From contig OZ241362.1 of the NCBI GenBank assembly GCA_965200315.1, forward strand, positions 4,672,001-4,736,000: 64,000 bases of DNA, read 5' to 3'. Source of the DNA: Candidatus Latescibacterota bacterium (GTDB lineage: Bacteria; Latescibacterota; UBA2968; UBA8231). The notes under the pieces were generated by a model. It was given only the letters and a program-made list of their open reading frames with translations, was not told the origin of the DNA and did no database searches. Made by a program: the position numbers and the translations under genes. Positions 1 to 64,000 of the stretch are shown here, piece by piece (the first letter of the stretch is position 1; each line of letters begins with the position of its first letter).

Positions 1-1230
1 ATGGTCGTCTCGGCCATCGCCGACATCGACCTAGCGCGCGCCCGCTACGCCTACGCAGCGGGGTACGGGGATGTGGCGGTGGGAACGGCGGATAGCCCGC
101 AGGCGTTGGCGGAGGCCATTCACGCGGGGAAATTTACCGCCGTTGAAGACGGGGTGTTAGTCGCGCAGGCCGAAGGTTTGGACGTGGTGGTGGAGGCGAC
201 CGGCTCGACCTCGGTCGGGGCCAGCATGGCCAGCGCGGCCATCGCCAGCGGCAACCACCTCGTGATGGTCAATGTCGAAACGGACGTGACCATCGGCGCA
301 CAACTCAAGCGCAAGGCCGACAGCGCGGGCGCAATCTACTCGCTCGTCGATGGCGATCAGCCCGGAGTGACCATGAACATAATCGAATGGGCGTGGTCGC
401 TGGGCTTGGAGGTGGTGGCCGCCGGTCGGGGCACCATACTCTTTGCCGACGATCCCCAAGGCACACCCGACAACACCGCGGTGCGCTTTGGCTTTGACGA
501 AGAGACCTTAGAGCGGCGCAGCATCAGCTTGAAGATGTACAACTCCTTCCGCGACGGCACCAAAGCCCAAGTTGAGGCCACGGCCATCGCCAACATGGCC
601 GGGTTAGTCCCCGACGTAAGGGGGATGCACGAGCCATCGTGCAATTTGGCGGACATCCCGCAAAAATTCAGCTTGGTCGCAGAGGGCGGGCTGCTGAGTC
701 AGCGCGGGGTCGTCGAGCTAGCCAACAGCGTCGCCGAGGACGGCAAGACCCAGCTCGCCAACCCGTTGGGCATGGGCGTCTTTGTCGTCGTCCGCAGCGA
801 GCACCCCTTTACCGTCGAAGACCTCGCCACCTACGGCTTGCATTCGGGCGGCGACGGCCAAAACTTCCTTCTCTATCGCCCCTATCACTTGGTGGCGGTA
901 GAAGCCCCGATCACCATCGCCAAAATCGCGCTCTACGGCCTGCCAACCGGCACTCCGCGCCCGGTGCCCACAGCCGATGTAATCGCCGTAGCCAAGCGAG
1001 CTCTCAAGGCCGGAGAGACCCTCGACGGCGGGGGCGGCTACACTGTATTGGGTCAAAGCGAAAAGGCAACTGTGGTGCGCCAAGAGGGCCTGTTGCCGTT
1101 AGGAATATCGGGCGGAGCCGTGCTCAAACAAGACGTGCGGCAAGGCGACGCCATTGGCTATGCCATGGTCGATTTGCCGGATTCGCTCGCGTTGCAACTG
1201 CGGCGCGAACAGGACGCAACGGTCTGGTGA
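1..1230 (+). CDS. NAD(P)-dependent oxidoreductase (homoserine dehydrogenase-like) with C-terminal SAF domain; probably 5'-partial
   Basis: Motifs VVVEATG, MVNVETD, GDQPG, DGTKAQVE and YRPYHL; SAF-like C-terminus (DVIAVAKRALKAGETLDGGGGYTV...LLPLG). The N-terminal GxGxxG is absent, so it probably lies upstream of the window. Confidence 0.8.
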   Translation: MVVSAIADIDLARARYAYAAGYGDVAVGTADSPQALAEAIHAGKFTAVEDGVLVAQAEGLDVVVEATGSTSVGASMASAAIASGNHLVMVNVETDVTIGAQLKRKADSAGAIYSLVDGDQPGVTMNIIEWAWSLGLEVVAAGRGTILFADDPQGTPDNTAVRFGFDEETLERRSISLKMYNSFRDGTKAQVEATAIANMAGLVPDVRGMHEPSCNLADIPQKFSLVAEGGLLSQRGVVELANSVAEDGKTQLANPLGMGVFVVVRSEHPFTVEDLATYGLHSGGDGQNFLLYRPYHLVAVEAPITIAKIALYGLPTGTPRPVPTADVIAVAKRALKAGETLDGGGGYTVLGQSEKATVVRQEGLLPLGISGGAVLKQDVRQGDAIGYAMVDLPDSLALQLRREQDATVW

Positions 1231-1326
1231 ATCGGCGAGCAAACGCCCGTGCAGCCGATACGATTGAGCGAATAGGATACATGGCTACAGGATGTGTTGG
1301 GCAAGAGGCTGCCGTATAGGATGTTC

Positions 1327-1356
1327 TTGACAAGCCCTCTCGCCATATTGTACCAT
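1327..1356 (+). promoter_or_regulatory. Putative sigma70 promoter of the SLATT-like gene
   Basis: TTGACA (1327-1332), 18-nt spacer, TACCAT (1351-1356); AAGGAG SD at 1377-1382 before ATG 1389. Confidence 0.55.
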
Positions 1357-1388
1357 CGAATATCACTTCCCTCGACAAGGAGACTTGC

Positions 1389-1988
1389 ATGGCGGCCACC
1401 CCTGCCGCAGAAAAGGATTGGCCAAACATGACTGAACAGGACCGCGAAATTGAACGCCTCAGCGATCAAGTCGTGTTTTTATATGACCAATACCGGACAG
1501 CCCGTTATAACGTACTATACTATGGAAAGCGACTGAAGAAAACCAAGCAGCTAAATTTTTTCCTTGAGGCCATTATAGCACTGGCGGCACCCGGGTCTAT
1601 CGGGACATGGTTTGTGTTCGGCACGGCTGAATACGGCCTTCTCTTTGCAAAAATCTTGGGGGCTTTCGCCGCGGTCGCTGCTATTATCAAACCGCTTTCT
1701 TCCATAAGCGATAATCTCCAGCGGTACACACGTCTTAATACCACGTATAACGAAATTGCGTCTGAATTGGGTCAGCTAGTAGAGAAAATACGTATTGAAC
1801 AAGAGTACTCCCAAGAAATCCGGATACGATTTGAGGTCCAAGTTAAACGTATGGGGACTTTGGCCGCATTGGATGATCCAGAAATGGCCCCCGAAGAAGA
1901 AGATAGGTGCTATCAAAGGATCAATGAACAAGTACCTGCTGATTCCTTATGGATTCCGTCTGTCACGATACATGAACCAAGATCGTAA
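1389..1988 (+). CDS. SLATT-like two-TM membrane protein (candidate defence effector)
   Basis: Good SD and lower GC than the flanks. An N-terminal helix is followed by two hydrophobic segments (FFLEAIIALAAPGSIGTWFVFG; LLFAKILGAFAAVAAIIKP) and a helical C-terminus, which is the SLATT architecture. The family call is inferred. Confidence 0.6.
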   Translation: MAATPAAEKDWPNMTEQDREIERLSDQVVFLYDQYRTARYNVLYYGKRLKKTKQLNFFLEAIIALAAPGSIGTWFVFGTAEYGLLFAKILGAFAAVAAIIKPLSSISDNLQRYTRLNTTYNEIASELGQLVEKIRIEQEYSQEIRIRFEVQVKRMGTLAALDDPEMAPEEEDRCYQRINEQVPADSLWIPSVTIHEPRS

Positions 1989-2094
1989 AAGAAAGTCCGA
2001 TCCGCCCGCTGGAGCACAACCGCCTCGCCCTTGGCCAAGGCCGACTCCTAAGCCGACTCCTAAGCCGCCGACCAAACCGCCACCCAAGCGGTAG
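1972..2094 (+). CDS. Candidate 40-aa proline/lysine/arginine-rich small peptide
   Basis: ATG 1972 overlaps the upstream gene end by 17 nt. Sequence is MNQDRKRKSDPPAGAQPPRPWPRPTPKPTPKPPTKPPPKR*, with a tandem GCCGACTCCTAA x2 at 2040-2063. No strong SD. Confidence 0.45.
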   Translation: MNQDRKRKSDPPAGAQPPRPWPRPTPKPTPKPPTKPPPKR

Positions 2095-2191
2095 CAAGTA
2101 CCAATAATAATCCCTAAATGTGGTACCTGCTCCGTAATTGCAAAGGGTAAAGCTCAGGTTTCCATAATCTTTTGCTTTGGACATTCGGGCG

Positions 2192-2269
2192 ACAAAAAAG
2201 GGGAAAAAGGCGCGAGGCCCTTCCCCTTTTGCGTGTCCAATGCAGGCTAGTCGGCTTTGACTTCGACCT
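2192..2269 (-). repeat. Diverged duplicate of the hsp20 3' end plus terminator (copy of 2757-2832)
   Basis: acaaaaaaggggaa...gcccttccccttttgcg...gctag...ttgacttcgacct aligns with 2757-2832. The minus strand reads VEVKAD* versus hsp20 VEVKVG*. Confidence 0.85.
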
Positions 2270-2277
2270 ATTGGAAA

Positions 2278-2610
2278 ATGTCCGAATATCAAGAAGCTAA
2301 AGTAGTAATCGTCTCCATCTTGGAACTTTCAAAGGACTCAATCCACATGCACGTAGGATTGATCGTGTTTTTTTTGGCTGTAGTCCTTTGGAAAAAAGGA
2401 TCAATTGAAGCGCGATGTTTGATCCCCGTCGTAATTGTAGCATCCTTGATGGAGATTCTCGATCTAAGATATGATTATCTCTCTCTGGGTCGCTTTCGTC
2501 TGAAGGCAATAACGGCAAGCATACACGATTTAATCAATACCACGTTTTGGCCGGTGGTCATTGTAGTACTGGCTTGGATGGGCAAATTGCAGAATGCGCG
2601 GAATACATAG
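2278..2610 (+). CDS. Small hypothetical membrane protein (about 3 TM), low GC
   Basis: 110 aa from ATG 2278 (MSEYQEAK...); hydrophobic segments and a DSIHMHVG motif; AT-rich composition. Confidence 0.65.
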   Translation: MSEYQEAKVVIVSILELSKDSIHMHVGLIVFFLAVVLWKKGSIEARCLIPVVIVASLMEILDLRYDYLSLGRFRLKAITASIHDLINTTFWPVVIVVLAWMGKLQNARNT

Positions 2611-2654
2611 TGCCTAAAACCCTCTTATAGCAATCCTACATCATTTACAAGAAA

Positions 2655-2687
2655 ATCCGCAGATGGACGCAGATAGACGCAGAATAG
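2655..2687. repeat. Short tandem CGCAGA decamer repeat; related copy at 60418-60440
   Basis: atccgcagatggacgcagatagacgcagaatag has three units with 10-nt periodicity. Confidence 0.6.
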
Positions 2688-2760
2688 GAGGCACAAGACT
2701 AGGATCCACCGCCCGAATCGTTCAAATCATTTCGGGTTGCTATATCAGTCATAGGTACAA

Positions 2761-2793
2761 AAAAGGGGAAGGGCATCGTGCCCTTCCCCTTTT
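2761..2793. terminator. Bidirectional intrinsic terminator downstream of hsp20
   Basis: AAAAGGGGAAGGGCA-tcg-TGCCCTTCCCCTTTT is a perfect stem whose ends are A and T runs. Confidence 0.85.
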
Positions 2794-2809
2794 GCGCGTC
2801 TAAGGCTAG

Positions 2810-3271
2810 CTAGCCGACCTTGACTTCGACCTGACGGACGACCTTTTTCGCCTCCTCCTTCTTGGGCAGGTGGAGGGTGAGGACGCCGTTTTTGAACTTG
2901 GCCTCGATGGCGTCGTCCTGCACACCATCGGGCAGGTGGAAGGCGCGCTCAAAGCGTCCGTAGATGCGCTCCGTGCGGAAAAACTTGCCTTCCTTTTCCT
3001 CGCTAGCCGCGCTCTTTTCGCCCCGCAACACGAGCGTTCCGTCGTCGACGGTGATCTCGAGATCCTGCTCATCCAAACCTGGCAGTTCGGCCGAGATTTC
3101 GTAGGAGGCGTCGTCTTCCTTGACGTCGATGCGCGGGCTGAAAGCCGCGTTGCCAGTCAAAACGGGCAGGCGCGAGTCTTCGCCAAATAAGGCGTCGAAG
3201 AGGTTGTCGAACGGGCTGCGCCACGGGCGATTGCTGACGCGAATGCTGGGTAGTAAAGTCTTGACGGCCAT
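2810..3271 (-). CDS. hsp20: Small heat-shock protein Hsp20/alpha-crystallin
   Basis: Motifs PRIDVKE, AELPG, ERIYGRFERAFHLP and AKFKNGVLTLHLPK; AAGGAG SD. Confidence 0.95.
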   Translation of the reverse strand: MAVKTLLPSIRVSNRPWRSPFDNLFDALFGEDSRLPVLTGNAAFSPRIDVKEDDASYEISAELPGLDEQDLEITVDDGTLVLRGEKSAASEEKEGKFFRTERIYGRFERAFHLPDGVQDDAIEAKFKNGVLTLHLPKKEEAKKVVRQVEVKVG

Positions 3272-3326
3272 GAGCTTGTCTCCTTGTTAAGTGGCTGTGG
3301 GTTTGTATGGCCTTTGCCCGTTGTAT

Positions 3327-3342
3327 TGCAAAAGCCGTGCCA
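3327..3342 (-). promoter_or_regulatory. sigma54 (-24/-12) promoter upstream of hsp20
   Basis: The minus strand reads TGGCAC-GGCTT-TTGCA, matching TGGCAC-N5-TTGCW, with an AT-rich tract upstream. Confidence 0.7.
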
Positions 3343-3531
3343 ACGTTTTATGTTTTTTATATCTCGCTGTTATACATAGAGTTGAGAAATTTTTACCCAA
3401 AAAGGGGCATGGTCCGTATTGTCAGCGCGGCTTGGAAAAATTGGCAGGCGTTGTGCGAAATTGGCCGAGGTCCGTGCCGTTATTGCACTATGTTGTAGGG
3501 ATAGGCCCCTTTGGCAAGAGGAGTCAAGTAC

Positions 3532-3906
3532 GTGGGAATCTTTCAGGTCGAACTGGAAATAGGCGATCAGCAAGGGCAGCACTTTGAGACCGTTAGTGCT
3601 CTGGTAGACTCTGGCGCGACCTACACCACGCTGCCTGAAACCCTTCTGCGAAGATTGGGAGTTGTCCCTCTCAGCAGAGCCAATTTTGTACTTGCCGACG
3701 GCAGCAGGATGGAGCGCGGAATCGGTCAAACTTGGATGAGATTAGAGGGTGAAGAGTTCATAGTACCCGTCGTCTTTGGACCGGAAGCCACTCAGCCACT
3801 GTTGGGAGCAGTACCTTTAGAGATTTTCCGGCTGGGGATAGACCCCGTAAGGCAACGGCTGATTCCCGTTGACGGGCTGCTGTTGGTCAATAAGGAACCA
3901 TTGTGA
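3532..3906 (+). CDS. Clan AA retropepsin-like aspartyl protease
   Basis: ALVDSGATYT catalytic motif, LADG and LLGAVPLE; GTG start at 3532 after an AGAGGAG SD. Confidence 0.85.
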   Translation: MGIFQVELEIGDQQGQHFETVSALVDSGATYTTLPETLLRRLGVVPLSRANFVLADGSRMERGIGQTWMRLEGEEFIVPVVFGPEATQPLLGAVPLEIFRLGIDPVRQRLIPVDGLLLVNKEPL

Positions 3907-5252
3907 TCGACTGGAAAGCTGTGCGCACCGAAGTAACCGGGCATTTGCAGGCCCTCCTCCGCATCGACACCACCAACCCCCCGGGCAACGAAAGCGCCGC
4001 CGCGCGCTATCTAGCAGGAATACTGCGGCGGGAGGGCTTTGAGCCCGTCTTCGTCGAGTCCGCGCCCGAGCGAGGCAACGTCCTCGCACGGCTGTCCGGC
4101 GGCGACGAACCGCCGCTCATGCTCTTGGGGCACACCGACGTGGTAGCGGCCGAGCCTGAGCACTGGACCTATCCGCCCTTTTCGGGGGTGCTGGCCGACG
4201 GCTGCGTGTGGGGGCGGGGCGCATTGGATATGAAGAACATGGTCGCGGCGAATCTGATGGTGTTGCTCCTGTTGCAACGGGAAGGAGTCCAGCTCAACCG
4301 CGACATCGTCTTCGCCGCCACGGCCGACGAGGAAGCCGGCAAAGGCAATCACGGGCCGGGGTGGATTATCGACAACCGACCCGAGCTGTGGGACGCGCCC
4401 TTGATTATCACCGAGGGCGGTGGCAGCGACTTCGCGGTTGGTGCGCAGCGGTTTTACACCTGCCAGACCGGGCAAAAGGGATTGTGTCGGTTGCGACTCA
4501 TCGCCCGCGGAACGCCCGGACACGGCTCCATGCCGCACGGCGACAGTGCCATCGTCAAGCTTTCCAAGGCCCTAGCCGGCTTGGAAGGAGCCGCGTTTCC
4601 CGCGCACATCTCCGCGAGTGTGCGCCGCTTTGTCGAGGGAATTGCCAGCCGCCGTCCAGCCGCCGAGGCCACCCTGTGGCGGCAAGTACTCGACCCAACG
4701 ACCGCAGATGCTGCGCTGCTTGAACTGCCTATCGGCCGCACCTTGCGCCGCGAGTTGGGTGCCGTGCTGCACAACACGGCCTCGGCGACCATGGTGCAGG
4801 CCGGTTCTAAGATCAACGTTATTCCAGGAGAGGCGACTGCTTGGATCGATGGGCGCTTAGTGCCCGGGCAGACGGCCGAGAGTTTTGCGGCCGAGCTGCG
4901 CGCGTTTGTCGGAGATGAGGTCGCCATCGAGATCGATCAGTACACGCCGCCGTTGGAAGCATCGTCCGATACCCCGCTTTTTCAGGCGATCGTCGAGGCG
5001 ATGCAGGAGCGCGAGCCAGACGCGCCGGTGCTCCCGTATCTGATGCCAGCCGGCACCGACGCCAAGCACATCGTGCCGCGCCGCCCCGCAACCCAGATCT
5101 ACGGCTTCATGCCCTATCGGCAGCAGCCGGGCGAGGAGGAAATGGTCCTGATCCACGGCCACGACGAACGCACTCCGGTGAAAGAGCTACTCTTTGCGAC
5201 GCAGGTGCTCTACGAAATCGTCTGCCGCTTTGGAGGGGTGGACAACCGCTAG
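3903..5252 (+). CDS. M20 family metallopeptidase/amidohydrolase (ArgE/DapE-like)
   Basis: Motifs GHTDVV, GRGALDMK, ADEEAG, GHGSMP, GTDAK and HGHDER. Confidence 0.92.
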   Translation: MIDWKAVRTEVTGHLQALLRIDTTNPPGNESAAARYLAGILRREGFEPVFVESAPERGNVLARLSGGDEPPLMLLGHTDVVAAEPEHWTYPPFSGVLADGCVWGRGALDMKNMVAANLMVLLLLQREGVQLNRDIVFAATADEEAGKGNHGPGWIIDNRPELWDAPLIITEGGGSDFAVGAQRFYTCQTGQKGLCRLRLIARGTPGHGSMPHGDSAIVKLSKALAGLEGAAFPAHISASVRRFVEGIASRRPAAEATLWRQVLDPTTADAALLELPIGRTLRRELGAVLHNTASATMVQAGSKINVIPGEATAWIDGRLVPGQTAESFAAELRAFVGDEVAIEIDQYTPPLEASSDTPLFQAIVEAMQEREPDAPVLPYLMPAGTDAKHIVPRRPATQIYGFMPYRQQPGEEEMVLIHGHDERTPVKELLFATQVLYEIVCRFGGVDNR

Positions 5253-5749
5253 CTCGAATCGACGACAGCGACGCCATCGTCGATTTCGAGGACCAAAACC
5301 TTATCGCCGGGGTTGAGGGGGCCTTGCGCGCCGGCCCGGCGCGCCAACAGTTCGATGGTGCGGCCTTGGACGGTAGCGGAAATTTTGCCGGTGCTGCCAC
5401 TGGCGATAGGAACGGTGACTTCAGCTTCGAGGCCGATCAAGTCGTCGCCCGCCAGCGAACTGTCGGGGCTTGATCCGCTCAACCGGCTCAGCATCCAGTC
5501 GCCCACAAAGGCGCAAACTACGCCGCTACCCAGCGCCGTGAACAACGCAGCACTTGGGGCCATTAGCAGGCTGCCGAGCATCCCGGCCAAGCCAAAGAAG
5601 AAGGCAAAAAAGAAGAACAGCCGCAGCCGCAAAACAGCCAGCGCTTGCAGGCCCTCGCCCGTACCATCGCCGTCCCCGCCAAACAGCGAGGCCCCAACGG
5701 CGACCCCCCCAACGATCAGCCCGCTCAAGTACAGATAAAAGAGCTCCAC
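5249..5749 (-). CDS. NfeD-like membrane protein (flotillin partner)
   Basis: GTG start at 5749 immediately after the flotillin stop; TM segments plus an OB-fold-like C-terminus (LIGLEAEVTVPI...GDKVLVLEI). Confidence 0.8.
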   Translation of the reverse strand: MELFYLYLSGLIVGGVAVGASLFGGDGDGTGEGLQALAVLRLRLFFFFAFFFGLAGMLGSLLMAPSAALFTALGSGVVCAFVGDWMLSRLSGSSPDSSLAGDDLIGLEAEVTVPIASGSTGKISATVQGRTIELLARRAGAQGPLNPGDKVLVLEIDDGVAVVDSS

Positions 5750-5750
5750 G

Positions 5751-7031
5751 CTACCCTTCCTGCGTTGGAACCTGCCCGTCGGTCTTGTCGGCGATGACCG
5801 AAGCCAAATCAACGCCGGTGGTAGCCTTAATGCTCTCGAAAAGCGCAGGAGCCAGCGTCCCGATCTGGTTGACGACCGCTGGCAGCCCGCTCTGGCCGCC
5901 ATGGCCTGAATCGACGACGGCGAGGTGGTCAATTTTGATGTCTTTGGCCATGGCGGTGATTTGCTGGACCAAGCTCGGCAGCATCTGGATCAATAGCAGT
6001 TCCTTGCCGTTGGAACCAGCAAGGGTCCAGACCTCGTTTTTCTGCTTGAGTACCTCGATCTCGGCGAGGCCATTTTCGCGGATGTTGGCCGCTTCGCCCT
6101 TGGCGCGCAGCTCGGCCGCGTCGCGGTCGGCGCGGGCCGGCTCAATGACCTCGATCTCCAACTGGCGCTTCTGCAGCACCAAGCGCTCCTGCTCGACTTC
6201 CTGCTCGGCTTGGACTTCGGCTTTGCGGGCAACTTGCGCGGCGCGTTTCTCCGCAGCTAAGCCCTCGCCTTCCAAATCGGCCTTGCGAACTCGGAGCGTG
6301 TTTTGTGCATCGACGATCTGGACCTGAGCCTCGGCGTCGGCGACTTCGCCGCGACGGCGAGCTTCGGCGGATTTTTCCTGTGATTCAGCGCGGTTTTCAG
6401 CCTCGGCGATTTCAGCTTCCTTGAGGACTGAGGCCGTGCTCTTGCGGCCAATAGCGTCGAGATAGCCAACATCGTCGGCGACGTTCTGGATTTTGAGCGT
6501 GTCGAGCACCAAGCCGAGCTTCTGTAGATCGACGTCGGCCTCGCCGATGAGCGATTGGGCGAATTTGAGGCGGTCCTCGTTGACCTCTTCGGGGGTCAGG
6601 GTGGCGAGGACGCCGCGCAGGTTGCCTTCGAGCGTATCTTTGGCAATGTCTTGGACTTCGGCGAGCGCGATGCCCAAGAATCGCTCTAGCGCGTTGCCGA
6701 GCAGCGGCTCGTCACCAGCGATCTTGATATTGGCGATGCCCTGCACCGACAACGGGATGCCGCCTTTGGAGTACGCGTTCGTGATCGACACTTCGAGGGG
6801 AATCGTGCGCAAGTCGAGGCGATCGACCTTTTCGAGGAGTGGGATGCGGAAGGCGCGGCCCCCCTTAATCACTCGGTAGCCCACCTCACGACCGTCGGCC
6901 GTCTGGCGTTTGCGACCCGAGAAAATGATTACTTCGTTGGGCTGGCAGATAAAGAGGTTCAGCCGGACGACGGAGATCACCACGATCAGCAACACCGCGA
7001 AAACTAGGGCGAAAGTCAGGAACATTTCCAT
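5751..7031 (-). CDS. Flotillin family SPFH-domain protein
   Basis: N-terminal TM, PNEVIIFSGRK, LEGNLRGVLATLTPEEVNEDR and an AEA-rich coiled coil. Confidence 0.93.
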   Translation of the reverse strand: MEMFLTFALVFAVLLIVVISVVRLNLFICQPNEVIIFSGRKRQTADGREVGYRVIKGGRAFRIPLLEKVDRLDLRTIPLEVSITNAYSKGGIPLSVQGIANIKIAGDEPLLGNALERFLGIALAEVQDIAKDTLEGNLRGVLATLTPEEVNEDRLKFAQSLIGEADVDLQKLGLVLDTLKIQNVADDVGYLDAIGRKSTASVLKEAEIAEAENRAESQEKSAEARRRGEVADAEAQVQIVDAQNTLRVRKADLEGEGLAAEKRAAQVARKAEVQAEQEVEQERLVLQKRQLEIEVIEPARADRDAAELRAKGEAANIRENGLAEIEVLKQKNEVWTLAGSNGKELLLIQMLPSLVQQITAMAKDIKIDHLAVVDSGHGGQSGLPAVVNQIGTLAPALFESIKATTGVDLASVIADKTDGQVPTQEG

Positions 7032-7107
7032 CTGGCACCTCCTGAGGCGTTTGCGGCGTAATATACGGAAAGAAACCGCTAAATCCTACGAAGGTTTGCT
7101 CGACAAT

Positions 7108-8568
7108 TTAATAAGCTCCCTTAATCCGCCCGAACCACCCGCGCAACGGGTCGCCCAATTCCTCCATGTAGCGATCCATCCGCCCCATCAAGTCGTGGCG
7201 CACGGCTTCATAAGCCGGATTGCCATACACATTGTCGAGCTGATAAGGGTCGCGTTGCAAGTCGTACAGCTCGCCCGGATCGCCCGAATTAAAGGTGAAC
7301 TGATGGGTGCGGGTGCGGACCATGCGCTGGTTGACGACCGTAAAATGGCGGTCAAACACGCAGTAGACTTCCTCGCGGCCATTGGCAAACGGGCGTCCCT
7401 CAATGGCCGGGAGAAAGGACTGCCCGTCGAGGTCGGAAGGAACTTTGAGACCAGCCGCGTCGAGCGACGAAAGCATGATCTCGTGCAGATAGACGAACTC
7501 GTCGCAGGCCGTGCCGGGTGCCTCGCAGGCGGGATGGGCGATGACGAGCGGGATGCGGTAGATCTCGTCGTACATGAACTCGCCCTTCTCGATCAGCTTG
7601 TGTGCGCCGAGGCAATCGCCGTGATCCGAGGTATAGACGATGATGGTGTCGTCGAGAACGCCCAGTCGTTCCAAATGGGCCACCACTCGCCCCACCATAT
7701 CGTCGATCAGCGTGCAATGCCCAAAGTAGCGAGCGGCGATTTCCTGAAAGCCCGCCCAACCGTAGTCGCCCAATCCCCACAGCCGCTCGATTAACTGCTG
7801 GCGATAGGGCTTTTTCTCAAACGTCTCGGCGTACCCAGGATGTTCGGGAATGGCTTTTGGATCGTACATGGAAAAGTACGGCTCCGGCACCAGCGACGGA
7901 CTGTGCGGCCCCCAAAAGTTGGCCCACAAGAAGAACGGCTGCTCAGCGGTGGCCACTTCGTCGAGGACGCGAATAGCTTCTTCGGCGACGAAATACTCTA
8001 TGCACGACTCGACCGGCCCCTCGTGCAATGCGAACATCTCCTGAGCCTGATTCGAGGGGTTGGTGCCGACAAAGCGGTGCGACACCGGCGGCGGTGGGTC
8101 AAAGCCGCGTTCTTTTAGATAGTCGGCATACGGGTTGTGTCCCCTCGGTTTGGCGCCAAACTGCAAACCGGGCAGCAGGTCGGAACCCGGAAAGGCATAG
8201 CCCATAAAGTCTTGGCCTGCAAACCCGTAACCCGTCGGGCCGGTTTGCTCATCCACGTGCCACTTGCCGGCGTATCCACAGCGATAGCCGGCCTCGTCCA
8301 GATAGTGATTTAGACCGCGCAGGCCCTCGCGCAAGCACAGGCCGTTGGCCGTAACCCCGTGCCTGTGAGGGTAAAGACCCGTGTAAAAGGAAGCGCGGGC
8401 CGGCGAGCAGATCGCCGTCGGCGTAAACGCCGAGTCAAAGCGAACGCCACGCGCCGCCAACGCGTCGATGTGCGGCGTCCGGCACACCTCGTTCAGCCCG
8501 TAGCAGCTCACCGTGTCGAGCCGCTGTTGGTCGGACATTAGGACGACGACATTAGGTTGCTTAGCCAT
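7108..8568 (-). CDS. Cys-type sulfatase
   Basis: Start MAKQPNVVVLMSDQQR; CSPAR formylglycine motif; GKWH, SDHGD and ELYDL. No signal peptide. Confidence 0.92.
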   Translation of the reverse strand: MAKQPNVVVLMSDQQRLDTVSCYGLNEVCRTPHIDALAARGVRFDSAFTPTAICSPARASFYTGLYPHRHGVTANGLCLREGLRGLNHYLDEAGYRCGYAGKWHVDEQTGPTGYGFAGQDFMGYAFPGSDLLPGLQFGAKPRGHNPYADYLKERGFDPPPPVSHRFVGTNPSNQAQEMFALHEGPVESCIEYFVAEEAIRVLDEVATAEQPFFLWANFWGPHSPSLVPEPYFSMYDPKAIPEHPGYAETFEKKPYRQQLIERLWGLGDYGWAGFQEIAARYFGHCTLIDDMVGRVVAHLERLGVLDDTIIVYTSDHGDCLGAHKLIEKGEFMYDEIYRIPLVIAHPACEAPGTACDEFVYLHEIMLSSLDAAGLKVPSDLDGQSFLPAIEGRPFANGREEVYCVFDRHFTVVNQRMVRTRTHQFTFNSGDPGELYDLQRDPYQLDNVYGNPAYEAVRHDLMGRMDRYMEELGDPLRGWFGRIKGAY

Positions 8569-8569
8569 G

Positions 8570-9538
8570 TTAGCGCTCCTCGCGCCGCAAATCCAGCCAC
8601 GCCATCTCCGCCTCAGTGAGCGGGTTGTGGAGCGCTTGGACGTTGGCCGCGATCTCATCGCCGCTCATGCTACCGACCAAGGCGTAGATGTCGAGCGGAT
8701 AGCTGAGCACGTACGACAAGGCGATCTGCGGCACCGACAGCCCCTTGTCTTCCGCTAGTTTCCACGCGCGATCGAGCCGCTTGAAGTTGTCTTCGCAGTA
8801 GTACGATTTGGGCATGGAGCCGTCGAATTGGTCGCGCATTTGCTCGGCGTTGGCGCGGGTGATTTTGCCCGAGAAGAAGCCGCGCGCCACGCTCGACCAA
8901 GTAAAGAGCGGCATGTCGTGCTCGGCGTACCACGCCCGGGCGGCAGCTTGGCCTGGCCCGGCAATCGATAGGCAATCCTTCCACGGCTCGGCGATCTGAT
9001 CGGCCAAGCTGAAGTTCGGACTGGAAGCGGCAAAAGGCACGAGCCCGCGTTTGTCGGCGTATTCGTTAGCCTCGGCCAAGCGCTCCGGCGTCCAATTCGA
9101 GCCGCCAAAAGCGTGGATGCGGCCGGCGACGTGGTGCTCGTTGAGTGCCTCGACGATAGGGCCGACCGGGACCGCCGGATCGTCGCGGTGCAACAGGTAG
9201 AGGTCGATGTAGTCGGAGCGCAGACGCACGAGCGAGTCGGCCATGTCCGCGGCGATGTCGTACGGGGTGACGCGGTTGCGGTCTTGGTTGAGATGGGCGC
9301 CCTTGCCAATGATGACGATTTCATCGCGGTTGCCCCTTTCCTCCATCCACAGCCCCAGCATGCGATCCACTTCGCCGCCGCCGTAGCCATGAGCCGAATC
9401 GTAGGTCGTGATGCCAGCCTGCCAAGCGGCGTCGAGCAAGGCAAAGCCTGCTTCCTTATTGCTGCGATTGAGCATGATCGAGCCTTGAACTATGCGCGAG
9501 ATCTTTTTTTTGATGCCTTGTACGTTGCCGTATTGCAC
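8570..9538 (-). CDS. Aldo/keto reductase
   Basis: Motifs YDSAHGYG, DYIDLYLLHRDD and FGGSNW. Confidence 0.92.
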   Translation of the reverse strand: MQYGNVQGIKKKISRIVQGSIMLNRSNKEAGFALLDAAWQAGITTYDSAHGYGGGEVDRMLGLWMEERGNRDEIVIIGKGAHLNQDRNRVTPYDIAADMADSLVRLRSDYIDLYLLHRDDPAVPVGPIVEALNEHHVAGRIHAFGGSNWTPERLAEANEYADKRGLVPFAASSPNFSLADQIAEPWKDCLSIAGPGQAAARAWYAEHDMPLFTWSSVARGFFSGKITRANAEQMRDQFDGSMPKSYYCEDNFKRLDRAWKLAEDKGLSVPQIALSYVLSYPLDIYALVGSMSGDEIAANVQALHNPLTEAEMAWLDLRREER

Positions 9539-9551
9539 GAGTGTTTTCCTT

Positions 9552-10535
9552 TCATTCCATTGGGTATTTTAGGCCGATCTGGGCGCGGATTTCGTCGAGG
9601 ATCCTCATCAGCGCCACCGTTTCGTCGAGCGGCATGCCCGCACTCTCGGTCTGATCTTCGCCGAGACAGCGGGCGACTTCTTGCGCCTCGTAGTTGTAGC
9701 CATTGCCCACCAAAGGCAACTCGATGCGCTCTTCGCGGCCTCCGGCTTTGAGCGTGGCGCTTTCGCCCTTCCACCACGACGGGTCAAGGGCAATCGTCCC
9801 CTCGCTGCCGACGATGCGCGCTTCGTGCGAAGTCGAAGCGCGGATGGCGCAAGACAGGTTGGCGACGGCACCGCCGCTATAGAGGAGTACGATGCCCGTT
9901 TGTTCGTCAACGCCGGTTTTCCCGAGGTGCGCGGCCGCGGCGATCTGAGCTGGCTGCGACCCAAGCACCATCGCCGCAAAGGAGACGACGTATATGCCGA
10001 TGTCGAGCAGAGCACCACCGCCCAAGGCGGGGTTAAAAAGCCGACCGTCGGGATTGACGCCCGCGCGAAAACCAAAGTCAGCGCTAACCATCAACGGCTC
10101 GCCAATGGCACCAGCGTCGAGCCACTGGCGCACCTGCGCCATAATGGGCAGGTAGCGGGTCCACATGGCCTCCATCAGAAAGACGCCGTTGGCGCGGGCA
10201 CAGGCGACGACGGCTTCGGCCTCAGTGGCGTTGATGGTAAAGGGCTTCTCGCAGAGCACGGCCTTGCCGGCTTTGAGGCAGAGAATCGAATTGTCTTTGT
10301 GGAAGGGATGGGGGGTAGCCACGTATATCGCGTCGATGTCGGGATCGGCGCTGAGGGCCTCGTACGAGGCGTGACGGTTGGGGGCACCGTACTGGTCGGC
10401 AAAGGCGTCGGCGCGCTGCTGGTCGCGCGAGCCAACGGCGACCAACTCTCCTTCGGGAATGGCTTGGAGGCCAACAGCAAATTTGTGGGCAATGCTGCCC
10501 GGGCCGAGGACCCCCCAGCGGATGGGTTCGGTCAT
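9552..10535 (-). CDS. Gfo/Idh/MocA family oxidoreductase
   Basis: Motifs WGVLGPGSIA, YVATPHPFH, VLCEKP and GGALLDIGIY. Confidence 0.93.
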   Translation of the reverse strand: MTEPIRWGVLGPGSIAHKFAVGLQAIPEGELVAVGSRDQQRADAFADQYGAPNRHASYEALSADPDIDAIYVATPHPFHKDNSILCLKAGKAVLCEKPFTINATEAEAVVACARANGVFLMEAMWTRYLPIMAQVRQWLDAGAIGEPLMVSADFGFRAGVNPDGRLFNPALGGGALLDIGIYVVSFAAMVLGSQPAQIAAAAHLGKTGVDEQTGIVLLYSGGAVANLSCAIRASTSHEARIVGSEGTIALDPSWWKGESATLKAGGREERIELPLVGNGYNYEAQEVARCLGEDQTESAGMPLDETVALMRILDEIRAQIGLKYPME

Positions 10536-10624
10536 GGATACTCCTAGCTTGGACTGATGTGAAAAATAAGTGAGGATATAGTTTGGCCGGGCGTAGGAAA
10601 GACGTCAAGGATTGGCGAGTGTCC

Positions 10625-10708
10625 TTGACCGCTGGCGACAAAGCCACCCAACAACGCGGAGACATCGCCAAAGCTCGGCGTCTCAGGGAACGCTACTTAC
10701 AAAATTAG
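10625..10708 (+). pseudogene. C-terminal remnant of a RelE/HigB-like addiction-module killer toxin
   Basis: Reads LTAGDKATQQRGDIAKARRLRERYLQN*, resembling the LxGGDKxTQxxDIxxA killer-toxin C-terminus. No upstream homologous part is visible. Confidence 0.6.
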
Positions 10709-10717
10709 GAGGGCATT

Positions 10718-10921
10718 ATGGCGCTTACCACACACGATGACTACGCCCGACTGCGAGCGAATCGAGATCCAGAATTCGCCCGACTGCTACGTCAAAGAGC
10801 GGTTGAACTTTTGGACGGTGATGAAGAGGATCGCCGGATTGCCCGACGGATACTCCAGAATCAGCTCGGGATCGCCGCTAGCGAAATCGAGGAACTGGAA
10901 CGGGAGAAGGCGACCGCCTGA
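10718..10921 (+). CDS. Truncated addiction-module antidote-like protein (HTH missing)
   Basis: AGGAGG SD; MALT...RANRDPEFARLL...AVELLDGD resembles antidote N-termini; only 67 aa. Confidence 0.55.
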   Translation: MALTTHDDYARLRANRDPEFARLLRQRAVELLDGDEEDRRIARRILQNQLGIAASEIEELEREKATA

Positions 10922-11032
10922 TGAGATAGGAGGGCAGATTGGATTTTGTCCAAAACGGCCCTGCGCAACCGCGATGGTGTGAAATGCGTTGTGCTTTTTG
11001 CGGCTAATCTCGGTAGATTCGCCGTTCAATAG

Positions 11033-14000
11033 TCAGCTCGTATCGGCAAAGTCGCGAGCATTTTGAAATAGCTTCAGCCACGGCCCTTCTCCGCCCGTCC
11101 ACTCCGCCGGACGCCAAGAAAGCTGGACATTGCGGAAGACGCGCTCGGGGTGCGGCATCATAATGGTGGCGCGGCCATCAGCGCTGGTCAGAGCTGTCAA
11201 CCCGCCGGGCGAGCCGTTCGGGTTGGACGGATAGCGTTCGGCCGGCTGACCGTAATTATCCACGTAGCGCAAGCAAAGCTGATTTTGCATCCGCACTCGT
11301 TCTATTTTTCGCTCATCGCCAAATTGGACGCGGCCCTCGCCGTGCGCCACCGCAATGGGCAAACGAGACCCCGCCATGCCGCACAAGAGCACCGACAGGC
11401 TCTCCAGCACCTCTACGGTGGCGAACCGCGCCTCAAACTGCTCGGAGCGGTTGCGCACAAATTGCGGCCAGTTGGCCGCGCCTGGGATCAGCTCCTTGAG
11501 GTGCGACAGCATCTGGCAGCCATTGCACACCCCCAAGGAAAAGGTATCCGGCCGCTCGAAGAAGGCGGCGAATTGCTCGCGCAGGCGGTCGTGGAAGAGA
11601 ATCGAACGCGCCCAGCCAGCCCCGGCCCCAAGCACGTCTCCGTAGCTGAAGCCGCCGCAGGCAGCCAGCCCGTGAAACGAACTCAATTTGACGCGGGCGG
11701 CCAACAGGTCGGTCATGGTCACGTCAACCGCTTCGCAGGCGGCTGCGTCAAAGGCCGCGGCCATTTCCACCTGACCGTTGATGCCCTGTTCACGCAGTAT
11801 CGCCACGCGGGGCCGCGCCTTCCCTCCTATGGTCGGAGCGACTTTGTGCGCCAAGTGGAAGTTCAGGCCCGAGTCTTGGCCGTCGGCAAGGGCCTCGAAC
11901 TCCTCGCGGGCGCAGTCTGGGGAGTCGCGGTGGGCCTGCATCCGATACGTCAGTTCCGCCCATGCCGCGTGAAGGGCGAGCAGTGGGGCTTCATAGACGA
12001 GATCGTCGCCGTGGCAAATGCGCAGGTGTAAGTCGTCACTAGGCTGGCCCACGCCGTCGACCAAGTCGGCGATGCCTTGGTCCGCAAAGACCTCGTACAC
12101 GGCTTCTTCATCTTCAGAGCGATATTGGATCACAGCGCCCACTTCTTCGCAAAAGAGCGCGGCGAGTGGGTCGCAGCCCAGCGCGGCAATTTCTAGCTCC
12201 ACGCCGTAGCGGCCAGCAAACGCCATCTCGGCCACCGCAGTGAAAAGACCGCCATCGGACCGGTCGTGGTACGCGAGTACGAGCTCTTGGTCGAGCAGAG
12301 TCTGCACGGCCTCGTACAAGCCGCGCACATCGCCTGCATCTACGTCTGGGACCTCGCCACCGATCTGATTGTACGTTTGAGCAAGACAAGAGCCGCCGAG
12401 ACGGTTTTGCCCGCGACCCAAATCCACCACCAGCAGCCGGGTGTCGCCCCGCTTTAGGTCGGGCGTGGCGTGGCGGCGCACATCGTCCACCGGCGCGAAG
12501 GCCGAGACGACCACGCTCAACGGCGCGACCACCTTGTGAGCCGCGCCCTCGTCGTCTTCCCACACCGCCCGCATGGACAGCGAGTCTTTCCCCACCGGGA
12601 TCGACACCCCTACTGCCGGGCAAAACTCCAACCCCACGGCGCGCACGGTGTCGTAGAGAGCCGCGTCTTCGCCCTCTTCGCCGCAGGCGCACATCCAGTT
12701 GCCCGACAGCTTGATGCGGTGAATCGGGCCGATGCGCGCCGCCGCGATGTTGGCAATGGCCTCGGCAATGGCCATGCGCCCGGACGCCGGCGCATCCACC
12801 AAGGCGAGGGGTGTGCGCTCACCCATAGCCATGGCCGACCCGGTGTACCCCTGAAAAGAGTGGCAAGTCAGCGCCAGATCTGCGACCGGCACCTGATGGG
12901 GGCCGACCATCTGATCGCGGGCCACCAAGCCGGTGACCGTGCGGTCGGCAATGGTGATGAGGAAGGTCTTGGCTGCCACAGCCGGGAAGCGGAGTACGCG
13001 CTCTACAGCCTCGGCTATCGAAGGCTCTCCTAGGTCGAGGGGCGGCCGCACGGGCTGGCTGCGCGTGGCTCGGCGCAGCATCTTGGGCGGCTTGCCCAAA
13101 ATCACCGCTAGGTTGAGGTCGTCGATGGGCTTGCCGCCGAGCAGAGAGTCGTCGAGAGACAGCGTGCCATCGCCAGTGATCTCGCCGATGACCGCAAACA
13201 GGCAGCGCTCGCGCGCGGCCAACTCAGCAAAGCGCTCCAAGTCAGCGCAGCCTACCACCAGCACGTAGCGCTCTTGCGCCTCATTGCTCCAAATTTGCAT
13301 CGGGCTCATGCCCGGATCGTCGTTGTGAATGGCCCGCAAGTCAAAGTGTGCCCCCACGTCTGCCACCAACTCCGGGCAAGCGTTGGACAGGCCACCGGCC
13401 CCCACGTCGTGGATGCTGATGATGGGGTTTTCCGCACCGAGCGAGATGCAGCGGCTGATCAGCTCTTGGCAGCGGCGCTGCATCTCGGGATTGTCGCGTT
13501 GCACCGAGGCAAAGTCGAGTTCCTCGCTGTTGGCCCCGGTATCCATGCTGGAGGCCGCGCCTCCACCGAGGCCGATGAGCATGGCCGGCCCCCCGAGCTG
13601 AATGACGCAATCGCCCGCAGCCGGAGTTTTCTTTTCCACGTGCATAGCGTCGATGAGGCCAACGCCGCCAGCGACCATGATCGGCTTGTGATAGCCGCGC
13701 CACACCCCAGTGCTGTCATCCTCCAAGGTGCGAAACATCCCGAGGATGTTCGGTCGGCCGAATTCATTGCCAAAGGCCGCGCCGCCAATCGGCCCTTCGG
13801 TCATAATGGCCAGCGGGGTAGCCAAGCGGTCTGGGAAGGCCGCGCGCTCTTTTTCCCACGGCTGGGCAAACTCGGGCAAGCGCAGATGCGAGGTAAAAAA
13901 GGCGCACAGGCCCGCCTGCGACCAGCCGCCGGTACCAGCCGCCCCCTCGTCGCGAATCTCCCCTCCAACTCCAGTAGATGCCCCTGGATAAGGCGCAATG

Positions 14001-14896
14001 GCAGTAGGATGGTTGTGAGTCTCGACCTTGATCAAGACGTGAGATTGCCGCTGGCGATAGCCATAGCGAAAATCGTCGTCTAGCTGCGGGCCAAAGACCG
14101 ACACGTCAAAGCCCTCAATTACGCCGGCGTTGTCGGAATAGGCCTTAACCGTGCCTTCGGGATGGGACGCGTGCGTGTGGCGAATCATGTCGAAGAGCGA
14201 GCGAGTCTCGCGCTGGCCGTCGATGATCCAATCGGCATTGAAAATTTTGTGGCGGCAGTGCTCGGAGTTGACCACCGCAAACATCATCAACTCCACGTCG
14301 GTCGGGTCGCGCCCAGCAAAGGCGTGCAGCGCGTAGTCGATTTCCTCGTCCGAGAGGGCCAAGCCCATCTCGCGGTTGGCGGCCACGAGCGCACATCGTC
14401 CCTCGGCCCGCACCGGAATATGGACTAGCGGCTTGGGAGCCACGCGGCGAAAGAGGGTTTCTAAGGAGTCGAGCGGGGCCTCAATCATGCGGTCGTAGAG
14501 CAGCGGCAAGACGACTCGACTGAGCTCGCCGAAGCCCTCACTAGGCACTTTATCGGCGGCAAAGGAATACAGAGTACCGCGCTCAACGCGATGCACGAAT
14601 TCGAGGCCGCAGTTTTTGAGAATATCGGTAGCCTTGCTCGACCACGGAGATGTCGTGCCCGGCCGCGGACCAATGGCCACCTCGTTGTGCGCCCGCGCCG
14701 GCAAAGTCGCGTCCACATTGAGGATGTGCATGAGTCGCGCCAGCTCATCGTCCGCTAGGGTCCGCGCACATTGCACGGCATAGAAGTACGTGGCACTCAA
14801 ATCCTCAACTTCGGGTGCGCAATGCTGGCAGCTCACCAGCAGCGACTGGCGGCGAAGGGACGATAGGGCCGGGGGGCCGACAAAGGCGAGTAACAT
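11033..14896 (-). CDS. purL: Phosphoribosylformylglycinamidine synthase (large single-chain type)
   Basis: 1287 aa; [42 protein letters not shown] and MMPHPER. Confidence 0.98.
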
Positions 14897-15179
14897 GGGT
14901 TAGTGGTTAGTAGCTAAGAACACGACAGTAATCTAAGTTTTGGTCTGGCCCTGATTTAGGTTTATTTTTACTCGCGCTGATTACAAATAAAGTGCCCTAA
15001 ACACAGGAGCCGTAGCGTGCCTATTCATACGCTAAAGAAAGCCCTCATGCAAGAGGCTGTATCCCTCACGCGCCCCCGTATCGACCTGCGTAGCGGCTTG
15101 GTCTGTACGCTGATACCAGTGCGCCGGGGCAATCGGAGAAAACGGGCGTGTAGTCGGCCGGGGTCCGACAGCTCCGTCC

Positions 15180-17162
15180 CTAAAACACAATGCTCGACAC
15201 GGCCTTGGAAATCAGTGCCAGCGCGATGGAAGACATGCCGACCAGCCCCATGCCGCACGAATAGCCGGCCAACAAAATCGGCGCGTACGCCCGCCAGCGC
15301 GCCTCGCCAAAGCGCTTCTGCAAGTGATAGCGGCCCAGCAAGGCACCGATGAAGTTGGGCAGCAGAAAGTGCGGCCACGCGCCCACACCACCGATGAATC
15401 CGTAGAACAGGGCGACCGGCCACCTCAAGAGCGCCAGCGCCCCCAAAATTCCCGCGCTGCCCAGCGCCCCCGTGAGCACGTATTCCCAGCGAATGATGGT
15501 CTTGATCAGCTCGTTGCCCCCCTCGGCGAGGGTGGATTTGGCCCAGAACGCCTGCATAGTGGCGTGGAAGGGCCAAAACTTCTGCACGTAGGGATAGGCC
15601 GACGAGGGAATCGGCCCGAGCTTCCAGATAAAGGACCAGAATATAAACGAGCAGACGAACATGATCAGCAAGGTTACGCCGGCCAGCTTGACGATGCTGC
15701 CGAAGTGGGTGCGGGTCAGTTCTAGTTGCTTGAAGGCCGCGGCTTCGTAGCCCCACTGGAAGAGCGGAATCGGCGCGAACCACACGGCCGCGCCCTGATA
15801 GCCCGACAGGTAAAAGGAGCCTTCGCGCAGATAGGGAAAGGACGCCCCTTGCGGCGAGCCGGTCAGGCCGATCATGCGCGCGCCGATGTACGAGTAAATC
15901 GGCGTCCACACAAAGCCGAAGAACGCGCTAATCCACCAAGGGAATTCCGGCACCAAATACCACACCAAGACCACGAAGCCGAGCGTACTCACCGCCCAGA
16001 TGCCCAAGGCGAGGGGGATGGGGATGTCGCCGCGGCCCTCGGGCAGGCCCTCGTCGCCGCCTTCGCGCTTGACCCCGCGCAAAGTCCACAGGGTCTTGCC
16101 CACCATGGCAAAACCCATCAGAGCCACCATGACTGCGCCGCCAATGGAGAAGCTAAGCCAGAAGTCGAAGGAATTGGCGATCTGCGTGGGGATCGCCGAC
16201 ATGCCCGGCTCCCAGGTGTGCAGTACGTCGTAGGCGTAGAGCACCGGGTTGACGAGGATGTTGACGAGAAAGGCCGCGGCAAAGGAGCCGACCACGATCC
16301 AAAAGGGCAAGACAAAGCCGACCATGACGTGTCCGAGGTCCGTGCCCAGGCCCATGATGCTGGCCGGCAGCATTTCCTTGAGCGAGACGGTCAGATCGAT
16401 AAATGGAATCGGCAAGATCGTCACGGTTTCAGTGAAGAAAATGCCCGAGATCGTGGGGATGACTACGTAGAACAGCCCCCAGATAATGCCGATAAAGGCC
16501 CCGACGCTAAAGACCTCCCACCGCCAGCCTTGGCTCGGTCCCGAGCTCTCGGCGAGGGCGGTCGCGCCGCCGGCCTGCACCGCTGCCAGCGGGTACGGCA
16601 GGCGCTCGATGTCGTTGGTGATGCGGAAGAGCACGTAGCCGAGGGATAGGCTGTTGATCTTCTGCATCACGATGACGGTCAGCAGCAGGGCGATGGGCTT
16701 GAGCCAAGCGGGGTGTAAAAAGGAGCGCCCCTCCAGCCCCGGCGAGCCGCGCGGAGGCACCACCCAATCGGGGATGTGCTGGTGCAAGCCGTCGGCTTGG
16801 GGCGATTGGATCAAGTACTGGTCCCAGATCAGCCCGCCAAAAGGCCCGCCGAACAGCTCGGCGCCGGTGCCCAACTTGCCGCCCATCATGACTAGGCCGC
16901 CAGCCACCCAGTAGAGAATGATCACCTCTTGGGTGCGCAGGCGCGCAAAGGAACGCTTGGCGATTTCGATGAAGAGGATGAGCGTCACCCACTCGGCACC
17001 GCCGGCCATGCTCTGGCCGGTCACCAACCCCAAATAGATGGCCCCGGGCAGCATGATGAAGCCAACGAAGAGCGCGGCCCACAAGGTCTTGAGGTTGAAA
17101 CCCGGTTCAAATTCGAGGTCTGCGGGAATGAGTTCGGGCGTTTTTTTGTCGTCTTTGGCCAT
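15180..17162 (-). CDS. OPT-superfamily-like polytopic membrane transporter
   Basis: 660 aa with many TM helices; IERLPYPLA motif like the OPT ExLpFP motif; 3-nt gap to the upstream gene. Confidence 0.7.
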   Translation of the reverse strand: MAKDDKKTPELIPADLEFEPGFNLKTLWAALFVGFIMLPGAIYLGLVTGQSMAGGAEWVTLILFIEIAKRSFARLRTQEVIILYWVAGGLVMMGGKLGTGAELFGGPFGGLIWDQYLIQSPQADGLHQHIPDWVVPPRGSPGLEGRSFLHPAWLKPIALLLTVIVMQKINSLSLGYVLFRITNDIERLPYPLAAVQAGGATALAESSGPSQGWRWEVFSVGAFIGIIWGLFYVVIPTISGIFFTETVTILPIPFIDLTVSLKEMLPASIMGLGTDLGHVMVGFVLPFWIVVGSFAAAFLVNILVNPVLYAYDVLHTWEPGMSAIPTQIANSFDFWLSFSIGGAVMVALMGFAMVGKTLWTLRGVKREGGDEGLPEGRGDIPIPLALGIWAVSTLGFVVLVWYLVPEFPWWISAFFGFVWTPIYSYIGARMIGLTGSPQGASFPYLREGSFYLSGYQGAAVWFAPIPLFQWGYEAAAFKQLELTRTHFGSIVKLAGVTLLIMFVCSFIFWSFIWKLGPIPSSAYPYVQKFWPFHATMQAFWAKSTLAEGGNELIKTIIRWEYVLTGALGSAGILGALALLRWPVALFYGFIGGVGAWPHFLLPNFIGALLGRYHLQKRFGEARWRAYAPILLAGYSCGMGLVGMSSIALALISKAVSSIVF

Positions 17163-17165
17163 GTG

Positions 17166-19100
17166 CTAGTTTCCGTACAGCGGGTGCCCCTGCCCGGGGA
17201 ACCAAATCATATCGATGCAAAAAGACAGGCCAATCGCGGTGAAATACCCGAGGATGAGGCCGATGAAAAAGGGCTGGGCGCGGTGGTAGAGGCCGATGCC
17301 GCCCGAGCGCATGATGGCCCATTTGGCCAGCCAAGAGACGAAGATCGAAAAGACGATAATGGTCATGGGGTAGGAACAGATGCCGACCGGCATGCCGATC
17401 GGGTGCAGGGGCCACCACGAGAAGCGGTAGCGCATAAAGGTCAGCAACCCCATTGCGCCCGCGCCGCTTAGGAGGTGGCCCAATCGCGTCCAGTCTGGAG
17501 CCTTGAGGTCGATTTTGCGCAGGCTTTCCACGTAGGGCACTTGCGAGCCGGTGCCGAATATCCACCCCCCGTAGTTGTACGCGCCAAAGGAGTAGCCCAT
17601 GTAGAGCGCGAAGGCCATAGAGACGACGAGGGCCACTAGCGCCGAGAAGAGTATGAAAAAGCTCAGCCAGCGGCGGCTTCGACCGGAGCTCAGCCGAGGG
17701 TTGCCGCGAATGTGGCCGGACACCTTGGCGCTGTTGGCCGCGGCGACCATGAAGAAGCCCTTGAGCTCGTGGTGCCAGCCATAGGACAGCCCCATGACGA
17801 TGTTGCTCTGCGCGGTGGCGTGCGGCCCAAGCGCGTAGCCAACGAAGGTTTGGCCAACTAGCGGGGCGCGGCTGAAGAGCAAGCCACCTTCCATGATGAT
17901 GCGCGTAATGCCGACGTAGAGGACCAAGGTGGCCAAGATGAAGAGCGCGACCGTGGGCGGGTTCATGCCGGCGCGCCACATCGAGAAGGCGATGTAGAGC
18001 AGGGCCAACCCGCCGCCAAAGACGATCATCCGGTAGGACATCAGCTCGTCGGTGTCGTCGATGTCCGCATCGTTGCGCATGGCTTTGCGCCAGATCGCGC
18101 CGAGGTGCCCACGCGCCATCCACAGCATCCCGACGACGAGGGCGATCAAGGCACCGAAAGACTGCCAGCCGATGCCGGGATGCCCAAGGGTGTACACGTC
18201 GCGGCCAGCGATCGCGTAGCCAAAGCGGTTGAACAGGCCCTGTTGCAGCATGGTGAGCGCGGTGAAAAACCACATGCTGAACGACACGTCGAGGTTGACA
18301 AAGTACGTGAAGCCGACGATGGCCCAGTTGACGTTGGTGTTGATGGCGGGAAATTCGCGGCCAATGCGGATGGGGTCAGAAAGATCGCGCGGGATGGGCG
18401 GGAAGGCCGGGGTAAAGTACGTGACCACGTTCCACATAACCATGCAGAAGGGCAGGGCAAAGCCGAACCAGAATGCCTTTTGGCGCACAAAGCTGGGCCA
18501 GTTAGAGCCGGGCGGCGGGGCGATGAGCTGTTGGGGCAATTCCATCAGGGCGAAGGGCAGGCGCTCGTATTCGACCCACTGCTTGCGCAGGGCCGCGACC
18601 ATGCACTGACACAAAAAGAAGATGGCCATCACCAAGCTGGTCCACCAAAAAAGCGGCACGATCCAAGCACCCCAAGGGATGGATTCGCCCGCGGGCAGGC
18701 CGTTGTAGAACCACTTGAGGGCAATCGCGTCGTTGGGCACCAGCCATTCCTCGATGTACTGCACCACCTTGCTCTGCCACTGATTTTCGGGCGAGGCAAA
18801 GTACTGGGGAGCGGCGATGACTGCGATCATGTACGTGGAAGTGCCCCAGGTGGGAATTGAGGCCCCCACTAAGGACATGATGAAGATGAGGCCCAGTTCG
18901 CTGGTGCTCAGGCCGCGCACTTTTAGCAGCGACTTGGCCGTGGCGTTGAGAAAGACCAAGCCGGTAAAGAGAAAGACCACGCTCAAGGGCAAATAGCTGA
19001 TCGCCCACTGCGAGGACTTGAGGATGAACATGCTGTACGGGGCCCCAATGTTGATCAAGATCACGAGGCCCAAGCCGATGAGGAAGGCGCGTGCGGTCAT
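17166..19100 (-). CDS. DUF6785/DUF6784-type polytopic membrane protein (probable OPT-like fold)
   Basis: 644 aa; TARAFLIGL start, LRKQWVEYERLPFAL, WWPLHPIG and GGIGLYHRAQPFFIGLILG. Confidence 0.7.
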   Translation of the reverse strand: MTARAFLIGLGLVILINIGAPYSMFILKSSQWAISYLPLSVVFLFTGLVFLNATAKSLLKVRGLSTSELGLIFIMSLVGASIPTWGTSTYMIAVIAAPQYFASPENQWQSKVVQYIEEWLVPNDAIALKWFYNGLPAGESIPWGAWIVPLFWWTSLVMAIFFLCQCMVAALRKQWVEYERLPFALMELPQQLIAPPPGSNWPSFVRQKAFWFGFALPFCMVMWNVVTYFTPAFPPIPRDLSDPIRIGREFPAINTNVNWAIVGFTYFVNLDVSFSMWFFTALTMLQQGLFNRFGYAIAGRDVYTLGHPGIGWQSFGALIALVVGMLWMARGHLGAIWRKAMRNDADIDDTDELMSYRMIVFGGGLALLYIAFSMWRAGMNPPTVALFILATLVLYVGITRIIMEGGLLFSRAPLVGQTFVGYALGPHATAQSNIVMGLSYGWHHELKGFFMVAAANSAKVSGHIRGNPRLSSGRSRRWLSFFILFSALVALVVSMAFALYMGYSFGAYNYGGWIFGTGSQVPYVESLRKIDLKAPDWTRLGHLLSGAGAMGLLTFMRYRFSWWPLHPIGMPVGICSYPMTIIVFSIFVSWLAKWAIMRSGGIGLYHRAQPFFIGLILGYFTAIGLSFCIDMIWFPGQGHPLYGN

Positions 19101-19115
19101 GTTGGCTGCCCGGTG

Positions 19116-19227
19116 CTACAGAGGGCAACGGACGGCACCCGCTTTCGGTACTCTTGGCTGATTCCCGGCGACCGGAGTGGCCACGCGAGGAACCGCTCGC
19201 AAAGCATCTTGAGGATTTGGCTCATCC
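19116..19227 (-). repeat. Diverged copy of the 3' end of the M28/FtsX gene (core matches 20046-20127)
   Basis: About 70% identity by manual alignment. It translates as MSQILKMLCERFLAWPLRSPGISQEY versus the gene's MNRKFLNVLRKRFLVWRTLSPGIRQGY. Confidence 0.75.
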
Positions 19228-19258
19228 CCCCTCGATCTTCTTGCGACTCTTCATGGCT

Positions 19259-19639
19259 TCAAACCTCCATGGTGGCCACGTCGTATTGCGAAATGTGGCC
19301 GTCCCGGGTCACGAGGATCAGCCCTTCGGCCCGGGCTTGAGCAATCAGGAACCGATCGAATGGATCCCGGTGGTGCATCGGGAGGTGGCCGGCCTGCTCA
19401 GCGTGATGGAACGTCAGCGGAAGGTGAGTGAAGCCCCTTTCCTCAACCAACACCGACAGATTGTCTGGAGCGACTAAGCGCCCCTTTGCCCGCTTGACCG
19501 CGATTTCCCACCCGGTGATGGCGCTGACGAAGACGTCATTGTGCGGATCGGCGATTGTGGCACGGATATCTTCGGCCAGTTGCTCAACATCGGATAGGCA
19601 CCACAAGAGGGTGTGGGTATCCAACAGTAGCCGCGACAT
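19259..19639 (-). CDS. vapC: VapC PIN-domain toxin
   Basis: Motifs LLLDTHTLLW, VSAITGWEIAVK, HRDPFDRFLIAQA and LVTRD. Confidence 0.93.
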   Translation of the reverse strand: MSRLLLDTHTLLWCLSDVEQLAEDIRATIADPHNDVFVSAITGWEIAVKRAKGRLVAPDNLSVLVEERGFTHLPLTFHHAEQAGHLPMHHRDPFDRFLIAQARAEGLILVTRDGHISQYDVATMEV

Positions 19640-19641
19640 TG

Positions 19642-19896
19642 CTAGCGCTTATCTGGAAAAATTTTCGCGTTCTCCACTAGGTCCATGAGCTCTTCATCAG
19701 GATCGTCAAAGTCTGGAGACATCCAAATCTTTCCCTCTAGCCCACCAAGCTGACGTTCCTCTAGGCGATCCCGATACGGTTCCAGCCGCAAATACGGCTC
19801 GCCGGCCTTGGCGATCACAACTTCTTCCCCGGCCCAAGCCAACCTGCCTAGGCGCGAAAGTTGCGATTTGGCCTCGTGCATGTTCACCTTTAGCAT
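19642..19896 (-). CDS. vapB: Phd/YefM-type antitoxin
   Basis: Motifs VNMHEAKSQLSRL, GEEVVIAKAGEP and GKIWMSPDFD; GGAGG SD. Confidence 0.9.
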   Translation of the reverse strand: MLKVNMHEAKSQLSRLGRLAWAGEEVVIAKAGEPYLRLEPYRDRLEERQLGGLEGKIWMSPDFDDPDEELMDLVENAKIFPDKR

Positions 19897-19910
19897 TATA
19901 GTTCCTCCGA

Positions 19911-19955
19911 TAGCTAAGTTAAGCTAAGTCTATTTTTGTGGCGGGGCCGTGTCAA
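19911..19955 (-). promoter_or_regulatory. vapBC sigma70 promoter with overlapping operator-like repeats
   Basis: The minus strand has TTGACA-N17-TAGACT, with a direct repeat ACTTAGCT x2 overlapping and following the -10. Confidence 0.7.
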
Positions 19956-19993
19956 GGGCGCACGGCAAGCGGCCTAGCGAGCGAACTTTGGTC

Positions 19994-22900
19994 CTACACC
20001 GCCGCCGGCTCAGCCCCGGCAAACGCCTTTTCCACCTCGTCCTGATACCCTTGGCGAATCCCGGGCGACAGAGTGCGCCAGACGAGGAATCGCTTGCGTA
20101 GCACGTTGAGGAACTTGCGATTCATCCGCTGCCAAGAGGCCACGTCGCCGCTGAGGCGCTCGATGTGGGTCTCGATCTTGTAGATGCGGTGCTCGCCGGT
20201 GGGAGTTGCCTGTAGGCGCACCTGCTGGCTGATCCCGAGGTCGTAGGGTGCCAGCCAAGTGCGCATGGCAATGGCGTAGGATGGCTCCGGCCCGTTGGTG
20301 GCGACGGATAGCTCGACGTCGCGGGCGATGAAGTCGCCGATGGAGCCTTCTCCATAGGCGGCAAAGACCGACTTGAGATACACGTACATGCTCGGCACTT
20401 CGGCCCCGCCGACCGTGAAGGGAAAGTCAAAGTGCCAGTGGTCGCCAACGGGCGGGGGGAATTGCCATTGCCGCGTCACGTCTGGGACGGCCATGTTGGC
20501 CGCCATGCGCGCTGGATACAAGGTCGATAAATAGACCGTGCCGATGACTACTACCGTAGCCCACACCGCCGAGAGCGACGAGTAGTTGAGAGTCAGGCCG
20601 GCGAGTAGCCCGTATTGCAGCATGAACAGATGGGCGATCTGGCCCAAGGCATAGCCGACCACCGCACCGAAAGTGGCAAAGACCGTGGATTCGGCCAAAA
20701 ACAGCAGACCGATGTGGCTGGGGGCCAAGCCGACGACGCTGTAGATGCCGATTTCGCGCACGCGCTCGTACACGGCTCCCATCATGGTATTGAGCACGAT
20801 CAAGGCAGCGATGATCACCGGCACCAAAAGCTGGCCGGCTCCGCTTATTTCGGTGGAGCCGATCGAGCTGTAGGCCACGACGCGGTCGCCTTGGCCGACG
20901 AACAAGGTCAGCGCCACCCGCGACATAAAGGACTCCACGCGCTGGACGAATTCCGGGTCGTCCGCGTCTGCGGCGATGGCGATGGAGCGCAGGCGGCCAT
21001 CCATGGCGCGGACGCGCTGGTAGGGTAAGAAGAGGGTGTTGATTACTTCGAGGTGGTTGAAGGTCTCGACCGCGGTGGCGGCCAAGGTGCGCGGGTCTTC
21101 GGTGCTTTCGCGGGTGATGAGGCCGGCGTCTTTGACCGTATCCACCGGTGTCAGGCGCTCGCCATCGAGATCGACGACCTCTTTTAGGGCCGCGCTGTCG
21201 AATAGGCCGATGACTTGGTACTCTTCTCCGTAGAGTGCGATGGAAGCCATGCCCACATCCTCGGCGCCAATGCCGACGAGCGCGGCTAGGCTGTCGGGCA
21301 AAATGACGGCCTGGTCGTCGCCGGTCGCAAAGAAGCGGCCAGCCGAGAGGTGCGCGTCGAGGCCCGTTACTTTGGCTTCAGCCGGCTGCAATCCCACCAA
21401 GCCGTGCGCGAAACTAGCCGCGCCGGTCGCGGTGGCGGCAAAGTCGATGTAGGCCCGTTCGGATTCGACCGGCGACAAGTACCAGGCGCGCGGCACGACC
21501 AAGCCGCGGTCGCCGAATGCGCTCTGCACGTAGTCCAAGATGGAATCCTGCATGCCGCGCCAAGCGCGGTCGCGGATGAGGCCGCCCTCGTATAGGGGCG
21601 AGGTATCGCGCGGCAGGCGATAGAAGTCGAAATTGGACTTGACCGAGGTAAAGGAATTGACGGTAAAGGTCAAAAAGGTCAGGGTCGCGGCTGTCAGCGC
21701 GGTGCGCAGGCGGCGTTTGCTCAAGTTGGAAATGCCCAACAGCACGGCCGCAAAACCTGCGGCAATGCGCCCCACGTCAGTCTCATGTACGCCCGCGGCC
21801 GCGCCCTTGCGCCGCTGCAAAAGCGCCTTGAAGCGAGTGACGACGATAAAGATGACGAGGACGCCTAAGGCGAGGATGACAAACGCGAGGAAGATGATGT
21901 ACGGCGAGCTGCTCAGCTTGAAGGCCGGATGGACGAAACGCAGTATCAGAAACACGAGGACGAAGATGCCGACAAAGCCGGCGATTTGCCGCCGCACGTC
22001 CGGGAAGCCGAAGAAAAACCGCTCGCAGAAGAAGGCAAAGGGCAACAGGAGCGCGAAGTAGAAAATCACCGCCCGGACCGCGTCGTTGGCGGTGGCCTTG
22101 ACTTGCGGGTAGATGCGGGCCTCTAGCCCGAGGGCGCGGCGCACTGCGCGTTGGTAGCCGGTGTAATCGAAGGCCGCGAGTTTGTCGCGGGCCTCAATCA
22201 GGGCCTCCCGCGCTCGATCGTGCATGGCTTGTAGCTGTTCGAGGACGATGCCGTGGCGCACCATTTGTTTGATCCGCGCCTCGTCGATGATCCAGATATC
22301 GCGGGCCGCCTGCAATGCCGGATAGGGGATGAGTCCCTGTTCAACGGGGAAGCCCTCGCCCTGTGCCCGCTCAATGGTCGCCAGATCGACGCGGGCTGGA
22401 TCGAGGTCGGCGAACAGGGTGGAGTCTGCGTTGGTGAGCATGTAGCGCACGCCGGCGAGTGCGCTCTCGCCGCCAAAGGCTCCTTCGCCGGCGAGGATTT
22501 TGACGCGGGTACCCGGCTCGGCAAACACCACGCCGGCCTGCACCACCCGGTCCTGCACTGCGCTCTGGTTTTCGATGTAGCTGAGGGAAAAAGAGCGCGG
22601 CGGCGCGTCGTTGGTGCCGAGGACGTTGACGCGGTCCATGGCCGACAGATAGCGCGGATCGACCACCTCCAAGAAGCTCAGGGCGCGGCAGCGAAACAGG
22701 ACCTGCAACATGCGGTTTTCCCACCAGCCATAGGGCTGGGTGCCCGGATAGGTTTTGTCGCCCTCTTCGCCGAGGTCGGGCGCGGAGACGATGCGCCCGT
22801 ATTCGTCGAGTTCAAAGGCTTGGATCCGGTTGGCAAAGCGGTTGCGCACGATGTCGAACTTGAAGTAGCCGCTCTCGTCTCCGTGCGTGGCCATCAGCGT

Positions 22901-24589
22901 GCGGACGCCGGCCACCGAGTTGGGGCCGGGCTGGAGATAGGTGACGAGGGCGTTGGGCACCGGGGCTTTGGGCACGGCAAAATTCACGTCGCGGTCAAAC
23001 CAATAGATGCTGCCCTCTAGGCTGTGCCCCCAATCGCGCAGGGTCAGCTTGGTGTCGTTGAAGAAATCTGGGTCGGAAGCGGCCTTGAGCATTAGCCCAG
23101 CTATGGTGCGGGTCTGTTCGGCGAGGTTGTCGAGCGCGACGAATTCGAGCCGGTCTAGGGGCGTATCGACGCGCTGGCGCAGTTGGTTGGGCGTGACAAA
23201 AGAAAGCGCCTCTTTGCCCACGAAAGCCGCGGCCTCGCTGTCGAGGCCCAGCCGCACGGGCATGAAGTTTTTCCACACCCGCTTCTGAGGGGCGATGGCG
23301 TCTTGGTAGCGAGCCGAGTCGGCGAAAATCTCGCGGCTATAGCGGGCAAAGCGCATCGCGTAGTGAGCCATCAAATTCTTCTGATAGTCGTCGTTGCGCC
23401 AAGCCGAGTTGTAGAACGTGCCCATGGTGAAACTGCCGACTTGGGGGCTGTGGCTGGCCAAGTCGAGGCCGACGAAGAGGCGGAAATCGATGCGTTCAGC
23501 CGGCGGAATCTGGTCGCGGAAATGCTCGCTTTTGCGTGCGTGGCGGTAGAGGAAATCGTTGACGCCGGCCAAGCCCTGAAAGTGCCCGGGGGTAGCCAAA
23601 AAGAGCACTGTGTAGCGGGTGCCTTCGGCGACGAGCAAACGCGCGATTTCGAGCAGCGCGGCCATGCCGGTCGCGCTCTCGGCCCCTGGAGCCAGCGCCG
23701 GGACGACCGAGATCGCGTCGTAGTGCGCTTGCAGGACGATGATTTGCTCGTCCCACTGCTGGATTTCGTGGCGCTGACCGCGCGGCATGTCCTCGGCCAA
23801 GCCGCGCAGGACGGCGAATATATTGCGCGCTTGGACCTGCTCCCAGTCCATGCGCGCTTCGAGATGCACTTGGGAGTCGCCGCTGCGCGCTTGCTGCCGC
23901 AGGATTTCCGCGCCCGCCGCTTCGACCCAAAAGCGCGGGATATCCACGGGCACTTGGAGGAATTTTTCCGCGGCCTCGCTGCGCGTGACGCGGCCATCGT
24001 CGTACAGCAAGACCGCTTGTGCGCCCAAGGCCCGCGCTTGGACATAGGAGTTGCCCGAGCCAAACCCCATCAGCGCAACGCTGCCGGCTAGCCGTTTCCC
24101 ATCCATCTCGGCTAAGCTGCCGCGCCCCAAGTCGATGAGGTGGCCGGAGATGCCGCCCGGCGGCAGGGACGGCGAGCGCACGTGGTTGGGCCACAATCCG
24201 TAGATGGGGATGGTTTCGTCCGCGCCGATCAAGCGCAGCCGACCGCCGCGATCTAGGGGGACGGAAAGAGGGAAAGATTCGCTGGTGACTTGCAGGCCGA
24301 GGCGGCGGAATTCCCCTTCGATATAGCGAGCCGCGTTAGTGGCCCCGGCATAGCCGGTAACGCGGGACGAGTCCGCGGTGAGGATGCGGAGGTGGTGCTC
24401 TAAGTCGGCGGCGTTTATTTGCGCGACCGCTTCGCGCAGCGAGGGCGCTTCGTCGGTCGCTGGGGCTTCGCGCAGGGGTTCCCAGCCAATGGCCCGTTCA
24501 ATCCAGCGGGAAATGGTGGCTGGATCAAAGACCGTAACCGATAGGAGGAAGAAGGCCGCGGTGGCGAATAGGAGGGATTTGGTCAGCAT
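19994..24589 (-). CDS. Large fusion: PA + degenerate M28 peptidase domain + FtsX/MacB-like permease domains
   Basis: 1531 aa with an N-terminal anchor, SRVTGYAG and AHYDAIS...APGAESA. A TM block and a periplasmic domain follow, then the FtsX motif NTMMGAVYERVREIGIYSVVGLAP. Confidence 0.8.
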   Translation of the reverse strand: MLTKSLLFATAAFFLLSVTVFDPATISRWIERAIGWEPLREAPATDEAPSLREAVAQINAADLEHHLRILTADSSRVTGYAGATNAARYIEGEFRRLGLQVTSESFPLSVPLDRGGRLRLIGADETIPIYGLWPNHVRSPSLPPGGISGHLIDLGRGSLAEMDGKRLAGSVALMGFGSGNSYVQARALGAQAVLLYDDGRVTRSEAAEKFLQVPVDIPRFWVEAAGAEILRQQARSGDSQVHLEARMDWEQVQARNIFAVLRGLAEDMPRGQRHEIQQWDEQIIVLQAHYDAISVVPALAPGAESATGMAALLEIARLLVAEGTRYTVLFLATPGHFQGLAGVNDFLYRHARKSEHFRDQIPPAERIDFRLFVGLDLASHSPQVGSFTMGTFYNSAWRNDDYQKNLMAHYAMRFARYSREIFADSARYQDAIAPQKRVWKNFMPVRLGLDSEAAAFVGKEALSFVTPNQLRQRVDTPLDRLEFVALDNLAEQTRTIAGLMLKAASDPDFFNDTKLTLRDWGHSLEGSIYWFDRDVNFAVPKAPVPNALVTYLQPGPNSVAGVRTLMATHGDESGYFKFDIVRNRFANRIQAFELDEYGRIVSAPDLGEEGDKTYPGTQPYGWWENRMLQVLFRCRALSFLEVVDPRYLSAMDRVNVLGTNDAPPRSFSLSYIENQSAVQDRVVQAGVVFAEPGTRVKILAGEGAFGGESALAGVRYMLTNADSTLFADLDPARVDLATIERAQGEGFPVEQGLIPYPALQAARDIWIIDEARIKQMVRHGIVLEQLQAMHDRAREALIEARDKLAAFDYTGYQRAVRRALGLEARIYPQVKATANDAVRAVIFYFALLLPFAFFCERFFFGFPDVRRQIAGFVGIFVLVFLILRFVHPAFKLSSSPYIIFLAFVILALGVLVIFIVVTRFKALLQRRKGAAAGVHETDVGRIAAGFAAVLLGISNLSKRRLRTALTAATLTFLTFTVNSFTSVKSNFDFYRLPRDTSPLYEGGLIRDRAWRGMQDSILDYVQSAFGDRGLVVPRAWYLSPVESERAYIDFAATATGAASFAHGLVGLQPAEAKVTGLDAHLSAGRFFATGDDQAVILPDSLAALVGIGAEDVGMASIALYGEEYQVIGLFDSAALKEVVDLDGERLTPVDTVKDAGLITRESTEDPRTLAATAVETFNHLEVINTLFLPYQRVRAMDGRLRSIAIAADADDPEFVQRVESFMSRVALTLFVGQGDRVVAYSSIGSTEISGAGQLLVPVIIAALIVLNTMMGAVYERVREIGIYSVVGLAPSHIGLLFLAESTVFATFGAVVGYALGQIAHLFMLQYGLLAGLTLNYSSLSAVWATVVVIGTVYLSTLYPARMAANMAVPDVTRQWQFPPPVGDHWHFDFPFTVGGAEVPSMYVYLKSVFAAYGEGSIGDFIARDVELSVATNGPEPSYAIAMRTWLAPYDLGISQQVRLQATPTGEHRIYKIETHIERLSGDVASWQRMNRKFLNVLRKRFLVWRTLSPGIRQGYQDEVEKAFAGAEPAAV

Positions 24590-24607
24590 TAAACGGGTGC
24601 CGGACAG

Positions 24608-24635
24608 AAAAAGCGGCAGGCCGCGGCCTGCCGCT
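24608..24635 (-). terminator. Intrinsic terminator-like hairpin after the lipoprotein gene
   Basis: Perfect 24-bp palindrome AGCGGCAGGCCGCGGCCTGCCGCT followed by a T-run on the minus strand. Confidence 0.7.
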
Positions 24636-24660
24636 AGGCTATGCAGCTTGGCCGACTCGG

Positions 24661-25425
24661 CTAGTTGGCCGCCAACTTGTCGATGTTTTTGAGCTTCTTA
24701 ATGTCGCGCTTGAAGCGGAAGCGGAGGTCAATAGTCTCCAGCGGTTCGTTGCGGAAGTTGTAGCGCAGCCCAAATTCGGGAATCTCGACGGCGATTTCGG
24801 CGACGTCGTCGTGAATCTTGGGGAAGACCACGTAGCCTTCGACCTCTTGCCCTGAGAAGCAAAACTCGTCGTCTGGGTACTTGGCTTGGTTGTAGAGGTC
24901 GCGGCGCTCGTCGAAGCGCATATAGCCCAAACCGTTGAAGGCTAGGGGGAAACGCCGGAAGTACTCCTCTACATCGTAACTGCCCCAAGGATAATAGTGC
25001 CGCCCATTGGCCGACTCCACGTTCACCATCAGCGGATCGAACTTAACTTTGGGATATTCGTAGTTTTTGACCGTGATCTTGAAGATGGACAAGCGCTGTG
25101 GTGCTTGGCCCGTGCGCGGATCGATCCAATTGCCATAGGTGAATGGGTTGGACGGTAGCTCGTCAGTCGGGCCGCTGGCATTGGTAGATTGGGCCGGGTA
25201 CTGGCGATTGATCTCCTCGTCGTTCATGGGCCGCACGGACACTTCGAGGCGGTTCTGCACGAAGGTGACCGTGCCGTCGTCGAGGATTTTCATGCTCGAT
25301 CCTTGAACATCGGTCTGCTGCTGGGTCACCTCAAAGGGCTGAAACTGCCCGGGAACGAGGTAGTGGCCACAGCCCAACAAAAGGGCCGCAGCGACGAGGA
25401 TGGAAATTTTTTTGCAAGCGTACAT
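24661..25425 (-). CDS. Hypothetical lipoprotein
   Basis: ATG 25425 with GAGGAG SD; MYACKKISILVAAALLLGC lipobox. Confidence 0.75.
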   Translation of the reverse strand: MYACKKISILVAAALLLGCGHYLVPGQFQPFEVTQQQTDVQGSSMKILDDGTVTFVQNRLEVSVRPMNDEEINRQYPAQSTNASGPTDELPSNPFTYGNWIDPRTGQAPQRLSIFKITVKNYEYPKVKFDPLMVNVESANGRHYYPWGSYDVEEYFRRFPLAFNGLGYMRFDERRDLYNQAKYPDDEFCFSGQEVEGYVVFPKIHDDVAEIAVEIPEFGLRYNFRNEPLETIDLRFRFKRDIKKLKNIDKLAAN

Positions 25426-25447
25426 GGAACACTCCTCTCTGACAAGC

Positions 25448-26755
25448 TCATAGCTCGACTGGATTGGCAGCCTGTCTGCGTCGGGAGACAAATTCCCCCA
25501 ATTGCCCTTCCTCCACCACCACGACCGCGGCGTATTTTTCGCGCAATTGCTCAATGTAGCGGTCGAACAGGGGCGCGGCTTGGGCATCGCGCAGATCGCG
25601 TGCGACTTGCGCTTGTAGTTCCCGCCCGAGCGCGCCTGAGCGGGCGTAGCGTTGCGCGTTGGCCTCGTAAAAGGTGCGCACCTCGGCAGGGTCAAGCTGA
25701 ATATGTGCGAAAATTTCTCGCTCCCACAAGGCTTGGATTAGCTTCTGTTGGCGCACTTTTGCGCGGCGCGATTCCAACTCGGCGTCCAGACCGTGCTTGT
25801 GCGCCTCCTGCGGTAGAATCTGGTCGGCGACAAAGGCCCGCGTCACCTTGAATCCGAGGGTGCTGACATCGGTCGGCTGCGACCCGGCGGCTGCCCCAAG
25901 CCGGGCGAGGGCCTGCTGGTAGTCCCCGACGCTCCAGGCGCCCGCAGCACTGCGAACCAACCGCACCTCCGGCCGCGCCGCGCCCGCGGCGACCTGCCGC
26001 AACGCGGCCGTATCTAACTGCACGGTGTGCTGGCTGGTCAACCGCTCTAGATAGGCTAGGTTCGCCTGTTGCTTCTTGTGCCGAGTTAGGGCCGCTTCCA
26101 CGAGCGGGCGGCGGTCTGCCAACGAGACGGTGCGCTCGGCTGCAATGGCTACCACTAAAAATTGACCGTCAGTTTCTACCAATTCAACGGTCCCCACTTC
26201 CTGCAGGAACAGGGCGGCTGTGCGCACGTCGCCCGCGTTGAGCGCGTTGAGCCACCCGCTCTCGCTCCACTCCCCGTCCAAATCCAATCCCTCTTGAGCC
26301 TTTCTAAGTGCCGCCAAGGCTGCGGCCCGCTCGCGCACAGGCAAACGCCGCAAGCGAATTTCGCGGCCCCCGCCCGATTCGGCGAAGAATTCCGCTAGCT
26401 CCGTTTCCGTATAAGTCAACTGCTCGCCCATCTCGCGTGTGAGCAAAGCCTCGACCCGTTCTTTGCGCTCCCAAGCCGCCATCTCATCCGCGACCGCTTC
26501 GTCTAGCCCTTGGGCCTGCGCTTCGAGCAGCAGCAGCTCTTTGTCGATGAGGGCCTGCAATTGGCGACGCCAATCCGCAAGCGGCTGGGCTTGGCTGCCG
26601 GCGGGTAGCTTTTCTAGCGCAGCCGCAAAATCCCGCTCGCTAATCGCGGCCTCGCCCACTCGGGCTAAGATCGCCGACGCGCTTTCGGGCGGCGCGTCGG
26701 CGCAGGCCATAAAGCCCAAGGCTAAGATGACCGTCTGCGGCTTTAGAAGCTCCAT
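25448..26755 (-). CDS. SurA/PrsA-like foldase lipoprotein (degenerate PpiC)
   Basis: FMAC lipobox; ILARVGEAAISERDF...LQALIDKELLLLEAQAQGLD; EVRTFYEAN; YIEQLREKY. Confidence 0.7.
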   Translation of the reverse strand: MELLKPQTVILALGFMACADAPPESASAILARVGEAAISERDFAAALEKLPAGSQAQPLADWRRQLQALIDKELLLLEAQAQGLDEAVADEMAAWERKERVEALLTREMGEQLTYTETELAEFFAESGGGREIRLRRLPVRERAAALAALRKAQEGLDLDGEWSESGWLNALNAGDVRTAALFLQEVGTVELVETDGQFLVVAIAAERTVSLADRRPLVEAALTRHKKQQANLAYLERLTSQHTVQLDTAALRQVAAGAARPEVRLVRSAAGAWSVGDYQQALARLGAAAGSQPTDVSTLGFKVTRAFVADQILPQEAHKHGLDAELESRRAKVRQQKLIQALWEREIFAHIQLDPAEVRTFYEANAQRYARSGALGRELQAQVARDLRDAQAAPLFDRYIEQLREKYAAVVVVEEGQLGEFVSRRRQAANPVEL

Positions 26756-29361
26756 CCCCTTCTTTCGGCTGGCCGACCGCCCAAGCGCTCTTCTTCTAGC
26801 CCTGCATAGAGCTCGATGAAGGCAATGGTGTTGCTCACGTCTTGGTCGGTGAGGGTGGCAAAGTTGATGTCGTTGACCTGAAAGCCAACGTTGGATGTGA
26901 CGCTGTAGCCTTGGTACTGGACCCGATTGGTGTACTGCACGGTGAACACCTTGCCGATGAAGTCGTCGATGTACTCGGGCGGCAATGGGTCGGGGATCGC
27001 CTCGGCATTGCGGAAAATTATGGCCTCCACTCCGACCTCGACGCGGCTTCTCGTCAGCACTGGGAACACGGCCGACAAGGAGAAAATTTCGCTCAACTCG
27101 TTGATCTCAAGCTGGACGGTGCGCGGTTGGGTGCGCTTGCGCCACATGTTTTTCCAGCGCGGGATCAAGGTGATGTTGCGCCCAATGGAAAACGGATAGT
27201 CCGCTTTGTTGATCACTCCGTAGAACGCGCTATCGCGGAGGCGGTCGGCTGTTTCGTCGCGCTGCTTGAAGTGATCGAGGCGGAACTTGTTGACAAAGGT
27301 CAGGTTGCCGCGGGTGTACTTGTAGCCGACGAAGCTCTGATTGACGATGGTGTTGCCGGTGATTAGGGGGTCGTCAAAAGGTTGCAAGCCGCCAATGGAG
27401 CCAGGGCGCTGCACCCATTGCAGCAGGTTGTCGGCGATGTTGTCCTCAACGGACTTGAGCATGTGGAAGATTTCAAACTTGCCCATCCCAGAGATGTCGC
27501 GCACCGCGCTGAGCAATGCGTATATGGCTGTTGACCGCTCTTGGCCGGCGATCAGCCACTCGCGATTGCGGCCTACGGTGAGATTAACCCCGGGGTAAAT
27601 CTCGGCCCCCCCGTATGCGTTCCAGCCGCGATGCCCCTTGCGGTAGGGATAGTCGGCCTCGTCGTCGTTTTCAAAGCGATCCACTACGGTATTGTGGTTC
27701 ATATCGACGCCGAAGAGGAAGTCAGGTGGGTCGATATAGTGGCGCAAGAATGGCTCTTCGTAGTCCGGGGTGAGGTTGGAGTTTTCGTTGAAGTCCGAGA
27801 GCAGGTCGTTGTTTTCGTCGAGGCCGGGGAAGACGGCGTTGTCGCCGCCGCCCGGATCGCCAAAGCGCGGCCAATCCACGAGTTGGTCTTGATCGTCGTT
27901 ATCGTCGATGTACTCGAACCAGTTCTGGCGCTGGTTTTCGTAATCCACGACATCGTTTTGGTCGGTGATGTACCCGCGCGTGGTGTACCCGTAATCCATG
28001 CTGAACACCTCGCCGTAGCCAAAGTAGCGGCCGGTGCGGCGCGTGGCGTTGACGAACCAAGCATCGGCCGTGCGGCTGCTCTTTTTGAGGTTGCTCAGTT
28101 TCTGGATGTTGATGTTGGGATAGCGCTGAAACTGGGTGTTGCGTGCGAATTCGCCGCGCACCTCCAAGCCCCATATATCCTCAATGGTCAAATCGACGCT
28201 GGCGATTTGGTTGGCCGAGGGCAGGCCGTAGTCAAAGCGGACGACGCGCTGGTTGGTGTTGTCGCGCACATTGCCTTCTGAGCGAGTGACCGGCAAGAAG
28301 ATGGGCTGGCCGTTGATATTAGTCTGCAAGTTGGAGGTTATCTCCACTCGGTAGTCGTTGGAGAGCACCATGGCGTAGCTGACCTTTTGTACCACCAACG
28401 GATCGGGCACTCGGTAGCGGAGGAGGATCGGTGCCTCTTCGAGGGCTTCGAGAAAGCCCTCGCGCTGGCGGCCCCCCTCAATAGTAGGATTGACCGAGGT
28501 CTCTTGGCCATCGACGATCATCTGCGCCGAAAAGAACAAAGCGCCGGAGCCGTCGCCGGGCGAGTCGTCAGAGATGCGGATGACGATTTCGGTGACGTTG
28601 CCTGAATTCTGGCTGCTGGTCAGCAAGCCAGCGCGCGAATTTTCCGAGAAATTGCTGCTCGCCGAGCCGAAATTAGTATTGACATACGTGACTCCTAAGC
28701 CCATGAAGTCGCCGACTTGGGCAGTGCCGCGCAGGCCGATGAAGTTGGTGAAGTCCGTGTCTTGCACTCGGTTCCCCCCCTGTGCCAACCGCACCGGCTC
28801 ATTGACGCGCGACAGCAGCACGGTGGCCTCGTATTTGTCGGACGCAAAGTCCCATTGGACGCCGTTGAAGCGCGAGCGACTGAAGGTCAGCGGGGTCAGG
28901 GTCGTGCGGATGTAATCGCCGACGGTCAGAGCAGAGTAGTACTGGCCCTTGGAGTCGGCGGCCACCAGTAGGTTTTGGAACCAAGAGCCAAAGCGGCTAT
29001 CTTTGAAGACCGAGCTGCCAAAGGCCAGTGGCTGCTGTTGACGCCACTCGTAAATGCGCCAGCCCCGGGTGATCCAGTTGCCGAAGATGTCGTACTGGCC
29101 CGTGCCTTCTAACTGCGTGTTGACATAGCGCTGAAACGGTTCCTTGGCGTAGTTGGTGTACTTGTAGCCTCCCCAGTGGTAGATGTAGTAGAGGTCTTGG
29201 GGCACGTACCACTTGCGCAGGGTCGGGACCAATGGGTCGAAGCCATCGATCCTAACTTGCGAGGTGGCACCGCGCTCGCGCCCCGGGGTTGCCGCTCGGA
29301 CGCTGGACGCTGCAACAACTAGGACCAGCAGGGCAACCCCCCAGAACATAACTTTGTGCAT
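26743..29361 (-). CDS. Secreted 872-aa protein, putative outer-membrane beta-barrel with an Asp-rich insert
   Basis: Signal peptide; alternating aromatic/hydrophobic strands (FIGLRGTAQVG, LGVTYVN, VRGEFARN, WNAYGGAEIY); a DxNxD-rich loop; terminal Phe. The fold is inferred. Confidence 0.55.
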   Translation of the reverse strand: MHKVMFWGVALLVLVVAASSVRAATPGRERGATSQVRIDGFDPLVPTLRKWYVPQDLYYIYHWGGYKYTNYAKEPFQRYVNTQLEGTGQYDIFGNWITRGWRIYEWRQQQPLAFGSSVFKDSRFGSWFQNLLVAADSKGQYYSALTVGDYIRTTLTPLTFSRSRFNGVQWDFASDKYEATVLLSRVNEPVRLAQGGNRVQDTDFTNFIGLRGTAQVGDFMGLGVTYVNTNFGSASSNFSENSRAGLLTSSQNSGNVTEIVIRISDDSPGDGSGALFFSAQMIVDGQETSVNPTIEGGRQREGFLEALEEAPILLRYRVPDPLVVQKVSYAMVLSNDYRVEITSNLQTNINGQPIFLPVTRSEGNVRDNTNQRVVRFDYGLPSANQIASVDLTIEDIWGLEVRGEFARNTQFQRYPNINIQKLSNLKKSSRTADAWFVNATRRTGRYFGYGEVFSMDYGYTTRGYITDQNDVVDYENQRQNWFEYIDDNDDQDQLVDWPRFGDPGGGDNAVFPGLDENNDLLSDFNENSNLTPDYEEPFLRHYIDPPDFLFGVDMNHNTVVDRFENDDEADYPYRKGHRGWNAYGGAEIYPGVNLTVGRNREWLIAGQERSTAIYALLSAVRDISGMGKFEIFHMLKSVEDNIADNLLQWVQRPGSIGGLQPFDDPLITGNTIVNQSFVGYKYTRGNLTFVNKFRLDHFKQRDETADRLRDSAFYGVINKADYPFSIGRNITLIPRWKNMWRKRTQPRTVQLEINELSEIFSLSAVFPVLTRSRVEVGVEAIIFRNAEAIPDPLPPEYIDDFIGKVFTVQYTNRVQYQGYSVTSNVGFQVNDINFATLTDQDVSNTIAFIELYAGLEEERLGGRPAERRGWSF

Positions 29362-29451
29362 AACAACCCTCCCTTAGGCGTTCACTTGTGCTTGGCGCGG
29401 CTAGCCGCGCAGTGAAAAGATCGGCGGCCGAGATGGCCCGGCCCATGTAGG

Positions 29452-31233
29452 TCAGTACACTACGGCAATACTCCGCATCTGTGTGGCGATGCCAGCGTCG
29501 GTAGCGGCCTTGAGGCGGAGCAAGTACATGCCCGGCGGCACCACGCCGCCGGCATCGCGGCCATCCCAACGAACTTGGTTGGGGCCGGAGCGGTCGCGGG
29601 CTTGGTAGAGGCGATGCACTGGCCGGCCGCTCAAGTCGTACACGACGACCTCGACTTCGACCTCGTGGGTCGCCTTGAGCAGAATGTAGTCGAGGGTGAT
29701 ACGGTCGTTGATGCCGTCGCCATTGGGCGTGATTACCGCGGATGAGAACACAACGCCGGTAAAAAGCTCGTCGTCGATGCGGGCACTGACGACGAGCGTG
29801 TTGTCGGTGGCTTCTTCGGCCGCATCGCCGAAAGCGACTCGCTGCGGAAACGCGTCGGATTGGCTGTCGGCGACCTCGCCGCGAAATTCCGTGCCGGAGA
29901 CGGTGACCAAACTGGCAAAGCGCACGGCGACTTCTTGGCCGCTACGGGTGATGCGTTGGTCGGGAAAGCTCACCTGCAAGCGGCCCAAATCGGACGCCGT
30001 GGTAAAGTTGTCAACCTCCACACCATCGACGCGCACGCCCGTGGCGCGGGCCGCAAACGGAGTGTGGATGATCACGGTGTCAAAGCCTCGGTTGCCGCTC
30101 GAGACGACCGAGCGCAGGTGATAGGTAAATTCGTTCTCGCGCCCGAGGGTGGCCGTGGCCGGACTGATTTCGGCGATGACCGAGTCGGCGAGGGACGGCA
30201 CCGTGTAGTTGAAGACCACTGAGTCGATGATGGCTTTGTGCTGCAAGCTACTCGACAGCAGCTTGAATTGGAACTGGAGGTAGCGCCGGTTGTCCGGCGA
30301 ATTGATCGTCGATTCGAGTAGCTCGGCGTAGGGCGGGGACCACGCACTCCAATCGCGGTCGTTTTCGAGGACGACGCCGGCGTATGATGGATCGAGTGTG
30401 CGGTCGAAATCCGCTAGTGCCACTTCCTCCACTTCCCCGGGAATGCCCGTCTGGCGGAAGTAGAGCGAGTCCGTAGCGACAAAACCGGTCTTGGTGCTGA
30501 ACTGGGCTTGAGCGATACTGTCGATGCGGCTGTACACATCGACCGGACCGAAGTTGGCCGCTTCACCTAGGTCAATCACCTTGGATATGTACTGGGCAAA
30601 GGGCGTGACGCCAACGCCAAAAACTTCAAGGTCGCCCATCTGAAAGCCTCGTTCGCCCGTACTGCGCAGCCTAAAAGAGCGCACCTTAGTCGGCGGAAAG
30701 CTCAGATCCAGCTCGGGCTGGCCGTGCGAGCGGTCTTGTGCTATGAGCGCGTACACGGGATTGCCGCCAACGAAGTTGAGCGGGTCGCCATCGTTGGCGT
30801 AGAACTCGTAGCCACGCAGCGAGCGCTCGTCGTCGTTGAGGACGCCGCGGCGAAAATAGAGGCGATGGAGGACAAAGATGGCACCCATATCGACTTCGAG
30901 TTCGGCACCATTGGGGTTGGTGTACACGCGCCAACCCGTGGTGTGGGAGCCGTCAATGAGTTCGTTGAGTATCTGGTTGGAGCGCGCCGCAGCCGTGCTC
31001 ACCGAGGTGGTTGCGCTGCCATCGAGTTCCTTGATGCGCGGCAGGATATTTTCCTCGGGGTCGGCCTCCAGCGGCGATAGGCCCCTATCTTCGGTGACTT
31101 CAAGTGCCTTGAATATGAGCGAGTTGCCTTCCCACTCCAGTCCATCGCCGCCTATTTTGAGCCGTTCCGCGGCCGCGGCCGGAGTGCTGTATCCCATCGC
31201 TAGGAGAGCTAATGCGAGTGCGGCACGGGTCAT
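29452..31233 (-). CDS. Secreted protein with discoidin-like domain and C-terminal FlgD-Ig/T9SS-CTD-like domain (short paralog)
   Basis: Start MTRAALALALLAMG; WSAWSPPY, SPDNRRYLQ and ITPNGDGIND...YDLSGR...WDGRD...PGMY; ends AVVY. Confidence 0.8.
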   Translation of the reverse strand: MTRAALALALLAMGYSTPAAAAERLKIGGDGLEWEGNSLIFKALEVTEDRGLSPLEADPEENILPRIKELDGSATTSVSTAAARSNQILNELIDGSHTTGWRVYTNPNGAELEVDMGAIFVLHRLYFRRGVLNDDERSLRGYEFYANDGDPLNFVGGNPVYALIAQDRSHGQPELDLSFPPTKVRSFRLRSTGERGFQMGDLEVFGVGVTPFAQYISKVIDLGEAANFGPVDVYSRIDSIAQAQFSTKTGFVATDSLYFRQTGIPGEVEEVALADFDRTLDPSYAGVVLENDRDWSAWSPPYAELLESTINSPDNRRYLQFQFKLLSSSLQHKAIIDSVVFNYTVPSLADSVIAEISPATATLGRENEFTYHLRSVVSSGNRGFDTVIIHTPFAARATGVRVDGVEVDNFTTASDLGRLQVSFPDQRITRSGQEVAVRFASLVTVSGTEFRGEVADSQSDAFPQRVAFGDAAEEATDNTLVVSARIDDELFTGVVFSSAVITPNGDGINDRITLDYILLKATHEVEVEVVVYDLSGRPVHRLYQARDRSGPNQVRWDGRDAGGVVPPGMYLLRLKAATDAGIATQMRSIAVVY

Positions 31234-31274
31234 CGCTGTTCCTTTTTGCTGTAAGGTGGCAAAAGTAGGCTCCT

Positions 31275-33647
31275 TCAGTAGGCTACCGGCACGATTCGCT
31301 GCACCGTCTCGGTCTGGGAGTCGCCGGCAATCTCGATTTGCACTAGATAGGTCCCTGGACTCACGAGCGCACCGGTGCCGTCGCGGCCATCCCAAGTGAA
31401 GCGGTAGCGCCGAGCCAGCCCATCGCCGCTGTCGAGGGCGCGCACGTTGCGGCCGGCCAAATCGTAGATGTAGACCCGGATTGGCCGCGGCGTCACCAGC
31501 TTGAGTGCGTCGAATTCAATGGTCAACTCGTCGCCGACCCCATCGCCATTGGGCGTCAGCACGAGCGTCGAGAGGGCGACGTTAGCTAGCAGCAGGTCGT
31601 TGACCGGCAGTTGCACCGAGACGGATTCGCTCGGCACATTGGCTTTGACGTCGCCTTGGTCAACGAGTTGGCGCACGTCGGTGCCGAGGTTGCTGTTGCC
31701 GAGGAAGAGGTCAAAGCGCGTCTGATTTTGGTAAATGGTACTGCTGAACGAGAGTTCGATTATCTCCGAGCGGCGGACTGTGGCTGGTAGATCGACGACA
31801 AAGCCCTCGGCGACCGGAGTAATTGCGAACTCCTCCACCGGCTCATCCCCCAACTTCAGGCTGGTGAAATTGACGGGCACGGACGCGGCCATGGTCAGGC
31901 GGTCAAAGCCCTGCGAGCGCCCGCCAAAGATCGGCAGGACAAAGTATGTAAAGTCCTTTTTGACGCCCGGTTCGACTTGGCTGGGGAAGACCTCGGCGCG
32001 GGTTTCGAGGGCAATGGGGTTTTCCACGTTCAAGTGCAGGGCATTGATCGACGGTGCGGCCTTGGGGTCGTCCGAAATAAGGCGCAGGTCGAGCTGGACA
32101 TAGCGGCGCGGCGAGGGCGAGCTAAAGAGTGCGCCCGAAGTCACATAAGGATCGCTCCAGACGCTCCAGTCCGAGCCGACGGAAATCGTGGTTTTGGTCG
32201 GCCCGCGCAGGCTCTTGGGCGTCTTGTTGTATTTCCGCTCGGTGATCTCTTTGCCCTTCTTGTCGAAATAGTGAATATTCTCGACGACTTCATTGCCGGT
32301 GCGGCTGCGCAGTTCAATGCGCGTGCTGGGCGGAATATCGGCGTCCCATTCAACCGAGGTCAGGGCCTTGGCTTCGCCGAGGTCGAGGATCGGCGAGCTT
32401 AGTTGCAACTCGGCTGGAAAACCCTCGCCGTAGATCTGGAACTCGCTAATCAGGGCGAAGAGGCGGTAGGAGCCATGGGTCCCGGTGCGCTGGCCGCCGT
32501 GGCGTGAGGAGGGGAAATACTGCTTGATGTAGCGAATTTTCTGCAAATCGAATTGATGGTCGAAGTTGCGGATAGTCGTCTCGTTTAGCGGGCTGTCGTC
32601 GACAAAGGCGATCTCGTGGAAATTCAGGGTGCCGTCCGGGGCGATCGAGCCGTCGGAAGCGAGGAGCTGGTACCAGAAGAAGTTGGCGTAGCGGCTGCGA
32701 ATCCGCGATGGAGCACCGGCCGGTTCGCCGATGATGCGGATCTGGTCAATCCAGTAATGGGCTCCTAGATCGAAAATGATGCGATTGAAGATGTCGAAGC
32801 CGGTCTGGGTCTGGTGGTAAGTCTGCATGCCCCAGTTGGTGACAATATCGCCGTCGACCATGTTCTCGCCGCCGGAGAGCACGGCCTGCAAATCGGTGAT
32901 GAGTTCGATGTTGCCGCCGCGCTCAATGATCCCGAGAGAGATGTTGTCGCCGATAGTGGAGACCGAAATCTCGGCTAGGCCAGCGCCCTCGACGAACTTG
33001 GACAGCTCGATGCGAATGATGCGGATTAGGCCCGAGGATTCCTTGAACTCGCGGACGGTGCCATCGACAAAGCCGCCGCCAATGTCGTCCGAGCCGGATG
33101 CGCTCAAGCCCAAGGTGCGCTGGCGGGGGTCGAGGACGAGCTCGTGGCTCTCATTGAAGCCAACACCCTTGGACAGGCCGTAGCCCAAGGTGCCTTCCAC
33201 GGGCACCAAGGCGTTGGTAAAGAACTTCTCGCCGCTCGACAGCAGGATGGTGAAAAACTCAAAGGGCGGCGCGGATTTGTCGAAAGTAATGACGATTTCG
33301 GAGGCCGTCACCAAGCGGCCCAAGTCGAGCTCGATATAGGCATTTTCAATGCCGTCGGCCGGGTCGGCCGACCAACTTGTCGCCGGGTCGCCATCCATGA
33401 TGTGGCCCGCGTCGCGGGCGTTGCTGCCAACGCTGCGGATGCCGCCGCCAAAGTGCTCGGCATTGCGCACGGCGTCGATGTTTTTGCGCACGGGCACGGG
33501 CTCGATGCGGCCGGTCGCTTGTAGTTCTACAGAGCCAATCGGGTGCGCCCAATCCTGCCAAGCCGAGCGGGAGTCAAACGAAACGCGCTCGCCAAAGGCG
33601 AAACTGCTTAACGCTGTAATGATGCCTAGTGAGCGAGTGATGGTCAT
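31275..33647 (-). CDS. Secreted protein with discoidin-like domains and C-terminal FlgD-Ig domain (long paralog)
   Basis: Signal peptide; MDGDPATSW, IELDLGR, WSVWSDPY, SPSPRRYVQ, LTPNGDGVGD and WDGRD; ends PVAY. Confidence 0.8.
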   Translation of the reverse strand: MTITRSLGIITALSSFAFGERVSFDSRSAWQDWAHPIGSVELQATGRIEPVPVRKNIDAVRNAEHFGGGIRSVGSNARDAGHIMDGDPATSWSADPADGIENAYIELDLGRLVTASEIVITFDKSAPPFEFFTILLSSGEKFFTNALVPVEGTLGYGLSKGVGFNESHELVLDPRQRTLGLSASGSDDIGGGFVDGTVREFKESSGLIRIIRIELSKFVEGAGLAEISVSTIGDNISLGIIERGGNIELITDLQAVLSGGENMVDGDIVTNWGMQTYHQTQTGFDIFNRIIFDLGAHYWIDQIRIIGEPAGAPSRIRSRYANFFWYQLLASDGSIAPDGTLNFHEIAFVDDSPLNETTIRNFDHQFDLQKIRYIKQYFPSSRHGGQRTGTHGSYRLFALISEFQIYGEGFPAELQLSSPILDLGEAKALTSVEWDADIPPSTRIELRSRTGNEVVENIHYFDKKGKEITERKYNKTPKSLRGPTKTTISVGSDWSVWSDPYVTSGALFSSPSPRRYVQLDLRLISDDPKAAPSINALHLNVENPIALETRAEVFPSQVEPGVKKDFTYFVLPIFGGRSQGFDRLTMAASVPVNFTSLKLGDEPVEEFAITPVAEGFVVDLPATVRRSEIIELSFSSTIYQNQTRFDLFLGNSNLGTDVRQLVDQGDVKANVPSESVSVQLPVNDLLLANVALSTLVLTPNGDGVGDELTIEFDALKLVTPRPIRVYIYDLAGRNVRALDSGDGLARRYRFTWDGRDGTGALVSPGTYLVQIEIAGDSQTETVQRIVPVAY

Positions 33648-33700
33648 AGCTGTCGTCCTAAAATCGACATGCCATAGCGGGCTAGCTGCGGGCCGCGTTC

Positions 33701-35500
33701 TCAGTACGCTAGCCCGACCAGCAGCGACCGGTCTTCAGAGCCGGTATCCGTGTCAATGGAAAGCCGCAGGATGTAGAGCCCGGGGGGCGCGATAGAACCG
33801 CTCTCGTCTGAGCCGTCCCAAGTCGCTTGCTGCGGCCCATTGAATGCGCCGCTTTTTTGCAAGTGCCGCACTGGGCGGCCCGCGAGATCGTACACAATTA
33901 GGTCGGCGGGCACCTGCGAGAGGGCGCGTAGCAAGATATAGGACACCTGTAGCTGGTCGTTGACCCCATCGCCGTTGGGGCTGAATATCGGAGGATCGGC
34001 CTGCAATTCGAGGACGAGCTCTTGGCGCAACGCGCCTTGGATGGACAGGCGATCGGCTTGGGCTTCGGGGGTGGCGTCTCCGGCTACCACGTCTTGACCG
34101 AGTTCGCCAGTCTGACTATCGAAAACCTTGGCAAAAAAAGTGGTGCCATAGACGGTCACCATGGCCTCGAAGCGGATGTGCAAAAGCTGGCCCGATTCGG
34201 TAACTCGGTCGTCGGTCAGTTGAATGGCCAGTCTGCTCTCGTCCTGCGCGTCCTCCTCTGTAAAGGATACGGGAATCCCGTCTATCTCGACGCTGTTTAC
34301 CTCCGCCTTAAAAGGCGTTCTGATCTCTACGCGGTCGAATCCGTCGTTGGCCGGGCCGAAAGTCGAGCGGATGTAGTAGGAGAAGGTATTGCTCTCGCCG
34401 AGGGTGACCGTCGCTGGAGAGACTTCGGCCGTCAGCTCTTCGGCCAGCGTCGGGATCGAGTAGTCAAAGGAGAGCGAATCGACAAAAGCCGACTGACGTG
34501 CGTCCTCGGACGAAAACAACAGGCGGAACTGGACATAGCGAAGGTTGCCTGGGGATAGTAGATCGCCAAAGAAATCCTCATAAGGGGCCGACCAAGGACT
34601 CCACTCGTCGATGTTGTCGATGATCGCGCCTTTGTCGGACGAGGTCAGATCGTCGTACTCGTCGGCCGCCTCGGGCGAGCCGATCGGCAAAATGGGTTCT
34701 TCCTGTCGATCCTCGCCCTCAAAGACCTCGGTTTTGCGATAGTAAATTTTGGGGTCGGGCACCGAGCCCGTGCGCGTCTGCAATACCACGTTGGTCAAAG
34801 GGTCGAAGCGGGCCTGCAAGCGAAGTTGGCCGAAGTTGGCCGCCTCGCCGAGATCGATGACTTCGGAGAGATAACTGCCGGTGGGCGCGAAGCCATCGCC
34901 AAAGACCTCGACTTCCTCGATGATGAACTCCTGACCCGAGCGGCTAATCAGGCGAATGAAGCGCACGAACTGGAGGGGAATGCGCGCGTCAATATCCGAT
35001 TCGCTCTGTTCGAGATTGGCACTGACTTGGTTGATGAAGGCGATCGGACGGTCTTCGCGGAGTTGCGCGGGATTGCCGTCGTGAACAAAAAGCTCATAGG
35101 CGCGAAGGAAGATATCGGGGTTGCCCTGAAAGCGAATGCGGTTGATCGGCAGGATCGCACCTAAGTCGATGACCATGGAGGTGCCATCGGGGCGTCGCTC
35201 GCGGGTGACGCGCCAGAAGGTCTCGGCATTGCCGTCGGTGAGCAGGCCGGTCAGGTTTTCGCGCGACTGCGGTGAGGAGATGTCGCCACCCCGCCGCGTC
35301 AGGGTGAGGTTTTCGACGGCATTGGTGGTCGAATCCACCACGGCCGGGAGCAGGATGGATGCGTCGGTGGTGAGTCCGGTCAACTCGCCAACATCGTCCC
35401 ATGTAAAGCCGGAGCCGCCCGCGGTCCACACTTCTACGGCACTAGCCGCTCTAGTGCCCAACAGAATGCAGATCAACAGCCTAAATCGCCATTTGAACAT
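33701..35500 (-). CDS. Secreted protein with discoidin-like domain and C-terminal FlgD-Ig domain (short paralog)
   Basis: Signal peptide; LTDGNAETFW, VIDLGA, WSPWSAPY, FSPNGDGVND and WDGSD; ends GLAY. Confidence 0.8.
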   Translation of the reverse strand: MFKWRFRLLICILLGTRAASAVEVWTAGGSGFTWDDVGELTGLTTDASILLPAVVDSTTNAVENLTLTRRGGDISSPQSRENLTGLLTDGNAETFWRVTRERRPDGTSMVIDLGAILPINRIRFQGNPDIFLRAYELFVHDGNPAQLREDRPIAFINQVSANLEQSESDIDARIPLQFVRFIRLISRSGQEFIIEEVEVFGDGFAPTGSYLSEVIDLGEAANFGQLRLQARFDPLTNVVLQTRTGSVPDPKIYYRKTEVFEGEDRQEEPILPIGSPEAADEYDDLTSSDKGAIIDNIDEWSPWSAPYEDFFGDLLSPGNLRYVQFRLLFSSEDARQSAFVDSLSFDYSIPTLAEELTAEVSPATVTLGESNTFSYYIRSTFGPANDGFDRVEIRTPFKAEVNSVEIDGIPVSFTEEDAQDESRLAIQLTDDRVTESGQLLHIRFEAMVTVYGTTFFAKVFDSQTGELGQDVVAGDATPEAQADRLSIQGALRQELVLELQADPPIFSPNGDGVNDQLQVSYILLRALSQVPADLIVYDLAGRPVRHLQKSGAFNGPQQATWDGSDESGSIAPPGLYILRLSIDTDTGSEDRSLLVGLAY

Positions 35501-35542
35501 AGCGCGGTTGCCTCTTGTCCCGATAAACAGGATAAACAGAAT

Positions 35543-35572
35543 AAGGGGAGGGGAATCAATTCCCCTCCCCTT
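35543..35572 (-). terminator. Hairpin terminator/stabiliser after the CBM9-like gene
   Basis: AAGGGGAGGGGAA-tcaa-TTCCCCTCCCCTT (13-bp stem); adjacent GATAAACAG x2. Confidence 0.7.
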
Positions 35573-35610
35573 GTGAACTTTACTGTAAGACGAAGACTGC
35601 TAAAGTCGGT

Positions 35611-36522
35611 TTATAGCTCTTCGCCTACCAGCGACTTGATCTGACCCCAAGAGCTTGCCTCGACCGCCGTGTCCACCGCTTCGATCGGCGTCAGGAAGAT
35701 GTCGGGCATGCCGCCGCTGTTCATAAACTGCTCAGCCATGCTGTACTGAGCCTGCCAGAAGAAACCATTCTCGCAGCAATCTTCAGAAAGCGGATCGTTG
35801 CCGTTGGCGTTGAGCCCTTCGTCGGCATCGTCAACCGAGATCGACATGCCGATGGTCTGCTCGGCCGCGAGCGTCCAAACCGTGCTGGCATCCGGGCCGC
35901 CGCTGATCGAGATTGGGTCCATTAACTCGGCGCTGAACTCGTAGTAGTACTCTTGGCCTTGGTTGACGTGACCAGCGTCGACAAAGTCGGTGTGAGTCCA
36001 CCAGAAGTCCAGGGCGTTCTGCTCGAAATTGCCCAATGCACCATTGTACATTTGGACGCGTGAGTACTGCTCGGAGAAGCTCAGGCACATCTGGTAGGCC
36101 GGCTGTAAGTCTTGGTCGTTGGGGGCCGAGTACGGGCCGCCACCTTGGTTGTCGGGATCGAAATGCACTTCGCAGTTGTCATCGCGGAAAGTGCAGGCAG
36201 GGTTCTTATCGACGATCAGGAAGTCATCGTGGACGTGGATCATGGCGTGAACGCGGTTGTTGGCATCGCTCCAACCAATGATCAGGTCGATGAACAGATC
36301 GTCGGCATCGTCGGCACCGCCGGTCAGCGGATTCATGTCTTCAATGGTGACCTCAAAGCTGGGATCAACCCAAGCCCAATCGGAATTATCGCCATCGATG
36401 GTGGGCAGGGCGTTACTGGGGATGCCCACGGCAAAAAAGAGTGGTACTTCAGCCGGCTCCTGCGCGACGGCAGCACCAGCGACGAGCAACGCGCCTAGGG
36501 TCAAAGCTAGGACTTTGCGCAT
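35611..36522 (-). CDS. Secreted CBM9/DOMON-like protein with a C-terminal SWGxIK motif
   Basis: GAGGAGG SD and signal peptide; PTIDGDNSDW, HVHDD, DNCEVHFD, YYYEFS and IGMSISVDDAD; tail TAVEASSWGQIKSL. Confidence 0.7.
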   Translation of the reverse strand: MRKVLALTLGALLVAGAAVAQEPAEVPLFFAVGIPSNALPTIDGDNSDWAWVDPSFEVTIEDMNPLTGGADDADDLFIDLIIGWSDANNRVHAMIHVHDDFLIVDKNPACTFRDDNCEVHFDPDNQGGGPYSAPNDQDLQPAYQMCLSFSEQYSRVQMYNGALGNFEQNALDFWWTHTDFVDAGHVNQGQEYYYEFSAELMDPISISGGPDASTVWTLAAEQTIGMSISVDDADEGLNANGNDPLSEDCCENGFFWQAQYSMAEQFMNSGGMPDIFLTPIEAVDTAVEASSWGQIKSLVGEEL

Positions 36523-36754
36523 TATTGAATCCTCCTCGATAGTTATTATAATTGGTTAGGAAAAGAAAAAACGATCCGCCGCAGGGCTTTAGCGGGCGGA
36601 ATTACGAAGCTGCTAAAAGTGCATCAGTGCATCGGTTGGGACTTCGTACCTCCTTTCCTCGGCGATTTTTCGGGATATTTTTTCCATATATAGGCGGGTA
36701 AAAAAATAAATATGAGCTTATCTGTCAACATTTTTTTCCCCGCGAATCTCCTAC

Positions 36755-39097
36755 CTAATAGGCTACGGAAATAAGAGCTTGCGCTTTCTCGTCGCCAGCG
36801 TCGCCCTCGACGAGAACTTCGAGCACGTACAAGCCTGGGGCCACGCGATCTCCGTGGCTGTCGCGGCCATCCCAAATGAGCTTGCGATGGCCGGCGAGGC
36901 TGTCTTCGCCGCGGTCGTACACTAGGCGGCCGGCAAGGTCGTACAGGCGCAGACGCAAGGGACGCGGCGCTAGCACATTGACCAGCGCGATCTCCAGCTT
37001 CAGTTCGTCGTTGACCCCATCGCCGTTGGGGGTAATCGCCTTGGACGAGAAGGACATATTGGCGAGCAACTCTTGAGAAATCGGCAAGCTGACGATGTTG
37101 GTATTGCTCTCGACCAAGTCGGTGGCGTCGCCCGGATCCACGCGTTGCCGCACACTCTTGTCTTGGTCGCTGTCCTGCAAAAAGACGTCAAAGCTCGTCG
37201 ATTGCCTAAATACGGAAGATTGGAATTTTAGCTCAATGAGTTGGTCGGTGCGGATGCGGTTGGGTAGCTGGACGAGGAAACCGCTTGTGGTGGTGTCGAT
37301 CTGCGCGTCGAGTGCGGAGCCGTTGTGCGCGACGCTCGTAAATTGCACCGGTGTGTCCGACTCGACGGCGAGGCGGTCGAATCCGCTGGTGTTTTGGGGC
37401 CGCAAGTAATAAGTAAAATCCGTCAGCATCCCCGGCAGGGCCTGCTGAGGAGAAATTTCGCCGAGTACGCGGCCGGCAAGGGGTTGGGTGAAATTGACGG
37501 CCAAGTGGTCGAGAGATGCTCCCACAGTCGGCGAATTCGAGGTCATGCGCACGTCGATTTCGAGGTAGCGCCGCGGCGAAGGCGAGAGAAAAGCCTCGCC
37601 CGAGAAGCTGTAAATGCGGCTCCACGCACTCCAATCGCCGCCCGCGGTGAGGGTGGTGTCGATCGGGCCTTTGAAGCTGGGAATGAGCTTGTTGTACTTC
37701 CGCTCGGAGACTGCCTTGCCGTTTTTGTCATGGTAAGTATAGGTTTCCAAAATCTCGTTGCCGGTGCGGGTGCGAATCTCGATGCGCGTACCGAGTGGCT
37801 CGTCGCCGCTCCACTCTATGGAGTTGAGGTTCTTGCCTGAGCCCAAATCGATCAAGGGCGAGCGAAAGCCGACCTCCGACGGAAAACCCGCGCCGAAAAT
37901 CTGAATCTCGTCGGTGGTCCCACCCGCTCCGCAGCCGGGGATTCTGCTGGTCCCGCCCACCTCGCCGAGCCGTTGCAAGGAATAGCAACTGGTGTCCCAG
38001 TACTTCCAGAAGATGCGGACAAAGCGCGTCGGCAGCAGGTCGAAGTGGTGATCGACTAGGCCCTTGGAGGTCTGACTCCCTGGTGAGGCACCGGAAAAGT
38101 GCTTGGTCCACAGGCGAGTGCCGTCGGGCGACAGCGAGCCGTCCGAGGTCATAAACTCGTAGAAGCGGAAGTCCCAGCGTCGGCGCGAAACATAGTGGCG
38201 GGTGGTGATGCCACCGCCAAACCCGGAGCGCACCACTACGCCACCGATAATCCGCGTTTGATCGACCCAATAGACCGCTCCCAAGTCGAGGACGATATGG
38301 GCGAGGATGTCGGTGAGGGCCCTAGAGGCCGTGCCAGCACGCCAGCGCTCGTACAAGTTGCCGTCAAAGAGCGCTTTCGCCTTTCCCAAGGGCTGCGAGT
38401 CGTTACTGGAGAGATTGATGTTGATATCAACGCTCCCGCCGCGCTCCAACAGCCCGAGGGCGATGTTGTCGCCGATGGTCTCGACCTTGATCTCGGCGAG
38501 AAGGGCATCAGGTACTAGGAGCAGCGGCTCGAAGCGGATGAATTGGATCGGCTCTTCGTCGATTTGCTCTATTTGGTACGTCACCCGATGGCGGCTGTTT
38601 TCCTTGAAGCGCTCCTTGGTGCGATAGACTAGAGAGCCTTCAATGGGTGCGGCGATAAAGTCGGTTTCTGGTTCGCCGGTCGAAAGCAGGAGGTCGAAAA
38701 GTTCAAAGGGCGGAGCCTCCGCGGCGAATACCAAAGTGACGCTTTTGGCCGAGACTGCGCGGCCCAAGTCGATCTCGATAACCCACTCGTCCGGGGCGGC
38801 CTGCGGGTCAGGAGCCCAGCCGGTCGCGGGATTGCCGTCAATGGCCAAATGAGCGGTATTGAGGTTGGAACCCGCGTTGCGAATGCCGCCGCCGAATTCG
38901 CTCAAATTGCGCACGGCGTCGATCCCCTTCTCAAACCGGGTTGGCTGGATCATGCCCACCGGCGTCAATTCTACCGCACCTAGGGGCAGATTCCAGCCAC
39001 GCCAATCGCGTACCGAGTCGTAGCGTATCTGGTCGGCTGATAGGGGATAGCTACTGCCCAAGACCAAGACGACAGCGAGGGCCGTGCGAAAATTCAT
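36755..39097 (-). CDS. Secreted protein with discoidin-like domains and C-terminal FlgD-Ig domain (long paralog)
   Basis: Start MNFRTALAVV; clearly paralogous to 31275-33647 (IDAVRN..FGGGIR..GSN, SPSPRRY, TPNGDGVND); ends SVAY. Confidence 0.8.
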   Translation of the reverse strand: MNFRTALAVVLVLGSSYPLSADQIRYDSVRDWRGWNLPLGAVELTPVGMIQPTRFEKGIDAVRNLSEFGGGIRNAGSNLNTAHLAIDGNPATGWAPDPQAAPDEWVIEIDLGRAVSAKSVTLVFAAEAPPFELFDLLLSTGEPETDFIAAPIEGSLVYRTKERFKENSRHRVTYQIEQIDEEPIQFIRFEPLLLVPDALLAEIKVETIGDNIALGLLERGGSVDININLSSNDSQPLGKAKALFDGNLYERWRAGTASRALTDILAHIVLDLGAVYWVDQTRIIGGVVVRSGFGGGITTRHYVSRRRWDFRFYEFMTSDGSLSPDGTRLWTKHFSGASPGSQTSKGLVDHHFDLLPTRFVRIFWKYWDTSCYSLQRLGEVGGTSRIPGCGAGGTTDEIQIFGAGFPSEVGFRSPLIDLGSGKNLNSIEWSGDEPLGTRIEIRTRTGNEILETYTYHDKNGKAVSERKYNKLIPSFKGPIDTTLTAGGDWSAWSRIYSFSGEAFLSPSPRRYLEIDVRMTSNSPTVGASLDHLAVNFTQPLAGRVLGEISPQQALPGMLTDFTYYLRPQNTSGFDRLAVESDTPVQFTSVAHNGSALDAQIDTTTSGFLVQLPNRIRTDQLIELKFQSSVFRQSTSFDVFLQDSDQDKSVRQRVDPGDATDLVESNTNIVSLPISQELLANMSFSSKAITPNGDGVNDELKLEIALVNVLAPRPLRLRLYDLAGRLVYDRGEDSLAGHRKLIWDGRDSHGDRVAPGLYVLEVLVEGDAGDEKAQALISVAY

Positions 39098-39290
39098 AAG
39101 TAAGTGCCTTCTTTCGCGCACATATCGCAGAGGATGAACGTCGCGATAGCTTATTATTTTTAATAACGTTTAATACTAAAAATACCCGCGCCACGGAACA
39201 AGGCCAATGGGTTGCCTGCGGGCTGGAGCGGAATTTCTGCTCTATTTATATCTTACTTTCTGAAAGCCCACACCGAGTCCTTTCTGGAGA

Positions 39291-40211
39291 ATGTCCAATA
39301 TGATCGGTCGAATTGCCCTCTGCGCGCTGATCGCCCTGCCGGTTTGCGCCCAGCACGAGAAAGTCGAACGGACCGTCAGCCTGCCCACGGGTTGGGCCAC
39401 CACCATGGTTCTAGTACCGGCCGGGTTTTTCCCCCGGGGCATGGAAGGCGAAGCCTTTGACGAGCAGCCCGTGCGCGAGATTTACCTCGACGCGTACCTG
39501 ATTGACAAATACGAGGTTACGGTGGCGCAATGGGGAGAGTACCAGCGCGACACGGGTGCGCTGATCCCGGAGTGGACCTTGCAGAATACGGCCGCACGGC
39601 AAATCCACCCCATTACGTTGGTGACGTGGTACGACGCCGCGGCCTTTTGCCAGTGGGCCGGCAAGCGATTGCCCACAGAAGCCGAGTGGGAGCGCGCCGC
39701 TCGCTGCGACGACGGTCGCAAGTATCCTTGGGGCGACGGCCTCGATGCCTTTCGCGCCAATTACTTCCAGAGCAACGATCCATTTGAGCGCGGCTTCGGG
39801 GCCATCCTTAGCACCAACCCAGTCGGCTTTTTCGACGGCTCCAATAGGGACGGCTACCAAACGCGAGACGGTTCTAGCCCCTTTGGAGCCTACGACATGG
39901 TGGGCAATGTTTTTGAATGGACCAACGACTGGTACTATCCGAGTTACTACGCCGTTGGCCCAGATATCAATCCCCAAGGGCCGGATGAGGGCGTCGTCAA
40001 GGCCGTGCGCGGCGGCTCGTACGCGGTGGACGCCAGCCACGTGCGGCCCACATACCGAGCGCGGGACGCCCCTGATTTCAAAGGCCCGGACGTTGGGTTT
40101 CGCTGCGCCGCCAGCGCCAGTATAGTCACGGGTACGGTGCTGCGCCGCACCACGTGGGGCGCGACAAAGAGCGTCCCGCTGGCTTGGCCCAAAGGGGGAT
40201 ACAATGAATAA
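39291..40211 (+). CDS. Secreted FGE/SUMF1-fold protein (catalytic Cys pair not seen)
   Basis: Motifs IDKYEVT, KRLPTEAEWERAAR, YDMVGNVFEW, RGGSY and GFRC; tail RRTTWGATK. Confidence 0.85.
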   Translation: MSNMIGRIALCALIALPVCAQHEKVERTVSLPTGWATTMVLVPAGFFPRGMEGEAFDEQPVREIYLDAYLIDKYEVTVAQWGEYQRDTGALIPEWTLQNTAARQIHPITLVTWYDAAAFCQWAGKRLPTEAEWERAARCDDGRKYPWGDGLDAFRANYFQSNDPFERGFGAILSTNPVGFFDGSNRDGYQTRDGSSPFGAYDMVGNVFEWTNDWYYPSYYAVGPDINPQGPDEGVVKAVRGGSYAVDASHVRPTYRARDAPDFKGPDVGFRCAASASIVTGTVLRRTTWGATKSVPLAWPKGGYNE

Positions 40212-41814
40212 ACTGAGACCTCTCGTCATTACTGCCGCGCTGGCCTTGCTCTCCAGTGCTGCCAGCTCATTAGGGCAGGAAAACGACCTGCGGCAGCGCT
40301 TTGGCCTCCAGCCGCTGCCGCCGGTGCCCTATCCCGAGAACAACCCCTACAACCTCAATCGCGTCGAGCTGGGCCGCTTGCTGTTCTTTGATCCCATTCT
40401 CAGCGGAGAAAAGAACACGGCCTGCGGCACCTGCCACCTGCCGACTTTTGGCATGGCCGACGGCCTACCGCTCGCAGTGGGCGTTGGGGGCCAAGGCTTG
40501 GGGCCGGGGCGTGTGCCCGGGGTTTCGGCAATTACCGGCGACACCATTATCACCGAGCCACGGCACACTATGACGCTCTTTAATATCGGCTATAACGGCG
40601 ATGAGTCCGGGCAGCCTTCGACCAAGGGCTTCATGCTGTGGGACGGCAAGGATCGCGGTTTAGAGGCCCAAGCGCTGCGGCCGCTCATCGTGCGCGTGGA
40701 ATTGCGTGGCGATGCCTATGAGCGCGAGATGGCCGTTGACAGCGTGTTGGCGCGGCTGCGGGGGATCCCCGAATACGTCGCACTCTTTGAGCAAGCCTTC
40801 CCGGCCGAAGCCGACTCCGTGGCCCGGCAGTTACCGCGTCTTGGCTGTGCGCACGACCCGACGCCCTTGCAGTCGGTCATTACGCGCTCGACCTTCGGCC
40901 GGGCCATCGCCGCATTTGAGCGCGAGCAGAATACCATCAACACCGCGTATGACGCTTATGTGGCTGGCGACGACGAGGCCCTGACGCCGGCGCAAAAGCG
41001 CGGGCTCGAACTCTTTCATACTAAGGGTCGCTGCGTCAACTGTCACAGCGGCCCACTTTTCACCGATTCGAGCTTCCGAGTTCAAGGGGTCGAGCAGATC
41101 GGACCGGGCCGGGCATCGGCGACAACTAATACCGGCACGCCACGTCCGACGGGCCGCGATGAAGGTCGCTTTCTCAATTCGGGCAACCGCAGCGACATTG
41201 GCGCCTTCCGCGTCGTTGGGCTGCGCCAAATCGCGCAGACGGCCCCCTACATGCACGACGGCGCTCTTGCGACTCTAGAGGATGTCATCGAGTTCTACGA
41301 CCGCGGCGGCGGCGACGAAGCCGCCATCCCCGCCGAGAATATCGATCCCGAACTGGTGCCGCTAAACCTGAGTGCTGAGGAGAAGCAAGACCTGTTGGCT
41401 TTCATGCACGCTCTGACCGATTCGACGATAGCGGTTCACGTGCCAGCGCGAGTGCCCAGCGGGCTGACGCCGGCGGGGTTGGAATTGGCTGCCGAGGCGG
41501 GTCTCGTGATCCCGGTTCCTGCGCCAGCGGCTCGACCTGTGGCCGTGCGGGTGTTCAATTTTCCCAACCCCTTCAACGCCTCAACTTCGATCTCAGTGGC
41601 ACTGCCGGAGGCCGGCGAAGTTGATATCGAGGTGTACAACATTTTGGGTCAGGCGGTGCGGCGGCTGTTTAGGGGCTACCGGCCAGCCGGCGTCTATCAG
41701 CTAGCGTGGGATGGGCGCGACGAGGATGGGCGAGCGGCCGCCAGCGGCGTGTATCTCATCTCGGCACAGATGGGTAATGCGCGCTACCTAGCGAGGATGA
41801 CCCTCGTGCGCTGA
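40204..41814 (+). CDS. Di-heme cytochrome c peroxidase/MauG family protein with C-terminal FlgD-Ig/T9SS-A-like domain
   Basis: Motifs LGRLLFFDPILS, CGTCH, WDG, CVNCH and APYMHDG; tail FPNPFNAST...YNILGQ...WDGRD...SGVY. Confidence 0.9.
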   Translation: MNKLRPLVITAALALLSSAASSLGQENDLRQRFGLQPLPPVPYPENNPYNLNRVELGRLLFFDPILSGEKNTACGTCHLPTFGMADGLPLAVGVGGQGLGPGRVPGVSAITGDTIITEPRHTMTLFNIGYNGDESGQPSTKGFMLWDGKDRGLEAQALRPLIVRVELRGDAYEREMAVDSVLARLRGIPEYVALFEQAFPAEADSVARQLPRLGCAHDPTPLQSVITRSTFGRAIAAFEREQNTINTAYDAYVAGDDEALTPAQKRGLELFHTKGRCVNCHSGPLFTDSSFRVQGVEQIGPGRASATTNTGTPRPTGRDEGRFLNSGNRSDIGAFRVVGLRQIAQTAPYMHDGALATLEDVIEFYDRGGGDEAAIPAENIDPELVPLNLSAEEKQDLLAFMHALTDSTIAVHVPARVPSGLTPAGLELAAEAGLVIPVPAPAARPVAVRVFNFPNPFNASTSISVALPEAGEVDIEVYNILGQAVRRLFRGYRPAGVYQLAWDGRDEDGRAAASGVYLISAQMGNARYLARMTLVR

Positions 41815-41815
41815 A

Positions 41816-42200
41816 GTGGACCGACAGGTTTTTACCTTTGAGGCACTGGCCGCCATCCTGCTGCTGCGGGGATGCGGCCGAGAGCTTGATTCCCCAGCCA
41901 TCGATCCGCCCTTGCGCCTACAAGAGCGGTCGGCACCGACAATTCGCTTCACCGCTGTAACCGCGCTGGTATTCACTTTAGGCATATTAGCGGTTTTTCA
42001 GGGCGGAAGTACGGGGTGGAAGCCCTCGGCTCGGACGCCGCTTTTTTTAAAACGGCGACGGGCCTATCGATCTCTACGCCGTCAACGGAGCCGACCTGCC
42101 CGGTCATACATCGCCTCAGCCGCCTCGCAACGCGCCCTACCGCAACCGCACAGACGGCCGCTTCGTCGAAGGCCGATACCAGTTGCGGCATGGGCTGTAG
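41816..42200 (+). pseudogene. Frameshifted 5' fragment of a CRTAC1/FG-GAP gene
   Basis: Across frames it reads AGIHFRHISGFSGRKYGVEALGSDAAFF / NGDGPIDLYAVNGADLPG...PPRNAPYRN / ADTSCGMGC, closely matching the N-terminus of 44568-47645. Confidence 0.8.
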
Positions 42201-42293
42201 CTTTACCGGACGATGAGACCTTTCTTGTTGGGTCTAGTGCTGGGCGAGTTCTCCGCTTCTGCACTCTGGGTCTTTATCGACGGAGCATTTGGG
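42201..42293 (+). pseudogene. 3' fragment of a DUF6785/DUF6784-type gene
   Basis: LYRTMRPFLLGLVLGEFSASALWVFIDGAFG matches LYHRAQPFFIGLILGYFTAIGLSFCID of 17166-19100. An in-frame TAG lies directly upstream. Confidence 0.7.
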
Positions 42294-42343
42294 TATGATT
42301 TTCGTATTTTGAGGTTGTGGAAGGGTACGAAAAGGAAATTTAG

Positions 42344-42820
42344 ATGCGATACTTGCGCTCGCTCAAGTTGCTCTTGGTCGTCGCGGCTGTCGGTGTTGTA
42401 CTAGCCTTTTTTGAACGGCAGCGCACGGCCGAGTACGGGCACCTTTTGGAACGTATGTACGCCCGGGGGCAGCCGCAGCTCAAAGGCTCGTCCTTGCAAG
42501 AGCTAGCAAAGGTGCTGCTGGAGCTGTACCCAGAGGGAGCCGAAGCCAATCTGCTGATGGGGACTGCCCTAGCCGAAGAGGGGCGATTGGAAGAGGCCCG
42601 GGCGCATCTAGAGCAGGCGATGGAAGTGGATCGGCGCAACTTGCAGTTACTCTTTTTGTACGCGCGGCTCTTGCTAGATATGGGAGAGGATGTGGAGAAA
42701 GTGCAATCGGTAGTGGAAGAGTTGAGTCGGTACTTTCCGCGCTCGCGGGAGAAGGTGGAGCAGTACTTTGGCGAGGCTTCAAAAGGGAAGATGCGGTTTG
42801 GCGAGGGTGATCTTTACTAA
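42344..42820 (+). CDS. Small membrane-anchored TPR protein
   Basis: N-terminal TM; TPR-like YPEGAEANLLMGTALAEEGRLEEARAHLEQAMEVD. Confidence 0.7.
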   Translation: MRYLRSLKLLLVVAAVGVVLAFFERQRTAEYGHLLERMYARGQPQLKGSSLQELAKVLLELYPEGAEANLLMGTALAEEGRLEEARAHLEQAMEVDRRNLQLLFLYARLLLDMGEDVEKVQSVVEELSRYFPRSREKVEQYFGEASKGKMRFGEGDLY

Positions 42821-44454
42821 GAATTCCCTTGGCGCAAGCGGTCCTCGTAGATGTGAATCTGGTCGGCGTACTGATTTTTGAGTTTGACCAGCAACGTATC
42901 AAAGCGCTCTTGGGTTAGATCTCGAAGCACGTGAGAACGCACTCGGCCCCAGACCTCGTCCAAGCTCTGCTGGCGACTGGGCACTTTGTTGAGCACCTTG
43001 AAAACCGTAAAGCCCTGCGCGGTCTTGACCGGACCGACGATCTGGCCGGCCTCGGCGTTTTGGGCTTCCCAACCTAAATTGCCGTACTTGTCGGGACGCA
43101 AAAGCTGGATGCGCCCTTCGGCGCGGCGGATGCGGGTGCTGCGCCGCGAGTAGCGGCGGGCTAGCTCGCCGAGGTCGCCGCCGCGTTCGATGGCGGCCAA
43201 CAGCGAGTCGGCCTGTGCGCGGGTATCGACGAGGATTTCGAGAATCGAGATCCGCTCCTCGCGCACGTAGAGGTCCTCGTGGGCCTCGTAGTACGCGCGT
43301 ATTTCGTCTTTGGACGGGTTGATCGTTTCGAGTACTCTGATTTGGCGGATGCGCTCGAGAAGGGCTTGGCGGCGCGTGGCTTCAATGCCTTTGGCGACGC
43401 GCTCGGCCTCGTGGATGCCTATGTCGCGGGCGTGGCGGGGCAGCAGGACTTTGAGGGCATAGAGGCGACGGGCGAAGCGGCGCAAGTCGTCTAATTCGCG
43501 GATCTCGGCCGGGTTGCGCTCGCTGGTCATGGCCGCCATGAAGTTATTCAGCGTCCACGGCTCGCTGTCGAGTTCGAGCAGTACTAGCTGGGTCTCTCCC
43601 TTTTTGAACGTAGGCATTTCTTCGCCAGCTTCGCTGAGCCGGGCCAAGAGCAGTTTGAAGGTCTCGTGCCGTTCCGCGATGTCGGCGCGGTTAGCTAGCC
43701 CTTCGAGGAATTCAAAAGTGGCGATGGTGTGCTTCTGCTCCTGCATGGCCTTGATGACGGCCGGGGCCATCTCCCCAAAGGGCACTTCGCGCTCGTCGGT
43801 GACCACGAAGACCGAGAAGCCGTCGGGCTCCTGCACGGGACCGACGATTTCGCCAGGTTTGGCTCCGAAAATTTGGCGGCGCAGAACGTAGTTTTTGAAG
43901 TCGAGGCGACTCTTCCAGCCGAGGTCGCCTCCTTGCTGGGCGGTGTTGCCGTCGTCGGAGAGTTCGCTCGCCACTGTGGCAAAGCTGTCGGGGCCGCGCA
44001 GCCGGGCGAGCACTTGGTCGATGGCGGCTGGCCCGCTGGCGAGGATGCGGCTCAGGCGGCGCTGCTGGCCGATGTGGTGCTGCTCAAAGTACTGGCGGGC
44101 CTCGTCGCGGCTTATGTCCTCGGCGACAGCGACCACACCGCGACGATACATTTCGTCGAGGATGAGTTCTTGTTCTCGTTGTGCGACTTTGCTTTTGACT
44201 TGGAAGTCGTCTTCCAAGCCGTCTCGACGGGCGGCCAACAGCAAGACCTCAATGTCGATGAGCCGTTCAAGGGCTTGGTGCTGGAGGTCGCTCGGAGCGT
44301 TTTGGGGAAAGAGCCGCGCAGCAGCGCGCTCGACGCGGTCGTGCGTGATGGTGACGGCGCCGACGCGGGCGAGTACATCGGGGTTGGGTGGAGGTTCGGG
44401 AGTGGTGCAGGCGGCGAGTGGAATGGTGAATAGCGAGAGAAAACGATGCAGCAA
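42817..44454 (-). CDS. SurA/PrsA-like peptidyl-prolyl isomerase lipoprotein (two PpiC domains)
   Basis: TTG start after AGGAGG; LAAC lipobox; FATVASELSDD..GGDLGW and GDLGELARRYS..IVGPVKTAQGF. Confidence 0.85.
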   Translation of the reverse strand: MLHRFLSLFTIPLAACTTPEPPPNPDVLARVGAVTITHDRVERAAARLFPQNAPSDLQHQALERLIDIEVLLLAARRDGLEDDFQVKSKVAQREQELILDEMYRRGVVAVAEDISRDEARQYFEQHHIGQQRRLSRILASGPAAIDQVLARLRGPDSFATVASELSDDGNTAQQGGDLGWKSRLDFKNYVLRRQIFGAKPGEIVGPVQEPDGFSVFVVTDEREVPFGEMAPAVIKAMQEQKHTIATFEFLEGLANRADIAERHETFKLLLARLSEAGEEMPTFKKGETQLVLLELDSEPWTLNNFMAAMTSERNPAEIRELDDLRRFARRLYALKVLLPRHARDIGIHEAERVAKGIEATRRQALLERIRQIRVLETINPSKDEIRAYYEAHEDLYVREERISILEILVDTRAQADSLLAAIERGGDLGELARRYSRRSTRIRRAEGRIQLLRPDKYGNLGWEAQNAEAGQIVGPVKTAQGFTVFKVLNKVPSRQQSLDEVWGRVRSHVLRDLTQERFDTLLVKLKNQYADQIHIYEDRLRQGNS

Positions 44455-44567
44455 GAAGGCCTCCTAGTGGAAAATTTTTATCTATTCCAAACAAATATAT
44501 GAGTGCCGTGTAAATTTGCGAAGTGCTAATGGTTATTGTAAGCAGCAAGCGATTCTGCATCAAAGTA

Positions 44568-47500
44568 ATGATTATTCCAATCAGACTTTCAACGTGCATC
44601 GCCCTCTTAGTATGTGGCTGCACGGCGAGCGATCCACCCCCCGTAGTGCGCTTTGTCGATGCAACGGCCGAAGCAGGGATCGATTTCGTACATACCAGCG
44701 GCCGCTCCGGGCGCAAATACGGGGTGGAGACCATTGGTTCGGGCGCGGCGTTTTTCGATTACAACCGCGACGGATGGATGGATTTGTACGTGGTCAATGG
44801 GGCGGATTTGCCCGGCTACGTCTCGGCGGTGCCGCCGCAAAACGCGCTGTATCGCAACGATGGCGGGCACTTTGCCGAGGTCGGCGCAAGCCTCGGGGTG
44901 GCGGACACAGGCTACGGTATGGGCGCGTCCGCGGGGGACTATGACAACGACGGGGACGCCGACCTGTTCGTCGCCAACTTTGGCCGCAATCGGCTCTATC
45001 GCAACGAAGGGTCGGCGCTGGCTTGGGCCTTTGCGGATGTGACGGCCGCGGCCGGGATCGGGGCGGACGAGCGGTGGTCCACCGGATCGTCGTTTGCCGA
45101 TTACGACCTCGATGGCGATTTAGACCTGTACGTGGCGAACTACTTGCGCTACGAATTTGAACGCGGCGAGCTGAGTGAGGGGGGAACACTGCGCTGGCCG
45201 CGGCGACACTTGGCTCCTGCCGAATACCCGGGCGAGCGGAACGCGCTCTGGCGCAACGATAGTGGCCGCTTTGTGGATGTGACAGTAGAAGCCGGACTGC
45301 GCACGGACGAAGGCCGCGAATTAGGTGCCGTGTTTTTCGACTACGATCTCGACGGCGATCCCGACTTGTTTCAGGGCAATGACGCCACGCCGAATTTTCT
45401 CTGGCGCAACGACGGCGGTCGCTTCGCTGAAGTGGGGCTCGTAGCCGGCGTGGCGTACAACATTGGCGGCAAGCCCGAAGGAACGATGGGCGTGGATGTG
45501 GCCGACGGCGATGGCGATGGTCGCCTCGACTTGGTGATGACCAATTTCCAGTGGGAGAGTAACACCTTGTACCGCAACGCGAGCGACGGGATGTTTGCCG
45601 ATGAATCGCTGGCCGCAGGTATAGCCGCCAACAGCTTGGACAGGCTGGCTTTTGGCATCAACTTCCTCGACGCCGACAACGACGGCGACCCGGATATCTA
45701 CGTGGCCAATGGCCACATCGACGAAGACATCGATCGGTTTGACCCACAAGCTGCGTACGGGCAGAGCGATCAGTTGTATCTCAACGATGGCCAAGGCCGC
45801 TTTGCCGACGCGAGTGCGATTTCCGGCGTGGCCGCGCCGACGCGGGATTTGGTCGGGCGCGGCTCGGCCGTGGCCGATTACGACAACGACGGCGACTTGG
45901 ATATTTTCTTACTCAATAGTGGGCAACGCGCCCTGCTGTGGCGCAACGACAGCCAAGCGGGTCACTACTTGGTGCTGGCGCTAGAAGGGCGGACGAGCAA
46001 CCGCGATGGCTATGGTGCTCGCGTGGTGGTGCGCGTGGATGGCCGGACGCTGGTGGCGGAAAAGCGCAATGCGGCGAGCTATTTGTCGCAAAACGACGCG
46101 CGGATGTTCTTTGGGTTGGGGCCGAGCGAGGAGGCCGAGCAGGTGGAGCTTAGATGGCCGTCGGGCATTCGCCAAGTTTTAACGGGCGTGCGCGCCGGGC
46201 AGGTGCTGCGGGTCGTCGAACCGGATGCGAGCGCACCGCAAGAGGCCGCTCGCGCAGCCATCGCGCCGGCTGCGCCGCAAGGCCGCGATGCCGAGGAGTT
46301 GGAGCAATTCTGGCGGGAAGCGCCTTTGGTCCTGCCAGAAAAGACGCGTGCGCCGCTGCCGCCTGCAGTTCCTTTGTCCGAATTGCGCGCTGCGGCTCGC
46401 GTCCAGCCGGAGGTAGCCAATGTCCACATCGAACTGGCTGCCGCGCTTGTGCGCGAGCGTGCGTACGACGAGGCGGAGGCGGCTTATCGCCGCGCTTTAC
46501 AACTCGACGCGAGTGCGGCCCAAGCCTACGTGGGCTTGGGGAAGCTCTACGCCGACCGTGGGGCCCTAGAACAAGCAGTTGGTGTGCTCAGACAGGCGAT
46601 CGCGCTCGACAGCACCTTAGCCGAGCCGCACTACGTGCTGGGCAACATCCACCTGCGCCAACAGCGTTTGGCCGCGGCCGTGCCGTTCTACGAGCGCGCC
46701 ATCGCCCTGTCGCCGCGCTATCTCCAAGCCTATTTCAACTTGGCCGGCTTGCATGCACGGCAGACTGATTACGGCCCGGCCATAGCCGTTTTGCGTCGGG
46801 GTTTCGCGGCCCTGCCCGAGGAAGTGGAGCTCATGTTGCAATTGGCGCGGATCTACTTTGCCCAAGCGCAATACGAAGACGCGCTGGCGCAACTCACTAG
46901 CGTGGTACAAGCGCAGCCTACGCGAGCTGAGGCACACGAGCTGACGGCCCAGATCTGGATGGTGCGCGAGGATGTGGATGCCGCTCGCGCCGCTTTGCAG
47001 CAGGGGCTGGAACACGCCCCGAACAGCGCCGCGCTCTTGGGGCGGCTGGGCATCCTACTCTTGCAGGAGGGCGTGGACTCAGAAGCTATACCCCTTTTGC
47101 AGCGAGCCTTAGAGGTGGACCCGGACCGCGCGGAAGTGTACTATCACTTGGGCCAAGCGTTGTTGCGGCGCGGCGCGGCCGGGCGTGGCCGCAAGCTCCT
47201 CGACTATTTCCACTCCTTGCAGCAGGAGCACCAAAAGCTGCTAGCCCACAAGACAGCCGTGGTGCTCAATCCCAACGATGCGGACGCGTACTACAGGCTG
47301 GGGGTGGTCTATGCGCGGATGGGCCGCTACGAGGCCGCGAGTCAAGCGTACCAAGCGGCCTTGGCCGTGGCACCGGGTCATCTCGACGCCCGCAACAATC
47401 TGGGCAACATCTACCTCCGCCGCCGCTCCTTAGGGCTGGCCATTGCCGCGTACCAAGAGGTGCTGCGCCGCGCCCCGCAATACGCCCGCGCCCATTACAA

Positions 47501-47645
47501 TTTAGGCAACGCGTACCTGTTGGCTGGTGAGGAGATGCACGCCATGTCGGCGTTTGCCCGAGCGGTCGAAGCCGACCCCGAACATCGCAAGGCTCAGCAG
47601 ATGCTCGCCAAGCTACGTCAGCGCGAGGCCCAAGGTGTGCGCTGA
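44568..47645 (+). CDS. CRTAC1-like FG-GAP/ASPIC-UnbV lipoprotein fused to TPR repeats
   Basis: VCGC lipobox; repeated DYDNDGDxD motifs; SYLSQND..FGLG; a long C-terminal TPR array. Confidence 0.88.
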   Translation: MIIPIRLSTCIALLVCGCTASDPPPVVRFVDATAEAGIDFVHTSGRSGRKYGVETIGSGAAFFDYNRDGWMDLYVVNGADLPGYVSAVPPQNALYRNDGGHFAEVGASLGVADTGYGMGASAGDYDNDGDADLFVANFGRNRLYRNEGSALAWAFADVTAAAGIGADERWSTGSSFADYDLDGDLDLYVANYLRYEFERGELSEGGTLRWPRRHLAPAEYPGERNALWRNDSGRFVDVTVEAGLRTDEGRELGAVFFDYDLDGDPDLFQGNDATPNFLWRNDGGRFAEVGLVAGVAYNIGGKPEGTMGVDVADGDGDGRLDLVMTNFQWESNTLYRNASDGMFADESLAAGIAANSLDRLAFGINFLDADNDGDPDIYVANGHIDEDIDRFDPQAAYGQSDQLYLNDGQGRFADASAISGVAAPTRDLVGRGSAVADYDNDGDLDIFLLNSGQRALLWRNDSQAGHYLVLALEGRTSNRDGYGARVVVRVDGRTLVAEKRNAASYLSQNDARMFFGLGPSEEAEQVELRWPSGIRQVLTGVRAGQVLRVVEPDASAPQEAARAAIAPAAPQGRDAEELEQFWREAPLVLPEKTRAPLPPAVPLSELRAAARVQPEVANVHIELAAALVRERAYDEAEAAYRRALQLDASAAQAYVGLGKLYADRGALEQAVGVLRQAIALDSTLAEPHYVLGNIHLRQQRLAAAVPFYERAIALSPRYLQAYFNLAGLHARQTDYGPAIAVLRRGFAALPEEVELMLQLARIYFAQAQYEDALAQLTSVVQAQPTRAEAHELTAQIWMVREDVDAARAALQQGLEHAPNSAALLGRLGILLLQEGVDSEAIPLLQRALEVDPDRAEVYYHLGQALLRRGAAGRGRKLLDYFHSLQQEHQKLLAHKTAVVLNPNDADAYYRLGVVYARMGRYEAASQAYQAALAVAPGHLDARNNLGNIYLRRRSLGLAIAAYQEVLRRAPQYARAHYNLGNAYLLAGEEMHAMSAFARAVEADPEHRKAQQMLAKLRQREAQGVR

Positions 47646-50085
47646 ACGGCGGCTGCAGTTCGGCGTGGGGCTGGTGGCCGCGGCCGTCATCGGCTATGAG
47701 ATCGGCCTCGTCCGGCTGTTTTCCTTTTTGCAGCACTATCACTACACGTTTCTCGTAGTCTCAGGGGCAGTGTGCGGCCTGGGGCTGGGGGCCGCGCTGA
47801 GTGCGGTACTGCGCGTGCGGGGGGAGCAGCTGCACCGGCACTTGGGCTATTGGGCGGTCGGCTGCGGCTTCGGCATGATCTGCGGTGCGTTTTCCGTAGC
47901 CCAATTTCCCCGCCTGCCGCTACCGCTGCTGGTCGGCATTGCCGGCCTCCCCTTCATCGCCGCTGGCGGATTTCTCGCCCTCGCCTTCCAAGTGCGCTAC
48001 CAACAAAGTCAAGTTCTCTACTTTTGGGACTTGCTCGGCGCAGCCCTCGGCATCCTCTACGTCGTGCCGGCCCTTGAATGGCTGGGTGGCGTCGGTGCTC
48101 TATTCGGCGCGAGCGTCTTTGCTATGGCGGCCGCGGCTCTCTTTTTGCATGGCTGGGCATGGAGCTGCCCACTTGGTTTAGCGGCCGGGCTCGTCGTTTA
48201 CAGTACCCAACAACGCGAGCTCATCGATCTCAGTGCGCTAGCTGAAGCGGCCGACAAGCCCATGTTTCGCGCCTTGGACGCGGCGCGTCACCGAGGGGAA
48301 GTGAAGGCCACGCGCTGGAGCGCGTACGCACGCACCGACCTAGTAGATCGCACGGGCGACACGGGCTTGAACTTGTATGTAGATGGCGGGGCTGGCTCGT
48401 ACATGTTCCGCTTTGCCGGGGATTACCGGCGGCTGTTTTTCGTGCGCCGCGAGGCCGCGTTTTTCCCCTATTACTTTTCGCCCCGCGAGCGCGCCCTGAT
48501 CATCGGGCCGGGCGGTGGTGCCGATGTGCTCTACGCGCTGATGACCGGCTGGCGGCATATCGAAGCCGTAGAGATCAATCCAGAGATCGCCGCGCTGGTC
48601 CGCTCATACGGAGAGTACAACGGCCATTTGTACGACTTGGAGGGAGTGGAACTGCACATCGGCGATGGCCGCAACTATTTGGAGCGTTCCGGTACGCGCT
48701 ACGATCTCATTGCCCTGCCCTTGGTGTATGCCGAGGCGGCCGATTTGGTGGGGTACGCGCTCTCCGAAAATTACCTGTTCACCCGCGAGGCATTTGCCGC
48801 TTATCTCGATCACCTCGCTGAGGGGGGGCGGCTGGCTCTCGTAGTTCACAATCACGCGCTGATGTTGCGCGTGGTCACCACTTTAGGTGCCCTGTGGGAA
48901 GAGCGCGGCCACGAGCCGGGTGCGGTCCTCGACCATCTCGTCGTCGTCAATGGTGCCCGCGGCGACCCGACGCGGCAAGAGGCCTACCGTCCCTTGTTGC
49001 TGGTCCAGCAGCAGCCCTATACGTCCGAGCAATTGGCGCGCCTGCACGCGGTCATGGAGGAGTTGGGTTTAGACCCGTACTTCTCGCCCGGAAGACGCGA
49101 ACAGCCCGCGCTGGCGGCGTTGCGCGAGGCCACATTGGCGGACTTTGTCGCCGCATCTGCACTCGACATCTCGCCGACGACTGACGATCGGCCCTTTTTT
49201 TACGACGCTACTCGCGGGCTGGATTCCAAGCTGGCCCGGCTGTTGGTCGGCGCGTTGGCGGCATGTGTGCTGGTGATGTTGGTGCCGCTTGGGGTGCCGA
49301 ATATGCGCTGGACGAGCGCGTCCGAGTCGCCGCCGCTGCTTTGGGCGCTGTTCGCCGCCGGATTGGGTGCAGGCTTTATGATGGTCGAGATCCACCTCTT
49401 GCAGCGCTTTGGCCTGTTCTTAGGCTATCCGACCCTGACGCTAGCGGTCGCGCTCTTCGGGTTGCTGCTGGGCACCGGGGCCGGGAGCCTCGCGGGCGGA
49501 TGGTGCCGTGCGCTCGCGCATCCGCGGGGGTTGGGATTGGTCGGCGCGGGCGTCGGCCTTGCCTGCTATCTCTATGGGTTCTTGCTCGACAGCGCGCTCG
49601 TTGGGGCGTTGGCGTGGCCGCTGGCCGGCCGCGTCGGGTTGACACTCGCTCTCGTCGCGCCGCTCGGCATGCTGATGGGGACCTGTTTCCCGGCCTGTCT
49701 GCGCTTGGGTGGTTCACAGTGCGCCGGGCTGGTCCCTTGGCTGTGGGCTGTCAACGGTTTCTTCTCAGTGCTTGGATCGGTCGGAGCCGTGGCTTTGGGT
49801 ATGGAGTGGGGGGCGAGTGCATCGCTGGTGGTCGGTGCGGCCGCGTATGGGGCGGCGGGTACGACGCTCTTCTTGGGCAGCCGCCGGACACCTGCGGACG
49901 CGGAAGCGACCCGTCCGTCCGGCGCGGGCCGCTGGGCGGTGGGTGCGCTGCTCTTGGTCGCGCTGCTGTGGTATGCGGCCTTTAGCTTTATCGGCGCGCG
50001 CTATTGGGGCGCAGCCCCTTCGGCTGCTCATCCGCGCCCACCGGTTGCGCCCGAGGTGTGGCCGGACGCGCTTAGACCCTTTTGA
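47635..50085 (+). CDS. Membrane spermidine-synthase-like class I SAM-dependent transferase
   Basis: TM blocks flank ALIIGPGGGAD, AVEINP, GDGRNYL, SENYLFTREAF and TDDRPFFY. The GTG start overlaps the upstream gene. Confidence 0.8.
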   Translation: MCAERRLQFGVGLVAAAVIGYEIGLVRLFSFLQHYHYTFLVVSGAVCGLGLGAALSAVLRVRGEQLHRHLGYWAVGCGFGMICGAFSVAQFPRLPLPLLVGIAGLPFIAAGGFLALAFQVRYQQSQVLYFWDLLGAALGILYVVPALEWLGGVGALFGASVFAMAAAALFLHGWAWSCPLGLAAGLVVYSTQQRELIDLSALAEAADKPMFRALDAARHRGEVKATRWSAYARTDLVDRTGDTGLNLYVDGGAGSYMFRFAGDYRRLFFVRREAAFFPYYFSPRERALIIGPGGGADVLYALMTGWRHIEAVEINPEIAALVRSYGEYNGHLYDLEGVELHIGDGRNYLERSGTRYDLIALPLVYAEAADLVGYALSENYLFTREAFAAYLDHLAEGGRLALVVHNHALMLRVVTTLGALWEERGHEPGAVLDHLVVVNGARGDPTRQEAYRPLLLVQQQPYTSEQLARLHAVMEELGLDPYFSPGRREQPALAALREATLADFVAASALDISPTTDDRPFFYDATRGLDSKLARLLVGALAACVLVMLVPLGVPNMRWTSASESPPLLWALFAAGLGAGFMMVEIHLLQRFGLFLGYPTLTLAVALFGLLLGTGAGSLAGGWCRALAHPRGLGLVGAGVGLACYLYGFLLDSALVGALAWPLAGRVGLTLALVAPLGMLMGTCFPACLRLGGSQCAGLVPWLWAVNGFFSVLGSVGAVALGMEWGASASLVVGAAAYGAAGTTLFLGSRRTPADAEATRPSGAGRWAVGALLLVALLWYAAFSFIGARYWGAAPSAAHPRPPVAPEVWPDALRPF

Positions 50086-50223
50086 TGACGTAGGCGTAAC
50101 TCTCGCGTCCTGTTCGATCTGATCGCCGGTTACGGTCGCTGGCCGCTGCGCGTCGTCGCCTACGCTTTTATCCTATGTAACCGACCAATATCCGCCTTTC
50201 CGGCTATCTGACTAGGACCGCTT

Positions 50224-51222
50224 ATGTCCGCCTTTTCCAGCCTGCGCCTCGCCGCCCCGCCTTCCTCTCGAAATGCTTGGGAAGCCCAACGCCCCGATCT
50301 CTTAGAGGCCATGCAGCAAGTCATGGGGCCTTTGCCTAGTTCGGAAAAGCGCGGCCCGCTCGACGTTCAACTCGACGAGGAAGTGGACTGCGGCTCTTAC
50401 ACTCGCCGCCTCATTACCTACATCTCCGAGCCGGGTTGTCGAGTGCCAGCTTATTTGCTGATTCCCCACTCCGCTCTACAATCTCCGGCTCCGGCCGTGC
50501 TTTGTCCCCATCCCACGGACGACCGCATCGGCCACAAGGTGGTCGTCGGTTTGGGCGGCCGCGCCAATCGTGCGTATGCCAGCGAACTGGCCCAAGCTGG
50601 CTTTGTCACCTTGGCACCGGCCTATCCCTTGCTAGCGGATTATCGCCCTGACTGGCGCGGCCTCGGCTACCATTCGGGAACCATGAAGGCGATATGGGAC
50701 AATATGCGCGGCCTCGATCTGCTGGCCGAACTGCCCTTTGTCGCCGGGGAGTCTTTTGCCTCTATCGGCCACTCGCTGGGCGGCCACAATTCGGTCTACA
50801 CCGCGGTCTTCGACCCGCGCATCGCCATCGTCGTCTCCAGTTGCGGCCTCGATTCCTATCAGGATTACATGGACGGCGATATTGCGGGCTGGACCAGCGA
50901 CCGCTACATGCCGCGCTTGAAGGACTACGCCCTAGCGGATATTCCCTTTGACTTCTACGATATGATCGCCGCGTTAGCACCGCGCCCTTGCTTCATCTGT
51001 GCGCCTTTGGGCGACTCCAATTTCCGCTGGCGCAGCGTCGCCGCGGTGGTCGAAACCGCCCGATCGGTGTACGATCTGTACGGTGCTGGCGAGGCCCTGC
51101 AAGTGGTCCATCCCGACTGCGGCCACGACTTTCCCGACGCCATCCGACAGCGGGCTTACCAACTCATTGCCGAGGCATTGGGCCGTTTGGGGCCTTTTGA
51201 CGCTGAAGAGGCTCATCGTTAG
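50224..51222 (+). CDS. Alpha/beta hydrolase (dienelactone hydrolase-like)
   Basis: GHSLGG nucleophile elbow; LAPRP; GHDF catalytic His. Confidence 0.88.
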   Translation: MSAFSSLRLAAPPSSRNAWEAQRPDLLEAMQQVMGPLPSSEKRGPLDVQLDEEVDCGSYTRRLITYISEPGCRVPAYLLIPHSALQSPAPAVLCPHPTDDRIGHKVVVGLGGRANRAYASELAQAGFVTLAPAYPLLADYRPDWRGLGYHSGTMKAIWDNMRGLDLLAELPFVAGESFASIGHSLGGHNSVYTAVFDPRIAIVVSSCGLDSYQDYMDGDIAGWTSDRYMPRLKDYALADIPFDFYDMIAALAPRPCFICAPLGDSNFRWRSVAAVVETARSVYDLYGAGEALQVVHPDCGHDFPDAIRQRAYQLIAEALGRLGPFDAEEAHR

Positions 51223-51252
51223 GTTCAATGGCAATTCCCAAGGAGATGAGGC

Positions 51253-51963
51253 ATGAGCGAGAACTACCATAGTTATCAGTTGCTATTGGCAAAAGCAGCC
51301 ACGCTTTACGAAAGGCATGGGGTTGGACGACCGGAGCCTTTACATACGAACTTGAGGAGGAAATATATGGACGCTTTGAAGAAACTTTGTGAGGCGGACA
51401 ACAACCTCGTTCTCGTCCGCCACTTGCATCATGCTGGCAATGAAGTAGTGTCAGACCTGCACGAGAAACTCTGGAACGAAATTAACTCTGAGCTGGAATT
51501 GCTGGAATCGAAAATTCCCGAATTTAGACAGCTTTTTAAATCTGTTCCAACAGACAAAAGCAATATAGTTCGCCGATACTATCAGTTGAGTGAAGCTAGC
51601 TCGCTCGAAATTGGAGAGGAAAAAGGCTATATATGGTTCGGGGTTGGTTGTTCCAAAGAGAAATCGTACGCCATGCTCGAGAGGGGATTGAAGCATCTGA
51701 GTGGTGAAAAAAACGAGTGGTATCCTTGGTATCGATATGCCGATCAAAGTCTAAACCTGTGTGACCCCACCCCAGAAAATATCAAGCTGCTGCTGAGTAC
51801 AAAAAAAAGGAAAGAGCTCGCGAGAAAGATCGTCCAAGACGTGAAAGAAGTTTTGGACGATCTTGAAGATATTGCTCTGGTGAATGCAATCAAAGAGGGA
51901 GAAAAGACGGGACTTGCTTCCAGAGAAGAGGTATTCAAAATCTTAAAAGGTATTGAGTGTTAA
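51253..51963 (+). CDS. Low-GC hypothetical protein, probably chimeric; antitoxin-like C-terminal tail
   Basis: AGGAG upstream and AT-rich composition. The tail LEDIALVNAIKEGEKTGLASREEVFKIL resembles RelE-associated antitoxins. Confidence 0.55.
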   Translation: MSENYHSYQLLLAKAATLYERHGVGRPEPLHTNLRRKYMDALKKLCEADNNLVLVRHLHHAGNEVVSDLHEKLWNEINSELELLESKIPEFRQLFKSVPTDKSNIVRRYYQLSEASSLEIGEEKGYIWFGVGCSKEKSYAMLERGLKHLSGEKNEWYPWYRYADQSLNLCDPTPENIKLLLSTKKRKELARKIVQDVKEVLDDLEDIALVNAIKEGEKTGLASREEVFKILKGIEC

Positions 51964-52036
51964 AATTTGAAAGTCGAATTTAGTAACAATTTCACCAATT
52001 TTTACCAACACTTTCCCTAGTCATCTCATCTACCAA

Positions 52037-53671
52037 ATGTTCAAGTTCCTCCTGCTTCTACTGCTCTTCTCCGCCCCCCTCTACGCCAACCCCCATTTCC
52101 ACGACGCCACCGAAGAAGCGGGTATCAGCTTCGTCCACGTCAACGGCGCGAATGGCCAGAAGTTTGTCATTGAAACGGTCGGCCCGGGCGGCGGCTTTTT
52201 TGATTACGATGGCGACGGCCGCCTCGACATTTATTTACTCAACGGAGCCGCTGTGCCCGGGACCGAATACGACCCCGCGCCGCAAAACGCGCTCTATCGC
52301 AATCGCGGCGACGGCGCGTTTGCCGATGTAACCGAGTACGCCGGCGTCGGCGACACCGGCTACGGCATGGGCTGCGCGGTCGGCGACACGGACAACGACG
52401 GCGACTTGGATTTGTACGTGACCAACTTTGGGGCCAATGTGCTGTATCGCAACGAGGGCAATGGAACGTTTGCAAACGCCACGGCCACCTCCCAAGTCGG
52501 CGACGAGGGTTGGGGGGCGAGTGCGGCGTTTGCCGACATCGACCGCGATGGCTTTGTCGATTTGTACGTGGGCAACTACCACAACTTCTCTTACGCCAAT
52601 CACCGCGTCTGCGCTGAGGGCGGTAGCGGGCTGCAACTCTACTGCGGCCCGGAGGCGTTCGACGGGGTGACCGACGTGTTGTATCGCAACGAAGGCGATG
52701 GCACGTTTGCCGACATCACGGTCGCAGCCGGGCTGGGCAGTGCCGAGGGCAAGGAGCTAGGCGTGGTCTTCGGCGACGTGGACCGCGACGGCGACCCAGA
52801 CCTCTATCTAGCCAACGACAAGACCTTGAACTTCTTGTATCTCAACGACGGCACCGGTCGCTTTGCCGAAGAAGCGCTATTGGCCGGCGTTGCCTACAAC
52901 GAGGATGGGGATGTCGAAGCGGGCATGGGCGTTGACATGGGCGATTACGACAACGACGGCGACTACGACCTTTTTGTCACCAACTTTCAATGGGAGACCA
53001 ATACCCTGTACAAGAACCTCGGCGACGGCACCTTTGTCGATGAAACCTTCCTCGCCGGGTTGGGCAAGGGCAGTATCGCCTATTTAGCGTGGGGTACGCG
53101 CTTTTTCGATGCCGACAACGATGGCGACCGCGATCTTTTTATCGCCAATGGCCACCTAGAAAGCGATGTTGAGCAATACGAGAACGCGACCTTCCCCCAG
53201 CGCAATCAGCTCTTTCTCAACCTCGGCGACGGCCGCTTTGAGGAATGCGCAGAGGACGGCGGTGGCCTGTCGTTGAAACGGGTCAGTCGCGGCGCGGCCT
53301 TTGGCGACTACGACGCCGATGGCGATATGGATGTGCTGGTGGCCAATGTCGCGGCTCAGCCCACCTTGCTGCGCAACGACGGCGCGAGCGGTCACTGGGT
53401 GCGCCTGCGGCTAGAGGGCCGCGACAGCAATCGCGCTGGTATCGGCGCTCGCGTTGAAATCACCAGCGGCGGGCAGGTGCAGACCGACGAAGTGCGCTCG
53501 GGTGCCAGCTTTCTCTCGCAGAGCGACCTGCGGCTGCACTTCGGGCTGGGAACGGCCCCCGCTGTCGAGCGCGTGGTCGTCTATTGGCCGAGCGGCCGGG
53601 TGGAGGCATACGCGGGCTTGGCCGTCAACCGCGAGCACCTATTAGTAGAAGGGGAGGGTAAGACGCGATGA
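52037..53671 (+). CDS. CRTAC1 family FG-GAP/ASPIC-UnbV secreted protein
   Basis: Signal peptide; DxDxDGxxD repeats; SFLSQSDLRLHFGLG. Confidence 0.9.
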   Translation: MFKFLLLLLLFSAPLYANPHFHDATEEAGISFVHVNGANGQKFVIETVGPGGGFFDYDGDGRLDIYLLNGAAVPGTEYDPAPQNALYRNRGDGAFADVTEYAGVGDTGYGMGCAVGDTDNDGDLDLYVTNFGANVLYRNEGNGTFANATATSQVGDEGWGASAAFADIDRDGFVDLYVGNYHNFSYANHRVCAEGGSGLQLYCGPEAFDGVTDVLYRNEGDGTFADITVAAGLGSAEGKELGVVFGDVDRDGDPDLYLANDKTLNFLYLNDGTGRFAEEALLAGVAYNEDGDVEAGMGVDMGDYDNDGDYDLFVTNFQWETNTLYKNLGDGTFVDETFLAGLGKGSIAYLAWGTRFFDADNDGDRDLFIANGHLESDVEQYENATFPQRNQLFLNLGDGRFEECAEDGGGLSLKRVSRGAAFGDYDADGDMDVLVANVAAQPTLLRNDGASGHWVRLRLEGRDSNRAGIGARVEITSGGQVQTDEVRSGASFLSQSDLRLHFGLGTAPAVERVVVYWPSGRVEAYAGLAVNREHLLVEGEGKTR

Positions 53672-55134
53672 GGATGTGGTCCGTAGTTCGCGATCAGTCG
53701 TCAGGGGTCAATCCCCGCACATCCACAACGGCTGGGCGGAGTGGGATAGCTGCTGGCCAGTGGCCCCTGCCGTTACTAGTCTGCCTCGCTCTGTGCGCCT
53801 GCGAGCCGGAAAGTCCGCCCGAAAAGGTGCGTCCCGGTGCCGCCATGGACGCCGAGCTGCTCTTTGTGCGCGGCACCGGGCTGGCCGCCGAGGGCCGCCA
53901 CACCGAGGCCATCGACGCCTACCAACAGGCGGCCTCGCTAGCACCCAACTCCGCCAAGGTCCACTACAACCTCGGCAACGCCTACGCGCGTCAGCTCGAT
54001 TATTCCCGGGCGATGGTGGCCTATCAGCGCGTATTGGCACTCGATTCGACGCACGTATCGGCGCGGCACAACCTCGCGGCCCTGTACGTCAAGCAGCTCA
54101 ACTACGCCCAAGCCATCCAAGAACACCGCCGGGTTCTCGCGTTGGCCCCCGGCCATCTGACGACCTACTACGACCTCAGCTACATCTACTTCTTGCGCGG
54201 CGAGTACGACGAGGTGGAAACGCTGCTGCAAGCAGGTCTGGACCGCGACTCGACCCATGCCTCCTTCTACCGGCTGCTGGGCCGGACGCGCCTGAAGGAA
54301 CTCGACTTTGAGCGGGCAGCGGCAGCCCTGACGTACGCGGTCGCGCTAGACAGCACGGATGCGGCCGCGTACGTCGATTTGGCGCAGGTGGAACTCAAGC
54401 GGCGCGAGTACGCGGCCGCTGAACGCGCCGCCCGCCGCGCTATTGCGCTCGACTCCCGGTCCAAGGAGGCGTATTTCGCGCTGGCCAATGCCCTCAAGCG
54501 GCTCGGCCGCCGCGAGGAGAGTACCGAAGTGCTGGCGCAGTTCCGGGCGCTCGACCAGCAGCTCGACAAAATCGACGATCAGCTACGGATGCTGGGCAAT
54601 GTGCCCGACGACCACGAGGCGCGGGCGCAATTGGGTCTGCTGTACACTGAGCAGGGCCGCTTGGCCGAAGCGGCTGAAGCGTATCGGCTGGCCGTGCGTC
54701 TCGCGCCGGACAGCCTGCGCTACCGCAACAACTTAGGCAACCTCTACCTGCGCTTGGGCCAGCTCGCCGAGGCCGTCGCCGAGTATCAAGCCGCGCTGGC
54801 CTTGGACTCAGCATACGCTAAGGCTCACTACAATTTGGGGCAGGCGTACATGCGCTTGCAGCGCTTTGACGAGGCCCTAGCCAGCCTCGCCGAAGCGCGT
54901 CGCTTAACCCCGCAAGACGAGGAGATTCATTACTTTTTGGGGCTGCTCCACGCGCAGGCTGGCGACTACGCCAAGGCCGCCGAGATGCTGGCATTTGCAG
55001 CGGAAGCCCGGCCGGACTGGCTCGACGCCCGGCAGAAATTAGCTGTGGCGTACTTGAAGTCGGGAAAGATAGAAGAGAGCAAGCGAGAGCTAGCGGCGAT
55101 TCAGCAGATGAAAGAGAGCGAACAGCATGAGTAA
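53668..55134 (+). CDS. TPR-repeat protein (putative lipoprotein)
   Basis: LCAC lipobox-like motif; many HYNLGNAY-type TPRs; ATGA overlap with the upstream gene. Confidence 0.85.
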   Translation: MRMWSVVRDQSSGVNPRTSTTAGRSGIAAGQWPLPLLVCLALCACEPESPPEKVRPGAAMDAELLFVRGTGLAAEGRHTEAIDAYQQAASLAPNSAKVHYNLGNAYARQLDYSRAMVAYQRVLALDSTHVSARHNLAALYVKQLNYAQAIQEHRRVLALAPGHLTTYYDLSYIYFLRGEYDEVETLLQAGLDRDSTHASFYRLLGRTRLKELDFERAAAALTYAVALDSTDAAAYVDLAQVELKRREYAAAERAARRAIALDSRSKEAYFALANALKRLGRREESTEVLAQFRALDQQLDKIDDQLRMLGNVPDDHEARAQLGLLYTEQGRLAEAAEAYRLAVRLAPDSLRYRNNLGNLYLRLGQLAEAVAEYQAALALDSAYAKAHYNLGQAYMRLQRFDEALASLAEARRLTPQDEEIHYFLGLLHAQAGDYAKAAEMLAFAAEARPDWLDARQKLAVAYLKSGKIEESKRELAAIQQMKESEQHE

Positions 55135-56692
55135 GCGTTGGATGGGAACCGTACTCTGCGCGGCGCTAGTCAGCTTGAGTGGTTGTGCCGAGGACGGACC
55201 GGCTGTAGCCACGGAAGATGCCGTCTTGGTGGAGGTGGGGCCAACGGCGATTCGGGTGGCGGATTACCGTCAGTTCACTACGCGAGTGGCAGCGGAATTG
55301 CGGGCGGAATATGGGGCTGAAAGACTGTTGGAGGCTATCGTTGAGCAGACGCTGCTGGTGCAGGAAGCCGAGCGGCGAGGCTTGGGGGCGAGCGCGGAGT
55401 TTTTGCAATGGCAGACGCAGGCGCAGGCGCGGCTGGTGCAGCAGGCCTTGTACGAGCGCGCCGGCATCGTCCAGCCCGAAGTAGCCGAGGAAGAGTTGCG
55501 GGCCTATTTCCAGCGCAGCCCCTATAACCGCCGAGTGCGCTTCAGTCTGCTGATGGTGCGCGAGCAAGAGCAGCTACCGGAGGTTTTGGCCGCGCTCGCC
55601 TCAGGAGCGGACTTTGAGGAACTGTCGCTGCGTCATTCTCAGGACTCGCGGATACTAGAGCGCCGCGCCGACATGGGCTATCACCGCTGGGGCGATACCA
55701 TGGCCTCGCACGCCGCTCTGACTGAAAGGGCCTTCTCCATGCAAGTCGGGGAGATCTCCGAGCCGATGCAGGTGGCCGATGGGTACTTTCTCATCAGGCT
55801 CACGGACACTCACCCGGTTAGCTTTGAGCAGGAGCGGGAGACCATTCAGCGCTGGGTGCTGCGGGAAAAGCTCGGGCGACAGCTCTTGGCTTATTACGAC
55901 ACCCTGCACGTGCGCTATGATGTGCGCTACGAGCCGGACGGGTTGGCGGGGTCGCCGGAAGCGGTCGTGGCTGCGTACGACGGCGGGGTGCTAACAATCG
56001 CGCAGGCCCGCGAGCTGCTGAAGGGTCAAGGCGAGGGCGAGAAGGTGCTGCGGCGCGAGGTCGGGCGGCGGGTGTTGGTCCCGCTCGAAATCGCGCGGCT
56101 CGCGCTCGCCGACGCCCCAAACCTGCAACGCGAACTAGAGCGGCTGCGGCAGACGCAGCTTGCGCGGTGCTTACAGGACGCGCTGCAAGCGCAGGTGCCA
56201 CCGCCCAATCCCAACGGCCTAAGCCTGTTTTACGAGGAGCACAAGCTCCGTTACACGGCACCGGCCGAGGTGGAGGTGCGCCGGCTCCTCGCCCGCGATG
56301 AGGCCGAGGGCACCGCCATCGCTGAGCAGATGCGGGCCGGCCGCGATACGACCGCGCTGGTGGACCGCTTCGTCAGCGTGATTTACGGCAGCGGTGCGCT
56401 GGAGGGCGACAATCCGGTCAGCCGCGCCCTGCGCGCCGACGAGGGAACCTTTCACGGCCCCTTTGCCACGGATAATGGTTATATTGTCTTACAGGTGTTG
56501 CGCCGCCGCCCGGACCGACTGCCGCCGCTAAGCGAAATCCGCGAGCAGGTGGAGGCGGATTGGGCGGCCGCGCAGCTCCAAGCCGCGGTCCAGGAGCTGG
56601 CCGCGTCTTTGCGCCAGCGCCGCGCCAACGAAATCCGCTTCAGCCCAGACGCTGTGGCACTAGCCCTGTTGGCTACTTCTCATGGCGAGTAA
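55127..56692 (+). CDS. SurA/PrsA-like PpiC foldase lipoprotein
   Basis: LSGC lipobox; GADFEELSLRHSQD..DMGY, GEISEPMQVADGYFLI and GPFATDNGY. Confidence 0.8.
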   Translation: MSKRWMGTVLCAALVSLSGCAEDGPAVATEDAVLVEVGPTAIRVADYRQFTTRVAAELRAEYGAERLLEAIVEQTLLVQEAERRGLGASAEFLQWQTQAQARLVQQALYERAGIVQPEVAEEELRAYFQRSPYNRRVRFSLLMVREQEQLPEVLAALASGADFEELSLRHSQDSRILERRADMGYHRWGDTMASHAALTERAFSMQVGEISEPMQVADGYFLIRLTDTHPVSFEQERETIQRWVLREKLGRQLLAYYDTLHVRYDVRYEPDGLAGSPEAVVAAYDGGVLTIAQARELLKGQGEGEKVLRREVGRRVLVPLEIARLALADAPNLQRELERLRQTQLARCLQDALQAQVPPPNPNGLSLFYEEHKLRYTAPAEVEVRRLLARDEAEGTAIAEQMRAGRDTTALVDRFVSVIYGSGALEGDNPVSRALRADEGTFHGPFATDNGYIVLQVLRRRPDRLPPLSEIREQVEADWAAAQLQAAVQELAASLRQRRANEIRFSPDAVALALLATSHGE

Positions 56693-57734
56693 TTCTATCG
56701 TTCTGCAACCTGCCTATATCGTCGATCGCCGGCAGGACTATATCTGGTTTGTGAGCCTACCCTTTGCCGCGGTTTGCTTTGCGCTCGTGTCCGGGCACTA
56801 CCTGCCGGGGGCGGCACTGGCGGCCATCGCCTTGTGGGTGACGATTCCGCATCACTTCGTCACTTGGTTGCGCGTGTATGGCTCGCCGGCGGAATTTGCC
56901 CGCTTTAAGGAACGCTTCATTCTCGGGCCGATAGTGTTGGTCGCCTTTGCCTACGGCCTGATCCAATGGGCGCCGTTGAGCTTGGTGTTGATCGTGACGT
57001 TGTGGGATCACCAGCACAGCTTGATGCAGCAATACGGCTTTGCGCGCGTGTACGACTTCAAGGCCAAGGCCGGTACGCCCGCCACTGCTAGGTTCGACTT
57101 GGCCTTCAATTGGATTTTTTTTGGCAACATGCTCGTGGTGTCGCCGCTGTTTTCCACGGTTTGGGTGCGTATGTTGCACGAGTGGCACCTGCCCATCAGC
57201 GCGGAAGCGGTAGAGGCGGTACACCTCGTCTCGTGGACCATTGCCATTGCCTACGGCCTGATCTACGTGGGACACATCGCCTATTGCGCCTATCGCGGCT
57301 TGGCGCTTAATCCCCTCAAATACGTCTTTCTGCTGTCGAGCTATTTCCTGTGGTACTTCACCAGTTTTACCACGGCCTATCTGCTCGTCTTTGCAGTGGC
57401 GCACCGGATCATGCACGGGATCCAGTATATCGTCATGGTGTATTTCTACAACCGCCACAAGGTCGAGCGCACGGGCGGCGACTCGGCCCTGCTGCGCTGC
57501 GTGGCGGGCAAGAGGGGCGTCAAGTTCTTTCTCTTGCTGTGCGCGGCCTACGCCGTCGTCTTTCACGCGCTGAGCGAGGGCTTGGTGCGCGACTTTGGCT
57601 TTGGCCTCGTCGGCTTCAACACCAATTTCGACCTCTTCAGCTATTCGCTGCTCAGTTCCTTTGCCCTGATCCACTACTACTATGACGCTTTTATATGGAA
57701 AGTGCGGAAAAAGGACGTGCAGGAGGGGCTGTAA
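56682..57734 (+). CDS. Polytopic membrane protein with multiple His motifs (candidate membrane metallo-enzyme)
   Basis: Motifs PHHFVTW, DHQHSLMQQYGF, AHRIMHGIQY and IHYYYDAFIW set within many TM helices. Confidence 0.7.
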   Translation: MASNSIVLQPAYIVDRRQDYIWFVSLPFAAVCFALVSGHYLPGAALAAIALWVTIPHHFVTWLRVYGSPAEFARFKERFILGPIVLVAFAYGLIQWAPLSLVLIVTLWDHQHSLMQQYGFARVYDFKAKAGTPATARFDLAFNWIFFGNMLVVSPLFSTVWVRMLHEWHLPISAEAVEAVHLVSWTIAIAYGLIYVGHIAYCAYRGLALNPLKYVFLLSSYFLWYFTSFTTAYLLVFAVAHRIMHGIQYIVMVYFYNRHKVERTGGDSALLRCVAGKRGVKFFLLLCAAYAVVFHALSEGLVRDFGFGLVGFNTNFDLFSYSLLSSFALIHYYYDAFIWKVRKKDVQEGL

Positions 57735-57765
57735 CGACCACTCATCAGGACTAGGAGATTGATCT

Positions 57766-59607
57766 ATGCTCGAAGTCGGCCTCGCCATTGCTGCATTCGC
57801 CGTCGCCGCGGCCGTGGTCCGCCAAGCCGCCGCCGATAAGTCCTACGACCTCTCCGACGGAGAGCGCCATCCGCACAAATGGGGCTACACGGACACCCGC
57901 TTTGAGTTCGACGGGCCGAAGACCGTGCGGGTTACGGGCAGCCGCTATCCGCTGGCCGGCTTCACTATGCCGCACTTCATCCCCTTTGTCGAAGAGATGC
58001 TCGAGGTGCCGATTGATCCCAACGAGATGGCCGTCGAAAAAGAGGTCCACGAGGTGCCGCCCTCGCGGGCAGACGCCAGCCTCGTCGCTGCTTGGCAAGA
58101 CGCGCTCGGTGCCGAGCGGGTGTCGCTCGACGACGCGGAGCGCCTGATCCACAGCCACGGCCAGCTCAGCGTCGATGAGGTCTATCGCCTGCTCTACGGC
58201 GATGCCTTGGAGCGAGTGGTCGATCTGGTGCTTTATCCAGAGAGCGAAGACCACGTGCGCACCATCGTGCGCCTCGCGTCCGAGCTCAGTATTTGCCTCG
58301 TGCCCTACGGCGGCGGCACCAACGTCAGCGGCGCACTGGCCTTGCCCGCCGGCGACGACCGCGTCTTTGCTTCGGTCGATATGCGGCGCATGAAGCGGAT
58401 CGTCGATCTCGACGAGGACAACCTCCAAGCCTGCATTGAAGCGGGGATTTCGGGCAAGGAGCTGGAGCGGGAACTCGCCGTTCGGGGCTACACGGTCGGC
58501 CACGACCCCGACAGCATCGAGCTTTCGACCCTAGGAGGCTGGATCGCGACCAATGCCAGCGGCATGAAGAAAAACCGCTACGGCAATATCGAAGACATCG
58601 TCCTCGAAGCGACCTTGGTGACGCCGACCGGCGCGGTGGAGACCTTGCACACCACGCCGCGCAACTCGACCGGCATCCAGCCACGCGGGCTGCTTTTTGG
58701 CTCGGAGGGCAACCTCGGCATCATCACTAAGGCCGTGCTCAAGATCCATCCCCAACCGGAAGTGCGCGAGTACGGTTCGCTGGTGTTCAAGTCCTTTGCC
58801 CAAGGCGTGGAATACTTGCAGGCCCTGCGCCAGACCGGGACTTTGCCGGCGAGTATCCGCTTGGTCAACAACCAAGAATTCCGCTTCGGTCAGGCCCTCA
58901 AGGCCGCGCCTTCTGCCTTGAAGCACCTCAAGGAAAAGGTGCAGAAGTTCGCCTTGTTGAAGGTGTTGGGCTTTGATCCGCTAAAAATGGTGGCGTGTAC
59001 GATCGCGATGGAGGGGACTCGCGCCGAGGTCTCGCATCAGAAGCGGACGATCTTCAAGCTAGCCAAGGCTCACGGCGGCAAGAGCGCCGGTGCCACCAAT
59101 GGCCAGCGCGGCTACATGCTGACCTTTGGGATCGCCTATATCCGCGACTTTTTGAACCAGTTCGATTTCTTGGGCGAGACCTTTGAGACCTCCGTGCCTT
59201 GGAGCCGCATTCACGACGTGACGCAGGCCGTGCAAGCCGAGCTGACCGCGCAATGTAGCGCCCACGGCGTGGCCGGGCGGCCCTACCTGTCGTACCGGGT
59301 GACGCAGACTTATCACACCGGGGTGTGCATTTACTTTACGATGGGGTTTTGCGGGCGGGGATTGGCGCATCCCATTGAGGTCTATCACAACATCGAGCAC
59401 GCGCTGCGGCAGACGATTTTGGACAACGGCGGCTCGCTATCCCACCACCACGGGGTAGGTAAAATCCGCCAGAGCTTCGTCCAGCACATCCAGAGCGACA
59501 ACAGCATTGAGGCCCTGCGCAAGACCAAAGAAGCGCTGGACCCCCAGAATATTTTCGGCATTCAGAATGGGATTTTTGGCAGTGCGTACCGGAAGCCTGA
59601 GCAATAA
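57766..59607 (+). CDS. agpS: Alkyl-dihydroxyacetonephosphate synthase (FAD-linked, eukaryote-like)
   Basis: KWGYTDTRF, TGSRYPLAG, PYGGGTNVS, GHDPDSIELSTLGGW, ASGMKKNRYGNIED, GSEGNLG, FETSVPW, RVTQTY..GVCIYF and GGSLSHHHGVGK; AGGAG SD. Confidence 0.88.
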   Translation: MLEVGLAIAAFAVAAAVVRQAAADKSYDLSDGERHPHKWGYTDTRFEFDGPKTVRVTGSRYPLAGFTMPHFIPFVEEMLEVPIDPNEMAVEKEVHEVPPSRADASLVAAWQDALGAERVSLDDAERLIHSHGQLSVDEVYRLLYGDALERVVDLVLYPESEDHVRTIVRLASELSICLVPYGGGTNVSGALALPAGDDRVFASVDMRRMKRIVDLDEDNLQACIEAGISGKELERELAVRGYTVGHDPDSIELSTLGGWIATNASGMKKNRYGNIEDIVLEATLVTPTGAVETLHTTPRNSTGIQPRGLLFGSEGNLGIITKAVLKIHPQPEVREYGSLVFKSFAQGVEYLQALRQTGTLPASIRLVNNQEFRFGQALKAAPSALKHLKEKVQKFALLKVLGFDPLKMVACTIAMEGTRAEVSHQKRTIFKLAKAHGGKSAGATNGQRGYMLTFGIAYIRDFLNQFDFLGETFETSVPWSRIHDVTQAVQAELTAQCSAHGVAGRPYLSYRVTQTYHTGVCIYFTMGFCGRGLAHPIEVYHNIEHALRQTILDNGGSLSHHHGVGKIRQSFVQHIQSDNSIEALRKTKEALDPQNIFGIQNGIFGSAYRKPEQ

Positions 59608-60400
59608 GACCATTGTTATCACCGGTGCTTCTGCGGGCTTGGGCGCGACGCTGGCGGTGGAGTGTGCCCAACAGGGAGCGCAGTTGGTTATCTTGGCGCG
59701 GAATGCCGAGCGGCTGGAGGCCGTTGCCCGCGAGTGCGAGCAGTTGGGAAGCGCGGTGCTGACCGTCGTTGGGGATGTCGCCGTCGCCGAGGACGGTAGG
59801 CGGCTGGTGGAGGCCGCGATAGAGCGGTTTGGGTGCCTAGACTACTTGGTTGCCAACGCCGGCGTCAGCATGTGGACTGCGTTTGCCGAGGTCGAGGATG
59901 TGGGGTTATTCCGCACGCTGGCGGAGGTGAATTACTTGGGGGCTGTGCATTGTGTGCATCCGGCGCTGCCGCATCTCAAAAAAAGCAAGGGCCTATTCGT
60001 GGTCATTTCGTCGATTCAGGGGCAGGTGGGGGTGCCGCTGCACACTGGGTACTCGGCGTCCAAACACGCGCTACAGGGGTTTTGCGATGCGCTGCGGATG
60101 GAGGTGGCCGAGAGCGGGGTGGGGGTTATGACCGTGCTCTTGCACTGGCTCAGGGGGACGGAGCTGCGGCAACGCGCACTGGGGAAAGACGGGAAGGCGT
60201 TGGGGGCTGCATCGCGCAAACACCGGGCGGAAGCGGTGAGCTTGGAGCAGGCGGCGCAGGCGATTGTGCGCGGGATGCAGAATCGGCGGCAGCGGCTCTA
60301 CGTGCCGAGGCGACTCAGGCTGCTGGCGGTGGTTCACGCCCTGTGGCCGTCGCTGGCCGAGTGGGTCGTCAAGGGGAAGGTGGCGCGGGAGGAAGGGTAG
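59567..60400 (+). CDS. Short-chain dehydrogenase/reductase, DHRS7/DHRS7B-like
   Basis: Motifs TGASAGLG, NAG, ISSIQG and YSASKHALQGF. The start (ATG 59567 or GTG 59582) overlaps the agpS end. Confidence 0.85.
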   Translation: MGFLAVRTGSLSNKTIVITGASAGLGATLAVECAQQGAQLVILARNAERLEAVARECEQLGSAVLTVVGDVAVAEDGRRLVEAAIERFGCLDYLVANAGVSMWTAFAEVEDVGLFRTLAEVNYLGAVHCVHPALPHLKKSKGLFVVISSIQGQVGVPLHTGYSASKHALQGFCDALRMEVAESGVGVMTVLLHWLRGTELRQRALGKDGKALGAASRKHRAEAVSLEQAAQAIVRGMQNRRQRLYVPRRLRLLAVVHALWPSLAEWVVKGKVAREEG

Positions 60401-60417
60401 GCCGGATTCACTAGATG

Positions 60418-60440
60418 ATCCGCAGATGTCCGCAGAATAG
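60418..60440. repeat. CGCAGA tandem repeat related to 2655-2687
   Basis: atccgcagatgtccgcagaatag. Confidence 0.55.
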
Positions 60441-60453
60441 CGAATTGTTCAAG

Positions 60454-63231
60454 TCATTGTGATCGTTCGACTTGCACCTGATCCTTCAGTTCGAGATCGT
60501 CGAGAACCTGCCGTAGCTCGGTTTCCATGTTGTGGGCAAACTGCGAGTGGACGCTCACGGTGAATTCTATGCCGACGCTGAGTTCTTCCCCGGTGCGCAG
60601 CTTGGGCAGCAGCTTGGTTCCCAGCCGGTTCCATACTTCGGGGGGCACGGTGCCGGTAAGCCGAAGCCTTGTCTTTTGATTGGCTGGGCTTGGTGCTGGG
60701 GCCGATTCTGGCTCTGGCTGGGGTGCTGGCTCTGGACTTGAAGCGGGTTCTGGTTGCGGCTGTGGCGCATGTTCAGGCGCGGCTTTGAGTGCTTTGGCTT
60801 TGGCCTTGGTCACCAAGAAGACGTTCTCCTCAAACGCCACTTCCGCCGATTCGACCGTCTCTTCATACCACAGCCGATTAAAGCCGCCATCGTCTTGGGC
60901 ACCCGAGGCTAGGCCGAACTCTCCCTTCGCCACGAACTCAACGACCTTCTGACTCAGGATCGCATCGGGATCGAGCAGCCGCGTCAATGCGCCGTTCAGA
61001 AAGCTCTGGCGCAGACTTGTAAGCGGCCAAGCGCCGGTGTCTTTGAACGCGGCCGGCCAGTGGCGGTCAATGTAACCCGCCCCCACGTTCTCGTTGAGCA
61101 GGGCCTCGCTCTTCAAGGCACTGATGATCCGCCCGCAGAGGGTTCCGCTGCTACTGCTGTGGCCGGCTCCGAGATCGATGATCTTGAGCTTGTGCTGTTC
61201 CTGAGCGTCGGCCAGTGCGACAAAGCGATAGCCGGCCCATACTTCGTCTTTGGCCGCTTCTTCTGCGTCCCGAACATGAGTCTGAATCTCGGCGCGATCA
61301 GCGCGATCGTATTCTGAGCCGAGGACGCCTTCGGACACCTCTTGATCTACACGCTTCCAAGCGAGCCATAGCTCGACCTTGTCGCGCAGCTCGCGCCCCG
61401 GTTTCCGCGCACACCAGACCAGCGCACCTCGGTACAGCCGTGGCGAAGTGCCCCGCTCCTGAGTCCAGCGGCCAATGCGCTCGACTATCTCTATCTGATT
61501 GCCGTTTATCCATTCCTCATCGGGGTCGAGGACGATTAGGGTGAGGCGCGGAGAATCTTGGACGGCGGTGCTGTCCTGCGGGAAGAATGTTCTCGGCAGG
61601 GTGGCGCCGCGTTTGAACTCTTCCTCGACCAGCTTGCGGATCGCTGGCTTGATTTCTGTAGCCTCGTCGAGCGAAGCCCGGCGGTCACTGACGACCTTGC
61701 GCAATGTCGCTTGATGGTGGATGCGGTAGCCGTCGGTGCCGACCTTGCGGATAAAGAACCCCGACCCTTCGAGAGCGGTCGCCGCATTGTCGATGGTCGT
61801 GGTATCGACGTCGGGTTCGCCGAGCGCAAAGCGCAATTCCGGCAAATGGGCCACCTTGTCCATCTGTCCGCCAGAGGACTCGAATAGGATGGCCGCACCC
61901 ACGCGACGGTGGATATCGCGCAGTGCTCCCGTGGCATCCGCATCGAGCGGTCTGGCACGGGCCGCTGTCCCCGCGAGATCGGCGTCAATCGCCGCATCGA
62001 GCCGCGACTCGCCCAACTGGCCTAAGACCACGGCGCGAAACTCGGGCACGGCCAACGGTGCCGATCCTAGCGTAATCAGCGGCTCGGTGCGCGCCTTGGT
62101 GAACTGCTCGCGTGCGGCCCAAGAAATCCATTGCGCCAGCATGGCCAGTGCCCCTCGGGTTTGCTGGAATTGGGCGAGCGCGCGCCACTTGCGCTGAAAG
62201 ACCGAAAGGGTCGCCGGATGAAAGGGATAGCACGCCTCGAATCGGTCCCGCAGAAATTCTTTTGCTTTGGCCGCGGTCGTCGCGGTATCGACCGCCAGCC
62301 ACTCGTCGGGCAAGCGAGCCGTGCGCTCACAACACCAGTCCGCGTAGGTTTTGGCGACGCGCTTGCGAATGCGCTCGTTGCCGAGGTCCTCAAACAGCCG
62401 TCGGCGCACTACCTCGCTAATCTCGGATTCGTCATTGGCGATTAAGTCGCGGGCGACGCGGCGCACTACCTTGGTGATTCGGTCTTGCCACTGCTGATCC
62501 CAATCGGTCATTTCGACTTGGCTGCGCGGCAGGCTGATGACGGCTGCGGCCTGCGTGGTGCCGGTGACGGCGACGGTCAGGTTTTGTAGGAAGGCGTGGA
62601 AGGGTTCGGCCATGGGGCGATGGCGGTTGACGAAGTTGAGGACTTCATCGAACAACAGCAGCACGGGCGCATCCGCAGCGGCGAATACATTGGCCAGTGC
62701 TTCGGTTCCCGGTGGCGTGGTTTTCGCGGCCGCGCCGAGTGCAGCGACGCCCTTATCGCCGGCCAGTTGGCGGGCTAAGTCGATCCAAGGCGTCTCTCGG
62801 CCTTCGGCAGGGTCATAGGCATTGCCGACGAAGACGCCGACGCGGGCCGGCGGAGTTTTGGCAATGCCCGCCTCGTTTAGGAGGTCTGTTACGCCGGGGA
62901 GCTGGGCGGCATCCGCGCCAGCATTGGCGATATGGTACAGGGAAGCTAGGGTATGCGTCTTGCCGCCGCCGAATTGGGTGACGAGCGTGAGGACTGGTGC
63001 TGTGTTCTCGGTCTTGCCGGAAAGACGCCGGAGGACCATGCCGGCGTGTTCCTTCAGGGCGCGGGTGAAGCAGGTGCGCGAGAAGAACTGTGCTGGATCG
63101 CGGTAATCTACGGGGGCGGTTTGGGCGACGATTTGCTCAAGGGCGATGGCGAACTCGTCCGGGCTGAACGAGCGGCCTTCGCGCACTTCTTTGCGGAGCG
63201 TTACGATTTTGTACCAAGGGTCGAGGGCCAT
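60454..63231 (-). CDS. DUF499-family AAA+ ATPase (BREX-related defence systems)
   Basis: Start MALDPWYK; Walker A QFGGGKTH; LLLFDEV; VVRRRLFE; YPFHP; FQQTRGAL; Pro/Glu linker before the C-terminal domain. Confidence 0.88.
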   Translation of the reverse strand: MALDPWYKIVTLRKEVREGRSFSPDEFAIALEQIVAQTAPVDYRDPAQFFSRTCFTRALKEHAGMVLRRLSGKTENTAPVLTLVTQFGGGKTHTLASLYHIANAGADAAQLPGVTDLLNEAGIAKTPPARVGVFVGNAYDPAEGRETPWIDLARQLAGDKGVAALGAAAKTTPPGTEALANVFAAADAPVLLLFDEVLNFVNRHRPMAEPFHAFLQNLTVAVTGTTQAAAVISLPRSQVEMTDWDQQWQDRITKVVRRVARDLIANDESEISEVVRRRLFEDLGNERIRKRVAKTYADWCCERTARLPDEWLAVDTATTAAKAKEFLRDRFEACYPFHPATLSVFQRKWRALAQFQQTRGALAMLAQWISWAAREQFTKARTEPLITLGSAPLAVPEFRAVVLGQLGESRLDAAIDADLAGTAARARPLDADATGALRDIHRRVGAAILFESSGGQMDKVAHLPELRFALGEPDVDTTTIDNAATALEGSGFFIRKVGTDGYRIHHQATLRKVVSDRRASLDEATEIKPAIRKLVEEEFKRGATLPRTFFPQDSTAVQDSPRLTLIVLDPDEEWINGNQIEIVERIGRWTQERGTSPRLYRGALVWCARKPGRELRDKVELWLAWKRVDQEVSEGVLGSEYDRADRAEIQTHVRDAEEAAKDEVWAGYRFVALADAQEQHKLKIIDLGAGHSSSSGTLCGRIISALKSEALLNENVGAGYIDRHWPAAFKDTGAWPLTSLRQSFLNGALTRLLDPDAILSQKVVEFVAKGEFGLASGAQDDGGFNRLWYEETVESAEVAFEENVFLVTKAKAKALKAAPEHAPQPQPEPASSPEPAPQPEPESAPAPSPANQKTRLRLTGTVPPEVWNRLGTKLLPKLRTGEELSVGIEFTVSVHSQFAHNMETELRQVLDDLELKDQVQVERSQ

Positions 63232-63248
63232 CGTTTCACCATGCTCGG

Positions 63249-63432
63249 TTATTTCGGGTCTGCTGCTAGGGATTCTAAGTGTTCCAGCCACGCGCCAAAC
63301 CTAGGACATTCGGTGCGCATTTTGTCCAGTCCAATAGCTGTTGCTAGTTCCAGTCCGTCAACCCCTTTGCTGTACCTAGGGATCACACCGGCGATCCGTT
63401 TGCCCCTCCACCACAATCGCCAGCCGAATCAC
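63249..63432 (-). pseudogene. Internally deleted DUF4276 (TOPRIM-like) gene
   Basis: GTGA overlap with the ATPase stop. The N-terminus MIRLAIVVEGQT is joined out of frame to the C-terminus RIAGVIPRYSKGVDG...IGLDKMRTECPRFGAWLEHLESL. Confidence 0.8.
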
Positions 63433-64000
63433 GGACGTCCCCCGAGGATATTCTTCTCCCACAGTTCCCCGGTTGAGTAGTGCTCAATCCATTGCTTATA
63501 GGCGTCGGGATCAAGTTTTCGGCACAGCGTCTGGCCTTCCTTCAGATCCATGACGAAAACTTGGTCGATGTCGAATGTGTCCACCAAGTGGGGAGACTGC
63601 GTTGCTGCGATGATCTGTCTTTCGTGGGAGCGCGAAGCTATCATGCCGCCGATTAGCCCGACGGCCGATGTATGCAAGCCCAGCTCGGGCTCATCCAACA
63701 GGACGACGTCCGGCAACATATCGGTCGGCATTCTGAGCAGCGTCACTAGGGCAAAGGTCCGCAGCGATCCGTCGGAGGTTAGGTGGGCACCGAACGTCTT
63801 GTTCGACCACTTGGCTTTCCAGCGCAGTAAGACCTTTCCGTATTCCTCTTCGATGGCGAAGCGGTCAAAACCCGGTAGGACCCGCCCTATCTGCCAACAG
63901 ATGTCCTCATACACCCTCACGTCTTCCTGCTCCAGCCGGTATAGCACGGCCGCCAAGTTGCCCCCGTCACTGCGAAGTTGGTGGTTGTCATGCACATCCC
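63429..64000 (-). CDS. ABC-type AAA_21 ATPase, 5'-partial
   Basis: GGNLAAVL, TSDGSLR signature, Walker B VLLDEPELGLH, ATQSP and YSTGELWEKNILGGRP. Confidence 0.88.
   Translation of the reverse strand, partial: DVHDNHQLRSDGGNLAAVLYRLEQEDVRVYEDICWQIGRVLPGFDRFAIEEEYGKVLLRWKAKWSNKTFGAHLTSDGSLRTFALVTLLRMPTDMLPDVVLLDEPELGLHTSAVGLIGGMIASRSHERQIIAATQSPHLVDTFDIDQVFVMDLKEGQTLCRKLDPDAYKQWIEHYSTGELWEKNILGGRP

What the first reader, a model, noticed from the sequence alone, without database searches (positions are those of the whole stretch)
56682..60400. Candidate eukaryote-type ether-lipid operon: animal-like AGPS plus a DHRS7B-like reductase
Seen: the 613-aa protein has AGPS-specific motifs along its whole length (WGY.D..F, TG.RYPL.G, GH.PDS.E.ST.GGW, ASGMKKN.YGNIED, FETS.PW, RVTQTY..G.CIYF, SLSHHHGVGK) and a hydrophobic N-terminal anchor. 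It overlaps an SDR with ISSIQG...Y.ASKHA.Q.F.D.LR.E. Known: animal peroxisomal ether-lipid synthesis runs GNPAT, then AGPS, then acyl/alkyl-DHAP reductase, an activity attributed to DHRS7B/PexRAP, whose motif I recall matching this SDR. Inference: two consecutive steps of that pathway are translationally coupled in a bacterium, for making ether lipids or remodelling host-derived ones. No GNPAT or fatty acyl-CoA reductase is present in the window.
Basis: partly seen in the sequence, partly recalled or inferred. Interest (0 to 1): 0.82.

Follow-up and report, generated by a model that had tools for sequence, protein, structure and literature searches.

The report
Bacterial ether-lipid synthase with paired reductase
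A Latescibacterota-type bacterium carries a genuine copy of the enzyme that makes the ether bond of ether lipids, joined to a dedicated reductase gene that probably does the next step; bacterial ether-lipid genes were already known, so the conserved pairing is the modest new point.

Summary
The gene at 57766-59607 (+) encodes a true alkyl-DHAP synthase (AGPS). It matches guinea-pig AGPS at E 8e-147, against 3e-25 for the best GlcD/D-lactate-dehydrogenase-type chain. The catalytic Arg, Tyr and HHH loop are kept, and there is a conserved hydrophobic N-terminus.

A classical SDR (59567-60400) overlaps the AGPS 3' end by 41 nt. This SDR forms a distinct group tied to AGPS:
- It lies just downstream in 69 of 73 informative related loci.
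- It is present in 36 of 38 AGPS-positive relatives and in 0 of 3 AGPS-negative ones.

The most likely role is NADPH acyl/alkyl-DHAP reductase. That is inferred, not shown. Specific kinship to animal DHRS7B could not be tested.

The genome also encodes a FAR-acyl-activating-acyltransferase fusion and a GPAT-fold acyltransferase elsewhere. In sister families FAR, that acyltransferase, AGPS and the SDR form one cluster. De novo synthesis of alkyl ether lipids is therefore plausible.

The 350-aa membrane protein at 56682-57734 belongs to the upstream ASPIC-TPR-PPIase cluster, not to this module.

Bacterial AGPS is known from Myxococcus, and agps in Latescibacterota was reported in a 2026 preprint. 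This is a new variant of a known kind, of moderate interest.

The parts
57766..59607 (+). AGPS (alkyl-dihydroxyacetonephosphate synthase, EC 2.5.1.26), 613 aa
   Evidence: Pfam FAD_binding_4 3.8e-38 and FAD-oxidase_C 3.2e-35. phmmer against PDB: guinea-pig AGPS 4bby E 8.3e-147 over query 37-601, Dictyostelium AGPS 2uuu 1.7e-82, next best (GlcD-like 3pm9) 2.9e-25. R365, T513, Y523 and H560-H562 align with guinea-pig R419, T568, Y578 and H615-617 and are invariant in 14 homologues.
57766..57825 (+). Hydrophobic N-terminal segment of AGPS (about residues 1-20), followed by basic residues; probable membrane anchor
   Evidence: Highest Kyte-Doolittle 15-residue window of the protein (2.67 at residue 4). 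All 14 aligned homologues (63-80% identical) have a hydrophobic stretch of varying sequence followed by R/K.
59567..60400 (+). Classical short-chain dehydrogenase/reductase, 277 aa; proposed NADPH acyl/alkyl-DHAP reductase
   Evidence: Pfam adh_short 5.3e-47. NCBIfam NF004825 (PRK06181) 288 bits against a cut-off of 215. TGASAGLG, NAG and S...YSASK are seen in the sequence. Downstream of AGPS in 69 of 73 informative loci. One hit per genome at E<=1e-84, with paralogues at E>=1e-26.
59567..59607 (+). 41-nt overlap of the AGPS 3' end and the SDR 5' end (candidate translational coupling)
   Evidence: Sequence: ATG at 59567 is in the SDR frame and the AGPS TAA is at 59605-59607. The overlap is typical of the genus. 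In more distant loci the genes are only adjacent, for example 12 nt apart in L064.
56682..57734 (+). Neighbour, judged NOT part of the module: 350-aa polytopic membrane protein of an unnamed family (here 'MEM350'), last gene of the ASPIC-TPR-PPIase-MEM350 cluster
   Evidence: No Pfam, NCBIfam or PDB sequence match. AF2 model pLDDT 85.4, no fold match. Upstream of AGPS in 24 of 26 close loci but in 0 of 54 more distant AGPS loci. Not found in 5 AGPS-bearing relatives. Follows a PPIase homologue in 17 of 20 metagenome loci whether or not AGPS is there.

Best explanation
The two overlapping genes form a dedicated ether-lipid module. AGPS is held at the membrane by an N-terminal hydrophobic segment. 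It uses bound FAD to exchange the acyl chain of 1-acyl-DHAP for a fatty alcohol, giving 1-O-alkyl-DHAP. The SDR encoded immediately after it, and overlapping it, reduces the C2 keto group with NADPH to give 1-O-alkyl-sn-glycerol-3-phosphate, which enters ordinary phospholipid synthesis. Fatty alcohol and acyl-DHAP would come from genes elsewhere in this genome: a 1403-aa FAR / AMP-binding / acyltransferase fusion and a 646-aa GPAT-fold acyltransferase. The products would be plasmanyl (alkyl) lipids, not plasmalogens. Shown: the identity of AGPS, and the linkage and co-occurrence of the SDR. Inferred: the SDR's substrate, the membrane anchoring, the source of substrates and the lipid products.
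For: AGPS identity rests: E 8e-147 to solved AGPS against 3e-25 to GlcD-type enzymes, with catalytic residues conserved.

SDR linkage: among 80 AGPS loci from species-representative genomes, the SDR lies on the same strand within 350 nt or overlapping in 60 and within 351-2000 nt in 9. Seven loci lack enough downstream flank. Four have at least 1200 nt of flank and no SDR.

The SDR is a distinct group. There is one hit at E 1e-84 to 1e-92 per genome, and it sits next to AGPS in G040, G032, G029 and G036, while 33-59 other SDR candidates per genome score 1e-26 or worse.

Co-occurrence in 41 related genomes: 38 have AGPS and 36 of those have the SDR. None of the 3 without AGPS has it.

In 24 of the 54 loci with AGPS at 63-70% identity the order is FAR, 640-790-aa acyltransferase, AGPS, SDR. 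The acyltransferase carries HX4D/E, GT and PxxxRG motifs, and its model matches PlsC at E 8e-5, prob 1.0, and squash GPAT at prob 0.99.

The own genome holds the FAR-AMP-binding-acyltransferase fusion and the acyltransferase homologue at 47% identity.

Pathway logic from established knowledge: alkyl-DHAP must be reduced before use (EC 1.1.1.101; passages of PMC7517302, PMC13200781, PMC9131029). The Myxococcus AGPS operon also carries a reductase-type gene (10.1101/2025.10.10.681575).

Contigs 99% or more identical to the window, bridging PPIase-MEM350-AGPS-SDR, occur in four metatranscriptomic runs of one study. This shows presence in RNA libraries only.
Against: No assay exists, and no DHRS7B, Ayr1 or Myxococcus sequence could be compared.

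The SDR's similarity to solved enzymes is generic: 11beta-HSD1 100 bits, clavaldehyde dehydrogenase 98 bits. Public names are generic.

Linkage is not universal:
- Four loci with adequate flank lack the SDR (L095, L097, L099, L109).
- In G025 the SDR lies about 3.9 Mb from AGPS.
- G024 and G028 have AGPS but no SDR hit at E<=1e-40. In G024 only 61 of 80 candidates were scored.
- G016's copy has an in-frame TGA.

The GPAT-fold acyltransferase is present in all 41 of 41 relatives, including the 3 without AGPS, so it is not specific to this pathway.

The PF10520 (CarF/PEDS1) search found nothing, but its control also matched in no genome, so absence of plasmalogen synthesis is not established.

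The RNA-library contigs also cover the flanking and opposite-strand genes, so DNA carry-over is not excluded.
Confidence: 0.65

Rival explanations
1. The SDR works with AGPS but at another step. It might reduce fatty aldehyde to fatty alcohol for the AGPS reaction, or act on another lipid keto or hydroxy intermediate, with alkyl-DHAP reduced by a different enzyme.
For: The SDR's similarity to solved enzymes is generic. A second SDR (364 aa) lies two genes downstream of the FAR-AMP-binding-acyltransferase fusion. In Myxococcus the operon reductase belongs to a different SDR type, an NAD-dependent epimerase/dehydratase (10.1101/2025.10.10.681575, passages).
Against: The FAR proteins here have NAD_binding_4 plus the Sterile domain. 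By recalled knowledge this is the alcohol-forming type, which needs no separate aldehyde reductase. The SDR tracks AGPS, not FAR: it stays next to AGPS in the genus where FAR is 375 kb away.
Confidence: 0.2
2. The pair salvages or remodels ether-lipid precursors taken from a host or the environment, rather than serving de novo synthesis.
For: AGPS and SDR stand apart from FAR and the acyltransferase in this genus.
Against: The genome encodes its own FAR and two acyltransferase candidates. Sister families keep all four genes in one cluster, which fits a self-contained pathway. No uptake gene is linked.
Confidence: 0.1
3. The 350-aa membrane protein upstream is a third member of the module, for example a histidine-motif lipid desaturase or hydroxylase acting on the ether lipid, analogous to PEDS1.
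For: It is co-directional, with only a 31-nt gap to AGPS. Invariant His/Asp/Gln motifs are PHH, WDHQH, HRxMHGxQY and HYYxD. It lies upstream of AGPS in 24 of 26 close loci.
Against: It is absent from 0 of 54 more distant AGPS loci. It was not found in 5 AGPS-bearing relatives. In loci with 65-77% identical copies and at least 6 kb downstream there is no AGPS (L117, L119, L122, L123, L127, L130). It always follows PPIase, and 8 of 10 longer relatives scanned fuse the domain to TPR repeats, which ties it to the upstream TPR/PPIase genes. There is no fold match to desaturases.
Confidence: 0.07
4. The 613-aa protein is a GlcD/D-lactate-dehydrogenase-type oxidase and not an AGPS.
For: It shares the VAO-type FAD domains. 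NCBI records name close homologues only 'FAD-binding oxidoreductase'.
Against: The score is 493 bits to AGPS against 92 bits to the best oxidase. The AGPS-only N-terminal region (query 37-150) is aligned, and the AGPS catalytic Tyr and HHH loop are kept. It is far below the NCBIfam cut-offs for GlcD (166 against 568). JGI names homologues AGPS.
Confidence: 0.03

Closest known systems
Mammalian peroxisomal AGPS (guinea-pig structures 4bby and others)
   Same: Alignment runs nearly end to end (query 37-601 to chain 94-656, E 8e-147). The two FAD domains are the same. The Arg, Tyr and HHH-loop residues are conserved.
   Different: There is no peroxisomal targeting region. Instead it has a short hydrophobic N-terminus conserved in character among bacterial relatives. 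No tree with eukaryotic sequences could be built.
Myxococcus xanthus MXAN_1676-1675-1674 operon (AGPS, FAR-acyltransferase fusion, NAD-dependent epimerase/dehydratase)
   Same: It is a bacterial AGPS encoded beside a nucleotide-dependent reductase-type gene, with FAR and acyltransferase functions in the same genome (10.1101/2025.10.10.681575 and PMC9131029, passages).
   Different: The partner here is a classical SDR (adh_short), not the epimerase/dehydratase type. In this genome FAR and the acyltransferase are unlinked, and the FAR fusion also carries an AMP-binding domain. In sister families FAR and the acyltransferase are separate genes. No Myxococcus sequence was compared directly.
DHRS7B / PexRAP and DHRS7 (animal acyl/alkyl-DHAP reductases, EC 1.1.1.101)
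   Same: It is a classical SDR with TGxxxGxG and YxxxK, and the proposed substrate and cofactor are the same. Its best solved relatives (HSD11B1, HSD17B4-type) are the families said to lie close to the DHRS7 subfamily (PMC13200781, passage). By my recall only, DHRS7B shares the ISSIQG / Y.ASKHA.Q.F.D.LR.E string.
   Different: It has no N-terminal transmembrane domain, which DHRS7B has (PMC7517302, passages); only 13 residues precede the first Rossmann strand. Specific orthology is untested.
agps and elbD homologues reported in Latescibacterota genomes assembled from metagenomes (bioRxiv 10.64898/2026.06.23.733905)
   Same: It is the same phylum and the same two marker genes. The 1403-aa FAR-AMP-binding-acyltransferase protein here is probably what that study calls a standalone elbD hit.
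   Different: The passages I read do not mention the SDR partner, the FAR-acyltransferase-AGPS-SDR cluster or the GPAT-fold acyltransferase. The word 'SDR' occurs 0 times in the main text. Its supplementary tables could not be opened.

Membership tests
AGPS (EC 2.5.1.26) | VAO/PCMH-type FAD-binding domain plus FAD-linked oxidase C-terminal domain | tested here: met
   PF01565 3.8e-38 and PF02913 3.2e-35.
AGPS (EC 2.5.1.26) | Full-length similarity to experimentally defined AGPS, clearly above other VAO-family oxidases | tested here: met
   4bby 493 bits and 2uuu 281 bits, against 92 bits for the best non-AGPS chain.
AGPS (EC 2.5.1.26) | Catalytic Tyr (Dictyostelium Y508 / guinea-pig Y578), Arg (R352 / R419) and the HHH loop | tested here: met
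   Y523, R365 and H560-562 align to these residues and are invariant in 14 homologues. The roles of Y508 and R352 come from PMC3509576 (passages). The guinea-pig numbering of their roles is recalled. Chain 4bca differs from 4bby at exactly this Tyr.
AGPS (EC 2.5.1.26) | Acyl-DHAP / fatty alcohol exchange activity | not testable with these tools
   Needs an enzyme assay.
Acyl/alkyl-DHAP reductase of the DHRS7B type | Classical SDR with TGxxxGxG cofactor motif and Ser-Tyr-Lys catalytic residues | tested here: met
   adh_short 5.3e-47. TGASAGLG, ISSIQG and YSASK are in the sequence. An Arg after the second strand (LARN) suggests NADP(H), by recalled SDR rules.
Acyl/alkyl-DHAP reductase of the DHRS7B type | Specific grouping with the DHRS7/7B/7C subfamily rather than other SDRs | tested here: inconclusive
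   No DHRS7B sequence was obtainable. Best PDB hits are HSD11B1 1.2e-27, an HSD17B4-type enzyme 2.3e-27 and clavaldehyde dehydrogenase 6.2e-27. Source names and Atlas clusters are generic.
Acyl/alkyl-DHAP reductase of the DHRS7B type | N-terminal transmembrane domain (PMC7517302) | tested here: not met
   The protein starts 13 residues before the first Rossmann strand.
Acyl/alkyl-DHAP reductase of the DHRS7B type | NADPH-dependent reduction of acyl- or alkyl-DHAP | not testable with these tools
   Needs an enzyme assay. Only gene linkage and co-occurrence support it.
Myxococcus-type AGPS operon | AGPS adjacent to a FAR-acyltransferase fusion and an NAD-dependent epimerase/dehydratase gene | tested here: not met
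   Here AGPS is followed by a classical SDR. The FAR-containing fusion lies about 375 kb away.
Plasmalogen (vinyl-ether) pathway | CarF/PEDS1 desaturase (PF10520) in the genome | tested here: inconclusive
   No match in the own genome, but the control search also matched in none of 14 genomes.

The most novel reading that the evidence does not exclude
The AGPS-coupled SDR is the true bacterial counterpart, possibly the orthologue, of animal DHRS7B. Latescibacterota would then encode all four animal-type steps (FAR, DHAP acyltransferase, AGPS, acyl/alkyl-DHAP reductase), and as one cluster in some families. That would give a second bacterial lineage besides Myxococcota to weigh as a source or sister of the eukaryotic ether-lipid pathway. 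It would also provide the first candidate for this reductase step in bacteria.
Probability: 0.25. Interest if true: 0.65.

Novelty: new variant of a known kind. Interest (0 to 1): 0.42.

Why it matters
Ether lipids blur the bacterial/archaeal/eukaryotic 'lipid divide', and the origin of the animal pathway is under active debate. A 2025-26 study credits Myxococcota but found AGPS phylogenetically uninformative. The reductase step after AGPS has no assigned bacterial enzyme in the papers I could search. A conserved AGPS-SDR pair, and a four-gene FAR-acyltransferase-AGPS-SDR cluster in an uncultured phylum, give a concrete and cheap candidate to test. They also give a genomic marker for predicting producers of alkyl-glycerol lipids in environmental samples. 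The AGPS gene itself is not news.

Tried and rejected
GlcD-type oxidase reading: rejected.

MEM350 as part of the module: rejected on gene context. Its model (pLDDT 85.4, pTM 0.83) found no solved fold. The best Foldseek E was 0.28. The Foldseek-independent library was unavailable.

Direct test of DHRS7B likeness: not possible. No tool returned a DHRS7B, Ayr1 or Myxococcus sequence, and I did not type one from memory. The Atlas and source names gave only generic SDR labels.

AGPS tree with eukaryotes: not done. The 120 listed homologues were all bacterial. The genome-contig scan kept only the best 80 loci, all at least 63% identical, of 567 confirmed. Linkage was therefore tested mainly within Latescibacterota-labelled genomes plus single loci labelled Trueperaceae, Poribacteria, Planctomycetota and Gammaproteobacteria.

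Promoter and terminator scan: uninformative. It found 2 and 7 sites against 2.1 and 8.6 expected.

Acyltransferase: plain Pfam gave only PF01553 at E 0.072 and no PDB sequence hit. BLASTP to the fusion's acyltransferase domain gave E 0.012.

Parts of the laid stretch with lower depth in X2 and X4 are not evidence of anything.

Literature: searches found no paper describing an AGPS-SDR pair in bacteria. The library is partial and supplements are closed. Supplementary table 2 of 10.64898/2026.06.23.733905 may list these very loci.


Full report
WHAT IS THERE. Window 52037-60400 holds six co-directional, tightly packed genes on the + strand:
- an FG-GAP/ASPIC protein (52037-53671);
- a TPR protein (53668-55134);
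- a SurA-like PPIase (55127-56692);
- a 350-aa membrane protein, here 'MEM350' (56682-57734);
- after a 31-nt gap, a 613-aa FAD protein (57766-59607);
- an SDR whose frame is open from 59507.

A DUF499 gene converges from the other strand (60454-63291). The window is G000:C1:4672001-4736000 of a single-contig 5.36-Mb genome. Names attached to near-identical proteins and loci are Latescibacterota, with some labelled Gemmatimonadota.

THE 613-AA PROTEIN IS AGPS. Against all PDB chains it matches guinea-pig AGPS at E 8.3e-147 (493 bits, query 37-601 to chain 94-656) and Dictyostelium AGPS at 1.7e-82. The next hits, GlcD-, D-lactate- and D-2-hydroxyglutarate-dehydrogenase-type, start at 2.9e-25 and cover only the FAD domain. 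It is far below the NCBIfam cut-offs for GlcD (166 bits against 568).

In the printed alignment R365, T513, Y523 and H560-H562 stand opposite guinea-pig R419, T568, Y578 and H615-H617. All are invariant in 14 homologues of 63-80% identity. The catalytic roles of the Dictyostelium equivalents Y508 and R352, and the FAD-adduct mechanism, are described in PMC3509576 (passages read). JGI names many homologues 'alkyldihydroxyacetonephosphate synthase'.

The N-terminal 18-20 residues are the most hydrophobic stretch of the protein. In all 14 aligned homologues a hydrophobic segment of differing sequence is followed by Arg or Lys. This fits a membrane anchor with the enzyme on the cytoplasmic side, which is an inference. 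I did not compute percent identity to the animal enzyme, and I could not build a tree with eukaryotes.

THE SDR AND ITS LINK TO AGPS. The likely start is ATG 59567, because genus relatives align from residue 1 of that version. This gives a 41-nt overlap with the AGPS stop. Every other plausible start also overlaps. The protein is a classical SDR: adh_short 5.3e-47 and NF004825/PRK06181 at 288 bits. It carries TGASAGLG, NAG, Ser and YSASK.

Linkage was tested in three ways.

(a) In 80 AGPS loci from species-representative genomes, the SDR lies downstream on the same strand:
- within 350 nt or overlapping in 60;
- at 351-2000 nt in 9;
- 7 loci end too soon to tell;
- 4 have at least 1200 nt of flank and no SDR (L095, L097, L099, L109).
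That is 69 of 73 informative loci. They include loci labelled Trueperaceae (L092), Poribacteria (L100) and Planctomycetota (L105).

(b) Genome-wide searches show a distinct group. There is one hit per genome at E 1e-84 to 1e-92, while the other 33-59 SDR candidates score 1e-26 or worse. That single hit sits beside AGPS in G040, G032, G029 and G036, but about 3.9 Mb away in G025.

(c) Across 41 related genomes, 38 have AGPS, and 36 of these have the SDR at E<=1e-40. The 3 without AGPS (G026, G030, G038) have none. The two exceptions are:
- G028, whose AGPS is only 45% identical;
- G024, where only 61 of 80 candidates were scored and the AGPS contig ends about 1.2 kb downstream.
Related genomes are not independent, so these counts describe and do not test. 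G016's copy has an in-frame TGA.

THE REST OF THE PATHWAY. The window has no FAR or acyltransferase, but the genome does. A 1403-aa protein at G000:C1:4351097-4355308 (-) combines four Pfam domains: NAD_binding_4 (2.6e-59), Sterile, AMP-binding (5e-64) and Acyltransferase (7.6e-19).

In 24 of the 54 loci whose AGPS is 63-70% identical, the order is FAR (567 aa in L064), a 640-790-aa protein, AGPS, SDR. Twelve of the other 30 lack upstream flank. That middle protein misses Pfam thresholds (PF01553 E 0.072). It has conserved HX4D/E, Y(P/G)xGT and (I/V)P(I/L/V)xxRG motifs. Its model (pLDDT 82.8, pTM 0.87) matches PlsC (5kym, E 8e-5, prob 1.00) and squash GPAT (1k30, prob 0.99).

The window's genome has a 47%-identical copy standing alone at G000:C1:3405213-3407150. 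It occurs in 41 of 41 relatives, including the three without AGPS. It may therefore be a general glycerolipid acyltransferase that also supplies acyl-DHAP.

PF10520 (CarF/PEDS1) was not found, but that search's control matched in no genome. 'Alkyl, not vinyl-ether' is therefore only a lean.

MEM350 IS A NEIGHBOUR, NOT A MEMBER. It has no Pfam, NCBIfam or PDB sequence match, and all named homologues are 'hypothetical'. Thirty homologues share invariant PHH, WDHQH..MQQ.G, HR.MHG.QY and HYY.D..WK motifs. The model is confident (pLDDT 85.4) but matches no solved fold (best E 0.28).

A profile search found 1595 relatives at E<=1e-3. Of 10 longer ones scanned, 8 carry C-terminal TPR repeats.

Gene context separates it from AGPS:
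- It precedes AGPS in 24 of the 26 loci with AGPS at least 77% identical and in 0 of the 54 others.
- It was not found in five AGPS-bearing relatives.
- Among the 20 metagenome loci with copies 65-96% identical, a PPIase homologue lies directly upstream in 17, and the other three have almost no upstream flank.
- In those 20, AGPS follows in only 6. Six loci with at least 6 kb downstream have none.
- In the 60 loci with copies under 65% identical, neither PPIase, AGPS nor SDR appears.
So the AGPS-SDR pair has landed behind an ASPIC-TPR-PPIase-MEM350 cluster in this genus only.

EXPRESSION. Four metatranscriptomic runs of one study hold 82-90% of the sampled words. Their contigs lie on the window with few differences and bridge the gene junctions:
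- 54952-59940 (7 differences);
- 55578-60144;
- 55427-59480;
- 56315-59297.
The flanks and the opposite-strand gene are also covered. These are contigs and not reads, so this shows presence in RNA libraries, not transcription or one transcript.

COMPARISON WITH WHAT IS KNOWN. In Myxococcus xanthus, AGPS (MXAN_1676) is experimentally tied to ether lipids. It sits in an operon with a FAR-acyltransferase fusion and an NAD-dependent epimerase/dehydratase gene. GTDB holds so many AGPS hits that the authors had to cluster them, and AGPS gave too little phylogenetic signal (10.1101/2025.10.10.681575, also PMC13012113; outline, passages and section 11 read. PMC9131029; passages).

A 2026 preprint reports agps and standalone elbD homologues in Latescibacterota genomes assembled from metagenomes. 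It says this phylum had not been linked to ether lipids before. 'SDR' occurs 0 times in its main text (10.64898/2026.06.23.733905; outline and passages).

DHRS7B and DHRS7 are the animal acyl/alkyl-DHAP reductases. DHRS7B has an N-terminal membrane domain, and its subfamily lies near HSD11B1 and HSD17B4 (PMC13200781 and PMC7517302; passages). The window SDR's best solved relatives are exactly those two families, but by a margin too small to count. It also lacks the membrane domain.

Searches found no paper describing a bacterial AGPS-SDR pair. The library is partial and supplements were closed.

VERDICT. The SDR is a dedicated, conserved AGPS partner. Its role as the acyl/alkyl-DHAP reductase is the best-supported inference (about 0.65) but is untested. 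Specific DHRS7B orthology is open (about 0.25). It is a new variant of a known bacterial system: it has a different reductase type and gene order from Myxococcus and extends a published preprint, but it is not categorically new.

Noticed in passing
window 56682-57734 (+); alignment A1; model: A widespread unnamed membrane-protein family (1595 relatives at E<=1e-3) with invariant PHH, WDHQH, HRxMHGxQY and HYYxD motifs. It has no Pfam model and no solved fold match. Relatives are often fused to C-terminal TPR repeats. Here it is the last gene of a conserved ASPIC-TPR-PPIase-MEM350 cluster (52037-57734).
   Followed up: partly
G000:C1:3405213-3407150 (-) = L192:8211-10151; L064:7846-9867: A 640-790-aa protein family below Pfam thresholds, with HX4D/E acyltransferase motifs and a PlsC/GPAT-like predicted fold. 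It is present in 41 of 41 related genomes and lies directly upstream of AGPS in 24 loci. It may be this lineage's main glycerolipid (G3P/DHAP) acyltransferase.
   Followed up: partly
G000:C1:4351097-4355308 (-) = L030:8098-12309: A 1403-aa fusion of FAR (NAD_binding_4 plus Sterile), an AMP-binding enzyme and an acyltransferase. No carrier-protein domain was detected. It is followed by Lgt, an Old-Yellow-Enzyme-like protein and a 364-aa SDR. It is probably the 'standalone elbD' type reported for this phylum.
   Followed up: partly
window 60454-63291 (-) and 63429-63998 (-): A 945-aa DUF499 protein converges on the SDR gene. Next to it, an ORF that runs off the window end shows an ABC/AAA-type ATPase signature (LLDEPELGLH). 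The pair could be a defence or mobile-element pair.
   Followed up: no
G016:C9:75697-76446; G025:C1:4716039-4716827: In one relative the AGPS-linked SDR carries an in-frame TGA. In another it lies about 3.9 Mb away from AGPS. The pairing is therefore not absolute.
   Followed up: no
L030:383-5116 and L192:10419-14738: Restriction-modification and AbiEii-like ATPase genes flank both unlinked lipid genes: an MmeI-type enzyme near the FAR fusion, and DNA methylases near the acyltransferase. This suggests these regions are rearrangement-prone.
   Followed up: no
window 51500-61500, runs X1-X4: Near-identical contigs occur in four metatranscriptomic libraries of one study. Contig word depth over about 55-60 kb is roughly twice that of the flanks. 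Several minor contigs branch off at 57559 and 58623, so related strains are present.
   Followed up: partly
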